Assembly (NCBI GenBank): GCA_900088475.1
Contig: FLMG01000971.1
Location: 54,597-118,596 of the forward strand
DNA length: 64,000 nt
Source of the DNA: Hyphochytrium catenoides
Taxonomy: Eukaryota; Protista; Hyphochytriomycota
Reading direction: 5' to 3'
In this document: positions 1 through 64,000 of the stretch, in pieces
Position numbering within the stretch: position 1 is the stretch's first letter
Layout of the letters: each line of letters begins with the position of its first letter
Program-made: the position numbers and the translations under genes
The notes under the pieces: generated by a model
Seen by the model: only the letters and a program-made list of their open reading frames with translations
The model's database searches: none
What the model was told of the DNA's origin: nothing

Positions 1-216
1 ACGGGACCGATTCAGAAGAACCGAAAGAGATGCTACGCTTGCAAGAAGAAGGTTGGGTTGACGGGCATAGAATGCCGCTGTGGCTTCGTCTTTTGCGGCT
101 CACATCGATACGCCCAACAGCACAACTGCACTTTCGATTACAAGGCAGCCGACCGGGAGGAGTTGAAGAAGAGAAACCCTGGAGGAGGAATATTTGAGAA
201 AGTAGAAAAGCTGTGA
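1..216 (+). CDS. AN1-type zinc finger protein (ZFAND/SAP family), 3' end
   Basis: Frame 1 reads TGPIQKNRKRCYACKKKVGLTGIECRCGFVFCGSHRYAQQHNCTFDYKAADREELKKRNPGGGIFEKVEKL*, a classic zf-AN1 C-terminus. TGA at 214-216. Confidence 0.95.
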   Translation, partial: TGPIQKNRKRCYACKKKVGLTGIECRCGFVFCGSHRYAQQHNCTFDYKAADREELKKRNPGGGIFEKVEKL

Positions 217-531
217 GGATGGATGGATGACCTTGACAGACAGAGACAGAAAGGCTGTGCTGTGGGTGAGATATGGGAAAGGCGATTGTAAATACTGTTA
301 ATCTTAGGCTGTACTTCTGCTCTTGCTTGGTTACTTTGCTCTCCTCTCTGTGTCTTTCTCTCTCCCTCTGGAGTAGACATCCGGTTTTCTATGTCTGGAA
401 GCACCTACTTGACTGGTTAAGGGTCTACTCTTATAGTACCTTGGATGTCCTCCGTGACATCAACAGATAGGGTTCAGGAGGGAAAGGATCTCGCGGGCTG
501 GGCTTGAGATATGTGACATGTATCACAGACC

Positions 532-581
532 TTTGTGCGTCGATTATTCACTGGGATTTGTGCGTCGATTATTCACTGGGA
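532..581. repeat. 25-bp perfect tandem duplication (TTTGTGCGTCGATTATTCACTGGGA x2)
   Basis: Two identical adjacent copies, 532-556 and 557-581, spanning the M16 gene stop codon. Confidence 0.95.
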
Positions 582-3500
582 TGAAGATCGTCTAGTGTAC
601 AACCAGGCTCCGATGGCGACAGCGACCACCCCGACTGCCAAAGATGGCACTAGCCAGGCATAACCAGGGGATGAGAGAGGGGTAACGTTACTCTGCTTCT
701 CTTCTATCTTGATTGGGCGTTGGGCTGTTATCATCATGTTAGAGTGACGTCTTGATAACTTTTGCGGGGCCGGTTTGAGACTTACTCGGAGAGTCTTCTC
801 TCATGCTTCGTTCTTCATCTTTCTTTGGCTCATATGGTCTCTCCAATGCGCCGTCAACTAGCTCTCTGCCCCACTGCATTTTCCAACAAGAACAATCAGT
901 ACCACCGCTAGTGCGACTAAACGGGCGACTAAGTTGGAAACTATTGACAAGAAGGAAATAAAGAGGTCACCAGCTAGTGGTACGGGTATCGTTTCTCTTA
1001 CCGCGGCGAAGGCTACCTTAAGGGGTTGAACCTTTATCGTTGGGGTTACTACGATGACAGAAGAAAGAGTAGGATCAAACAGATGTCGAAGGTATGTCTC
1101 CAACATTCGCTTCACATCAGCTGCGGTTACTGCCTGGAGCTTGCCAAGCATCACCGAGTGATAGTCAGGTCCTACCATTCGAGAAGGAGACGAAGTTAGA
1201 TGTAACTCAGGCTGGAGTCCTCAACCACCTCCAAGCGCAGACTCTGTAGCTTGGAGACAACACGATAGCAAGGTGCGATACGGAGCAGATTAATGCAGAA
1301 GACTGCAAGTATAGATGTAGCTTCATAGGAGATGCCGTGTAAGATATTCCTAAATAGATAGAGGAACTGAAGCTAGCTGTCTGCACCTGTCCCTTTTAGA
1401 TAGTTGAGGAAGGAGTAAAAGGCGGAACTGGACACATTCTCGTCCCGAGAGATGTAGGAGAAAGCCTCACAGCTTTTAGCGGCCTCGAGACGTCTATGAT
1501 CGACCTCGAGCTCTCCCTGGCAGTAGTATCAGGGAGGTTAGGGCCATAGAAAGCAAACGCTTAAAGCGGAGAGAAGGTGGAGGAAGAGACGCCTAAGGCA
1601 CTTATGCCAGTATTGTTTTTGACTCGGGAAACCAGGTCTGGGAGCAAGAGGACTTGATACAATAAAGCATGGACTGTCAAGGACGGAAGTAGTCTACGTA
1701 CCTCTTGGTAGCGCCTTATAATTTCTCGAGCTTCGCGATATGCTCCTTCAAGGTCCGTGGAGTTGAAGAGGTGGAAAAAGAGCATTCCTTGCTCCACCTG
1801 CAGGTCAATCTGATAGTGATATGCGAGGCCTAACCCGCGAATAGTGCGCCAGAAGTCTCCCTGCAGATATGGGAATTGACGGAAAGAGGGCAAGGTAAGA
1901 TGTGTCAAGACGAGGATCCGATCTATCATTAGTATATAGCTGGGATGATGACAAGCAACTGAGAGTGAACTGAGGTGCAATGACATGGGCTTGTTGGTAG
2001 CTGAAACTTCCTGGCGAGTCAAGAAACAGAAAGGACCCAACGATTAGCAGCCCAATCGTCTTACCTCCAGCGCGGTGAGATATTGGATCGTAATGAGCAA
2101 TGGCGGGACGTCAGGGTGATCAAAAGTGTCAGGTCCCTCGCAGAACTGAGAAAGGAACGAGCTCTCTATCGAGTTAAGACCCACAATAGAGGCCTTTGAA
2201 AACAGGTGCATTAGTTGCGTAGAAAGTCAGCGTACTGAAAGAGATAACATTGTACATATTATTTGTGGATAACAGATGCATTGATAGAGAGCCTTCCTTT
2301 GTACCTGCCGTCGCTTTCTTAGTATTACTTCTGACCGGTAAATCGAGCTCGGTGGAAGAACGGCCGATGGAAGAATGGCAGGGTGTCCTAGCTGCAGATT
2401 AGCCTTGAAGATTCTCAGCGGTTCCGGAATCTTATGCCAGTCTCCAGCACAATGGATCTAAAGCCAGAGACAAGAAAGGAAAGTTACAGGGGTACGTCTA
2501 GTCCAAACAGACAGAAGCGTACTATGATTGCAATAAAGGGAGAGAGGTACACCGAATGGAGGGAGAGATGAAGGACTGAAGATATACTGAGTTCAGCTCC
2601 TACCTTGATGTTAGCTATCTGTGTCAGCCTGTAACGGATCTCTTCGATTTGCGCCACAATCTCGTCAGGGTTGGACTCGAGGGCGCTCGCAATATACGTA
2701 AGGAATCCCTGAGGAATAGAGAGAGAGATCGCGTCAAGATCCCGGTGCACAAATTTGCAGTAAGCTCTCATATATGGGTTGCCTGCAGAGCTGTGAAGAT
2801 CAATATTATGGAACAGACGTAGGCTAGGATTATAGTGCTAGGATTATAGAGGGCGGAACTGCTTAGGCTAAGCCAACTCACCTCCTGCCATAGGAAGGTA
2901 CTGGCGACATGGGGACTCTTTTCCCGAAAGGTAACTTCCTTGCTCAAAGCTTCACAAACGTCTCCACCGCTTCTCTTATAGTTCGCAATGGACGCTAACA
3001 GCCGATTAGCTACGACACGGAGCCTCTCAGGAGAAAATACTGTGGCAAACAGTATCTGGAGGGAAAACGATGCTGAGAACAAGCGAGGATTGGGCGCCAG
3101 GAAGGTGTAAAGATCAAAATAAGGGAAACTGTGAACATATGGCGCTTGCATAGAAGACACTAACCTACTGGATAGAGAAAGGTAACAATTGAAAAGACTA
3201 GTACCGAATAGCGAAGAAGTGTGAGCAACGAAGCAATTTGCAATAAGTGAGATTCAGGTAGTTCTGAAAAGGACGAGGAATCGTCGTACCTTTGACAGCC
3301 ATTTGACTCCTTCCTCTAGTTTGCCTTGCTCAAGCTTCAGCGTCAGCTTAAGAGCATCCGGAAATATGCCTGGGGAAAACGTGTAGCCAGACATACTCTA
3401 ACGTCCGACATATTATCCCAGACGATTCGAGAGGTGGCACTTTAGACTGTATATAAGCGCAACCACCGGACGGTCACGAGCTTACAAAGCTAGAATTCAG

Positions 3501-6500
3501 AGGACTTACCAATTCTACGTGAGAGGAGATAGTATCCTCGGCAAGTCGCTCAATAACCTGACAGGGGTTACAGCTCAGTATAGCTTCATCCAAACAGCCC
3601 ATGCATTGCTCCATGTCTTTCGCAGTCTACGGTAGGTCCCCTTGCCTATTTCCAATAAAATAACCACCAACTCCGTTTTGCTCTTGCTTCTTTTCCTACG
3701 CTAACCGTACGCCCACGGAGACAAGGATTCACAGTGCAAAGAGCATCTACGCCCTCAGTCGTTTCCCAGTATGCTGCCTACCTCGTCGTGGGAAGTGAGT
3801 GAGCCATCCATATTGATCACAGGTAGTTCCAGAAGACAGGAAGACAGAAGAGGGAGGAAATATCTTTGCTCGTCTTTTAAACCGCTGCAATTCAAAATGA
3901 CGGACACCTGAATACAGAGGGGAGAACGTGGCAGGCTTAGTAGGCTGCAGGCAAACCCAACATGAGTAAACGCGAGTCACTCTTTTGAGAGTACTGATGT
4001 TACAAGGACGCAGGACGAACTCTGTTCTTGTCCATTGTAGTGCTCCCTACACTAACCTCGATGAACTGAGAATTAACTTGATCCAACTGCATGAGGCACT
4101 CGAGGCCCACAGAATCCGCTAGAGCTTGGCAGTGCGCTTTCAATAGCTCCAGTGCCTCCTCTGAAGAGTACCGGTTGCGATAGGGCACGACATGGATCTG
4201 TTCTCCTGCAAGTGTTTTAAGCGGCGGCTCAGGTCTGCTCTATTGGAGGGGAAAGCCTAAAGTCTGTTCAGATCCCATAAACATGGGGGTCATACCATCT
4301 CTCGGCTCAGTTCTCAAACCGGTGACAGGCAGAAGCGGAACCTATGACAAAAATTCGTAGTCAAGACTACCGCCGTTTAGGTGGACGCCTGATTAAAAGC
4401 CAAATACAGACGAAAGCAAGACAAGCGGAAGGATCAAAGAAAGGAGGATAAAACTAGAAACGTAGTTGTGCTACGCCGACAAAAAGATAGCTAACCTCTG
4501 TCGAGTCTGGAATCGGTATAGTTTCTATGACAGAGTCTGGACAAGCCACTGAATTGATCTCATGGCAAGCTCTAAGCTTGTCACCCAATCTTTTGAGCCC
4601 GCTGTCTCCTAGCATCTGGCTTTGGCCTGCTATCCTCGCCTAACCATAGAGAGGTATCAGCCGTCCAGCGTTGTTCCTTTTAGGCCTGCACTTGGTGTCT
4701 GCCCGAATGCGACTTTTCGACTTTTACCACTCTCACCTCTTCAGCTTCTGCCATCGACTCTGCCAATTTTGCAGAGGGCACAGCAAGAACCGCAACCTAA
4801 AATGTAGCATAGATGCACGCACAGGAAACAGTGATCACTAACAACAGAACCTCAGGAAAGCATAGACAGCCGCAGTGCGGCTCCTGCGCGAAACGAGGCT
4901 GCTTGAAATAGTGCGGAGTACCATTGGCATTGTGGATATCTCAGCTTGAAAGCTACGGAAGGAATGGCTACAACAATAGAAGAACTAACAAGAACAGAAT
5001 AGGGGAGTAGCGGTCACCGAAGGCTAGTTGGACATACCGGAGGGCTTCCCTTGTCTGCTAGCTTTTCCTTAACCAGTTTTGCCCAGTACCACCCGTACTG
5101 GTCTGTCTGGGGAAGAGATTCCAACCGGCCAACCACGTTCCCTATTCGCTCCTTCATCTGCAGCGCTTCCACGCCCGGCTCTCTGGAGCCATACAGATGC
5201 TAAGGAACAAAAAGTAGAGTTCACAGTCGAGTGAGCGCAACAGGAGTGAATAGAGAGCAGAATCTACAGAACAAGGCACGGAGAATGAGGAAAAAGCGGC
5301 AAAAGGCCAGAGGAGCTATGGAAGTGTTAGACGCGGGTCATCAAAAGAGCTAGTTCGATTAAGACGAGAAGCAACTCATGTCACGCACAGCATACCATGA
5401 CTATTGCGTCGAAAGCTATCAATCTGTGAGGATCACTCTCGAGATCACTCTTGTGCCGAAGTATCGTCCTTTCAACCGAGCACACGTCAGAGACACTTCT
5501 ATCATGACAGGTCTCCACCAACCAACCTTTTGATAAGGGATCTGATACGAACTATATCCACTCCTTGGCATACGTCAAGTAGGACCTGCAAGCCATGCAG
5601 TGAGATAACATACCGTGTTTACTTTTATGCAAGAGAGAGAAAGGCCCAGCGAGAAGAGGGATGTCTACGAAAAAGAAGCTAAGGAATGGGATCAATGGCG
5701 CCGCCTAAGAGTACCTCGTAGAACTTCGGAAGAACTTGCTCTATTCTTTCTCGCTTAACATCCATAAACCTTTGGAAGTGAAGCTTTCCGTCATTGGTTG
5801 AAGAAGGAATTGAGTAACCATCAAGAATAAGAGAAAAACCTACTTCGTGGCACGGGTAAGGCCAGCCAAGGTAAGGCGGGCCAGATAGCAGAGGATTAAC
5901 AAGAGACTTGAAGGATGCGACGAGAGAGAGAGAGAGAGGAGTCAAGGAGACAGGGGAAATTGCTCACAGGAGTGACCATCCAGTCTGAGAGATCCTTGTA
6001 TTGACCAAGGAGTGGGTCGTCTAAGTCAAGCTAAGGACGGCTTTAATTTACCTTATATAAAAGGCATTTGTGGAACCTTCTAGCAGGCTGTACGAAACAT
6101 CTGAACAGATTGGATCCTCGGTCTCCACGAAAGCCTGAAGCACTAACGGTTAGTCCGGCAAAAGTTAATGTGGAGTGTGAAGTACGTCGAGTTCCTAGCA
6201 TGTCCCCCCAAGCTTCTCCTTTCTCTTCCCCTCGTTGAGGCCTTCCCCTCCCCGTTTCACTTCGGAATCCATAATAGGAGTATCTGTCGTTAGACATCTT
6301 GCTGTACTCCTCCTTCTTCTGGCTCGTACACATTTCGCGCTTACCCGTTTGATCGGTGCAATTGGTGAGTCTGTTAGGTACATTAAAAGCACGTTCAATG
6401 CCGTCATTGAGGCAAACTCGGACCATTTAGTTGCCCTCCACGCCAGAAGTACCTCTCCAGTGGACTCATCCTCAGAAGGGAAGAAAACTCTTTCCACTCT

Positions 6501-8058
6501 TGCTCCTCCTGGCAATAATCTCTCTACAGGGGTAGACCAGGGTCGCTTGTGCTTCTCGGTTTTATGCTTATCCTCTCGATCTCTGCATTTCCGCACCATC
6601 GGCTCAAGGTCCCCAAGGACAGTTTGATGGTCCACCGCACCCGCAATAATGAGGCAAAGATTGTCCGGTCGATAGTATTCCTGATGATACCTAAGGAAGG
6701 AAGACACAGCACTTCAGTTATCTTGGAGGGAAGGAGGAGTTTTGCGTCCAATTGATCTAGCACGACGATTCAGGCATGTAAACCAAACAAGGCGGTCCTC
6801 TACTGTCCTTACATGACTTTTCATGGAGCGGACTCTTAAGACAGAGTTATCAACAAAAGATAAGCCGAAAGATGCAAAGCAGACGAACGTGATACCAAGA
6901 CAAGCAGATACCAAGAAAGAACTTTCGTACGCCGTATGTACCTCTTTATCTTTTCATTGGTTAGAGTTCGCAGATTCTGCATGCTCCCACCCGTATAGGA
7001 AGCATACCCGGTTCCAGGAAAGAGGAGAGACATCATTCTTCGAGATGCCAACTCAAAGCAAGTATTTTCCCTTGCCTGCATCTCACTGTACACTACACCA
7101 TTGTCCTCCCCACCCTCTGTAATGTGATGCACTTCAGTGTGAAAGGCTGCATCGGTCAGTGTAGGGAATAGAATGTGATCCAGGTAGATTGGCAGGAGAC
7201 GGACAAATCCCTCGCTCCCTGCTGTCGTCAACGTGTACGCTGTATGATCTACGTCTGAAGAGAACAATATAGTATGCGAACATGGGCGAAGGTAAGTGGG
7301 CAACCGAGCGGCGGTCTTCAGAGAAGGAATGCTATCGTCAAGGACTTCAAGAAAACGACAACGACCACAATCAGCAACCTCTGAGATGTTAGATTTAGGC
7401 AAGCTAACGCTCAAGAAAAGCATTGAGATGAGAAAGGCAGAGCCGGATTGAGGGCAAGAAGTAGCAGAGAAGTAGAGAACCTGTCCAGGCGTTAGTCCCC
7501 TGTGCTAAACAGCGATTCGCAAGCTGGTCAAGAACGCCTTTGTATGGATACTGCTCACTCCCGAGGAAAATGAGGTGCTCCAGAGTATGAGGCAAACCGT
7601 CGTCGGCATGGGCGTACTCATTAGTGACCGCTAGAGGTTTTAGAAGCACTTAGCTTTAATCCACATAAAACGGAGGCCGGCGAGGAGTAAGAAGGTGGAG
7701 TAAGACGAATTGCGTAGTAGAGATCGAGACGAGCAGGACGTGGAGAGGAGCATAACGAGACAGATGATATGAGTAAGCCAAACATTGCCCATACACTCAA
7801 AAATAAGAAAGGGAGGAGAGGTAGCATGGAGGCGAAGCTGCAAGGCACGGTACCCTCTGTCGCCAGCACAAAGTATCCTTTCACCAAGGGTCCAGGGATA
7901 TCAATGAAGCAGACGCGGAGGCCCGTCTGGTCGTTCTGCACTAAAGACACTCCGATGTCATTTTCTATTGAGAATGAGCAAAGGGACGCCCAGCTGCAGG
8001 CTTCCAAGGATTGCTCTGGAGCAGGAGTTTCCATGGGCTGTTCCCCATTTGGAGGCAT
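573..8058 (-). CDS. Insulinase-family (M16) zinc metallopeptidase, yeast YOL098C/SDD3-like, multi-exon, with C-terminal TM anchor
   Basis: Inverted zincin motif in DDGLPHTLEHLIFLGSEQYPYKGVLDQLANRCLAQGTNAWT. Also GVVYSEMQARE, YHQEYYRPDN and FWRTIRGLGLAY. About 20 exons join in frame through GT-AG introns. The last exon encodes GYAWLVPSLAVGVVAVAIGAWLYTRRSSSQ*. Confidence 0.9.
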
Positions 8059-8355
8059 CTTGGCAGCAACTCTAGCGCCTGACAAGGTTCTTCCTCGAGA
8101 CACAAGTCCTTGGAGACCTATCCCTCTACCAGACTTGAGCTTAGACGGGGGAACACGCTTCTACTGCTTATGCACTTGTGATGGTGCCAAAAGGCGAAGG
8201 CAAAGGATGCTGCACGATATCAAGGTGATAGACTGGGCCGACGGCCTAAGCTCTAAGGGCCTTAAGGACAAGCACCAGCGAAGCAAGTCAGGACTATAAT
8301 TGCTCTCTCTTTAGCTCTTTTGCTCCTCCTGCCAACATGGCAGTAGCCTTATATC

Positions 8356-8546
8356 AGAGAGAGAGAGAGAGAGGGAGAGAGTTAGAGGGAGAGGGAAAAT
8401 CCGGCATGGCCGCCGGGCTCGGAAGCAGAGGAGATACAGAGCCGCAGCTCAAGAGGAGATTCAACGGGACGCGGCATCAACGGGGGAGAGAGAGAGAGAA
8501 TGAGAGAGAGGCAGAGAGAGAGAGGGGGAGACAGAGAGGGGGAGAC

Positions 8547-8577
<31 letters not shown>

Positions 8578-8585
8578 ACAGAGAC
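8356..8585. repeat. (GA)n-rich polypurine microsatellite tract
   Basis: Interrupted GAGAGA runs upstream of the M16 gene start. Confidence 0.9.
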
Positions 8586-9315
8586 TTCAAGGAGAGGAGA
8601 CAGCAAAAGGGAAACATACAAAAGTTGCTAACGAACGTAGAGGTCGATCAGAAGCGTGGTAGAAAGCTCTTTCTAACAAAATGAAGCGGTAAGTACCAGA
8701 GTGGCGTTCCAATGAGCGTTGACACTTAGAGCTGGTGATATCCCAACGCACTGGTTTTTACCCCTTTCATTCACTCATTCAATCTCTTCTCATTCGAAAG
8801 GTTGCGCTGGGTGATGGATCTGCTTTCATAATAAGTGCTTTATTATGATGTTCTCCCGCAGGGACGGCGAGGTGAGGACCGTGAGCACGGCCACCGCGCT
8901 CTCCTGCCAGGCACCATCTACATCCATATAGTCAGCACTTCAGGCTCTGTAAGGCCATAGCCGTTCAAGGCCATGATAGATGAATGTCGGGTCTGGTATG
9001 CCTACCGTCTGGGCTCAAGAAAGGCAGAGAGGAGACCTCAATAGATAATGCTACCTTTACATCTTCTCATCTGCTGGGGTCCGCCGGGGGAAGAAGGAGG
9101 TGTCAAATGTTTTGCAGCCAGGGAATCAGATAGAGACCCAGATAGCGTCGTAGATGAGTCCGACATAAGAACCTACATAGTTCTATTGAAAGTTCTTGAC
9201 GTTCTCAACAGATATTTTATGAGCCGCTGCACAGTATACTGACGTTCCATCATCAACAACTGAGACAACTGGGAAGTGAAGGACGCTCAGGATGGGAAGG
9301 AGACCCAAGTAGTGT

Positions 9316-11112
9316 TTAGTAAATCAGCTTGCCTCCTCTAGCTACCGCAGGAGGCACCACAGGAACGGCATAGTATCTCTCCAGGTCTTTCGGTCTTTCT
9401 TCCACGACTTGCTTCACGATCTGGTCGCGTAACATTGCCCGGACCTCCTCCATTCTTCCTGCAGTTTGCTCTATCACATATGTTCGGGTAGTAACTGTCC
9501 GTGTGGAATCATCTATAAAGTGTATGGTCAAAATGTTGTCAAAGAGCTCCATTGACTCTGATGTCTCGAGCTTCCAGGCCCATCCGCCGCATGCGAATTG
9601 TACTTTGTTCCTGCCTTGCAGGGCTGCTTCCACAAGCAGACTAGGTCGTGACCAAACTGCCAGGCCGAAGCTCTCCCATTCAATGCGCCGAGAGTAGCTC
9701 AATACGTCTCTACTTCTTAGCTCTTCGAGGTTCTGAGCAGGTCCAAAGTTTGATGATAATAGGGGGAAGAAGGGCAAGTTGCTAGTACGCGTTAGGTTCA
9801 GGGTTGCCCGAGGATTTGAATCACGAGGTGGGTCAGCACAGTGGCCATTTCTTTCCAAGTCAGCCATTGTTAGAACTTGATCTTCATTATGCTGAGAGTC
9901 CAACCTGTCCCATAGTTTATAGCAGTGAAAGACATCCACCTCGCGCGTGTATCGTCCTTTACCGCTTACCATGATCCACAAGAAGTAGAAGGGACACGCG
10001 AGAACAAGAACCAGTAAGTAGAGGACTGCCACCATAAGCCAAACAAGCATGAGCGGCAACAGGATGGGGAAGCAGATAATTTGCGCCCAGTCTGGCAATC
10101 TCTCTATGGACGAAGTGCAGCTCTGGCACCATGAGAAGGATGACCTGGACCTCTGCAACGGTCCACGCTGTCTTACGTAAAGAATCTCATTCACAATATC
10201 AGGGATGGGTATAGCTGGCGCCAATGGAGGATGGTAACGGGACCGATACTCGTACTCCAATTGCTTCAAGTTCCGTATTATGAACTCAATAAGGAGCATG
10301 TCCCCAGTCCTTCTCAGACGCCATAGCTCTGATGAAACGCTGAAATACTTTTCCCACATTTCTTCCCTCTCAGCGACGTAGTCATAACCTTCACAGACAT
10401 GAATTCCTTTGAAGGTCTCGCTTGGGACTCCTGGCAGTCCAAGCTCAATCCGGGAGCCCCAGTCATTGATTATCGTCATGTTCAGCGATAGTGGAACCCC
10501 GTGCATTTCACTCCCATTTTCCGCCTGGTACAGTTGTGACGAGTTCCAGGTGCTGGGAGAGCGGCCTTCATCTCTTACAACGTAGTCAGGCTCTAAAGCA
10601 CTCTCAGCGCCTAAGCCTTTTGGGAGTTCTGGCAGGTCAAAGCAGTAGGGGCTATGAACCCGGCCAGCAGGATGGACCACCTTGCGTCCCTCGAGATGAG
10701 GCTCGACAGTGCTTTTGAATTCGACTACATCTCTCTCATCACGGGGCTGTCTGCACTCCGGCACGGAGTAGACAACGGCTGAAAATGCAGGAGGGTCTTC
10801 AGAAGCCTCAAGAGAGGGCCAGCAGGTGGCGGCTTCCTCGCCAGTGAGCCTGGAGTAGCTGTCTAACCTGGCAGTCGTCATCATATCAGCGGCATACCCT
10901 CGTCGCATCTCCCAAAGCGCCGCTTTCCATCCTGACGAACGCAGGCTACTGGCCGCTTTGTCTCTCCTTTTCTCCCTGCTTCCTGATACAGAACCCCCGA
11001 CAGGGGAATGGGAGGGCCTTGCCTCTCGCAGTGTTGGATAATCGACGCCGATCCCTGCCTCAATCTCCTCATTGTAGTTCTCTTCTGGTGTTGATCTAAT
11101 GGTTGGCTCCAT
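9316..11112 (-). CDS. Intronless hypothetical membrane protein (598 aa)
   Basis: Long uninterrupted ORF starting at ATG, with one long hydrophobic segment (WAQIICFPILLPLMLVWLMVAVLYLLVLVLACPFYFLWIMV). No family recognised. Confidence 0.75.
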   Translation of the reverse strand: MEPTIRSTPEENYNEEIEAGIGVDYPTLREARPSHSPVGGSVSGSREKRRDKAASSLRSSGWKAALWEMRRGYAADMMTTARLDSYSRLTGEEAATCWPSLEASEDPPAFSAVVYSVPECRQPRDERDVVEFKSTVEPHLEGRKVVHPAGRVHSPYCFDLPELPKGLGAESALEPDYVVRDEGRSPSTWNSSQLYQAENGSEMHGVPLSLNMTIINDWGSRIELGLPGVPSETFKGIHVCEGYDYVAEREEMWEKYFSVSSELWRLRRTGDMLLIEFIIRNLKQLEYEYRSRYHPPLAPAIPIPDIVNEILYVRQRGPLQRSRSSFSWCQSCTSSIERLPDWAQIICFPILLPLMLVWLMVAVLYLLVLVLACPFYFLWIMVSGKGRYTREVDVFHCYKLWDRLDSQHNEDQVLTMADLERNGHCADPPRDSNPRATLNLTRTSNLPFFPLLSSNFGPAQNLEELRSRDVLSYSRRIEWESFGLAVWSRPSLLVEAALQGRNKVQFACGGWAWKLETSESMELFDNILTIHFIDDSTRTVTTRTYVIEQTAGRMEEVRAMLRDQIVKQVVEERPKDLERYYAVPVVPPAVARGGKLIY

Positions 11113-11699
11113 TAGCCCTCACTCTAAGAAGAATGGTTGTTTGGAAGTACCCTTGCCAGTCGGTGAACGGATACCGCTGTTTAGAGAGCTCGATGCTCAC
11201 CAAGGCAGCAATCGTGACGGCCGCTTTCAGCTAGGTCTAACACACTAGGCTTCTGATTTTACAGAAGAATGTCTTGGCTGTATGCATAGTAAAGCTCCTT
11301 TACGGTACGAGGTAGGCAGCCGAACCCTCCCTAGCTTAGCTTAGATAGTGTTTATTGCGTTCCGTCCTCCTGGCCGTCATCCTTTCACCGTCAGCCTCCA
11401 TGTGTGCTGCTCCCCACTCTCCCCTCGCCGCCGCCGCCGCCGTCATATTCTTCCTTCCGCTTTCCCGTGTTGTCCCCTTTCTGTTTTCCCTCGTGGCGGC
11501 CGCGGCGCTTGCTTCTGAAGTTCTGAAGCTCGATCCTCCCGCGCTGCGCCGTGTTTATGTCTTTTCGTGGTCTCCTTCTCTAAAGGGACCATCGAGTATC
11601 ACATACACAATAATCCCTGGATGGAGTGGACAGGACCCTAGGACCGAGAGGGCCTAAGACGGTAAGGAACAATTCTGATTGGCCGGATGACCCTAAGGC

Positions 11700-13710
11700 G
11701 CCACGGGATTGGCTGCAATAGTCCATACATTTATTAGGAAAGGTGAAGCGTTGTGGCTGGTGACAGCCGAAGTACCGACCAAGGCAGTTCCCATACAATC
11801 TTGGCACAGCGTCTGGAAGAGTGCAACCGATTGTCGCGCTTCTTCAGGAATGAATGAAGTCAAGATCCTCGTCTCGGAACGGCAAGAGGGAAGGGTTTTC
11901 ATACGTAGAACGTCTAGATGGTGAAGAATGGAAGGGAAAGCATGCCCGGCTACCAAGCTAGATTGGGCGGCAAAGCTGGAAAGCACAAGCTTACGGCCCT
12001 TGTGACAGTCTCTCGATTACGTCCAGCCTTGAAGCGTGGTGGCAAAAGGGCAAACTGGGGTCTGTCAGATGGCAAGCCACAGACTGTCCGTCCCACAGGC
12101 ATGTCTCCTGCTGCCTCATACCTCAGAAAGTATCTTGATACTCCTCCTTGTGCCCACCCGGCTCTCGGTTGAATGGCCGTAGATGATGGACAAGCAGTGG
12201 ATCCTGATGACGCGAAGGTTGGCGCACCCTTTCTGATGGAGTGATTGAGGTTTAAGCAGTTATTCCCCTTCTCGGCAGTTCTTCTGATACGTCTTGTTGT
12301 GCCAGGAGCCTTGTATGTAGCTCTCGCAAACGACCTTACTCCAAGTGTTTTCTGGAAAGAGCTTTTTCTGATTAGCAGAGAACGGGTTAGAGAGACACCG
12401 GTACCGAAGTAGTATGAGTGCTAGCATCGGGCAAACTGCTGGGGTTAGGAGGTTTGCGTAGATGTGTGTGGCGTCTCTAGACATCCAACACATTGGTCCT
12501 TCTTCATCATGTGTGCAAAATAAATGCGCAACGCATCTTCAGAGAACTCCATGCGATGTAGCATACAGCAAAGGCAAACGTCCATGCAAAAATAAAGTCC
12601 CGAGAGTTTGTCCAAGCATTTCCATGGAAGGAATTGTAATAACGCGAAGCACTTGATTCTGACGTGATTACGGAACTTCGACGTGTAGAGCATGAGGTCG
12701 TGATGACATCAATAAGGAGCTGCAGATTTGGAAGGTCTCTCATCCACAGTTGCCAGGGTCTCCCAGTTGAAGACTTTATGGATGACATTAAAGATCACTT
12801 CAACAAACTGTACATGTGGACTCTAAGGGCAGAGAAACAGGAAGGGTCAGAATGACGAAGTGCGCATGGCTATTAACATGGAGGACTTCGCTTCAGCTCT
12901 GGAGCCTCCAAAGGCGGTCACCCCCCTCTGCAAAGTTGATGTCGATGTGCTAAGGAGAGCAGGTTTCTCGCAGAAGTACATATCTCAGGGGGTCTCCCAT
13001 CAGCACAGCCATCTGAGCTTTAAGTATACAGCGGAAAGCTGGGTGTTGATGTAGTTCAGGGACTGGAGAATGGATGGATAAAAAAGAAGTTTGATTGAAG
13101 CGCACATCAGAGAACTTGTTGCTCGCTTTCTAAAGCTATCAGGGCAGAGTCAGACCCGTCTGCCCATTGAAGGAGTTTGGAATCGTTCTGCAAAAGGGTT
13201 GTCCATTCAGTTGGATGAGGTCTGAGCGACCAGCCATTCCCAAATAACTTCTTCACACGATTCCAAACTCAGTTTTTGGGGCAGCGCGGTAAGGAGACAA
13301 CAAATACCTATCAGCAGAAGATTTGAGCATGAAAGCCACCACGGGCTTAGCCTGGAGACGGAACTTGAGATTCTGGAAGAGCTGGAAGAAGCCACTGGGA
13401 GAAAGGCATTCTACCATAATGGCACCATTGCAAAGCATGATGTAAACATCGCTAAGAGTGGACTTAAGCTTGGACGGTACTACCCAACCAGCGACTTTAA
13501 TCAGGGCCTCTACCTCAGGAAGAATCTCCAAAAGGCCGTAAGACGCCTTTGCTGTATACAATAGGCATTTCAGAACAAACCTGGTGGCGAAGCTACTCTT
13601 CGACCCCTCAGGATTACGCATGCACAGTATGGGGTGACGGACCACTCTGATAGCAGCTAGCGACATTTCCCGTCGACCGAATCCATCTTCTTTATGTTCC
13701 ACAATGTAGC
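11700..13710 (+). pseudogene. Decayed coding sequence (gene or transposon relic), family unrecognised
   Basis: One + frame runs from about 12860 to 13700 with only a few isolated stops (TAG, TAA, TGA, TAG). Similar interrupted frames lie upstream (11918-12855). Confidence 0.4.
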
Positions 13711-14883
13711 GCCGTAGACTGCATCATTGCTCTTACCATTGACGAGAACATCAGCCCATCTATCACATTCCGCCGCTATCAAGGTGGTTCTTTTCTACTT
13801 CTTCCTTCTTCTTAGCCGAACAACGTAAGCTCCTCTGTCAACAAAGTAGGTTCATCTAGGCAGCTGACAAAACTTCGCCGGATACCAGTGGAGCTTCAAA
13901 CCTCATTTGGGACGACGATGGATGACAGCAACAACAGCCGCCTGCCATAACATCCGCTTGTCCCCTCTCCTCCCTCAGGAGACCACCGAGGATAGGAAGA
14001 ACGCTTCGCCTGATGGAGGTAGTTAGTCACCTTGATGATGGTGATTGTTTGAATCTCTGGCTGACCCTGTACTGCTGGCACTACTAAGGGGCCTCATACA
14101 ATCACCATCAAATCACACTGCGGGCTGCTCTTAGACGACGGCTAGCTGCTGCTGCTGCTGCTGGTGCTGCGTTCATCCTTGTTGCTCCGCAGCAGCCGTG
14201 ATGCTGATGATATGATGATAAACTGTCATGATCGGCAAAACGGTACTGGAGATTAACCACAAGACTAGTACACTGGAGACATACACTTCGTACAAGGGCC
14301 AGCCTCAAAGTGCGTGGAACATGTTAAACGTACACAGGAAGTCTGTACCTTGGGAGATATTCCGTATAGGTAGGATACTAGTCATGAATATAGGATCCCT
14401 ATTCCGAATCTTGCTACACTGATCGATGATGGACCGTTTTGGTGGTTTCAGGTTCTGACGGCTGGCATGGTGGGAGCTCGAGAAAGCGTCAGGCACAGGC
14501 GGTCAGTGGCGTCAGAAGAGCTCCAGCTGCTTGCTCTGTCCTCTTGCTGCTTCAGCACTATCACGGGAGATGTCCCATGTCAGCCTCTGCTCGATGAGCT
14601 CTCTTGAAGATAGTAAGAGGGGAGTCCTCTCTGAACTGGTAAAGGCGAGGAGCGGACTGTTCTTGCTACAAGTCGAGCTTTCGTTTCTTATTCTTGAAGT
14701 TAACATCGTCTTGAAGTTGAGAGGTAGCAAAGATGATAAGGCGGCCTACTACAGCTCACACTACGGGGGAAGTCTGGGAGCCGCTCCAGACGACCGGCTA
14801 GCCCATATATCAGAGAGGTTGGTGGGAGCTCGAGGCTCAAGGATGCTCGCACTTTCGGCGTTTGGGCATCAGTCGAGTCAAGG

Positions 14884-17819
14884 ATGAAGGTCCTTATAGT
14901 GGAAGGCTTCTCTTCCTATCCAGCAGGACGGAAGAGAGCCCGCACCTTTGAAAGTCATGTGCGAGAAGCTTTTCTCGAGCACGAAGCTGCTGACACCTCA
15001 TCACCAACGTTTAACGTGAGCCTAATCGTGGTGATAAAGTGCATCATGCTTGACACTCAATTATTATTTTCATGCTCGTTGTAGGTGGTGAGCAAAGACT
15101 CCTTGGACCCTTATTTATTTGATGGTTTTGACTCTGAGTTCAACGACCCCATCGCAATCAAGACCTTCCAGCAGCTTGACTTCGTCTTCATGGACGGAGA
15201 CAGCGATAACGTACCATGGCTGGACTCGTCCTACAAAGTACTTCCAAGCTGTCGCGGCCTGAGTCTAGTTTGTCCCACTTTGAGCCATTTGTCAATCTTT
15301 ACCTTTTCTCCTTGCGCACTTTCGCACGCCACTCTCCTAATCCTATTCCATTCATGGTTTTCTATACGCCGTCCTCTTCTCTTGGTATATCTTTTATGGT
15401 TTTCTGTACGCCGTCCTCTCCTCTTGGTATATCTTATATGTCTTTTCTTGCTATTGTCTGACACGTGTCTGCTGTTCTATTGTTGGATGGCCACATACCA
15501 CCGCAGGTCATGCTCTTTGTCAAAATGTGCATGCTCACAGATAAGTGCCTCTTCGCGGCTAGCTTTGGTTCCACAGCTCTGTGCTACGTATGCTCCACTG
15601 GGGGACAATACTTTCGAGTCCTTAACAAATGCCCTATGCGTGCCAGCGAGATAAGCACTAATCAGCTTAGCTTAGATGAAGGTGCCCACATAGACCCTTT
15701 CACGTTCTACCTCCACCGACCTTCTCTCAGTATCCGTGACCTCAACTTATAGCTCTCTCTTTTTCTTGACCCCGCCGGGCAATTTTTAAGTTAGACTAAC
15801 GTGACTGACCAACAGACGCGGGGCAGTGTGACGCGCTTCTGGACTCCGGGACCGGAGACATATACGTTGAGAATTCGGCAGGATGCTGGGTTCCTAGCGG
15901 TAATGTAGGCGTCTACTACTATCAGGGCAGGCAAGCGGCGAAGGACCATGGTCTTCCTACCAATAGTTCGAGACGTATGAAGATGCATGAGAAGACGGAA
16001 AATGTAGGAGCCAGAGACAGACATCGTTATTGTTCTCAAGAGTACTTATCGGGTATTTTTCCTTCGCAGCACACCATAGGGAAAGTTGGGGAGACCATAA
16101 GTCGTCTCAGAATCGAGAAGCTCAACCATTGGTGCAGTGAGGCGGTTCCTAGAAGGGAGTTCGTGGTCTGTTTTGCAGGTCGCTGGGACATTGACGAGAC
16201 GGTTAACGGCACCTCACATAATAGGTCAGGCGCATGCCAAGAGGCTATCAAGAAGCAGAGAATACCACTCGATCTGAGAGAGAACGGGGATTAGGGACAG
16301 AGGGTAGAGATCTGGCACTGATCTTCTAATGTCACAGACTTGAGGTTGTCATGGACTCAGAACGAGGGCCCTCCGTTTATGAGTACGGCAATTGCGCAGG
16401 CCTCCAGTTCCACGTCACAGAGAAGTATCCTGAGACCATGTAAGTGTTCGGCTGGGGTCAACTGTGGTCTCGTGGTTAGGTCTTTGGCTTCATCTAGTCC
16501 CTCCTCCGAAGTGCCTGCAAGATCGAAAGCTCTCATGCCAGATAATCAGCGCGTTCGTTTCAAAAAGCTTACCCATCAACAAAGGCTAAGCAGCTCTTTC
16601 GCATACTGTTTTACCTCAGAGCTGTCTTAAAGAGCTATGTCAAGACGAAAGTGCGCAGAATCATTGAGACTGGGGGCTTGGGGTCCGCTCGAGGTCTGAC
16701 GAACGGCACTGCCCGCTGCCTTGTCTTCCAGAATGCGCGGGGACGACGACCCAAGCCTTCAGAAACAGCTAAACTGGCCCGTCCTACTTCTACTCAGTTG
16801 CTATCTATAACACGCCAATATGGGGTACTGCAACTCCCAATCCATGGTCCTTTGCTCCACATTCGAGCCCTAACTTAGTGATCCACAGAAAAGAAGGTCA
16901 ACACCCGTTTCAGTTGGACACACTTGTCCAGAGGTTAATGAAGGTGAACACAATGCGGAGAGGCAAAAGTGTAGCCCAGATATTAGTGCTCGAAAGAGCA
17001 GTAAGCATGCGTGGAGTGAAAGTCAGGACCGACCATCAGTCAATGCCGAGCCTCTAAAGCAGTAAGTTGTTACATCTATAGCCAGTAGTTTCGCCTCATG
17101 ATCAACGGCATGTGCCAGGGTGCAAGCGAGGTCCACTAGGGCCGTGCGCAATGGTATTACTTCTGCCAAAGACTCTCCAAAGGTACGAGCGCTCCACACC
17201 CAGGGAAAGGAGCCTCTTCGTTCTCCATCACCTCCTGGCTATTACTTCTACCGTCCGTTTGTCCTACAGCCGTCTATCAGTAGCTCTTAACAAATCCCCT
17301 TCCCTCCGCCCCTCCATTCGCCGTCGTCAGGGCGTCGTAATCCTTAACCCTGGCGGTAGTCGGCCCAAGCCATTCAATAACTATAAGACACTTCTTCAGC
17401 GAAACATGGAGGAGGCAGCCACAGAAGACGACGGGGTATACACAGGGTCCGTAGATGGTCCCTACCTCACCTACTATGAGAAGGAAAAACTCGAGTATCA
17501 GGTGGGCACCCTTGCCTTTTTCTTCAGCTTTTCCACCAATATTGGTCACGTGAATCTCAACCCATACGTATGCTTGTTTCGTCAGCTCCTTCGCATTGGA
17601 TGACACAGAAAGTCTAACCTTGCTGCTCTTCAGATTTCCAAGGCACATTGGGTAGATAGCAAGCCATTCAACGCTATGATTGGACGAGCTAGCACTCAGT
17701 TGCCCGCGCAGGCCAACGTTATACGAGCCAGCGGACCATTCATGGACTCCACACCCCAATTCCGAGAGAAGTATGACAAGAACAAACAGATTGACAAAAC
17801 AAAGCCTTTCCGGGTTTAA
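14884..17819 (+). CDS. Class I glutamine amidotransferase-like fold protein, multi-exon, likely non-catalytic
   Basis: Exons join in frame: MKVLIVEGFSSY..., LDFVFMDGDSDNVPW, KCLFAASFGSTAL (nucleophile-elbow-like) and YEYGNCAGLQFHVTE (GxQFHPE-like). A low-complexity tail ends ...KTKPFRV* at 17819. Confidence 0.7.
15354..15437. repeat. 42-bp intronic tandem duplication (x2, near-identical)
   Basis: ATGGTTTTCT(A/G)TACGCCGTCCTCT(T/C)CTCTTGGTATATCTT.. occurs twice in intron 2. Confidence 0.9.
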
Positions 17820-18327
17820 GCCACATTTGTGTGGCTCAAGGTGGGGAGTTCTCTTGCACTGGGCTTTGGCCAGGCCTATCTGTCGACGCCAGGATGTACT
17901 CAATGTAGGACTTCCTACCTGAAGACGATCAGAAAAGTGGGAAACTGACACATCCGCGACAGAATCAGAACCGCATGCAAAATAACCTGCCTAATATTAT
18001 CCTTTTCAGCTAATGGGATGTATGTATCGTTCCCAGAATCGGAAGTGCGTGAACAGTCTTCCAAGCTCGATGACCGCTAAGTTTCCTTTTGCCTGGTATA
18101 TCCAGCTGGATGCAGCCCTCGAGCCGAGTGAAGGCCATGAATAACGTTAGAAAGACTGTAGACTCAACTCTACAAAGGAAATTTGATAACCCTCGTCGCT
18201 GCCATCCGAGGGGCACAGAGTGTGTTTGCAAGGGTCATGCCGAGAAGTATCACACTTGTCGGGAAACCGCAATCAGATGAAAGCGGCATGGTCCATCCTG
18301 TAGGCTTCTTCGTCCACAGCTCGTCCT

Positions 18328-18708
18328 TCAAAAATCAACACAACGTCCTTTTCTCTCCCAATCGCCGTATCGAGTAGGTTCGGGGAGACGACCACCTCGA
18401 GTAGGGCCATTCCACTCAGGGCCTGAAGGGCCGTCGACGATCATAACCTCCATCTCATCGTCGCTGTCTTCATCATCGGCTGCATCACCGCACTGTTCGG
18501 GTGCCGGTGGCTTTTCCTTATTGTTGAGTTGCTCTGATGCATGGTAGTCTCGGCTCAATAGAGCTGGTGACAACATCTGCTGATAGAAAATAGGGAGACA
18601 CTTGCTAGCCTTCGAGGAAGCGCCGCTGGGTAGTAGGGAAGATATTGAGGCAGGAACAATTCCTCTAGTGGCCCCAGGAACCACCTTTAAGCAAGCCTGC
18701 AGAGCCAT
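18328..18708 (-). CDS. SDHAF4: Succinate dehydrogenase assembly factor 4 (DUF1674/Sdh8), mitochondrial
   Basis: C-terminal signature GPEWNGPTRGGRLPEPTRYGDWERKGRCVDF. The N-terminus resembles a mitochondrial presequence. Confidence 0.95.
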   Translation of the reverse strand: MALQACLKVVPGATRGIVPASISSLLPSGASSKASKCLPIFYQQMLSPALLSRDYHASEQLNNKEKPPAPEQCGDAADDEDSDDEMEVMIVDGPSGPEWNGPTRGGRLPEPTRYGDWERKGRCVDF

Positions 18709-19422
18709 TGTAACGCCTTTTCAGCTTGGACGATCTGCTGCACCGAGGGAGCAGCTTCTCCAGCAACGGAAGAGAGAGCAACTTCTTGGCAAAGGACACG
18801 CCTTCACACTGAACGAAGAAGAATGTGACGGAGCAGGGAAACTGCTTTCTGGGACACCACGGAGTCCATCATGCCAACACGGCAACGCTTTCTGAAGAAG
18901 AGACAAAGTGATCGTCAGACACAGAGATCACTCTTCTGGCTCGCTTGCTCTGTGATGATGTCACATGAATAGCGTAGCGCTATGTTTTGATGAGAACACA
19001 CCATGGCACACAGAAAAGTTCAATCACAAATCGAGGCTTCTTCTCCGGTCTAGTTCTCCATAAGTGTGCTTTTCATTCAAGATCAATCTCAGAACGGGAA
19101 GCGGAATACAACAGGAACGAACAGGCTCTAGAACGACAACGTACGAGTTAAAACCCCGTTTTGGCGCGAGATTCGTGTGTTCAAGTGCAGAAATGTGGAG
19201 TCTGTCGTCTTCCAGCTGTAGAATAAGGAACTTCTGATTTCTGAAGCTTCAGCCGCCCGTGGACCTCAAGACGTTCCGCTTGTGCTCCGTTAAGGGGTCT
19301 GTTTGGATCAAGCCGCTGCTGTCCTGGTATTCCTTTGCTATGATGGGATGAGCTGGACGGTGTCTTCAGAGTTTGACGCAGGAAGATTGAGGACAGGTGG
19401 TCTCTGAGTGTGTGAGGACTTC

Positions 19423-21327
19423 ATGTCGATGGGGGAGATGGATAACAAGCTTCTTGTGGGGGTAGACGCTAAGAAGGAAGGCTGTGGCTTCGAATGTCCT
19501 GTGGCGCAATGTCAATCAACGAAGCCCGGCCAGTTCCTTCATCTAGAGCCACTCATCGTTGATTCCAGTGGGAAGCTTGTAGTCGACCGACTGACAAAGG
19601 GTCTGCATTCAAACCATAGCTCCTACAAAGGATATGCTGACACAAGGGTCTTCTTTCGCTGGTAGCATGAACTAACCCCGCATCTATCTGCTCCAAGTGA
19701 AGTCTCACTCCCCGTCCTTTCGTATTGACAGCGGGGATTGCTTGAGCGTCCTTACACCCTGCGAAGCTTGTTTCAAGTTGCAGCAGGTTGTCGTCGTCAA
19801 TGCCTTGTATGCGCTTTCAAGCACGGAGCCAGACTCCGATCCGGATGAGGAGGGTCTCATGGTTTGCGCATTTTGCGGATATCTTAACGTTATCAGCGTG
19901 TACATGGATGCTCTACTGGATGCTCACCTTCATAAGCCTTTTACGTGGGGCCACGTACAGGTTAGATACAGCTAGTTGATCCAAGGGTGCAATATGGGAT
20001 GTCCATTGCGATCGATTCTTCCACTCGTCTCTCACGGACCTCGTTCTAATTGCACCTTAGCGGACCATTCAGCACATGTCAAATCCGAAGCATTACATGG
20101 CGCAAATCAAAGGCGAGTACGAAGAAGCTGTGAACTCCATCAAAGCCATCCGAGCAGAGCTTCAGGGTATGTAAGCAAGCTGTCCTTTGCAACTCTGTTG
20201 CGTTGGTATAAGTTGGTATCTGCTTTCCCTCTCCTACCCCTCCTGTTGAACTGAGCCGTGTTTATCTAGCAGGCACCAATGATGGGTTCTCAGCAGAAGG
20301 CGAATATGCATTAGGAAGGAAAAGGAAAAGGACGCAACCCAGTTCCACTAACTCCGGTGCCTTACGGGTACTACACTAGTGTACTTACTCCTATGTTTGG
20401 CTATGGCACCCAGTTCCGCCGCGGCTTAGAATTGCCGCTGCTCACCACTCTCTTTGACATAAATCCTTGCTCAGAGCGGTGACTTCCCCTCTACTAATAC
20501 GGACCAGGGTTTAGGAATAATCAACTTAGTTGCACATCTCTCTTTCGCCCCTGACAGGCAGAGCTCACGGCCCTCGAAAGCGTAGCGAATACGGCGTCAA
20601 TGATGATGAAGGAGCTTCACGATCCAAATGAGCGAAGGGCGGACTACGCGCTGATGTGTCATCGCAATCGTGCGTCTGAGCTATTTCCCTTCACCCAGCA
20701 TCATATGAACATGCTGAAAGCAGTCTGGCTTGATCCTCCTACGTCCGGATCGTCACATGATCTTATGGTGGGAAAGACTTTCGTAAAGGGTTACAGCACC
20801 GACCCCTTGCTGACGTTGCTTTTGCTTTCTGCCTCTCTTGGATGGCTCGTCTTCTAACAGGAGCTCTGGAACCTAATTCGACAATTCCTTGAGCAGCAAG
20901 AAAGCATACTAGACGTTAGGCACCAGGTCTATGAAGACCTGCGAGCCTTAAGGCTCTATCAAAAGGAGCTGCCTGGACTGTCAAACGAGGTAGCAGGTTT
21001 CTTTCGGCTGCTTGGTGGCATGAAGCTAAGCTGTTCTTGTCTGTTCCCTCTCTCTAGCGTTCTAATGTCATCCAATCATTATTGGCCGAACGATTTCTGG
21101 CCTCGGACTCAATCTATGATGAGTACTGCCAACATTACCTACCAATGTTAGAGAAGGTTAACGGCCTTCTTCGACATGACATTCACAGGTACACGGAGAT
21201 AGTAAAGTCTGATGAGGGCAACATACGGTCGGGCCAGCAGCTCCTTGCTGCCTTGAGAGAGAGAATTTATTTGTTAAGACGGCTTGCACTCTCGATCTCC
21301 TATCATTGCATCCCTCAATCATCATAA
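19423..21327 (+). CDS. Hypothetical protein with N-terminal Cys-rich (CxxC) zinc-binding region, basic NLS-like motif and helical C-terminus, multi-exon
   Basis: Seven exons join in frame through GT-AG introns. Motifs are CPVAQC, CGDC, CEAC, CAFC and GRKRKR. TAA at 21327. Confidence 0.7.
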
Positions 21328-21404
21328 GCCAATAGATTTTTTCTGCCAGGTCCAAAGATGTAGGGTTGCTGTTGCCTCGGCCTTGCCCACTTGAAGCTAA
21401 TCCC

Positions 21405-23133
21405 CTAAGCCTTATACTGTAAGTTATAGATATCCTTGCGCTTCTGGGTGGAGGTTGGGATGTTTCGTCTGTTGCGGCGGTCAGTACAGAGAGAGTGGTC
21501 GGTCAAAAGCGGGACACCGGGAAGAACCGAGCGACGGGCCCCAAGCCTTACCGCATTTCTTCCACTTTGTCAACCGAGAGATCTCCAACGAGTACGTCAG
21601 GTTCATGGGCGGTAGTAAGCATTACTTCTCCCCACGGACTGACGAGGGTAGAATGACCCCAAGCCTGGTGATCAGGAGTTAAGGACAACTTATGCCCAAT
21701 TCATGATAGGCCCGGTAATCATCATAGAGAAGCGCGGGAAGCAAAGGCACTTCTTGTAACATTGAGGAATGATGATGAGGTACTAGACTAGCGGCAGGGA
21801 AACTGAGAGGGGAGTTGGATATATAGCTGCTGTTTGGGCAACGTGCAGGGGAGACTGTAGCGACATAAAGCTGGTTATCCACAGCTCGGGCCCTCTGTAA
21901 CAACTCCCAGTGCGCTGGTCCAGTCGTCATATTGAAGGCTCCGGGGTACACCAAGAGGTTCGCTCCTTTCTCCCTCATGATCATTGCTAGCTCGGGAAAA
22001 CGAATATCGTAACAGATTCCAACGCCAACCTTTCCGAACGGAGTATCGAAAACTGTGACACTGGGGACGCAGCCATTAGGTAAATCCGAAGTCAATCAGC
22101 GCCAAACGTTAGTCGCGACAGCCAAGATTTTTCACGTCGCCGTCCTCCCGGTGAAGCAACCCAACTAGGCTTGGCTAGCGGTGGCCCGCTTTCTCTTTTC
22201 CCTACCTCTTTCCACCAGTTAAGGTGTCAGACTCCTTGAACGTGATCTTGCCTGGAACGTCGATATCGAAGAGATGGACCTTGCGATGCTTCCCCAATAT
22301 CTCACCCTTCGGGCTTACGATCACACAAGTATTATAGATGTTCTCGCCTTCCCTTTCAGGAATAGAGCCTAGCCATAGATACAGGGTGTAGCTGTCAGTT
22401 ACCAAAAGATACACTTCACTTGAGCTCTTCATCGCCCTCAGACACTTACCGCCAATAAGAAAAATACGGTGCTCTTTAGCAGCTTCAATCAGCATGTAGG
22501 TTGAAGGATTTTGGGACTCATTCACTTTAGACGCATCCTTCAAACCAAGCAAAAGAATGAGAGGCCGTTAGTAGGAACCCGTGCGTCGTGCTCGGGAGAC
22601 CTGGCCTACCATGGGAATCTCCTCAGCGTACTGAGGAAAGGAAGATGTAGCATAGGGACTGTCATGTGGATTATATCAGTGGAGAGCAGCTTTTCTCTGC
22701 ATTCGATGGCCCGTCTACCTGTTCCAGCATTCAGGAAGGGATATTAGCTCTGCCCCCTTGGACACTGCAGTGTCAATGGCTTGTCGCGCAGTGCGGATGT
22801 TGGTAGGTTTGTCCTGCAATAGGTGAGCCGAGTTAGCTCTTATAAAGCACCATAGCAAGGAAAGTGAGTGTCGTGCCTTACCTCCCCAACCAGGATCTGG
22901 CAGAGTCCAATCTTCATTTTCGCGCCTGATTGTGTGGCAAGAGGTCGTGCTGTAGGAGGCGCTAGCTTGATAGTAGAGCCAGCTGAGAATATGCAAGTGC
23001 AAATCTGGGAAGAGTTAATAGGCGCTCTTATAGCGTTAAAGGACTTTCTGGGTAATGAAAGGGCCGAGGGACAGGCTGCACTGCCGAGCAATCGTGAAGT
23101 GGTTAGTCTTAGGGATCGGGTCAATGCAGCCAT
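21405..23133 (-). CDS. NIT2: Omega-amidase NIT2 (nitrilase family) with organellar presequence
   Basis: Catalytic E-K-C motifs [29 protein letters not shown] and [10 protein letters not shown]. Also [26 protein letters not shown] and SYQAWGHS, ending [20 protein letters not shown]. Confidence 0.95.
21668..21822 (-). other. U12-type (minor spliceosome) AT-AC intron in NIT2
   Basis: The sense strand reads ...AGC AGC TAT|ATATCCAAC...GTCCTTAACTCCTGATCAC|CAG GCT TGG GGT CAT. Removal gives the conserved SSYQAWGHS. Branch motif TCCTTAAC ends 10 nt before the 3' junction. Confidence 0.85.
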
Positions 23134-24368
23134 GAACACCCGAAAAGGTTGTTCTAGGTCTCAGCTAGCTATGGCTCGAAGGAACAGGTCACTGCGCGGT
23201 TTGACTACCCTTAATGCCAGAAGGTGTACTTGTACAAGGTAAGATGGTCCGAAGCTGCCGCTCTCTAGCGTCAGGAACTGTTTGAGCGATGACGATCAGT
23301 GGCGAGGCTGGAAGAAGAGCAACAACAGGAAATCCTCAGTAGCTCCCAAGAACTGTCATCAAAGGTTCAACAAGTGCGAGTGACACTGTAATCTTGCGGC
23401 AGTAATCATAGTTTATGGCAATCGGTAACTTCACTTCAAACAAAGGCCTTTAGGGAACACGGAACAAAGACAAAGACACCCTAGCCCTTTTATGGCTTGG
23501 AAGGTTTCAAAGGCCTTACTTGGAGTAGAACTTGAAAGCTTCTTAGGGTAGCGTCCTCCACCATAACAAAACAATGACTTCTACCTCACCCGTGCTATCT
23601 GGAGAGTATCATCACCATCGGATACCTACCACTAGCCGCCTAATAAAGCCATGATCATCGATCATCGGAGTCTCGAGAACGCTGCATATCATCGACCTCA
23701 GAAGAGCTGTGTCCTACTGCCTTTGTCACAGTCTCAAGCATCTCAACACTGTAACCACCACCCTGGACAAGCACAGGCGTGGATGAAACCTCAACTGATC
23801 ATCCTGTCCTTTTATGTTTGCTGTCAATTGCCCGTACTCCTTCCCCAGTGCATTCGTTCATCCCCACTGAAGCAACTGGCTGTTGCCTTGATTCTTCTTG
23901 CCTGGAGTCTTCAGAGTTGGCAGAAAATTGTTGTTCTGCGTCGTCTCGGTAGCCAGGCGCAATATCTTCTACAGGCCGGCATCTCCAAGCTTCTTAGTAG
24001 TACACTCGGAACCCTTACAGTCAAAGGGAAGCACCCAGTTGAAGATTTTACGATTGGGGAGCAGTGTCATTGGTCAGTTTAGTTAGTTACCACCATTTTG
24101 CCACCTTCTTACCAGAATCCGTCAACGAGTTTAGTCATCTCATCCTTGTCAACTGTAACTCATCGCTCTTCAAAATAGAGATCACAGAAGTATTACTGCT
24201 CCTTGGATAAGAAAAGTAGTCATGATGTTTGTCGATGCAAGAAGAAAGCAAGACAAGAACTAAGCTTATGGGCTAACTTGTCCTCTTGGTCAAAAGGTGG
24301 CGATGGGCATCGCTATTATTGACATCAGAGTAATTCTACTGATCGATATAGAGAAAGAGTGGTCCAGA

Positions 24369-24442
24369 TGTTCCAAAACTCTGCAAGCGCTTGCATCAAA
24401 GAAGGGTCCGTTACTTGGAGGCCCTTGCAGAGTTTTGGAACA
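24369..24442. repeat. Perfect 19-bp inverted repeat with 36-nt spacer (hairpin)
   Basis: TGTTCCAAAACTCTGCAAG (24369-24387) and its exact reverse complement CTTGCAGAGTTTTGGAACA (24424-24442). Confidence 0.9.
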
Positions 24443-26849
24443 CAAAGCTGGTTACTAAGGTGCCAGAAGTCCCGGGAGAAAATCCGTCACTGCCCTCAAG
24501 AAGCACCACCTTGACCATCTAAAGCGTCTAAATGCAAACACTACAAAGCTTGCGGCGAAAGAGGTTGACAGATCAATGAGGACTGAACTCAGACGCGATA
24601 CTTCAAACTTCCAGCCCAGTGAAGGTGGTATTGCCTCTCTCATCCACAGGAGTGACAGAGTGACCCAGGGAGGGTCGCTGGCAGTGACACGACATCGCGA
24701 CTAAGCTCTCGAGTGGAGGTCCCCTCCTTTGTCTACAGCGGGCCTTGGGCCGTTCGAGCGAAGTGAGCGGCTTGCATTAGAGTCGTCTGAGCCTGCTCCC
24801 ACCGCCACCCGTAAAGCAGGGACCAAAATCCCAGCCATCTGTCGGACTTGCAGCCATGCAAAGCGTGCTCCAGTCCCCAGCATGAATTCAACCCGAAGCA
24901 CAGAGCCAGGAAGGCATGGTCTCTCAGTCTCGACGCGAGAGCTACCCAAAGCCAAGAAGGGCACCTGTTTAGCTAGATCCTGCACCCAACTCCGAGGGTA
25001 CCGCTAACTCTAACGGTCCTTATGGCGTAGGTGCCCTCGTTACTAGACTACGGATTGGAGAACCAGATCAAGGAGTTGGCAGCAACGGGAGCTAGGAAGT
25101 CTTGACTACGCCTACTGATACGAGTTAAGACAGATAAACATTGGTCTTCCAGGGACATGTCGGTTCAACTATCTTCCGCGAAGCTTACTCAGGGTCAGGC
25201 ACGTTTCGTGAGGGCGAACTGCCAAAGGCAGTCCAGTTGGAGTTCGCACTATAGATTTGTCCATGGGTGACGTCATACGTCTGTGATGGGTAGCTGCTCA
25301 AGAAAGCGGCAGATGAAGTAGCCCAGAAGGATGGTCCTCAACCAGTGGAGCTTCTAGTGGAAGACGCCGAAAAGAAGAATCCCATGTCTGATGGATTTGT
25401 GCATGCATAGTGGGGAAGGTTTTTCAAGCCAGTCTCTCTCCTTCTCTCTCTTTTTGCTCCCTCCTCTCTCTCTCTGTATCTCGCTAGTTATCTTTTCATA
25501 TTGTCTGCCTCGCTACTCCTTCCTTTGAAGGCCAGGATGTTTGGTCCTCAACTGTCTGGTGATGTAGCTTTCCGATGCGGTTTTGCCAGTGTATTTAGCT
25601 CTGGCGGTCAACATTCTCAATTCACATGCTCTCTCTCTCTCTCTCTTCTCACATCACTCAATAGCTGGTATAAGTCATCGTATGAGTCATTTTTCTCTCT
25701 CTCTCATCCAGGAATCATTCCAATGACAGAGCGGAATAAATAAAGGCGGAAGACAACTGTGCGTGCGCGAGAGGGAGACAGAGGAGTAGAGGGAGAAAGA
25801 GTTTAAAAAGTCGATCAGAAGTAAAGCGCGGACTTCACAAAAAGAGAGCCGTAGAGATATGGACATGATGACAATATAAATTAGTGGCCATTGAGGTCAA
25901 CATAAGAGACAGAGTAACGAAGAGAGGGAGAGAGAGATGGCACAAAGCGCCCCGTTGACAGCTATGGTCTTGGTGTGCTTTGGCCTTTCTTCATCTGATC
26001 TCTTCTCTCAGTTAAGGGTTCAAAAGCGCGGCCTATAAACCTGCTGCCAAGATGCACCTTGCACGGTCCCGACCAGAGACAGAAAGGAATGAGAAAGAGA
26101 CATAGCAAGTGAAAACCAACGCAAAGAGCCTAAAACTGAAGGAAGGCTTGATAGAACTCCTTCTCCATGAAAGCTATTAACAGCTTACATTAGTGGTAGA
26201 ATATCGAGCCTTCTGGCACCATAAGTTACCATCATAGGCGATCTCTGTCTTGGGTCTTCCTTCTATTGTGAGAGAGGATACGACGCGACGGACGGGTTAC
26301 TTAAGGAGAAGGAGGAACGAAGGAGACACTAGCCACGTGAAGAGGGAAGAGAGGGAGCCGCAGGCTAGCTTCCCATTTATGATGATACGGGCCCCTGCCT
26401 GACACCCTTTAAACATCAACATTCAGCAGCCGTCGCCTCCCAAGTGGCACACCCCTCTAACATACATCTCAGGCAACCTGATCGCCTGCACTGCCCTGAT
26501 TTGTCTCCAGCTCTGACCGTCTTGGAAAGACTTGCCCTCTTGAGCTCCTAACAGATTGATGACAGACCTCGCACGCCGGGAGTGTGAGAGCTAGTAAAGC
26601 GTTATGATGGGTCTCGCACTAGGTCTCCCATGAGAATGCTCTCTGGCCTACCACTATCCTTATAAGCCTGGGCCTTCAACTACCAGCCAGTGCCCATCAA
26701 GCACGCAGCCACCCATACGTAACCCTCAAGCTACACTAAGAAGTCCGGTTCTGCTCCTTCTAACACCCGATAGATTTCTCATCCCAAACCAATACCGTCT
26801 CACCAGGTGAGGTCGAGGTCTATAACACTTGCGAAATACTGCAGAGCCA

Positions 26850-29384
26850 TTAGTTGCGAGAATGATCGCTCTCCTTGAATAGCTGGAGATGCTTAGCGGT
26901 CTGCTTTACTCCTATTGATGGCATGCCCTCACGCAGAAATACGTCTGCCTTCTCAACCTCTCCAGCCTTGATGTACGCTTTCAGCACCTCAGAGCAGCTG
27001 ATCTCATTGGGCTTCACGCCAGCCTCAGCCATGCGCTTGTACAAGATCTCTTCCATTGCAACCCAGTTACCCATAGATCCATAGCCTCCAAGGAGCAGAT
27101 TGAAGTGGATATCACAAAGCTTCACTCCTAGCGATGGCATTTTCTCACGAAGAAACACCTCTGCCTTCTCAACCTCTCCAGCCTTGATGTACGCTTTCAG
27201 TACCTCAGAGCAGCTGATCTTATTGGGCTTCACGCCAGCCTCACCCATGCGCTTGTACAAGATCTCTTCCATTGCATCCCAGTTACCCATAGATCCATAG
27301 CCTCCAAGGAGCAGATTGAAGTGGATTTCACAAAGCTTCACTCCTAGCGATGGCATTTTCTCACGAAGAAACACCTCTGCCTTCTCAACCATCCTAGCCT
27401 TGATGTACGCTTTCGACACCATAGAGCAGCTGATCTCATTGGGCTTCACGCCAGCCTCAGCCATGCGTTTGTACAAGATCTCCTCCACTGCATGCCATTT
27501 TCCCATAGAGCCATAGCCTCCCAGGAGCAGATTGAAGTGGATATCACAAGGCTGCACTCCTAGCGATGGCATTTTCTCACGAAGAAAGACCTCTGCCTTC
27601 TCAACTCTTCCAGCCTTGATGTACGCTTTCAGCACCGCAGAGCAGCTGATCTTATTGGGCTTCACGCCAGCCTCAGCCATGCGCTTGTACAAGATCTCCT
27701 CCATTGCATGCCAGTTCCCCATAGATCCATAGCCTCCAAGGAGCAGGGTGAAGTGGATATCACATGGTGTCACTCCTAGCGATGGTACTTCCTCACGAAG
27801 AAACACCTCTGCCTTCTCAACTCTTCCGGCCTTGATGTAGGCCTTCAGCACCTCAGAACAGGTGACCTTATTTGGCTTCACGCCAGCCTCAGCCATGCGC
27901 TGGTGAAGGACCTCCTCCATTGCTTGCCAGTTACGCATAGTTCCATAGCCTCCCAAGAGCAGGGTGAAATGCACAGCATCCCGCTGCACTCCTAGCGATG
28001 GCATGTTCTCACGAAGAAACACCTCTGCCTTCTCAAGCTCTCCAGCCTTAATGTACGCTTTCAACACCTCAGAGCAGCTGATCTCATCGGGCTTCACGCC
28101 AGCCTCAGCCATGCGTTTGCACAAGATCTCCTCCATTGCAACCCAGTTACCCATAGATCCATAGCCTCCCAGGAGTAGATTGAAGTGGATTTCACAAGGC
28201 TGCACTCCTAGCGATGGCATTTTCTCACGAAGAAACACCTCTGCCTTCTCAACCTCTCCAGCCTTGATGTACGCTTTCAGCACCTCAGCGTAGCTGATCT
28301 CATTGGGCTTCACGTCAGCCTCAGCCATGCGTTTGTACAATATCTCCTCCATTGCATGCCAGTTACCCATAGATCCATAGCCTCCAAGGAGCAGGGTGAA
28401 GTGGATATCACAAGGTTTCACTCCTAGCGATGGCATTTTCTCACGAAGAAACACCTCTGCCTTCTCAGCCGTTCTAGCCTTGATGTACGCTTTCAGCACC
28501 TCAGCGCAGCTGATCTCATCGGGCTTCACGCCAGCCTCAGCCATGCGCCTGTACAGGATCTCCTCCATTGCATGCCAGGCACCTATGGATCCATAGCCTC
28601 CCAGGAGCAGATTGAAGTGGATATCACAAGGCTGCACTCCTAGCGATGGCATTTTCTCACGAAGAAACACCTCTGCCTTCTCAACCTCTCCAGCCTTGGT
28701 GTACGCTTTCAGCACCTCAGCGCAGCTGATCTCATCGGGCTTCACGCCAGCCTCAGCCATGCGCTTGTACAAAACCTCCTCCATTGCATCCCAGTTACCC
28801 ATAGATCCATAGCCTCCAAGGAGCAGATTGAAGTGGATATCACAAGGCTGCACTCCTAGCGATGGTATTTTCTCACGAAGAAACGCCTCTGCCTTCTCAA
28901 CTCCTCCAGCTTTGATGTACGCTTTCAGCACCTCAGCGCAGCTGATCTCATTGGGCTTCACGCCAGCCTCATGCATGCGCTTGAACAGCACCGTCTCAAC
29001 GGCGCCAAGGTTTCTAGTGGCCCCATACTTCGCAATCAGTCGATTGAAGCCCATAACTGAAGCTGGCTTGCTTCGATGGCCCGCCGTCTCCTTTCCTGTA
29101 TCCTGACGAACACAAGGGCTTCTGCCTTCCTTCTCAGCCCTAAGTTGAGCGGTGGAGAGATTCCTCCAACAGACTTCTCCCCATGGCCCCAAACCTGGGC
29201 CTGAGCATCGCTCCCTAAGACGCGCCATTGGGATGAGGGCAGTGGAAGTCCTCATGTTAATTGGTCTTGTGCGCGGCTGTGATGTTATCATCCGACTCCA
29301 GGGCGCATTGGGCCAGTTCAGACGGTAATAAGCTCGGCAACCAGGCATTACACCCAGACGTGCCTTTACAGAGGCCGTGACCAT
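26850..29384 (-). CDS. Pentatricopeptide repeat (PPR) protein, 844 aa, 20 motifs, probably mitochondrial
   Basis: Intronless ORF with an Arg-rich N-terminus. Two 36-aa PPR-like motifs alternate: DIHFNLLLGGYGSMGNWxAMEEILYKRMAEAGVKP(D/N) and EISC(A/S)EVLKAYIKAGEVEKAEVFLREKMPSLGVQPC. Confidence 0.93.
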   Translation of the reverse strand: MVTASVKARLGVMPGCRAYYRLNWPNAPWSRMITSQPRTRPINMRTSTALIPMARLRERCSGPGLGPWGEVCWRNLSTAQLRAEKEGRSPCVRQDTGKETAGHRSKPASVMGFNRLIAKYGATRNLGAVETVLFKRMHEAGVKPNEISCAEVLKAYIKAGGVEKAEAFLREKIPSLGVQPCDIHFNLLLGGYGSMGNWDAMEEVLYKRMAEAGVKPDEISCAEVLKAYTKAGEVEKAEVFLREKMPSLGVQPCDIHFNLLLGGYGSIGAWHAMEEILYRRMAEAGVKPDEISCAEVLKAYIKARTAEKAEVFLREKMPSLGVKPCDIHFTLLLGGYGSMGNWHAMEEILYKRMAEADVKPNEISYAEVLKAYIKAGEVEKAEVFLREKMPSLGVQPCEIHFNLLLGGYGSMGNWVAMEEILCKRMAEAGVKPDEISCSEVLKAYIKAGELEKAEVFLRENMPSLGVQRDAVHFTLLLGGYGTMRNWQAMEEVLHQRMAEAGVKPNKVTCSEVLKAYIKAGRVEKAEVFLREEVPSLGVTPCDIHFTLLLGGYGSMGNWHAMEEILYKRMAEAGVKPNKISCSAVLKAYIKAGRVEKAEVFLREKMPSLGVQPCDIHFNLLLGGYGSMGKWHAVEEILYKRMAEAGVKPNEISCSMVSKAYIKARMVEKAEVFLREKMPSLGVKLCEIHFNLLLGGYGSMGNWDAMEEILYKRMGEAGVKPNKISCSEVLKAYIKAGEVEKAEVFLREKMPSLGVKLCDIHFNLLLGGYGSMGNWVAMEEILYKRMAEAGVKPNEISCSEVLKAYIKAGEVEKADVFLREGMPSIGVKQTAKHLQLFKESDHSRN
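26905..28985. repeat. 216-bp coding tandem repeat, about 9.5 highly similar units
   Basis: Antisense ORF starts recur at 216-bp spacing (27100, 27316, 27532 ... 28396, 28612, 28828). Units are near-identical at the nucleotide level. Confidence 0.95.
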
Positions 29385-30925
29385 TGTGTCCGCAGAGCTG
29401 CAGCAACCCTCTGCACTTACACTGAAAGAGCTTAACCAATCACAGAAATTTCATCCAGCATCACCTTAGTCTTCCCCCTTAACGGTCCATAGTCCCAAGT
29501 ACCAAGCGATGGATTATAGCTAGTAATCGAGGGCAACCAGGGATGACAGACCTGTAAGGGCAACTCCCTTCTCTCCTTCGAGCCGCTGCTGACTGAAGTT
29601 AAAAGACAAAGGACTTGCTGGGCTGAAGCCTTTCCGTCATCTGCTATCGCTATCTGACTGCTCTGACAGCCCAACTGCTCTGACTGCCTACAAGTAGGAA
29701 GATCCTGACGTCCGAGGGCTCTTGACTGATGTTGATGAGCTTGGTTGATGATGAGAGGACGATGACACATGACACCCAAACATTTGCTCTCACACCTCCT
29801 CCTGGAGCACGTGCATTGGGATACAATGGTGGGTGGCCCTCTACGGCTCCAGCGAGAGATCCGAAGATGGTCTCTGGATGCGGATCTCCATCGCTTGGAT
29901 CAGCCAAACTGTTGGCAAGGAAGATGGAAGCGTGACGATGACCTGATCGTCATACTTTCTGAGCCATGCTGCATCATCTCCCATGTCCTCCTGGCGCCAC
30001 TGAAAAGCGCTACTACTCGAAGACTCTTCCTTAGAAAGCAAGAAGAGGCGCAGGAGGCGAGGTTCTTCTCTTTCTTCTTAGAGCGACTTTGTGAGGACTT
30101 TTCAGGCTAGTCAAGACGAGAAAGAGAGAAGATGTGCATCTTGCCTGTTTTGTCTTGATGGCTTACTTTGCACTAGAGCAGCAGCTGAGGTTTTTGCTGA
30201 TCTTTTACTATCGCAGTGTGGATCGAACGGCACGATCCGCCAGGTCTATACAGGAGACTTAAGGGAGTACGGAGATGTTAGAAGATAAATAGAGTGAGCG
30301 AGAGAGCAGAGGGTTGAGAGGGAGTGAGAGTGAGGGAAGGGAACGAAAGAGAGAGACGACGAGAAGGAGAGAGAAAGGCGAGGAGAGCGAGAGAGTAGAA
30401 GTAGGGACTGAGGAATACTATCTTCACCCACGCCTCATCTCCCCCTCCTGTTGTCCTGTCTACCCTACCATCATTCTCAGCGCCTTCGACAAGCAAGAAG
30501 AGAGGAGTTTGTCCATCTCACATGATGAGCTCTTCTGGCTGATGTGTGCCTCTAATGTTTGTGTTGACTAGTCTTCTTCTGGCTAGCACAGCCACAGAAG
30601 GGATGCCCTATCATGCACCACATCATGACATTGCCTCTCAATCTTCTAATGCATGAGCAAGAGATGATCGCATGTCCGACTATTGTGCAGATCATGCCGC
30701 TCTAGATAAACTTATATGCACGAGAGTTAGTGATGCTGAGTGAAGCCCATATATGGTTCATCAGGAAGTGAACTTATGTAGAGCGTTATGATCCGCATCG
30801 ACGGCCCTTCGATCATATTTGCGATGGCGATCACGCCCATAATAATGTAGGGAACTACTCCCGGATGGAGGTAACACAGCTTGACGCGGCAGACGAGGAC
30901 ATACCCGTCAAGCTACTATTACGTC

Positions 30926-31919
30926 TCACAGACGTACCACCGCAGGCCCGAAGAAGAATATCATCATACTCTTTGACTCGCAGGAACCTGCCAAATGCCA
31001 AAGCATACAGATGAGAAATCTATGCCCACATGACCAATTGTCACTCTGCTGCGGAACGTAGCCCTTATGAAACTGTACGTCCCGACTCCCTTCCTCCGGC
31101 AGGAGTCTTGCAATGTCGCTGTGTATGCTTTCTTCCCCTTCCGGCAGTAGGTTTGCAATGTGGCTATGCAAGCCTTGCAAAGTTGACCTAATTATCTGAG
31201 GAGAAAGGGGAAGCAGATGTGAGAAACGGCGCGGTTTCAGGATTGATCGACGACGTTCATCCCTTATCTTCTGATGGTTGTCCAGGCCGTTGAAGAGAAT
31301 CATAACAAGTCGCACAATTGTCCTTTCCCTTGCCGTGATACGTCATCGTAACGAGAGTTCAATGGGTACCCTCAATCAGGATGGCAAATAGACCCTCATT
31401 GAATCGACTAACGCTACTGATTGAGCCGGCTTCCCTCCTGCTGCAATAAGAGGTAGACTTCCTTCGCTGTTCCTATACGTAACATGATTTGCGAGGATAT
31501 GATGTCCCATTATCTGTGAAGCCTCTGGACCACTAATACTTACCAGCAGAATAACTATATCTTTGGCCACACCATCGACAACGTCGTCAGGATGATGCCG
31601 GTCATTCACAGTCGTCGTGCCCCTACAGCTTCTCTTCTTGTCCTTTTGGTGTGAGACGGGTGTCGTCATCATGTCAGCTCTACAAATAACATGAACTAGT
31701 CCCTCTCCTCGGGTACCTAGAAAGAATGTGTTAGCTTACCATATGCGGGTTGGCGCATTGACGACAAGAAGGGTGTATCACTGTCTTACCAAATTGCTGA
31801 CCGACCCATGGCAGATAACGAACAACTGCATGTAATACTGCACCATCAACCCACGCTCCAGGTGTTAGAGACGGGAAAGACTCCACCGGCAGAAGGTCCA
31901 TAAGCTTCTGACCAGTCAC
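30926..31919 (-). pseudogene. Ulp1/SENP-like (peptidase C48) protease relic, possibly transposon-derived
   Basis: Motifs occur in the expected order: SLTPGAWVDGAVL, ILIEGTH*TLV (conserved HW with Trp changed to TGA at 31359-31361), CYDSL and VPQQSDNWSCG. Confidence 0.75.
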
Positions 31920-33424
31920 GATCAGGTCTGACGAGTATAAATGGGCTGAGCACCGGCTAATTCACGGGCTCGGTGGAAGGCTATTCCCGCATTAGCCGCT
32001 ATCAGGCCCTTCAGGAAGGAGTGTACGCCACCTGTCCACTGATCTCTCCGTAAAGCGAGGCTGAGATTCCACGCTTCATCATTTTCAGCAATTTTATTGA
32101 TGTTCGCTGTAATCCGTTGATCTCTCTAAAGCTTACCCCTCGTGTGGAGTGCTATACAGCCATGAATGGACTGCATAGTCAAAAGGGCTGCCCTTGAAAG
32201 AACTATCTTCTGGGATTTGAGGCTTATCCATGCCCCTGGGTCATTTTTCCACCATTCTAGATCCTTGCTACGGAGGAAGCTCGCTATGTGATGCAGGAGG
32301 GTCTGTCTTCTGAGCAGTGCTCAAATCCTTGCTACGGAGGCTCAGGGGCTTAGGCAGAGAACTCATAAAACCATCAAGCTGGCGCTTGCTGCTGCTGAGG
32401 AAACTAGCATCAAAAAATGCACGTTGTTATCCTCTTTTCTTGCACTAGCCCGTATGAAAGAGCAGCATATAATGAGGGGTTCCTGGTCGCGGCGAGTCCA
32501 ATGTCCAGCACTCAACGCGAGCAATGGGAACGAGTTCCCTGGATAATGGCTTCTTGAAGATAGGCGAAGAGTTGTGCTCGAGTGCCAAACGTTCTCATGA
32601 CAACCCACACTGCAACTCCATAGTCACCTTGACCTTGTGCCAGGAAAGGTTCCCACCAGAAAGATTTCATTCGCCCGGAGCAAATCGAGTCTCTTAAGTA
32701 TAGCAGGAAAAAGCATTCCATTTTCTTTAACGTCTGAAAAATGGGGTTAAGGATCTGTGGCGGCAGGAAGGTGAAAGTGTTTGGACCTCTATCATTGCGC
32801 CGACATCATAGCTGTCGTTGGAGACGCGGGCAATCGTGACTTTAGAGGATCAGACCTTCCCTTATTCCTCTCCCGCCTGTCAGGGAGAGAGGGAAGAAGA
32901 GTGAGCGAGAGAGAGGAAGAGAAAAGAAGAGAGCAACAAAACTTCTCACATTTCCTCCACCAGGCTGTCCAGACGGTGGCTTTCTCTTCCGCTGCCTCAG
33001 AGTGAGAACTCTCTTTCTCTTCTTTCTCTCCTGAGGAGTGGGAGTATGTCTCTCTCGTCAATAAGGACCAAGCTGGAAAGCTATCTCCTCTCTCTCTCTC
33101 TCCTAGGCCAGAAGTCTACCGCTAGGCGCAAAATCTATCACTGAGATGTTATGGACAATGAATACCTGATGGTGGTAGCACCGCCGAAGGTCTCCCTCTT
33201 CTTCTTTCGACACCCTGTCTTCCCTTTCTCCCTTCACTCTATCGAAGAGCGGCCTTTGCGGTCAACCCTGCCAGAAAGTTGGGCCCACGTCTCTCCTTCT
33301 TTCTTCTTCCGATCAAGGGAAAGGGAAGAGTTGAGTGGGAGTACGCTTTGACCCCAGTGGTCGGACTTTCTTGAGAGCACTTCTAGTTGGTCTATGAGGG
33401 CACCAGGACGGTGATGATCGCATG

Positions 33425-33429
<5 letters not shown>

Positions 33430-33461
<32 letters not shown>

Positions 33462-33590
33462 TGAGAGAGAGAGAGAGAGAGAGAAAGGGGCAAGTCAAGA
33501 AGGAAGTAAGTGAGCGGAATTTTACCTCTACCCCGCGTGCTCATTCTCCCTCTCTCTCTCCCTCTCTCTGTCTCTATCTTTCTCTTCTTT
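33430..33590. repeat. (GA)n tract followed by a (CT)n-rich tract
   Basis: GA run at 33430-33483 and CT-rich run at about 33545-33590. Confidence 0.9.
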
Positions 33591-34514
33591 TTCTTCATAA
33601 AATGGAACTCTTTCCCACAAGCCTTGTTCCCTCATTCTATGTCTCCTCCTGGTCAACAAGTAGCAATCTTGTCAGTTAAACATAGGACACGTGCTAGGAA
33701 AGTAACGGGGACATCGCCATGTTCGTCTGTGTCTGTCCCTCCTTCTTGCTCTTTCTCTCTGCCATCTCATACTGCTCTTTAGGATCTATCTCTTGACTCG
33801 GAGCTTGCGTCGCTAGCGTCCGTACTCATGTTACGCAGAGCTCCTCAATGACCAAGAGAAGCCGCGCCCGCTGAATTGGTTCTACTCATCTCTAAGAACA
33901 ACGGCTGAGAGCTCTTTTTGAAGTTGTAGAGACCTAGTAGATTCATAATAGAGCCTTCAGAGCGGCAGAACGCTACCCATTGGGCTGACCTTCAGTTTTT
34001 TCATCACTTCTTGATCCTACTGCGTACGGAGGTAACCGTAATACATAATCATGAACAAGAGAGTAGCTGGTGAGCGACATAACGAGTGGCAGATAGGGCT
34101 GGTTAACACTCTCAAGGGAAAGAGCTCTAGTGCTTATAGAGCTTACTTATGTGCGCCGTAGGGCGATGATCCCTACTATGCGTCCCTAGCTCACCCCTGA
34201 AGTCTGTCTCTTATGGCAGACAATGAAAGGCAATTGTAACGATGTCGCCATTCTAGCAGCACATTTGTTTCCCTGCGTGTCAGACCTTCTTCTCCTAGGT
34301 CCCTCCATCTTGTAAAATAAATAGCATTGTCTGGCGGTGAGCTCTGCTTAGGTGGGCCTGACCGTCAGGCTCTATCCTAAGATCTAGGAAGCCGCAGAAG
34401 GACTAAAATCTGCTCGTTCCACCCTTTAGGTGATGAGGGCTCCGTCGCTCATAGGCCAAAGCGATTCGTGCGATGCGGGTGATTATGCAGCTAGGTGGTG
34501 CTCCTGTCTCACCC

Positions 34515-37500
34515 CTACGTGCGTTGTTGGTGAGTTTTGGCAGTCCCCGGTGAATCTGTGGACCCTATTGCTTGCGGAGTGCTCAAGGTGCCTGAAGAGG
34601 GCTTAAGCGGTATGATGCTCGCCAAGATACTGGGCTTGATTCCCTGCTGACTTGATCCAGATGGAGAAGAAGCGCGCAGTGGAGCTGACTGAAGGGGAGC
34701 CACGCTTGTAGATGCCCCTGGCCGCCCAGATTTGGGAGAGCTGCCTTGAGATCCCCTCCCTGTGCTTAGAGGACCTCTGGCTGTTCCCAGCGATGCTCTT
34801 CCTGTCGGTGGAATGACCTCATGGACAGCACCTTTATAGCTATGCTCTGCTTAGGGTCGTTGCACATGAGCATAATGAACCGTTATATACTTTAAGCGGA
34901 GTGAAAAGAGTTGACACAACCACGAATGACGATTTTATAGGAAATGAGCTTGGGAACGATCAGGAGTAGATGTGGAGATAGTAAGAGTGATAGCCTAAGA
35001 ACTTCTGAAGCACGGAAGGGGTTTAGAAAGGCCCTTACCGCTTCCGGGTCCTACGAGAAGTTTGATCTGTTCTCGAAGGCGCTTGATTTCCAGGCGCTGC
35101 ATCTCGACCTCCTTGGCCTTCTCCTCGAGCTCCTCCTTCAACTGCTCTGCGTCCATCTTGCCGTGCTCCGATCTCTTCTCTGTGTTTGCTTGCTCTTTAG
35201 AATCTCCTGGATCAAGGTGAATTGCCGAGACTAACTGTCCCACTTTGCGCGAGCTCTTATGGTAGCTAGGATCCACGGAGTGGGGCCTGCTCTTTGCGGT
35301 CTCTTGCTGCTGAAGCTTCTGAAGGAGGGATGGGGTCCACTGCTGATCTTTTTTACCACTTTGGTTTCCATTCTCCTCCTTGGTTTCTGGAGGCTCTCTT
35401 TCTCCGCTGCCGAACCGTCTAACAAGCTGATGGCTCTTGCGATTTGCCTCCTTCAGCTGGGAGTGCAGCTGCTGGACCTTTTGTAGCAGCTCCTTGTTCT
35501 CCTGTTTAACGATAGTAGCCAGGACGTAAGAAGCAATTAAGCGAAAGGGAGTGGATACGCTTTTCTTCTTTCTACCTCCTCCCTATCGAGCTGTAAGGAA
35601 CGCGCTAATGCACAACTGTGTGGCAGTTATGGCAAGGGAACGACCCTTAAGTAGGAAGGCTCGAAGGATAGAGAGGGAAGTTGTTGTCCAAAAGGAAAAG
35701 AGCAAAAGAGGAAAAGAAGTATTTTAGCAATAGCAAGACAGAAGAGCTGCGGCACGAAATATGATGCATCTGCTGGCAAAGGACGTAACCCACCATTCTT
35801 AGAGTATTGCATTCATTGAGTAGGTGTGTGTTCTCTGACAGTTTGGTGCTGTGCTTGGTGGTCGCATCATTCTTGCTATGCTTGATGGACTTCTTCAGGA
35901 CAGACACCTTCACACAACATGGTCAGCCTCATAATGGGCCGAAGCGCAATAAGAGTGAGGACTAGCCTCCATAGTTCCGAAAAACTTAGGAGATGCTTGA
36001 GAAGGAAGAGGGAGGAGAAGGTGCAATGCAAAGACAGAATTTGGGTGTGAGCTAGGGATCTAAGAGGAGTGGTAGTCGAACCTGTTGTTCCATATACTCC
36101 CTCTGCTTGGCTGCCTCAAGCATTGCTATAGACCAATCTAGTGCCAGTTCCTCTACCTCGCCGTCTGCTAGACCCTTTACGTCTTCGGTCACAGCTTCTG
36201 CAGAAGAGCGAAAGAGGAAAATGTCTTGTTAATCATGTGGAGCGGTAAGTTCCCCATAGAGTTAAAGAGGTGCTGGCGCTTCTTCCTCCAAACCCACTTA
36301 AAGCGGTCACAACCTTCGCCCTTCTCAACCGTGTCACTTATTTTAGTAGCGCTCTAGGCCATTGTGGCCAACACGCGTGCGATAAGTCCGTTAGGAACAA
36401 GCACACGGTATAACAACTTCACTATGCTTCCTTTAGGTTCACTCCATAAGTTCAACGTGTCCCCATGGCTTGGCAACCCTTTGCAGTCTCTTTTCCTTCG
36501 TAACTATCTTGTCACAGTCTTAAACCATCCCATCACTTACCAAACGACGTAGCGACCGGAATCGCTGCTCTTTTTCCTTTATTCTTCGTCTTCTCTCCAA
36601 TAACATAGACCTTGTACGCATCCTTAACGGCATCCTCAATATCCTTGGGAAGAGTTAGATTTACGATGCGGGTCAAGTCGCGACTGAATGCAGCAATCTT
36701 GCTTTCAAGCTCTCTCATATGCTGTCTAAGGCTTTGGACCTGAGTTTATGGAGGGATAGGAGAGGGAGTATCAGCTGAGGAGATCAACGCGGCGACGTGA
36801 TCTCTGGAGCAGCCTGGCCCCAAAGAGTTCCTTTCACCTCCTGTCTGCAAGCACCTCAACCCCAATATATGCCTTCAAGTGCAAACGACTCTTGCTGTTG
36901 CTGTCTGTCTAGGTCTTGCTTCAACTGGAGTGTCTGTCCTTGACGACGTATTTTACCTCTGAAGCCATGGAGTTTATTTTCCTGTCTTTTGACTCAAGCT
37001 CTGCATGGAGGTTCTTCTTATTCTTATACTCCGTCACGAGCTCCTCGTACATCTTGTTGATGTGGGTTTCTAAGTTGCTGATATGTGTAGTCACGGGCTC
37101 ACGCTCCGCTTTCAATTGCTGCGGTACGTTTGAATGGGGAGCGACATGGGTTCAGTAGGGAGTTGCACATGGAGATGGAAGCTAGTGAAGTTTCAGAGTC
37201 GGAGTCGTACACTGCATTAGACAGTAGTCCATGAGCAACAGTGCCAGGGATAACGGCCACTGAAAGAGCCCGGTGGTAGTTGAACAATCGTAGTGAGAAG
37301 GCAAAGCGAGACTTAGAGATGTAAACGCATGGGCAGAACGGCCAACCTGTACTCGACTGTCCAGAACGAAGCGGAAGTTCTCCAAGGTTTGGTTGGAGGC
37401 CCTGAGCTCCATAATGATGCTGTCCTTCTCCGAAAGGGCTTTCTCCTGCTGCTCTATCTGCTGCTGGAAGTGAGTCATTACTGCCTCTAACTTCTTCTTC

Positions 37501-40500
37501 TTACTTTTCTCGGCTTGCAGTAGAGCGTCTGCAAGGAGAAAACGGACCGAGAGCATATGATAACCAAGTAGGGAGAGGGGTAGCATAGTGTCCCTGTCTT
37601 TGCATTCTTTCTTCCATTCAACTTTTTGCCTGTAAACATCTTCTTGCCTAGTAGCGGCGAACTCCTTCTTGCCCACTTATACATAATAAGAGGCGATCCA
37701 GTCTCATCTACCTCGCCTACTGCTCAGCGTACCTGCACTCTGAGAGGCTGTTCTCATTTCCGTCAACTTCTTCTGCAAGGCATCTAGTTTATTTTTGTAG
37801 GCAGTCAGCTGGCCTTCGGTTACCGCGGTGTTCTGTCTCTCTTCTCCAAGCTGGGCTTCTCCTATCTTTCTGAGCTACAATGCGGACAGGATGGTTAATA
37901 GTCTCTTCCTTCTCATTTGTCGCAGATCAATCCTCTAGCAAGGCTATAGCTTCCCAAAATAGCAACTCTTGTGCCTCAGTGTTACTGTCTCCGAGTCCCA
38001 GCAATCCAATGCCTTCTCCCTGTAAACCCTCTGGTATATCTCTTTCTGTCTCTTTTGCTGAAAACTTCCAGCTACTCCGTGTACCTGCTGGATCTCTATT
38101 TCATATTCCTGCTGCTGTTGGGCTAGACTCTCCTCATACTTGCTCTCATGGTAATGCAACTCCTCCTGGAGCTTCGCAATGAGGTCTGCCTATCAAAGAA
38201 TTAGACCTTTAGTCTAGAATGAACAAGAGAGGGATGCACGGCGGAAAGGGAAGAGGTTGAACTAACATTTATATGTGCGTGGGACAGCAATGGTAAGGCA
38301 ATCCACATGACCCTTACAAGAGACTGAGGAGATAGTAAACGGAGGCAAAGAGAACGAAAACAGCGTACGTAAAACCGAGAGCCAAGAGAAAGATAAGATG
38401 TGTGAGCCCATTGCGTACCTGCTCCTGCAAGACCGTAGCTTTATTGGCCTCAATCTGCTGTAACATTCGCTGGAACTCTTCCTCCTTCTCCTTTAGTATC
38501 TTCTCTTGATCCTGTCTCATAGTTTCTAGTTCTTCGGACACTTTGTCGTAACGACACTGCTCCGCCGCCAAGCGCACTTCATACTGACTAGATAGTTCCT
38601 ATACGCGATTGAAGGACGTGAAAAAGCGGCGAGTAGTGAAGGAGAACATCGACAGAAGTAGAAACAATGGTGATAATAAGACGCCAGCAAAAGAAAGAGA
38701 AGAGAACGCTAGTTTCTCCCTACTCGAAGTGGAGACAGAGGCGAAAGAAGAAATTGAGATGATCGACTGCGAACATGCGAAGGGAGGCCTCGCCGACCTT
38801 CTCAACAAGACTTTCCTACCTGCGTGAAGGTAACCTGGTCCTTGTTTCGCTGCATGAGCTCCACGGCGTGCTCTCTCTTCAACTCCTCCAGTCGATTCAC
38901 CAATTCGTCGTGCTTATGTGTCTGGGAAAGAAGGGCACGCTTCATCTCTTCCTTCTCCATCTTTACTTTCTCCTGCCATTCGATGTCCTTCCTGTGGATG
39001 TTATAGTCCGCGTCGGCCTTCATCTGAACCGGCAAAGGGCGGGAAGAGCATGGAAGAGCCAAAGAAGAATGGAAAGCAACGTGAGCCACAGCTCAAGGAT
39101 CTTTGTGGATCTCGTAGCCCTCTTCCCGCCAGGGAGCTTTACCTGTTCTAGCTTGGCCTTTAGATCTGCGATAAGCAGCTCTTTCTCAGAAATCTCTTCC
39201 CCACTGACCAACACTGCGTCATAGTTGAAGACTGATTTATCGGGAACCTCAAAAGGTATCTCTTGCCCCCTCTCAATGAGGTGAATGGCAAAGATAAGAA
39301 CGGACCCATCCTCGGCCGTGCTACAGGACAGGGAGAAAAGACTGAATGAGCAAAAAAGAGTAGGACTCGAGAAGAGACGCAACCGAAGGGAATGACTGAC
39401 ATCTCCAATGTGGAGAGATATCGAGGCAGCAAGCATGGGGCAGCAAAGGACCAAAGGACCATTCCTTTGCGGTGCAGTCACACGCGCGTAAGAACAGTTT
39501 GGACCCAAAGATGAAGGAGAAGATAGACAAACGAGAAGCGGGTGTAGTGTCTAGGCTATCGGAGAGACAACAAGTTAGGAAGCGTCTAAAGAGAAGACTA
39601 TACGCGACTATGAGGAGAATTGAGCAAAGTCTGAGCAAGTTAAAATGCTTACCTAAAGAGGAAGTGATTATCGTCAGAAAGTTGAAGTTGAGTCACGGGT
39701 GCTGCATGCGCGTAGAACTCCTGATAGTCCGGCTCTAAGGGCCAGCTATAGACCCGAATGGTCCCGGTGACTGTCCCCACATAGAGATAACGAGACCGTT
39801 TACATAATATAATGGGGCTTGTGATGATAGTCCCGATGTCAATCACCTACGGCCATAATGGGATGAGGTAAAGCATATTCAGCTCGCGCTAAGTAGGTCT
39901 ACAGAAGAACCAGAACCAAGCGTATCCACATCTGACAAGCGGCGCGAGCGCAAGAAGGAATCTCGAGAAAGAAGAATATGAAGTGTGACACTGTCTCTCT
40001 TCTCTGAGAAGTGTGAGATGTCTGAAACCCGGGAAGGCGTTGAAAGAAAAGACCAAAGAGCAGAAGACGAAGAACCAAGTCATCTCTGCCCTACATCACC
40101 TTCTTCTCATCACCCTTGCTAAACTCTCGAATCAATCCGTCGCTGCCAGTTGCGACCAACAGATCTTGCCCCGTCCGATCCACACAGATGCCGGAGAACT
40201 GGCGCTGTTTGACCACATACTGACTCGACTCGATCCGGACACCTAGACCGGACAACAGGGGAAGATTAAACAGCGATAAGAAGGAGTGTGGCTGAAGATA
40301 AATGACTTGAGAAGCTTAAAGATAGCAATAAGATGAGGAGAAGTCTCAATATGCTCCGCCAGATAAAGGGAGAAAGATCGCTAAAGTTCAAAATACGCCA
40401 GCTTCTGGCAGATGGCACGGTCATATGATCGTTGCTAGATGTGTTTCATCATGTTATCGCCTACTGCCATGCGCACTTTCCGTTTGTGCTTCCGTAGCTT

Positions 40501-43500
40501 ACCTTGGATCAAGTCCCAGCCGTACAGAGCCCCGTCACTACCCCCTGTGTAAATCTTCATATCATCCTCAGCAAAGGTTAGGCGTCTTATGGGTCCAATG
40601 TGCCCGCTGAGGCTATATAGCAGCTCGCACTAGACAGATGGCAGCAGGCTGTTCAGTCATGTTACAACGAAGTCAGGAAAAGCAATATAGAAACTTCTGC
40701 GGTAAGCCTGAACAAGATGAATAACAGGAAAAGGCTGGGAAGGGGGCAAACTTAATTGAATGTTTTTCTTACTGAGTAAGCTTTGTAGACGACGAGGGTG
40801 GTGTTGGCTGCACAGGCGAAGAGGTGTCCGCCGTGGCTGTAGTGAACGTCCCTCACACCCTTCACTGGAAGTTCCTTGAAGGTCCGGAGAGAGTCTAGCA
40901 TTACGTTGTAGACACGAAGCTTCTCCTTGAAACCAATCAACGCCTAACGGGCCAAGAAAAGTCAGAAGGAGACAGACAGCACAGAAGAAGCGGAAACGTA
41001 TCCATAAACATAGGATCAATGGATAAAGAGACAGGCGTACGCGCGTCGAATAAAGAACGGGACTAATGGGATAGGGAGAAGTACCGCCTTGAAGAGGAAG
41101 GAGGACCCTATCGAAAGAGGTTGACAGCCCTACCTGAAGACCAGAGGGATGGAAGGCAACCGAAAGTGGTTCCTCTGGCAATTTCTGACAAACCTCACAC
41201 GATTTGGACACATAGTTCCAGACTCTGGCTGTTTTGTCCATGCCCACCGTGATAAGTAACGGCTTCTGAGAGCAACTGTCTAGCCCTAAGACAGGGCCGT
41301 TGTGAAAGCCCTACGCAACGAATAGAAGAACGAAAAGAGATTGAAAAGAGTACATTAGGGTGGGAAGGGAAAGAATTCAAACAATATGTTCACATAGCCA
41401 TGGGGTTCATGGATGCTTTAAGAAAAGACGCAAGCTGAAGGGAAGGCTATGCCAGGGAGACTAAGGGTGAGCTTAGAATAAAAAGAAGAAACAAGAAGGC
41501 AGTGAATCCAAGGTAACTAGAGAGTGTGGTCATCTCATCTTCTCATGTTCTTCCACCTCTTATCCGTGTGTGATCTTCGGGCTTAAACCCATTGTCCCTA
41601 GCTAACTCCTTTGGATTACCTGTGGAATGTAGTCTTGAAGCTTAAGCTCATCATCTTTGAGGACATCGATATTGGCCAGCGGAAAGAACAGGAACTTTCC
41701 ATGCTTGCTTACGCAAAGCGCTGAGTCCCCGTGAGAAGGGGAGACGGTGATGGACCAGATCTGCTCTTCTCCTTGAGGGACGGACCGGATGAGGATATAC
41801 GGAGTGATTTTGTCGTCCTAATGGCGGCATTCGCCGATCCCACACATATGAAAGAGCAATAGAAAGAGAGGAACCACAAAAATTAATCCGAACCTCTGAC
41901 CTTGACCCTGACTGCATGTGCAGTTGAAAGGACCTCTCACTTTATACTTCCTCCATCTTGCTCCATTTGCTGTGTCACTTTCTCTCATGCTAAGGCGGCT
42001 ATCCCTAAATGTGATGTGTCGGCCCACCTGCAGCCATCGATTATTCTTACCGTCTTTTCAAATAGCCTCAGACTAGTCCCATAACCAGCCGTAAGAAAAC
42101 CTTTGGCCCAGACAGCAATGGTGGTGTAACGAGCTGAGCCCTCAGAAGGTGGGATAACCTGCCTAACCTCCAAACCGCTGTCGGTTTGCTCTATAATCGT
42201 AATGCCACCCTGCGTTGCGATAGAGTGAGAGAATTGAAGGTAACGGCAGGTAAAAGGTCAGACGGTAGCGTGGGATGATAGAATCAAGATATACGATGTT
42301 CTAGGCGTGTGCTGGCTGATGACAGGTCTCCAGGCTGGGATTGGGACGCTTGGTACAGGAAGTCAGAAGTCAAAAAGTCATATAAGATTGAGGCAGGTAT
42401 AAGAAGAACCAGGACAATGGTTGCAATATGATTTGTCCCCAAGACACACCTGGTCGGTAACAACTACCAGCCTTCCATCCTTAAGCCAAGCATGGTCGGT
42501 GAAGTTCTCCTGCTCTTTCTTTCCCGCAAAGATAGGAGTGATCTTCTCCCCTTCCGTCACCGTCCACATTCTAAAGTGATTCTGTCCACTCGTGGTAATG
42601 ACAGAAGAGTTCTTCGGCTGGAAAGAGAGACGAGAGATCATCCCTGGTACAAGCAGAGAGTGCAGAAGAAGTTCTTTCTCCCAGTCCCAGTAAGCGAGGT
42701 GCACCTCTGGACCTTCACTTTGTGCAGCGAAGAACTTGGAGTCCGCGCTAAAAGCACAAGAGATGAAAGAGCCAGCCATGGGATAGATTACACGCCGCAA
42801 GAGCTTCCTCGACAGGACATCAAAGAAGAGAACCTGTAGATTGGGAAAGGTTACTCTCAACCACACATTTAAGGCAAACATCTGAGAGGAGAGGATAAGA
42901 CATTCAGATAAAAAGATTGCGAAAGAGAGGGAGGACCCAGACAAGGAATGGCAGGGGTTAAGTCCGAGCCACTCTGTGAGCACATCTAGGAAGGCACGTA
43001 GAATTGAGCATGAGTGGGAAAGAGGGACGGAGATCTCGCTTGACACGTAAAGAGAATCTCCACTTGAGCACCATTTTCTCCTTCTCTTTTCCCTTCTCTT
43101 TTCCGCCTCACCGTAGCAAAACCCCCAGGGCCAGCCGAGCTCTCGCAGACAGCAACTCTCTTCTTGTCCGGGCTTAGACAAAGAGAAGAGATAGATCGTT
43201 GAATGCCTGGAGACTTAAGGAAGAGCATTTCGTTTTCTGCATGCTGATACATCGCCACGGTCCTTCCAATTGGAAATATAAGCCGCTTGTCGTTGATAAA
43301 TTCACAGGCATTGCGGATGATAGAGTGCGTCCCAAAGGCGCGACTAGAGGTGGAATGGCCCGAATGAAGTTACAGTCAAGGTAGAAAAAATTTAGAGAGA
43401 AGGGGAGAAAGTTAAGAGTGTGAGAGACCTTGAAATTGTCAGTGTAGAGGGTAACTTGTGAAGATGGCTGAGTATACAGAGCAAGGACGAAATAGAGAGA

Positions 43501-43956
43501 CGAGACCCACGATAGAGAGGAAGGTGAGGACCGCAGTAGAAGGTGATAATAACCCTGATGAAGCGTTAGAGACACCGTTTAGAGAAAGAGAAACTTGACA
43601 GGGAGAGGTTAGGACACGCGCGGCATCCGAGAGTACAAGCAAGTGTAGTCCAAAGTACGGGGACTGGGCGACCAGGAAGAGGGGAAGAGGGGATAAAGGC
43701 TGGGAAAGGAGTCGAAGGCTAGCGAGGGAAGACCGCACAATATCTCCAGCTTAGCTCCAGTCTGCAATGACCCAGTGATGGCGTTTCCCTTGACTGCATT
43801 GGCGGTCGCTCCTCCTCCCGGCGCCATTGAAGAGGGAACCTGTGTCACACTTTGACTCTGACGCCCTGTCGCCAAGGGCGTCTGGAGCTTTCTCGTCGAG
43901 CTCCCAGCATTCTGGCTCCCTGTCCGGCCTAGCTGCTGAAGCCCTCGGTTACTCAT
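34515..43956 (-). CDS. CFAP57: Cilia- and flagella-associated protein 57 (WDR65)-like, WD40 repeats plus long coiled coil, multi-exon
   Basis: Motifs include LCLSPDKKRVAVCE, AFSADSKFFAAQ, DKTARVWNY, LSVAFHPSGLQALIGFKEKLRVYN and the C-terminal coiled coil with NQTLENFRFVLDSRV and ENTHLLNECNTLR. More than 20 GT-AG exons join in frame. Confidence 0.88.
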
Positions 43957-44626
43957 GTTAGCTGCCAGCAAGGACTAATGCTACAACACCATCAGGACCA
44001 GTAATGGCAAGGAGGAACGGACCCTCCTAACAAAACCTAGCTACACAGCATGCTGAGAGCTCAATCTATGACTAACTCACACCCCTCTCGCCATCCTACA
44101 GACATCACTTTAGAGCTGACAGGAGCAATGGCGAACCTGTACGAAGCTGAGAGAGACTTCAAGCAGCTCCCGACTGACGGCATAATTACAAGGAGTTCAG
44201 ACAAGAGTGCAGATGAAGATTATTGCGTTCTCAAGCTCCATCTGTCGTACGACGAAGCACGAGACTCCGCTATTTGGCACCCCTGAACCCTAACAGGCGA
44301 AACCTGACATGCGTACAGACGAAGCGTTATTTCGGAGTTTTGTACAGTAACGGCATGACTTATTCTCACACCTCCTCCAGGAGCACTGAATGTTTGACAA
44401 TGATAAATCTTTTCAGACAGATCTCAGTATTGTTGAGCGCTGAGGCTGCCAGTCTCTTCTTTATTGTCTGCCTTTCTGCATACTGCATGCTCATGGAGGC
44501 GAGCAGGTGTCTCCTCTGACGATTCTCCATCCTCGCTCACCTTGCGTAAGTAGGACGAGCGGGCGCAGAGGTTGCAGAAGGATAGAAGAGGCCGCTTCCG
44601 AAACCCGATAGCGCCCAGAAGGAAAG

Positions 44627-45779
44627 ATGGAGGCTACTTTGCTTGGGAAGACTTTACGCCTTCTTTTCTCGACCGCTACGGATGTCGCTCTCGTCCCATC
44701 GCTCTTTGCAATGGCTCAATATCGTCGGCACTTCGAGCTTTTCCTTGGAATGGCCCAGGTGGGCTCCGCTCTGCTATATAACTTCTGCCAGTCCGTGGGG
44801 GGAGATCTGTACCTGACTGAGGGACAGTGGCACAAGGTCAATAACGTGCTTGTGGTGGCATACATACAGCTGCTTGCCATACATCTTCTAGTACATGAGG
44901 ATGAAAATGTTAATATTATCTTGAGGTAAGGAGATTAGGAAGGAGCGAAAACCCGGGAGATAGGGCTAGGAACACGGCGACAAGGAGTCGAGAGACAATA
45001 GAAAGAGGCTCAGCACTGAGAACCAACACTGAGATCTAGAAACAATGTGAGCTTACGACAGGGCACGTATGTCAACAAAATAAGTGGAGACAGACCCCAA
45101 AGGATATCCTCTGTTCTAAGCCTTTTATTTGTTTGAGTACACCTCGTGACCTGCTTGTTTCTCGCGCTCCTCTGTACCTGACTATTTACAGATATCTGGC
45201 CTTCTCCCTGTCTGTCTTGACGCAAGTTCGGGATGGTTTCTGGATGGAGTCCTCCCACCACACGATTGTCGTTGTCTCTCTGGCCATAGCAGCACCATTT
45301 GTGAAACATGTACGGGAGTTTGCGCTTAAGAAGAAGAAGCCTCCATTTGACCCTGATAAGCTAACCAGAGGGCTAGCTTGTGGCGCAGGTCGGTGCCTCA
45401 GTCTCTCACTTCCTCTTGGTCGCTTAACTTAAACACCAACCTTTATTCGCTCGCTACTCTACCAATGCCATGCATCCCCCTTCAGAGTCTTGCTTTCTTC
45501 CTCTCACCGTCCTCACTCCCGTTGCACTCATATCGGGCTTCAGCTGTTCTTCTCGCCCATCGTTCTTGTTTTTCCTAATTTTCATCCGTACATTCGCTCT
45601 TGCTGTTGGCAGGTGGAGGACTTGTATTCCTTATCTCTCTTTCAGGCTTTGACAGTCTTCGATTCTTTCATGGCTGTGCCCACCTTCTCTTTGGCGCCGC
45701 TCTCTGGTACCTTTGGGGCATTGTCCCCAATCTCAACAAGAAGTTTGATGTCAACCTTAGAGCGTCGTCGTGGGCATGA
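44627..45779 (+). CDS. Multi-pass membrane protein, CREST superfamily / TMEM8-like, 3 exons
   Basis: About 7 hydrophobic helices, with motifs SALLYNFCQS, LYLTEGQWHKVNN and C-terminal RFFHGCAH (HxxxH). Exons at about 44627-44925, 45192-45388 and 45613-45779. Confidence 0.65.
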
Positions 45780-45971
45780 TTAAAGACAGAGGGCAAGCAA
45801 TATATAACAGTTAGAGACCCTTGTAGTGACTTTTGAAAAGACGTGAAAAAGCCGCCTCCATCAGGATGCTGTTGGACTACCAAGGGCGAACTGTCCCTAG
45901 TGCCTTGGGAGTGACCGGAAAGAAAGCGGAGAGTAAGGAGCCTTCTGAGATGAGGGGCACCATTTTCTCTC

Positions 45972-48900
45972 TTAAGATTTTGGTATAGGAGTGAGACCTA
46001 GTCTGTCTAAGCACTTCTTCTCAACGGACGTCCCGTTTAGATTTAGCTTCTCTAGCCGCGTCACGTTCGCCAGCAGGAAGGTGACATCTGTCATCATTCT
46101 TGAGGAGAGAGAGGCAAAGAGCAGATAGGGAAAAGTGTTGATCAGTGGACACCATGCATACATCTACTGGTAATCTATTCTCAACAACGACTCTCTTGGC
46201 CCCGGTCCCTCTTTGCATCTCCCTACATTATACTAATAAATCGCTCCAAGAGACTTTCCATGTCTTTCTCTCTGCTAGCTGCCTAGAATGATATGCGAAC
46301 CTGTTCTTTCCCTTCTCTGTAGTAGGAGGTTCCCCTATCAATTCTGGAATTTTCCTATCGAAAAGGTCCATCATCCTAGTAAATATCTCTTGGAGTTGCT
46401 CAGGGGGAAGAAACTGAGCTAAGACTTTATGGAGTGTGACCGTTCCCTTCACGACCACACTCAAACAATCTGTTGGCACCTTGAAGTCCTCTTCGCTATC
46501 CCAAGGAAGGCTCTAGGGAAGTGGCATAGAAGCCAAAGCGGTAACAAACTCGTTAGTGACATTCACCTGGTCCTCTTCGAGCCATGGTTGTGCGGGTTCT
46601 CGATTCTAGCCTTGGCCTGAGCCGTGCTGCCTCGCAAGACACCTTTCTCTACCCATCTTGATGCCAACCCTCCTCCAGACTTAGCAATGCAAAGTAGTTG
46701 TCCAATCTATTCCCATAACGCTGTCTCTAAGTCGGATTTTAAACGCCATGTTCCTATTTAAATCGATTGGTCTATCCACCCCTGTTCAACGCTCATGTAT
46801 ATAGCAGAGTTATCCTTACTTACCCTCCAGCGACCTCCAAAACAGCTTCTCTCAAGAACTTCTTCGACTATAGATATAAACTTCGAAAATATATTCCTAG
46901 AATGCTCCATGTAGTCCTAATGGTCGCGGAAAGCGTAGATGTAGACGGATCAGCACTTTGGTGTCTCTTACAAAAGGTAAAAGGCCCGAACTGGGTGCTA
47001 TCAGTAAACATCCGAGGATATAGTCGCTAACCTGACTACATCGGTCCAGTTCTACAAGGAGCAATCGCTGTTTCGGTGGGAGATGAACGGCAAGTGCTGC
47101 TTTGATATGCGGGAGCTCGGCAAGGACGAGACCTAAGCACTGGGACGCAAGAGCTACAGCGCGAAGTCGGACGAATCGTTGGCCACGGGTGAAATATAGA
47201 AAGAAATGTAAGTCTTCGGTTCGCGGATACAACTAGAAGTGCAGAGAAGAAGAGGTGCAAGGAGCATCAGTTTGAGGAGGCACAGCGATGTCTAGCTTCC
47301 ACGAGGTAAAGTTTGGAGAAGGCGCTTGAATAAATAGCTCCATGTAGAGGTAGAAGCCCAATTTGTCGCTTACCAAGCTGCTTGGAGGTAATACTTTTTA
47401 GACCTGCCACTTGCATAGCTCCGGCACCTAGCACCAACTGCGTGGTCTTCGAATTGAAGAGCTGTCGTGCACCAAAGGATGAGCGTCCAAGGGAGAATTA
47501 GAGAGAGAGATCGTCACATTGGGACGAGAGTGATAGTGTGCTGGCAGGGAAGTGCCAGATCTTTGGAGAAGCATAAGGACACTGTTTTTAGGAAGCTGCG
47601 TTCTAACCAAACAAAGGAAGCCTGGACTACTGCACGTCATCCAAAGAACTCAATGGATCCCAGCCATTGTTCTGGAGCTGAAAAGATGAGGAGGGTGCGC
47701 AAAGAAAATCCAGCATTGCCTTACCCTCAAAAGCTCTACAACCCGCTGCAAGATGTCCGTTGTAAGTGCTGGGAACTGATTCGCACAATGGAGATAGTGG
47801 ATGAGGATCTCCAGAAGAAACAGGCAAGACCAGACCTGCAAGATGCGGGCAAGATCGGAGGCAGGGGGTTAAAAAGGCATTCTCTGCGATCTGCAAAGCG
47901 CTTGACTCGACAGCTTCGTTACCGCGAACAGAATAATACATGCATCAATCAGGCGAAAAGCAGAGTGCTACGTACCACCCTAAACTGCTGCCCCTCCACT
48001 TCAACGTGCTTATTGAGAGAGGGGTTCTCAGAGGCTTCATCGGATGATTGATGGCTGGTGTCTGCCGAACTGGGATTGAACTTCCTGCAGGTTATAATTG
48101 TGGCTGAGCAACTGTTCCTTACAGAGGCCTTCCACAGGCGCTTAATGCGTGTATCGTCAAAAGACCAATAAAGTAGAGGTTGTACCGAACACAAACAGCA
48201 GAGACATAAGCAATGACATTTGACGGTGACGATCATGGCGTAGGAGAAAGGAAGACAAGCGACACGAAAGAATAAGCCAATGAACACATACCCATTTGTG
48301 AGAGAGTCTACCGTCTGCTGTCTCTCTGGAGATACTGACACCTGCTTCCACTTCTCGTTCATCATAGTCTCCAAGAGAGCACTCTTTTGGCTCTCATGAT
48401 GGAGATCGAGAAATCGTTTCAACTAGAAGATGGAAGAAAGTGGGAAAAGAGAGAACATTAGATCTACTACATGCCCTAAGGACCAGGTTTCAGACCCGAA
48501 GACCTCCTGCCGAAGCATAGGAACCAGCTCAGCAACTGCGGCATCTAGAGTATCCGGATAGAACTAGTTATTGAAGGAGAAGGCTATGCAGAAGAAGCCG
48601 AGAGATCATTTGCAGAGAGTAGATCAATGGAATAATCTGGCTTCGCTCCCCAAACTCCTTTACCTGAGCGAGCAGGGTGCCTCTTAGCGTGTACCCCGTT
48701 GTTCCTGTCATCTGTTCTATCTCAAGGATGAAGCGCATGCAGACGTCCCATAGCTTACTTAGTTGTACCAGCTGATACTTTGCCTGTTACGTGCAAGCTA
48801 TATTAGTAAACTCCTGGGCGTCTCGTAGGGGTTTACGTTTTAGCAGGAACGAGCATAAACGAGGATTTACATAACGGTCCCGTTGTCAAAGGTGAGAAGC

Positions 48901-51900
48901 GTCCCTGCTAACCTGCACCTCCTTCCTAACCGCGAGTAACTGGGCTACGCTTCTCTGTGCAAATTCACAAGAGCTCTTCAAGCTGTTCCGTGTTTCCTCC
49001 AAAGCCTGCTGGACCTCAATCAACCTCTCTTCTGCATTCATAGGACGGCCACTCGTATCCATCCCAAGTGCCTCTGTTCAGAGCAAGACTATCAGCAAAT
49101 TGGCTAACAATGTGAACAGATGAAGAAGTTAATAGATGAAGAAGTTAATTGGGCAAGCTCCGACGCAGGGATTACAAAGGAGACACTCCTTAGACGGAAA
49201 CATTTGTAGCCATAGATGACGCGACCACCTCATCAGTGCAATTGGTAGATAACGCAAATACTTAACCTCCATCTCCTGCCATGTATGACAGCTCTGGAGA
49301 TGCTTTAGTTCTTCATCCATTCCATCCTCCCACTTTTCTTACCTGCATCATTTTTGTGTTGTTCATAGAACTGATGCTCTTCCTGCAGTATCTCTTGCGT
49401 CATCCGCTCCACCTTGGCAGCTCTGTGCAGTACCTGCGCAGTTAAAGATCATTATTAGGAGATTGCGTAGGTAATAAGAACTGGAAAACAAACTGCACAA
49501 GCTTTAGGAAAGGGTTGCAGAAAGATCTAAAGAGAGCGCAAGGACCTGCGGGTCTACCAGCCAGATTGACCGAACAGAAGAAGAATATTAGGCCCACGGA
49601 GATAGAGGCGTGTTAATAGATAGCGAACTAATAGCAGTAGAGGCATTGAGGTACAACCATAAGTAGGTGCTCGAATGTCATCTCAAGACAGCTGCAGAAT
49701 TCTTCCGCCTGAAGCGCCTTAAGCTGGGAGGCCACCTTTGAGTCCGCCTCCTTGTCCTCTACCACGTCAGAGGTCACGCTAACAAAGCAGACGGAGCAAA
49801 AAAAGGTAGTAAGGAGACCGGTAAGGTACAAAGAAGGGGAAAGAGCTAGATGGATGATGTCCGCAGCTAGGCAAGCTTCTAGCAGTTACCTGCCCTCCGC
49901 TGTGCTGGCGCTGGTCTCAATAGTCTCTGAAACAACGGTGCGCACAACAACCTTCACCTCGTTATTCAGCCTCCCTCCGTATTTTTGGAGAACCAGGCGC
50001 AACTTCCCAAGCCGGCTAAGGCCTCGGATAAGAGGTCGAACTACCTTCTCCAGGTTGTCATAGGAGGCAGAATGGCGCCCAAGGGTTGGGTCTGGGCTTG
50101 AAGGTTCTGCAGCGTCAAGGGTGGGGAGGGGTAAGGAGCGAGGGTATTCGAGTTGATACGTTTACGGAGAGACATGGAGGGAAATTTAGCAGTGATGATA
50201 AAAGTTCAGGAAGAGGAAAAACATAGAACCTTCTAGGACGGTCAAGAAAAATGAGGTGAAGGGACAGGGTGACCCTTGATCGGGGTTACAATGAGCCTAG
50301 TAGGCACAACTACAGACAACTTCGAGCGAATGATGAGACTAGAATCAAAAGCCTTCCGGACATAAATTCTCAAGGTGCAGGCAAGCGAAGTTGACTTACC
50401 ATCATGCACGTCGTCCCAGTCCTGAGAAACAGATATCTTTATAAAGTTCTCAGACATCTGATTGACCAAGAACTCCGTAAAGTCCTCCAGCTGTCGGGCA
50501 ACATTTTTAACGCAGTGAACACCAGAGAGTGAAGAGGATAAAATATTCGTCGAGACGCCAATCTGATTGATAGCAGCAAGATAGTCTCCGTTCTGGAAGA
50601 GCGCTTGAATGGCTTGAGGCGCTTGGCGAACCTAAGAAACGAACCGCTAGAGTGAGGAGATGCGGGATGCTTTGTTCTGAACAACGACATATCGCGGGTG
50701 CTAACAACCATGGAAACTCATGATTGAGACCACAGATTGAGCAAGTAATGATATCACGGCGTAAAAGGGCTACAAGTTTCTCTTGCTTGTAAAAGGATTG
50801 GCAGGGCCCTCTTGTCTGTGATAGGAAGAGCAAGCCCTTCTTGTTTATGAGACGAAGAGCAGAGGAAGGGGAACCCGGCCCCCCTTGTAATATCTCCTCA
50901 ACTGACCTCCTCAATCTGAATAAGCTTATCATAGAGAATGTTTAGCTGTTTATGGCGCCCACTGAGGCGCGCGACCTTCATGGACTTCTCAAAGAGAGCA
51001 CCGTGGATGTTCTTTACGTTGTCCCTGCGAATTGAGTTTAAAAAATGAGTTCGTTAAACCCACGCTTAGAGAAGAAGGCAGAATGAGGAATCGACTGAAG
51101 AAAGAACACAGGCCGACGAAACAATAAAGGCAGTGGAATAAAACGGCTCACCTCAAGTGGGCCACATCCTGGCAAGCACCGCTGACATCAGTCTTGATGT
51201 CATCGTGGCCCGAGATGGCATGGATGAGGAACTCAGACCGATTCTCTAACTTCCTCAACAGACTTGCTTCCACAACATCTAGGTACACTGACAGCTGAAA
51301 GCAACGGGCAGGATATTAGATAGCGAATGGTCTCGACATCCTGATGGGGCTTATCAGGCCTGACTTGTCTCGTGCTAATTGTGGAGAGAAGAAGTCCGTG
51401 GATAATGGAAGGGCAGAAGCATTTGAGGAAGTGAGTCTGAGCCAGAAAACCGGATCATCCATGGACTACCCTTTCTTCAGTCAGAGCTCAGAAACGCCGC
51501 TTATAAGAGGGTACATGCACCATTATCTTTGCGGATGAGGGCAATATAGTGGATTAATACCTGTTCCTGCATCTCTGTATTGGGCTTCTGCAAGTTGGCC
51601 TCAAATGTCTTGGGGTCCCTCATGTCATAAGCCTCAGAAAAATAAAGCGCTGGGACCATGGAAAAGCAACGTGCTATCTGGCGATCCACTTAAATATTCC
51701 CATACAACGGATATGGTAAGATAGAGGAGAGAAAAAGAGACACAAGGAGTGAGGCAGATAAGTAAGCAAACGGGGATCGGCTGTGGGAAGGATCGCGCAA
51801 GAGAGAGAGAGAGAAGGCGAGATAGCAATGCAGCATCTGCGGGCATAGTCATGTATATAGGAAGGCTCCACAAAATATTCTCTGAGATCGAGTTAGAAAA

Positions 51901-52905
51901 ACAGGGTGACAACAGAGAAGGTCCTGGCCTCTCTGTTAAGGGTTTCCCGTCCCTTGTGTTCAGGATGCTCAGTTATCATGGCCAGGTCATAAGCTCTCGC
52001 TCCGTTTACCTTCTGCCTCCTGTGAGGTTTGTCGTGAGGCCTCATCGCCTTTGTTTCCTTCGTGATTGCTTGTAAAAATCCTTGCATGCTCTGCAGTTTT
52101 GGCAATGTAGCTGCGGAAATCATCGAAGTTGACCAAAGGGAGAGGAGGACCAGGAGGAAGAGGAGCAGGAGTCTCGCTCTGTGTGCCGAAGATACTATCG
52201 AAAGCTCGTGCCTCCTAACAATCGGAAGAGCGGATATTGTGAGCTGGCTTTGCGGTGGTAATAGCAGTTAATGTGAGAGCGTTTTGCCCAGAGGAGACTA
52301 GTAGCACGAGAGAAAGGAAGACGGAGTAACCCGAAGGCAGCACCAGCCCGAGAGCGGTCATCTAAAGGTGGGAGAGAAAGCAAGAGCAAGAAAAGGCATC
52401 GATAGTTGCAGCGAGATTGGGATCAAGGATAGAACAAGATACGAGGACTGATGGAGTCTGACCCTTGGATTGATGAGCACGGACTGTAAGTTATGCCCTG
52501 TTTGCAGCAGATAATCCTCGAACTGAATTAGCGGTTGCTCAAAACTCTTTCCGCTAGGAGAATCCTACAGCGAGCAGAGTGCAAAGCAACCATCAGCGCA
52601 AGGAAGAGCAAGAAGAGACCCAAAGGCAATCCTTGAGGAATCGAGAACCAATAGAGTATCTGCCCTCCTATAGATAGAGATGATGCAACCCAGGTCATCG
52701 AGAGAGAGGAAGTGGTAGGCTGCGAAGGCAAGCTGCAGACGATGAAAGCAGGGGGGAAGGTAACACCCGTCTAGGATAAGCGAAAGGAAGAGACCTGGCT
52801 GAAGAGTGTCGGGAAGACAGTAGGATTGATCCTTCCATTGTTGGGAGTGGAAGGCGGGACACCTATACTCCGGGAAGGGTCCCGCGTGATACCATGAGCG
52901 GACAT
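45972..52905 (-). CDS. VPS54: Vacuolar protein sorting 54 (GARP complex subunit), multi-exon
   Basis: Motifs include NLQSVLINPR, QEQLSVYLDVVEASL, MMNEKWKQVSVSPERQ and LLRLFNSKTTQLVLGAGAMQVAGLKSITSKQLALASQCL. The start codon is uncertain. Confidence 0.92.
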
Positions 52906-53399
52906 TCTTCTCGTTCTATATTGTCCTCCACTTAGAAGAAGGAGGAGCGCTGGTGTCCAGAGCAAAAGAGTACGAGGAGACAGAGCCGCAGGCCCCGGCT
53001 TCCTGTCTAGACTTCTGGCATAGCGTCTTTTAGATAGTCGCAAGAACGTACACTTCGGATCCACCTATTCTTCCCCTATAGTAAAGCTGGATAGGCCCCC
53101 AACGGAGGCACTTCCTTACCCATCTTCTTTAGAATAGCTCTGATCAGGCCGCTGCCACGAGCAGGAGGAAGGAAACACACGCCGGAGATAGCTAAATGAT
53201 CGACGGGAAGCTTGCTGCCTGGTCGCTGCAGGGCATCTGAGGCTGGCCCTGGGATTCGTTATAGAAGGCAGTAGCAGCTATAGGAAGGTAAATGCAGATG
53301 GCAGAATCAGAGGCGCTGCCATTGGAGGGTAGAGCGGGGACAGGAAGGCAGACTGATGAGCGACTGAGGGAAAGACAGCGCGGCAGACCAAGAGGCGTG

Positions 53400-53495
53400 G
53401 AGAAGAAGAAGGTCAGAGGAGTGAGAGAAGCAGAGTGAAAAGGAGAGAGAGAGAGAGAGAGAGGGAGAGAGACAGAGAGAGAGAGAAGAGGAAGG
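53400..53495. repeat. (GA)n polypurine tract
   Basis: GA runs upstream of the VPS54 start. Confidence 0.85.
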
Positions 53496-54022
53496 ATATG
53501 AGACAAGGAGCAACGGTTCTACAGTAATATGCCTGATCGGCTCCTATCAGTCCTACTTAGTACCTCAATATCATCCGTAATAATGTCGCCCATCATCGTT
53601 TTTCCTTCTCTGCTTTGTCATTTCCTGCCATCCTCATCATCTCTTGGTCTCTCTCTCTCTTCTTATTTACATGCCGAGCACTTGTGCCTTCTCCTATTCT
53701 CCTGCACCACCGACGTGCACCACTACCGATCCTGGGAGATGCCACAGGCTGTTAATAAGTCTATGATGGACCTTGTTATTATAGATCTGACTAGGCTAGC
53801 GCGGTCTGACAAAAGTTAAAGCCTGATAGCATGGAAGAAAGTTCAAGAGAGAAGTTTAAAAAGCACCTAGCAGAAGTGCCCCACAAACGTTATTGTGGAG
53901 TTTGAAGCAGGGACAACAACCAGGGACCAATGCCGTTAGTGCACATATGAGAAAGAGATTAAAAGAGAGAGAGTGAGAGCAAGATTAAAGGTCAGAGTGT
54001 TCCTTTCTGTGTGCTGCTTCGC

Positions 54023-55276
54023 CTAGGAGTTGGCCTCTTCAGAGGGCTTGTTTACGACCCACTCATCAATGAACTCAAGCTCTCCAGGACCAGAAGGAAG
54101 GTCTCGATGCTTGTTGAATCCACCCTCCCACTGCACTGAGCCATTCTCGATCATGATGTACTTGTACTCTAGATGCGGTCGATCTTCCCTCACGTCAAGC
54201 GTTAGGCGACCTATCCAGGTCTCTATGTCCACTCTTTTCAGGAGCAAAGCGTCATAAGGATTCCAATTGCCAAGTTCAGGAACCGAACCGACTACATACA
54301 AATCTTGACCCTTCTCCGCAGCAAAACCCCTCAGCTGGAATTTGATCCGTACAGACTTTAGAGAGCTTTGAGTCTGTTCTCTTCTATCTTCCCGACCTGC
54401 TGGGCTGATAGGAGTACAGTTTGTGCCTTCTGCTGCTCTTTCTGTCTCTAATGGGCTTGCGAGGAATGCTCGAGATGCGGAAGGAGAGACGGAAGAGGAG
54501 GAAGTCTGAATCATGCAAGGAGCAGTGAGCTTGATGCTGATGCCTGAGCCCGCAGGGACCACAAGTTGGATGGTACCTACTGCCTCTGAGATAATAGATA
54601 TGGTCACGCTGCCTTCTCCTACTTTGCCTGCCACAGGAGCTTGAGATGCACCCTCAGCTATTTGCTGCCCTGAGGAAAAAGCAGCAGGCAGTTGCGCCAC
54701 AGCAGCTGCAGGAGACGTGGTGGGCGTGTTCTGCAACGAGGAAACGGCAGACGAAGGCTCCTCCGTCGTGGCTGTTCTCTGAGATGGAGAGATAGGCTTC
54801 TCTTTGACAGACTTACTCCACGCCTCCATCTCCGAAAAGCTGGGAACTGGTAAGAGCCGCTGCTCTCGTACTCGACCCTCTTCTTGCTCTACCCGAGACG
54901 GTGTTGATCCAGATGCGTCCAACGGCCACAAGGCGGGAGAAGAAAATGACTTTTGTCCCAATCGACCTGTCGAAGCTCTACTGGAGCTTCCCGATGGTGA
55001 TGATGACAAAGAGTTGGGTGAGGCTGTAGATGTTTCCGCCAGGTCGTGATCATCCAACTTTAGCATCTGCAGTTCTCTAGCATCTGTCACGATGGTGGGA
55101 AGCCTTAATCCTCTCTGTTTCTGGGATCTTCGTCTCCGATAGTGAGCCACGATCTCCTTCGGAGAGCCATCCTCGCTTGCCAGCATATCATCGAGAATCA
55201 TAATTCCTGGGTTGACTTTGAAACCAGGTGCTTGCGACCGAGCGTGCACAGGAGAAGTCCAACGATAGCTTGACAC
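54023..55276 (-). CDS. Protein with Ser/Ala-rich disordered N-terminus and C-terminal CBM20 starch/glycogen-binding domain
   Basis: VRIKFQL...GQDLYVVGSVPELGNWNPYDALLL...W...LEYKYIM...VQWEGGFNKHR is the CBM20 signature. The 5' end is uncertain (first ATG at 55201, or an upstream exon). Confidence 0.88.
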   Translation of the reverse strand: MSSYRWTSPVHARSQAPGFKVNPGIMILDDMLASEDGSPKEIVAHYRRRRSQKQRGLRLPTIVTDARELQMLKLDDHDLAETSTASPNSLSSSPSGSSSRASTGRLGQKSFSSPALWPLDASGSTPSRVEQEEGRVREQRLLPVPSFSEMEAWSKSVKEKPISPSQRTATTEEPSSAVSSLQNTPTTSPAAAVAQLPAAFSSGQQIAEGASQAPVAGKVGEGSVTISIISEAVGTIQLVVPAGSGISIKLTAPCMIQTSSSSVSPSASRAFLASPLETERAAEGTNCTPISPAGREDRREQTQSSLKSVRIKFQLRGFAAEKGQDLYVVGSVPELGNWNPYDALLLKRVDIETWIGRLTLDVREDRPHLEYKYIMIENGSVQWEGGFNKHRDLPSGPGELEFIDEWVVNKPSEEANS

Positions 55277-57466
55277 CCTTCAGAAGCAAAACCACTCTTG
55301 TAAGAGTCTAATTGTTCTCTCTTTGGCAATAACGGGACAGAAGAAGAGCAAGAAACTCGAGTAGCCCCAAGTCCTTGTTAGGAAGTTGATGGCAACTGAG
55401 GGCCGATCTTCGAGTACTGTCGGCTTTTCGATGCAGCTGAGGACTTAGCCAGGCGGTGGACAGCCTTATAGGTTGATAGCGGAGTATTGGCGACGACGGG
55501 TTCGATGGAGGTGGATAATGCTGAACTGCTTGCCAGAAAGCGGGTGACAAAGACAGGTGAGGAAGAGTAATAAAAGGAAGCTAACGACCCAGCTGGGGAG
55601 CGAGAGAGAAAACGAAAGAGGGAGAGAGAGAAGGGAGGAGAGACCAGCCCTAAGGCCCCAAGGTCCCGTGGAGCCCAAGGCAAAGAGAAAGGAAGGGCAG
55701 AGCCAAAAGAAGAAGCGAAGAATCCGTGCGGTTGCTGCTGCTTAGCGCGCCATGCAAGGTGACACCGCGAGGGAGGTTCTTCCTGCTTTGTCCTTCGGTC
55801 CAAGGAGTAGAGAGGGACCTTGGCACTCGGTCTGCCGTGTCGTAATGGGAAGACGACTCCATCAGAATTGCTTTGTATTCCTGAGGATTAGCCCTTCATG
55901 TCATATATAATGCTGATATGTATATTCTGATTCTTAATAGAGAGGCTTGGTTGAATTAGGAGAGAATTGTCAAGAATGGGAATTTCTTCCCCACTAAATT
56001 TACACTTATTAGTAAATTAAAGTCAATTAAGCCGAATAACTATACAACAACCCACAAATAGTAGTAGGAGTTAGATGGATTTTCTTTGTCTGCCATCTTT
56101 CACAGCCACCATTGGCCAACTTCGACAGGCAGTGGATTTCTTTGTGAAGAAAGCCTCATTCTTTAGACCTGGCAAAGCAAGTTGAGGTTCTGGTGTTGGT
56201 CTCTCGCAGCCTAGGAAGCGGGATCACAGTCCATGATGGCCGTCGTGTGTCAAAGCTGAAAGGACACCGGAGAAGGAAGAGCTGCTGGATCTCTGCAGAT
56301 CTTAGCATTGCACCTGGTAACGGACTGGTATAGAGTATGAGGGAAGAGTAGAAAGCTTCTATCCCTTCTCTCTACTTCCCATTGCACTGTACGAAGATTC
56401 CATTGGCCTCGACGGTCATAGCCATCGGTCATAGCCATTTGCCACTATTTATTCCATTCAATCCTTCACCCGTTCATGAGAGGTGAGGTGGGGTGCCGTC
56501 AGCTCAAATCTTTCCTGTCGACCGGCTCCTAGTAACTATAATGTTAGGAAAGGATACCACTCACGATAAGAAGGCTGCAACCTGCTAAGCGTGCGTCATC
56601 GCTTTAGGAACTAGCATCAAGCAGGACGCCATAGACTTTCAAACTATTAACCTGGAAGATTGCGCACCCTATCAAATCGAGCAAGCTGTGGTCACTTTGC
56701 AAAATAGTCTCTTCTCCTGACGATGTCATCCCCATTTCTCCTAGTCACTAGGGTTCCTCGTTAATCCTTTGATGGCGTCGATCTTTCGTTTCGTCCCTCC
56801 CTGCTGTATATAAGCCAAGAGCTGGTGTCACCTCTTAGTGATATTGTTGGGATGATTTTAGCATGTAGAAGAGGTCTGCCGGTCCATTATAAAGGCATAT
56901 CGACAACGCTCAAATTGTACGAACAGGAGTAGTAAATGAAAGGCGGTGCGACGTTTTCTTGATGAGTAATTGAAGTGAGGAACCCCGCAACAGTTCGCAC
57001 TATGCATTCAATATGCGGACTGTCCAGCGTCAAAAGCTTAAAAATGACCGTTGGGTTCTCGTCCGCGGTTCTATAGCTTGCCTGCCACATGCAGTGGACT
57101 AGTGCTATAGCAGCGCTTATGGGTACCATGGCACTCTGCCTGGCTGCTTAGAGCCATGGATCTGCTCCGTGAGAACTGGCGGAATGGACCGTTGAGTGGA
57201 GTTGTTGGCCCTATGGAAGCCCATGCTTCCCATATCAGAGTTTCTCCTAAGTGCAAGGAGAGTATAAGTGTGGGAACACGCATAAGAATCGACGAAGGGC
57301 GAAAGCAGGGAAGAGTAAAGGCCTGAAGACCCATCTATCCTAGATACTGAGGTATGGCAGTAATAAAGCTGGGTGAATAGGACTAGAGAAAGCTCTCAAG
57401 CACTGGGCGCTAGGGTAAAACTGCTATGTGACGTGCGCGCGTCAATGGGAAAGAAGTAGAAGTCGT

Positions 57467-60255
57467 CTACCTCCTCTCTGGTGAGGCTATCCTGAGTTTT
57501 TTCGCGGATGCTGTGCTGACAGCTCCAGCCAGTGAAGGCATCTTTTTCCCAGGCCCGTCTACTCCGATTGAGAAGTTGTACAGCTCGCTGGCATGGCTTC
57601 CAATTTTGAAGTAAAGCTCCTCTGGTATTCTGTGTAGCAGCTAATCGGTCCGCACAATGCCGGCATGAAGGATGACGATGTCAGACTGCAATATCGGAGC
57701 TCATACCGACAGTCGAAACGAGAGCCCGACGAACAAGATTTATGCAGTGATATGAAGAGGAGCTGGAGGGATCGCGTAACGTGCGAACGTGGACAGTTCG
57801 ATAGAGTCATAACCAATAAAAGTACAGACTGCCCGAGGGAGGCAGACTAAGCCTAACGAGAAGGGAGAAGCTGCAAAGATTCTCTAAGTAAGAGCAGCCA
57901 AACGCTTTCGTATGAGATTACCTCAAAGGCGACTGTAAGTAGAAGCTTGGCGTCGGTAGTGGGAAGGGCCCGTAACTGAAGTAGGGCCATCGGACTGTCG
58001 GAGGAAGAAGGAGGTGCGTGAGCTGATAGAAGATGAATCGGAGTATTAAACCAATGGCGACATAAAAAGATAAGGAGTGATTGTCATGCAAATGCAGCGG
58101 GTAAAGGAAGCTAGCAGTATCCATGGCAAGACGTTGATTGAGCAAGAAGCCCAGAAAAGGGCGGAGAAAGACAAGAAAAACCATGACTGCGTCGATGGGT
58201 GATCAACAAGGAGTAATGCACATCGAGTGCTTCAGGCTCGAAATAGGGGCTTCTGAAAACCGCACGGATTCGAAAGATTTTGTCAAGAAGGATCAGAAGT
58301 CAGTCAGCAAAGTTGCATCTCACTTTGGATGAGATAGCAACTTCTCTCGCATCAATATGCAGTGAGCGACGCAGACCAGTACGTTGAAGTGGACCCCAAA
58401 CGCCAGAAGCTGCAGAAGTTTTCTTTAGAATGCAATCCTAGCAACAAGGTTTTCCCACGGCCCCATAACCAGACAACCGGCGAAAGGAGTAGATGCATAG
58501 CGCCAGGAAGATTCTGATGGTCATTCGAGAAAGAATCATAGGCTAGAATGTGAAGGAAGCTGCAGGCGGAGGATCAAAGGATTAGAAAGGAAGAGCAGAG
58601 ACCAGGAAAAACGGAGCACACCAGCTGATGTGCTTAAACTTGCATAGATTAAAAACATACCGCATCCCACAAAATAAGAGCCTGATTCAACGGTGGAGCG
58701 CAAGCGAAAAGGCTCATAACCAAAGGAAAGGCATAAATAGTCGCTGCCAGGCCCTTGCTATATAGATATTTGTACAGCTCTGGGTCCACCTAAAGAGGCA
58801 CAAGAAGAAAGTCATTGAGGTTGTGCCACTTTTTAAAGGACCACGATATAAGGCTGAAGTGGAGACTATGGAACAGTGCAATTCTCGTGTTGCAAACGGA
58901 GACTTACACTCTCTAAACATTCATCCACTAACTGACATCCGGCGTGTACTCCCTCGAGATGTGGATCTACATAGCGTGGACATTTCTGTGTGATCAGCTG
59001 ATGAAAAGAAAAGAAGGCATCGACCTCAGGCATAACATAGAGAAGAGGGCCTGAGAGAATGTTCATCCCTTGCACGTAGCCGTGATAGTTCTGTTTGGAG
59101 AAGAGACTAGCACCGTCCGCTCCTTCCTTTTGGTTGTCTGTCTCCTACGAAGGCGGAGGGAAAGCGTCGGGCTATTATGTTAGAAGTCATTCAGTGCAGC
59201 TCCTTCAATAGACGCCTTCAGTCAATCCTCCACTACTGCCACTTTGTGCCTCTTCCTTTAACAAAGGTGTACCGAACACACATGTCCCCTACAACTCTTC
59301 CATTCTCCCCGCCATTAATATTATCCTATGGTATCCTAGCCTCCGGCGCCTCACCATGTAGTGCACAAAGGCGTTCAGAATCCTGGCTAACTTCTTTTCC
59401 GGTACCCTGACGGCAAACTCAGCATCATTCGTGAACGTCCTGAAAGTGTCATTCCGTATTTTCTCGTCGCAACGTGATGGTCCTTTCTGCACCAGACGTG
59501 CATATAGTTCAGCATCTAGGTCTTCTACGCCAAGAAGAATCTTCCATATGCAGCCCCGAAGAGAGCACTTTCCACCAGTGTACCCAAACGACGCTCTCTC
59601 TATCTCCGTCTCAGGAGGAAGACCGTACACAATAACAAGCCTGCGGAGCTCCATGAGACGACTCCGAAAATCAGCAGGCACTCTGACGTAGGCGCCTGAG
59701 AGGGAAGCAAATCAATAGATTAGGGGGACCCTATATCAAAAAGACACTGTGAATTGGGAAAGGGCCCTGGGTATGGACGAGAAACGAACGCAAAGGAGGT
59801 CGACTATGCATAGAGTTATGCTACGGGGGAGAAAGCGTGCAGGGGCCGGGATGGGGAGCAGTCCAGACGAAAGGAGAGAGTTGACGGATGCAAGGGTGGG
59901 CCCATGCGGAGCCACAAGGATCACTTCTAGATTAATGGAGCGCGAGCAGAATCGTACTATACCTTCTGAGCCTGGCTCTCCATAAAGAATCTCATGGTAC
60001 AGTAGGCGCAGCTAAAGCGTTAGGAATTAGGTTAAACCACTTAAGCAGTCGAGGGGGACAAATCAAGAGAGGAGAACATGTAGCCAAGAAAGAGAGACGA
60101 GAAGGCAGGAGCCATAGAGGAACATTAAAAAGAGACAGTTTGCAACAGATGATTGGCTGACGAAGACGCCAGAGCTGGCACTGACAGGACGAGGGGCAAT
60201 TTACCTCTTCTGGGCTGTACTCCTTCTGCTGAAACGCGGTGCCCTGATCACCCAT
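57467..60255 (-). CDS. BUB2: Bub2/Cdc16-like Rab-GAP TBC domain protein, multi-exon
   Basis: Motifs include LRRLVIVYGLP, LRGCIWKILLGV, KIRNDTFRTF (Arg finger), GYVQGMN (Gln finger), IYAFPLVMSLFACAPPL and LAFGVHFNVL. Exons join in frame. Confidence 0.9.
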
Positions 60256-61376
60256 TACAACTTCCAAGAACGAGGGTTAAGTGGTTAAGGAGGAGCACGT
60301 CACTCCTGGGAAGCGTTACTGTTCCACATGAAGTTCACTCAAGATATGCCAGCATGCCATGCCGCTTGAACAAAATTGTCAGATGGCTTTAGGGGAGAGG
60401 TCCGCCTTCTCACGGTCGGGCGTCAGGGCCTCCGAGTACACTGACCAGCCCGGAGCCACTAGCACGGATGTTCCCTTGCAATGATGTCTCTTGAGCGGCT
60501 AGCGTGCTCCACTGTGCCTCAACAATGGACCTTTTGGGTGACTAAAGGACACTGTAATGGAGAGCGGAAGGATTCTGAGTACAGAGGACAGTACACCAGG
60601 AAGGTAAGGGGTCTATAGGAGAACGCAAAGAGGAAGTCTCCGTGTCTGGGATCGACGTGCCCGGAGGAGTATCGTCACACTTTGGTGATCGCGTGATCGC
60701 ACGTGATGTCGGTTCATGAGCTTCAGGCAGACGGTCCAGGTTGCACACGTCACGAACGAACAGCCATTACATCGTCCACCCATAACTCTACTAATGAATA
60801 TACAGGGCTGACTAGCAAGCGCCACACGTCACCGACGCACGACACAAACATCGAACAACCGCATGTTGACGCCAGCACAAACGCAATAACGGATTCGCTG
60901 CCAATTACTTGGATAAAAGATGATGCCGAGGGCCGAGAGTCTCCAGATGACGAGACAGTGGAAGATCGAGGGTCTCTATTACTGCTCGGGTTGCAAGAGT
61001 AAAGCCTGATCTGTGCTTCCTAGCAATCGCCTATGAAGTGGGGTCGCTTTTCATTTTATTGGCGAAGGTTAATATAGCTGACGAGGGAGGAGATAAAGCG
61101 TCGATGGAAGAGGACCAGTAGTCCTAATAGTATCTTTTCATTTTTTATAATAACCATTCATAAGACCTCTGTCTCGACGCCTGAAGACGAACTGGCAGTT
61201 TTGAGCACATTGTTGTTTGCAAACTCCAGGCGGTTACACTCTCGAAAAGACAGAATCTGTAGGTTTATTGTCATACAATGTGGTGCCAGTCGGGCAGCAC
61301 AAGAAAGCATCCCGACTGCGTAACCGATTAAATAGTCTGCTGTGCTCTCCGTTTTTTGACGAAACTGTCTCGGAAG

Positions 61377-62633
61377 CTAATCCTTGAGAGCGAAAGAACT
61401 CCCGCAACCACAGCCGGACTCTGTGTTGGGGTTATTGACCACTGAAAAGCCGCTCTTTATCAAATCTTCAACAAAGTCCACTGTTGCACCTTTGAGGAAA
61501 TCGAGAGATACATCGTCGATAACCACTGCCGCCCCGTCACGCTCGAAAAGACTGCATTACGGGCATCGGTGTCAGCGATCATCTAGAAAGGCAGGTAGAA
61601 ATCTACCAGGCCAGAGGTGGTGACCAGCCAGGTAAGAGAGAATAAACACCTCAATCACAGATAATAGATGAGAGGAACTCTCAAATGGTTTGGCTAGGAA
61701 GAAACACCGTTCAACCATGACAAGGTGTCAGAAGCGAAAGAGGGACCATGCTCCGAAGGGATATAGACGATCATACAGATAACATTAAAGGACCCACGGC
61801 GAGAAGCATGAAGGGACCAAGAGTACTACGCCTTTGACGAGATAGAGAAAGATTGATGGAAAACTGTCTGAGACGTAATCCTTCGTTGAGCTACCTACCG
61901 GTCATTGTCCGATGGGTCTTCCTCTTCTAGTGAGAGTTTGTACTGAAAACCAGAGCAACCGCCGCCTTCAACAGCAACACGAAGCTTGAGCTTCTCTCCC
62001 GCAGATTTGCGCAGCTCCAACAAGTGCTAAGATGGAGAGACCATAGTGAGACAAAGGTAGTGGTCTTGGGTGGACCGTCACAATAAAGAGATTACGCCAA
62101 AGACTTATCGGAGGGATCTGGCGGGGTATTGGGAGAACAACGCAGGAGAAGCACATGGAACGAGCAAAAAACAAGGAGACAGGACGAACTGTAAAGCTGC
62201 AGGTATCGGCTGTACGAGATAGATGATAGACCACCAAAGGGAGAACACGAGACGGAGTATTTAGAGGCCAGGCCCTCAAAGTGAGATCTGCAAGACCCCT
62301 CTTTAGCAGCCTTCAGGACGTGGGGCATTGGAGAGAAGGCGATTTACCATGGGAGCAAGGAGACACATGGAGAAGACAAGGTATAGAACTGGACGATGGA
62401 TGGAACATGGGAGAATGAGGTAGCATGTGCTCCTTCCTTACCTTGGCAGCTGCTTCGGTGATGTTTAGCTCGCCGTCTTGGCTATTTACAACGCTCGCCG
62501 AGGAATACCTAACGCCACCAAAGCCTCGCCACAAATCCCTGCGACCTGGGAGTTCATAGGTTAACCTGGTAGCATGCTGTACGCGGTAGAGAAACTGTTT
62601 CCCGCCATGACTACCCAGCAACCGCTTAGCCAT
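61377..62633 (-). CDS. ISCA2: Iron-sulfur cluster assembly protein IscA2/Isa2, mitochondrial, 3 exons
   Basis: Presequence followed by LNITEAAAK|HL...LRVAVEGGGCSGFQY, GATVDFVEDLIKSGF and NPNTESGCGCGSSF. Confidence 0.95.
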
Positions 62634-62934
62634 CTCTCCTGTGGCCCCCAGGGCAGCTTGATAAGAGACTCAACACGACGAAAGAGAACCAATAGGGTCG
62701 TGGTCCAGGTAGGCCGGCTCAAGAACCAGCCCTAATAAAGAACTGGGGAGAGACTTCCGAGATGCTTGGTCCGTCTATTCTTCCGTCCGTTTGACTCGCC
62801 TATTCTTCGGTTTGTCCAGAGCTTAGTCGTGCTTCATTTCTTTGTCAGGAAGACCTAACCCGATGACCTCTTCTGATTGACCGTTCAGTAGGGCAATGGG
62901 AGATTGGTTCTTATCTTGATGGCACGTGGTCACT

Positions 62935-63330
62935 CTCTTGTCTCTCTCTCTCTCTCTCTCTCTCCCTCTCTCTCTCTGTCTCTCTCCCTCTCTCCTGTAC
63001 TCTCTCTCTCTCTCTCCCCCTCTCCTGTACTCTCCCTCTTCCTGTCTCTCTCTCTAGTTTCTCTCTCGTTCTCTCTCTCTCTCCATTTTCTCTCTCTCCC
63101 TCTCTCTTTCTCTCACTCTCTCTCTCTCCATTTCCTCTCTCTCTTTCTCTCTCTCTCTCCCTCTCCATTTTCTGCCTTGTTCCATCTCTTTCTACTCTTC
63201 TCTGTCTCCGCTCTGGACTTCCCAGTCCCTGTGTTTCTCTACCTTTCTCTCTTTATCTGTCTCTCTGTCTCTCTGCCTATCTGTCTCTCTGTGCCTCGGT
63301 CTTTGTCTGTCTCTACTTCTCTGTCTGTCA
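62935..63330. repeat. Long (CT)n-rich polypyrimidine microsatellite (about 400 bp)
   Basis: Interrupted CT runs with repeated sub-motifs such as CTCTCCTGTACTCTC and CTCTCCATTT. Confidence 0.95.
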
Positions 63331-64000
63331 AAGTGACTGAAGACAAGGAGATCTCTCACCATGTGTATGTAACCCAGACGTCAGAGGCGGCTAACATTTA
63401 GGTGAATGCCTTGAGTACAATAACCACAAGACCACGTTATCACTGTAATAATTGTTGGGAAAGAGGGAACTGACATGTTCAGTACTCCCCCTAGAGGAAG
63501 CTGGCCGGCGAAACCTCAGATCGAACAACGTCATGATGTGTGTCCGATAATGAAAGAACCAGGAATCTCCATCATCCCATCATTTCATTCATCACAGGAG
63601 CGCTGCTCCTCAGACCAAGCCAGGGACCTCATCAGCTCAACACCTGGAAGGCTGCAGGCTGAGTCCTAACCCCTTCGAGCCTTCTTCCTGGGCGGGCGGT
63701 GCCGGACTTTGCTTCATCATCTTGTGTCAGGGCTCTTCTGGGACAATATTTATTGAGTCACTGTGGAAACTTTTACGAGCAATCTGACCTAAGAGAAGAA
63801 ACTCACTGCTATATTGGAAGCCCCGGTGATTGCGATAGAACCCGGCAAGGCAAAAAGAAAGAGGAAGCGTTCAGACAAAAGAAAAGCTGGACCGATAGAG
63901 AAGAGACGTCCCACAAGGGTGGGACTAGGAGAAGCAGCTAGGCAGAACTCTATCAAGCTAGGTTTTGGAGGGCGATGGCGAGGGGAACAGAGAGAGATCT

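What the first reader, a model, noticed from the sequence alone, without database searches (positions are those of the whole stretch)
21668..21822. AT-AC minor-spliceosome intron with a variant donor in NIT2
Seen in the sequence: after [10 protein letters not shown] there is no GT donor. The sequence continues ATATCCAAC... and ends ...TCCTTAACTCCTGATCAC, followed by CAG GCT TGG GGT CAT. Excising these 155 nt gives SY-Q-AWGHS, the spacing conserved in NIT2 proteins. Established: ATATCC, TCCTTAAC close to the 3' end, and AC termini define U12-type introns spliced by U11/U12/U4atac/U6atac. Minor introns are patchily distributed and lost from many protist lineages. Inference: this organism has a working minor spliceosome. 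Donor positions +7/+8 are AA instead of the usual TT, suggesting relaxed or co-varied U11/U6atac pairing. It is the only non-GT-AG intron I found among many dozens here, and standard gene finders would mis-annotate it.
Basis: partly seen in the sequence, partly recalled or inferred. Interest (0 to 1): 0.85.

Follow-up and report, generated by a model that had tools for sequence, protein, structure and literature searches.

The report
Minor-spliceosome intron in omega-amidase gene
One 155-base intron in this protist's NIT2 (omega-amidase) gene has the sequence signature of the rare minor-spliceosome intron class with a slightly off-consensus start, an expected find because many such introns are already noted in this genome and its relatives.

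Summary
On the minus strand, 21822..21668 begins ATATCCAAC. It carries a perfect TCCTTAAC branch site, whose two adenosines lie 11 and 12 nt from the 3' end. It ends in AC.

Removing it joins ...[10 protein letters not shown] to QAWGHS... and completes an intact 8-exon, 282-aa NIT2/omega-amidase. This protein aligns without gaps to oomycete orthologues. It keeps a tyrosine found in 273 of 274 homologues and the usual SPAR-to-WGHS spacing. No GT-AG or GC-AG alternative does both.

The other six introns of the gene are ordinary GTA[AG]G...AG introns.

The best reading is a genuine U12-type AT-AC intron with a sub-consensus donor (AA at +7/+8, which fails the strict RTATCCTT rule).

No RNA evidence could be reached: no sequencing run was listed, and the organism is absent from the protein and contig collections. 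No snRNA gene lies in the window. The idea of co-varied U11/U6atac pairing is therefore untested. It is also unlikely, because the scan has already noted many consensus U12 introns and an RNPC3 gene on other pieces of this genome.

The intron position is not shared by any orthologue sampled.

Verdict: a new member of a known kind, of low to moderate interest.

The parts
21405..22917 (-). NIT2/omega-amidase gene from ATG to stop: 8 exons, 7 introns, 282 aa.
   Evidence: Gene model built and corrected (stop TAG at 21407-21405). Exons: 22917-22882, 22813-22719, 22658-22610, 22537-22450, 22368-22206, 22060-21823, 21667-21552, 21468-21405. The protein aligns without gaps over 281 residues to P0194, P0187 and Lagenidium P0196. 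The motifs that hold the catalytic Glu/Lys/Cys of this enzyme family (family knowledge) are present: LPECWN at 38, HRKVHLF at 117, GICYD at 158.
21668..21822 (-). Candidate U12-type AT-AC intron: 155 nt, phase 0, between Tyr223 and Gln224.
   Evidence: It is the longest intron of the gene and has no copy elsewhere in the window.
21814..21822 (-). 5' splice site ATATCCAAC. Positions +1 to +6 match the consensus; +7 to +9 are AAC instead of TTT.
   Evidence: It fails the 'RTATCCTT' 5' rule quoted in PMC2846911.
21678..21685 (-). Branch-point sequence TCCTTAAC, 8 of 8 matches to the U12 consensus.
   Evidence: The branch adenosines 21680 and 21679 lie 12 and 11 nt from the last intron base. The reported optimum is 11-13 nt (PMC3584512).
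21668..21669 (-). 3' terminal AC. It is the first AC after the branch site, and no polypyrimidine tract precedes it.
   Evidence: the intron tail reads ...GTTGTCCTTAACTCCTGATCAC.
21823..22060 (-). Exon 6. It ends ...[11 protein letters not shown].
   Evidence: Pfam CN_hydrolase, E = 1e-22, profile positions 135-210. tblastn alignments of many homologues stop exactly at 21823.
21552..21667 (-). Exon 7. It starts [15 protein letters not shown]...
   Evidence: Pfam CN_hydrolase profile resumes at position 217, at residue 2 of the exon, so the profile runs on across the junction with no insertion or deletion.

Best explanation
The 155 nt at 21822..21668 (minus strand) are a U12-type (minor-spliceosome) AT-AC intron of an intact NIT2/omega-amidase gene.

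Inferred mechanism, from what is established for U12 introns:
- The first three bases, AUA, are read by the U11-48K protein.
- UCC at +4 to +6 pairs with U11 and later with U6atac.
- The perfect UCCUUAAC branch site pairs with U12 snRNA within the U11/U12 di-snRNP.
- The AC 11-12 nt downstream of the branch adenosines is used as the 3' splice site.

The AA at +7/+8 removes about two base pairs from the U11 and U6atac helices. The donor is therefore weak. It is probably tolerated because recognition of donor and branch site is cooperative and the branch site is optimal. It need not mean that the snRNAs have changed.

Shown: the sequence motifs, their geometry, and that only these boundaries restore the conserved protein.
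Inferred: that the minor spliceosome performs the removal, and that the organism has that machinery.
For: 1. ATATCC lies at +1 to +6, TCCTTAAC lies 11-12 nt from a terminal AC, and there is no GT at the exon end.
2. Excision gives a complete 282-aa open reading frame that aligns without gaps to oomycete and other NIT2 proteins.
3. The Pfam CN_hydrolase profile runs from position 210 to 217 across the junction with no indel.
4. Tyr at position -3 from the WGH motif is present in 273 of 274 homologues. The SPAR-to-W spacing of 12 is present in 202 of 243 (a smaller sample). Of the 28 in-frame alternatives listed, only the AT-AC splice keeps both.
5. The six other introns of the gene all start GTA[AG]G and have CTRAY branch sites. 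The in-frame cryptic GT donors start GTACCT, GTGCCT, GTCGCT, GTCTCC or GTGGAT.
6. The chance of both motifs falling at homology-defined boundaries is about 3e-7.
7. [quoted passage not shown]
8. Minor introns and minor snRNAs are known in oomycetes, Saprolegnia and Blastocystis (PMC10639083; PMC2846911; PMC11347168).
9. Unchecked leads from the scan: 43 notes on U12 in this genome, an RNPC3/65K gene, and one AT-AC intron reported as RNA-confirmed.
Against: - There is no RNA evidence. The look-up of sequencing runs listed nothing, so no reads could be laid. The spliced junction was not found in metagenome contigs, but neither was an internal exon sequence, so that negative result says nothing.
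- No U11, U12, U4atac or U6atac gene lies in the window, and the rest of the genome could not be searched.
- The donor fails the strict RTATCCTT rule at +7/+8, so it would score lower in PWM classifiers and might be called 'minor-like'.
- The intron is in phase 0, which is the less common phase for minor introns in most lineages (PMC10639083).
- The position is not shared with any orthologue examined.
Confidence: 0.82

Rival explanations
1. The region is removed by the major spliceosome through a cryptic GT-AG (or GC-AG) intron. An example is donor CTA|GTACCT at 21783 with acceptor CAG| at 21665. That would give a NIT2 with a 13-residue stretch ([13 protein letters not shown]) in place of Gln224, a net gain of 12 residues.
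For: Several in-frame GT/GC...AG pairs exist. The TTAAC of the branch motif also fits the loose U2 branch consensus yUnAy and lies about 14 nt from the AG. A minority of NIT2 homologues do carry insertions in this loop, with spacings of 13 to 44.
Against: Every such alternative removes Tyr at -3 of WGH, which is present in 273 of 274 homologues. It also abandons the spacing of 12 seen in the closest relatives. The cryptic donors do not resemble the GTA[AG]G donors of the six verified introns of the gene. This reading would also leave the exact placement of ATATCC and TCCTTAAC-N-AC to chance, about 3e-7.
Confidence: 0.07
2. The intron is poorly spliced or no longer spliced because its donor has decayed (TT to AA). 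The gene would then be mostly intron-retaining, giving a truncated product or nonsense-mediated decay, or would be an early pseudogene.
For: AA at +7/+8 removes about two of the U11 and U6atac base pairs and breaks the RTATCCTT rule. Read-through stops at a TAA in the branch site. Minor introns are often spliced slowly (abstracts listed).
Against: All eight exons are open, the three motifs that hold the catalytic triad are intact, and all six other introns have good signals. The protein is 66-68% identical to functional-looking orthologues over its whole length, with no frameshift. The branch site and the 3' geometry are perfect.
Confidence: 0.07
3. The donor variant reflects a lineage-wide change: U11 and U6atac of this organism have co-varied, or have relaxed pairing requirements, so that ATATCCAA is a normal donor here.
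For: There is a precedent of this kind for the branch site. Physarum U12 snRNA carries changes that complement its TTTGA branch motif (bioRxiv 10.1101/2020.10.12.336362).
Against: It rests on a single intron. Other notes of the scan call U12 donors elsewhere in this genome 'full-consensus', 'textbook' and 'perfect' (unchecked). That implies canonical snRNA pairing sequences. No snRNA of this organism could be examined.
Confidence: 0.04

Closest known systems
Canonical U12-type AT-AC introns (human P120/NOP2 type; consensus /ATATCCTTT ... TTCCTTAAC, then 11-13 nt, then AC)
   Same: AT-AC termini. ATATCC at +1 to +6. A perfect TCCTTAAC branch site. A branch-to-3' distance of 11-12 nt. No polypyrimidine tract. 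A single such intron among ordinary introns in a housekeeping gene.
   Different: Positions +7 to +9 are AAC instead of TTT, so the predicted U11 and U6atac helices are about two pairs shorter. The intron is in phase 0.
U12-type introns of oomycetes and other stramenopiles (Phytophthora, Saprolegnia, Blastocystis)
   Same: The same broad lineage and the same intron class. The literature already reports minor introns and U11/U12/U6atac genes there (PMC2846911; PMC10639083; PMC11347168). In a single-gene tree the window's NIT2 sits among stramenopile sequences but outside the oomycete clade.
   Different: The NIT2 genes of Aphanomyces and Saprolegnia have no intron at this position. They have only a GT-AG intron 20 codons upstream. 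This genome is far richer in introns than oomycetes.
'Minor-like' introns (Olthof et al. 2024, PMC11347168)
   Same: A category for introns whose motifs resemble minor introns but score lower. The weakened donor here might put this intron near that border.
   Different: Typical minor-like introns are GT-AG with a G at -1, and the major spliceosome can process them. This one has AT-AC ends, T at -1, C at +1 of the next exon and a perfect branch site, so the major spliceosome has little to act on.
Physarum polycephalum transformed minor system
   Same: A precedent for non-consensus U12 signals and for snRNA changes that match intron motifs.
   Different: In Physarum the change is genome-wide and lies in the branch site and U12 snRNA. 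Here a single donor deviates and the branch site is canonical.

Membership tests
U12-type (minor-spliceosome) intron | Conserved 5' splice site core /RTATCC at +1 to +6 | tested here: met
   ATATCC at 21822-21817 on the minus strand.
U12-type (minor-spliceosome) intron | Extended donor: TT at +7/+8 (the 'RTATCCTT' 5' rule of PMC2846911) | tested here: not met
   The bases are AA at 21816-21815. This is a stringency heuristic used to pick strong predictions, not part of the definition given in the review PMC3584512. It does mark the donor as sub-consensus.
U12-type (minor-spliceosome) intron | Branch-point sequence TCCTTRAY | tested here: met
   TCCTTAAC at 21685-21678, 8 of 8 matches.
U12-type (minor-spliceosome) intron | Short branch-to-3' splice site distance (optimum 11-13 nt) and no polypyrimidine tract | tested here: met
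   The branch adenosines 21679 and 21680 lie 11 and 12 nt from the last intron base, 21668. The tail TCCTGATCAC has no pyrimidine tract.
U12-type (minor-spliceosome) intron | Matched terminal dinucleotides (AT-AC or GT-AG) | tested here: met
   AT at 21822-21821 and AC at 21669-21668.
U12-type (minor-spliceosome) intron | It is really an intron: the boundaries restore a conserved coding sequence | tested here: met
   Gap-free alignment of 281 residues to orthologues. Pfam profile continuous across the junction. Tyr at -3 and the spacing of 12 are kept.
U12-type (minor-spliceosome) intron | Removal at these boundaries seen in RNA | not testable with these tools
   No RNA run was listed. The organism's proteins and contigs are not in the collections.
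U12-type (minor-spliceosome) intron | The genome encodes U11, U12, U4atac and U6atac and minor-specific proteins | not testable with these tools
Only unchecked notes speak of an RNPC3/65K gene and many other U12 introns.
NIT2 / omega-amidase (nitrilase superfamily branch 10) | CN_hydrolase fold with the Glu-Lys-Cys triad, and closest similarity to named omega-amidases | tested here: met
   Pfam PF00795, E = 1e-22 on exon 6. 63-68% identity to proteins named omega-amidase/NIT2, including Hondaea and Phytophthora. The motifs that hold the triad (family knowledge) lie at residues 38, 117 and 158.

The most novel reading that the evidence does not exclude
The intron is a lineage-specific gain of a minor intron rather than an ancient one that was retained. 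It sits at a position that no sampled orthologue uses: oomycetes, brown and golden-brown algae and apple, and animals by inference from where their truncated isoforms end. Its donor, conserved only at +1 to +6, would then show that this stramenopile's minor spliceosome accepts a shorter 5' splice-site helix than the animal and plant rule demands. That would make the organism a second system, after Physarum, for studying minor-intron creation and relaxed recognition.
Probability: 0.12. Interest if true: 0.55.

Novelty: new member of a known kind. Interest (0 to 1): 0.25.

Why it matters
For annotation: gene finders limited to GT-AG would either truncate this NIT2 or insert 12 spurious residues and lose a nearly invariant tyrosine. 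The correct model needs the AT-AC intron.

For biology: it adds one more minor intron to a stramenopile lineage where they are already known. It also gives a natural example of a U12 donor that keeps only ATATCC. If RNA shows it is spliced efficiently, that would say which donor positions are dispensable when the branch site is perfect. On its own it does not open a new question.

Tried and rejected
1. RNA evidence. The look-up of sequencing runs on 20000-24500 listed no run, and its single call is spent, so read laying could not be used.
2. Looking for the organism's own transcript or protein. None of these found anything above 81% identity or any exact match, so the organism is not in the collections:
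   - a representative search with exon 6;
   - The search for homologous proteins with the nearest full-length homologue P0006;
   - The search for homologous proteins with the stop-free 138-aa stretch around exon 6;
   - an exact look-up of a 598-aa window ORF.
3. Aligning the window's exons to a homologue to build a profile query. MAFFT misplaced the short exons, so I dropped this.
4. Exact search of JGI metagenome contigs for the spliced junction and for an exon-internal 39-mer. Both gave zero, so the negative result says nothing.
5. Rfam on the window for minor snRNAs: none.
6. Other U12 candidates in the window, for example ATATCCTT at 36639(+) and 19635(-), and ATATCCGC at 52237(-). Their flanking 'exons' do not look like protein, so I rejected them.
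7. Intron-position conservation. Loci from Aphanomyces, Saprolegnia, an unnamed assembly (GCA_022599615.1), Ectocarpus, Chrysoparadoxa and Malus have no intron at Tyr|Gln. The B. salamandrivorans-labelled and Dreissena genes have no introns. The Ruditapes locus was cut short. Two look-ups found no record.
8. Checking whether human NIT2 is listed as a minor-intron gene. There were no occurrences in the held supplements of PMC6717393 and PMC7367187, but those files are partial, so this is inconclusive.
9. Testing whether the intron is a repeat or a mobile element: no other copy in the window.
10. Naming the organism. The single-gene tree places it among stramenopiles outside oomycetes without strong support. 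I do not name a species.

Full report
**What is there.** The finding lies in a minus-strand gene. I rebuilt the gene by hand and checked it by translation (stop corrected).

The eight exons are 22917-22882, 22813-22719, 22658-22610, 22537-22450, 22368-22206, 22060-21823, 21667-21552 and 21468-21405. The product has 282 residues.

- Exon 6 matches Pfam CN_hydrolase at E = 1e-22. Exon 7 continues the same profile.
- The protein is 66-68% identical, over 281 residues and without a single gap, to omega-amidase/NIT2 proteins of oomycetes (for example Lagenidium giganteum) and of unnamed environmental relatives.
- The three motifs that hold the Glu-Lys-Cys catalytic triad of this family (LPECWN, HRKVHLF, GICYD) are present.

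The identification as NIT2 is sound.

**The intron.** Six of the seven introns are 60-145 nt, start GTA[AG]G, end AG and carry CTRAY branch sites.

The seventh, 21822..21668 (155 nt), differs in these ways:
- It starts ATATCCAAC.
- It contains TCCTTAAC at 21685-21678.
- It ends ...TCCTGATCAC. The branch adenosines are 11 and 12 nt from the last base.
- No polypyrimidine tract is present.

Read-through translation stops at the TAA inside the branch motif. Excision is phase 0 and joins Tyr223 to Gln224.

**Are these the true boundaries?** I listed every in-frame GT-AG, GC-AG and AT-AC pair around the site. Protein conservation decides between them:
- Among 274 homologues gathered, the residue three positions before the Trp of WGH is Tyr in 273.
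- The SPAR-to-W spacing is 12 in 202 of 243.
- Only the AT-AC splice gives ...[16 protein letters not shown]..., with that Tyr and that spacing.
- The Pfam profile runs from position 210 (five residues before the exon end) to 217 (second residue of the next exon), so there is no insertion or deletion.
- tblastn alignments of the closest homologues end exactly at 21823 and resume at 21670/21667.
- The cryptic GT donors (GTACCT, GTGCCT, GTCGCT, GTCTCC, GTGGAT) do not resemble the gene's real donors.

At protein level a shift of one or two bases would also encode Tyr. Only the stated register has AT-AC ends and ATATCC at +1.

With the boundaries fixed by homology, the chance of finding RTATCC at the donor and TCCTTAAC in the 14-position window before the acceptor is about 3e-7. 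This uses the window's own motif frequencies.

The intron is not a U2-type AT-AC intron, because both donor and branch site are of the U12 kind. It has T at -1 and C at +1 of the next exon. It therefore lacks the exonic G residues that let the major spliceosome handle 'minor-like' introns (PMC11347168).

I therefore read it as a U12-type AT-AC intron, with confidence about 0.8.

**The variant donor.** The AA at +7/+8 is real.
- It breaks the stringent RTATCCTT '5' rule' that one survey used to pick strong predictions (PMC2846911).
- By the established pairing scheme (my own knowledge), U11-48K reads +1 to +3, and U11 and then U6atac pair with the bases from +4 on. The change costs about two base pairs in each helix.
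- The simplest reading is a weak donor that is tolerated because the U11/U12 di-snRNP recognises donor and branch site together and the branch site here is perfect.
It cannot be tested here, because no snRNA gene lies in the window and the rest of the genome is out of reach.
- Notes from other agents of this scan describe full-consensus U12 donors, an RNPC3/65K gene and one RNA-confirmed AT-AC intron elsewhere in the same genome. I could not check these. If they are right, they argue against co-variation and for a working minor spliceosome.

**RNA evidence.** None could be obtained.
- Protein searches that would have ranked a correctly or wrongly spliced product of this gene among the listed hits returned nothing above 81% identity.
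- An exact look-up of another window ORF found no record.
- Neither the spliced junction nor an internal exon sequence occurs in the metagenome contigs.

These negative results mean the organism is not in the collections. They do not mean the intron is unspliced.

**Context and conservation.** A maximum-likelihood tree of NIT2 places the window's protein among stramenopile sequences, outside the well-supported oomycete clade. No strongly supported group contains it. This agrees loosely with the scan's earlier description of a fungus-like stramenopile related to water moulds.

Minor introns and minor snRNAs are already reported in oomycetes, Saprolegnia and Blastocystis.

The intron position is not shared by any orthologue I could examine:
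- Aphanomyces and Saprolegnia have one GT-AG intron 20 codons upstream.
- Ectocarpus has one after DNQ.
- Chrysoparadoxa has one four codons downstream.
- Apple has this stretch (QLYV...LVGP) as one uninterrupted exon, with introns on either side.
- Two further genes have no introns at all.
- Truncated vertebrate and spider isoforms end at ...VVNP(W). This suggests the animal intron also lies about nine codons downstream, near the apple one (inference only).

The intron is therefore either a lineage-specific gain or an old intron lost everywhere else. The sample is too small to say which.

**Other checks.** The intron has no other copy in the window. A scan of both strands for U12-like donors with branch sites and open flanking frames found no second credible case.

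**Verdict.**
- The main interpretation (U12-type AT-AC intron in NIT2 with a sub-consensus donor) is well supported in silico but unproven at RNA level.
- The co-variation idea is unsupported.

The scan has already found many such introns on other pieces of this genome, and the class is known in related organisms. It is a new member of a known kind. Its main value is for correct annotation and as a natural test of how little of the donor a minor spliceosome needs.

Noticed in passing
window, both strands (e.g. 5066+, 15619+, 17341+, 36621+, 60291-, 32753-, 21685-): TCCTTAAC occurs 7 times in the window against about 2 expected from base composition. Only the copy at 21685 sits in a credible intron context.
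   Followed up: partly
L009:2460-2543 and 5610-5693 (Malus); tails of proteins P0322, P0372, P0379, P0381: Apple has an intron right after ...WGHSTLVGP. Truncated vertebrate and spider NIT2 isoforms end at ...WGHSTVVNP(W). This hints at an old intron shared by plants and animals about nine codons downstream of the window's U12 intron.
   Followed up: partly
proteins P0006, P0152, P0153, P0155, P0156 (ENA/JGI/Logan): A group of environmental NIT2 homologues (439-465 aa) carries an N-terminal extension of about 160 residues that is absent from the window's protein and from oomycete NIT2.
   Followed up: no
window 54026-55276 (-): A 417-aa open frame ends in a CBM_20 starch-binding domain (Pfam, E = 1.4e-15).
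   Followed up: no
window 9319-11112 (-): A 598-aa ATG-initiated open frame has no Pfam match and no exact record in the gene collection.
   Followed up: partly
L001:2125-2170 and L002:2148-2198: Aphanomyces and Saprolegnia NIT2 share one short GT-AG intron at QRARA|VD, 20 codons upstream of the window's U12 intron. The window's gene has no intron there.
   Followed up: yes
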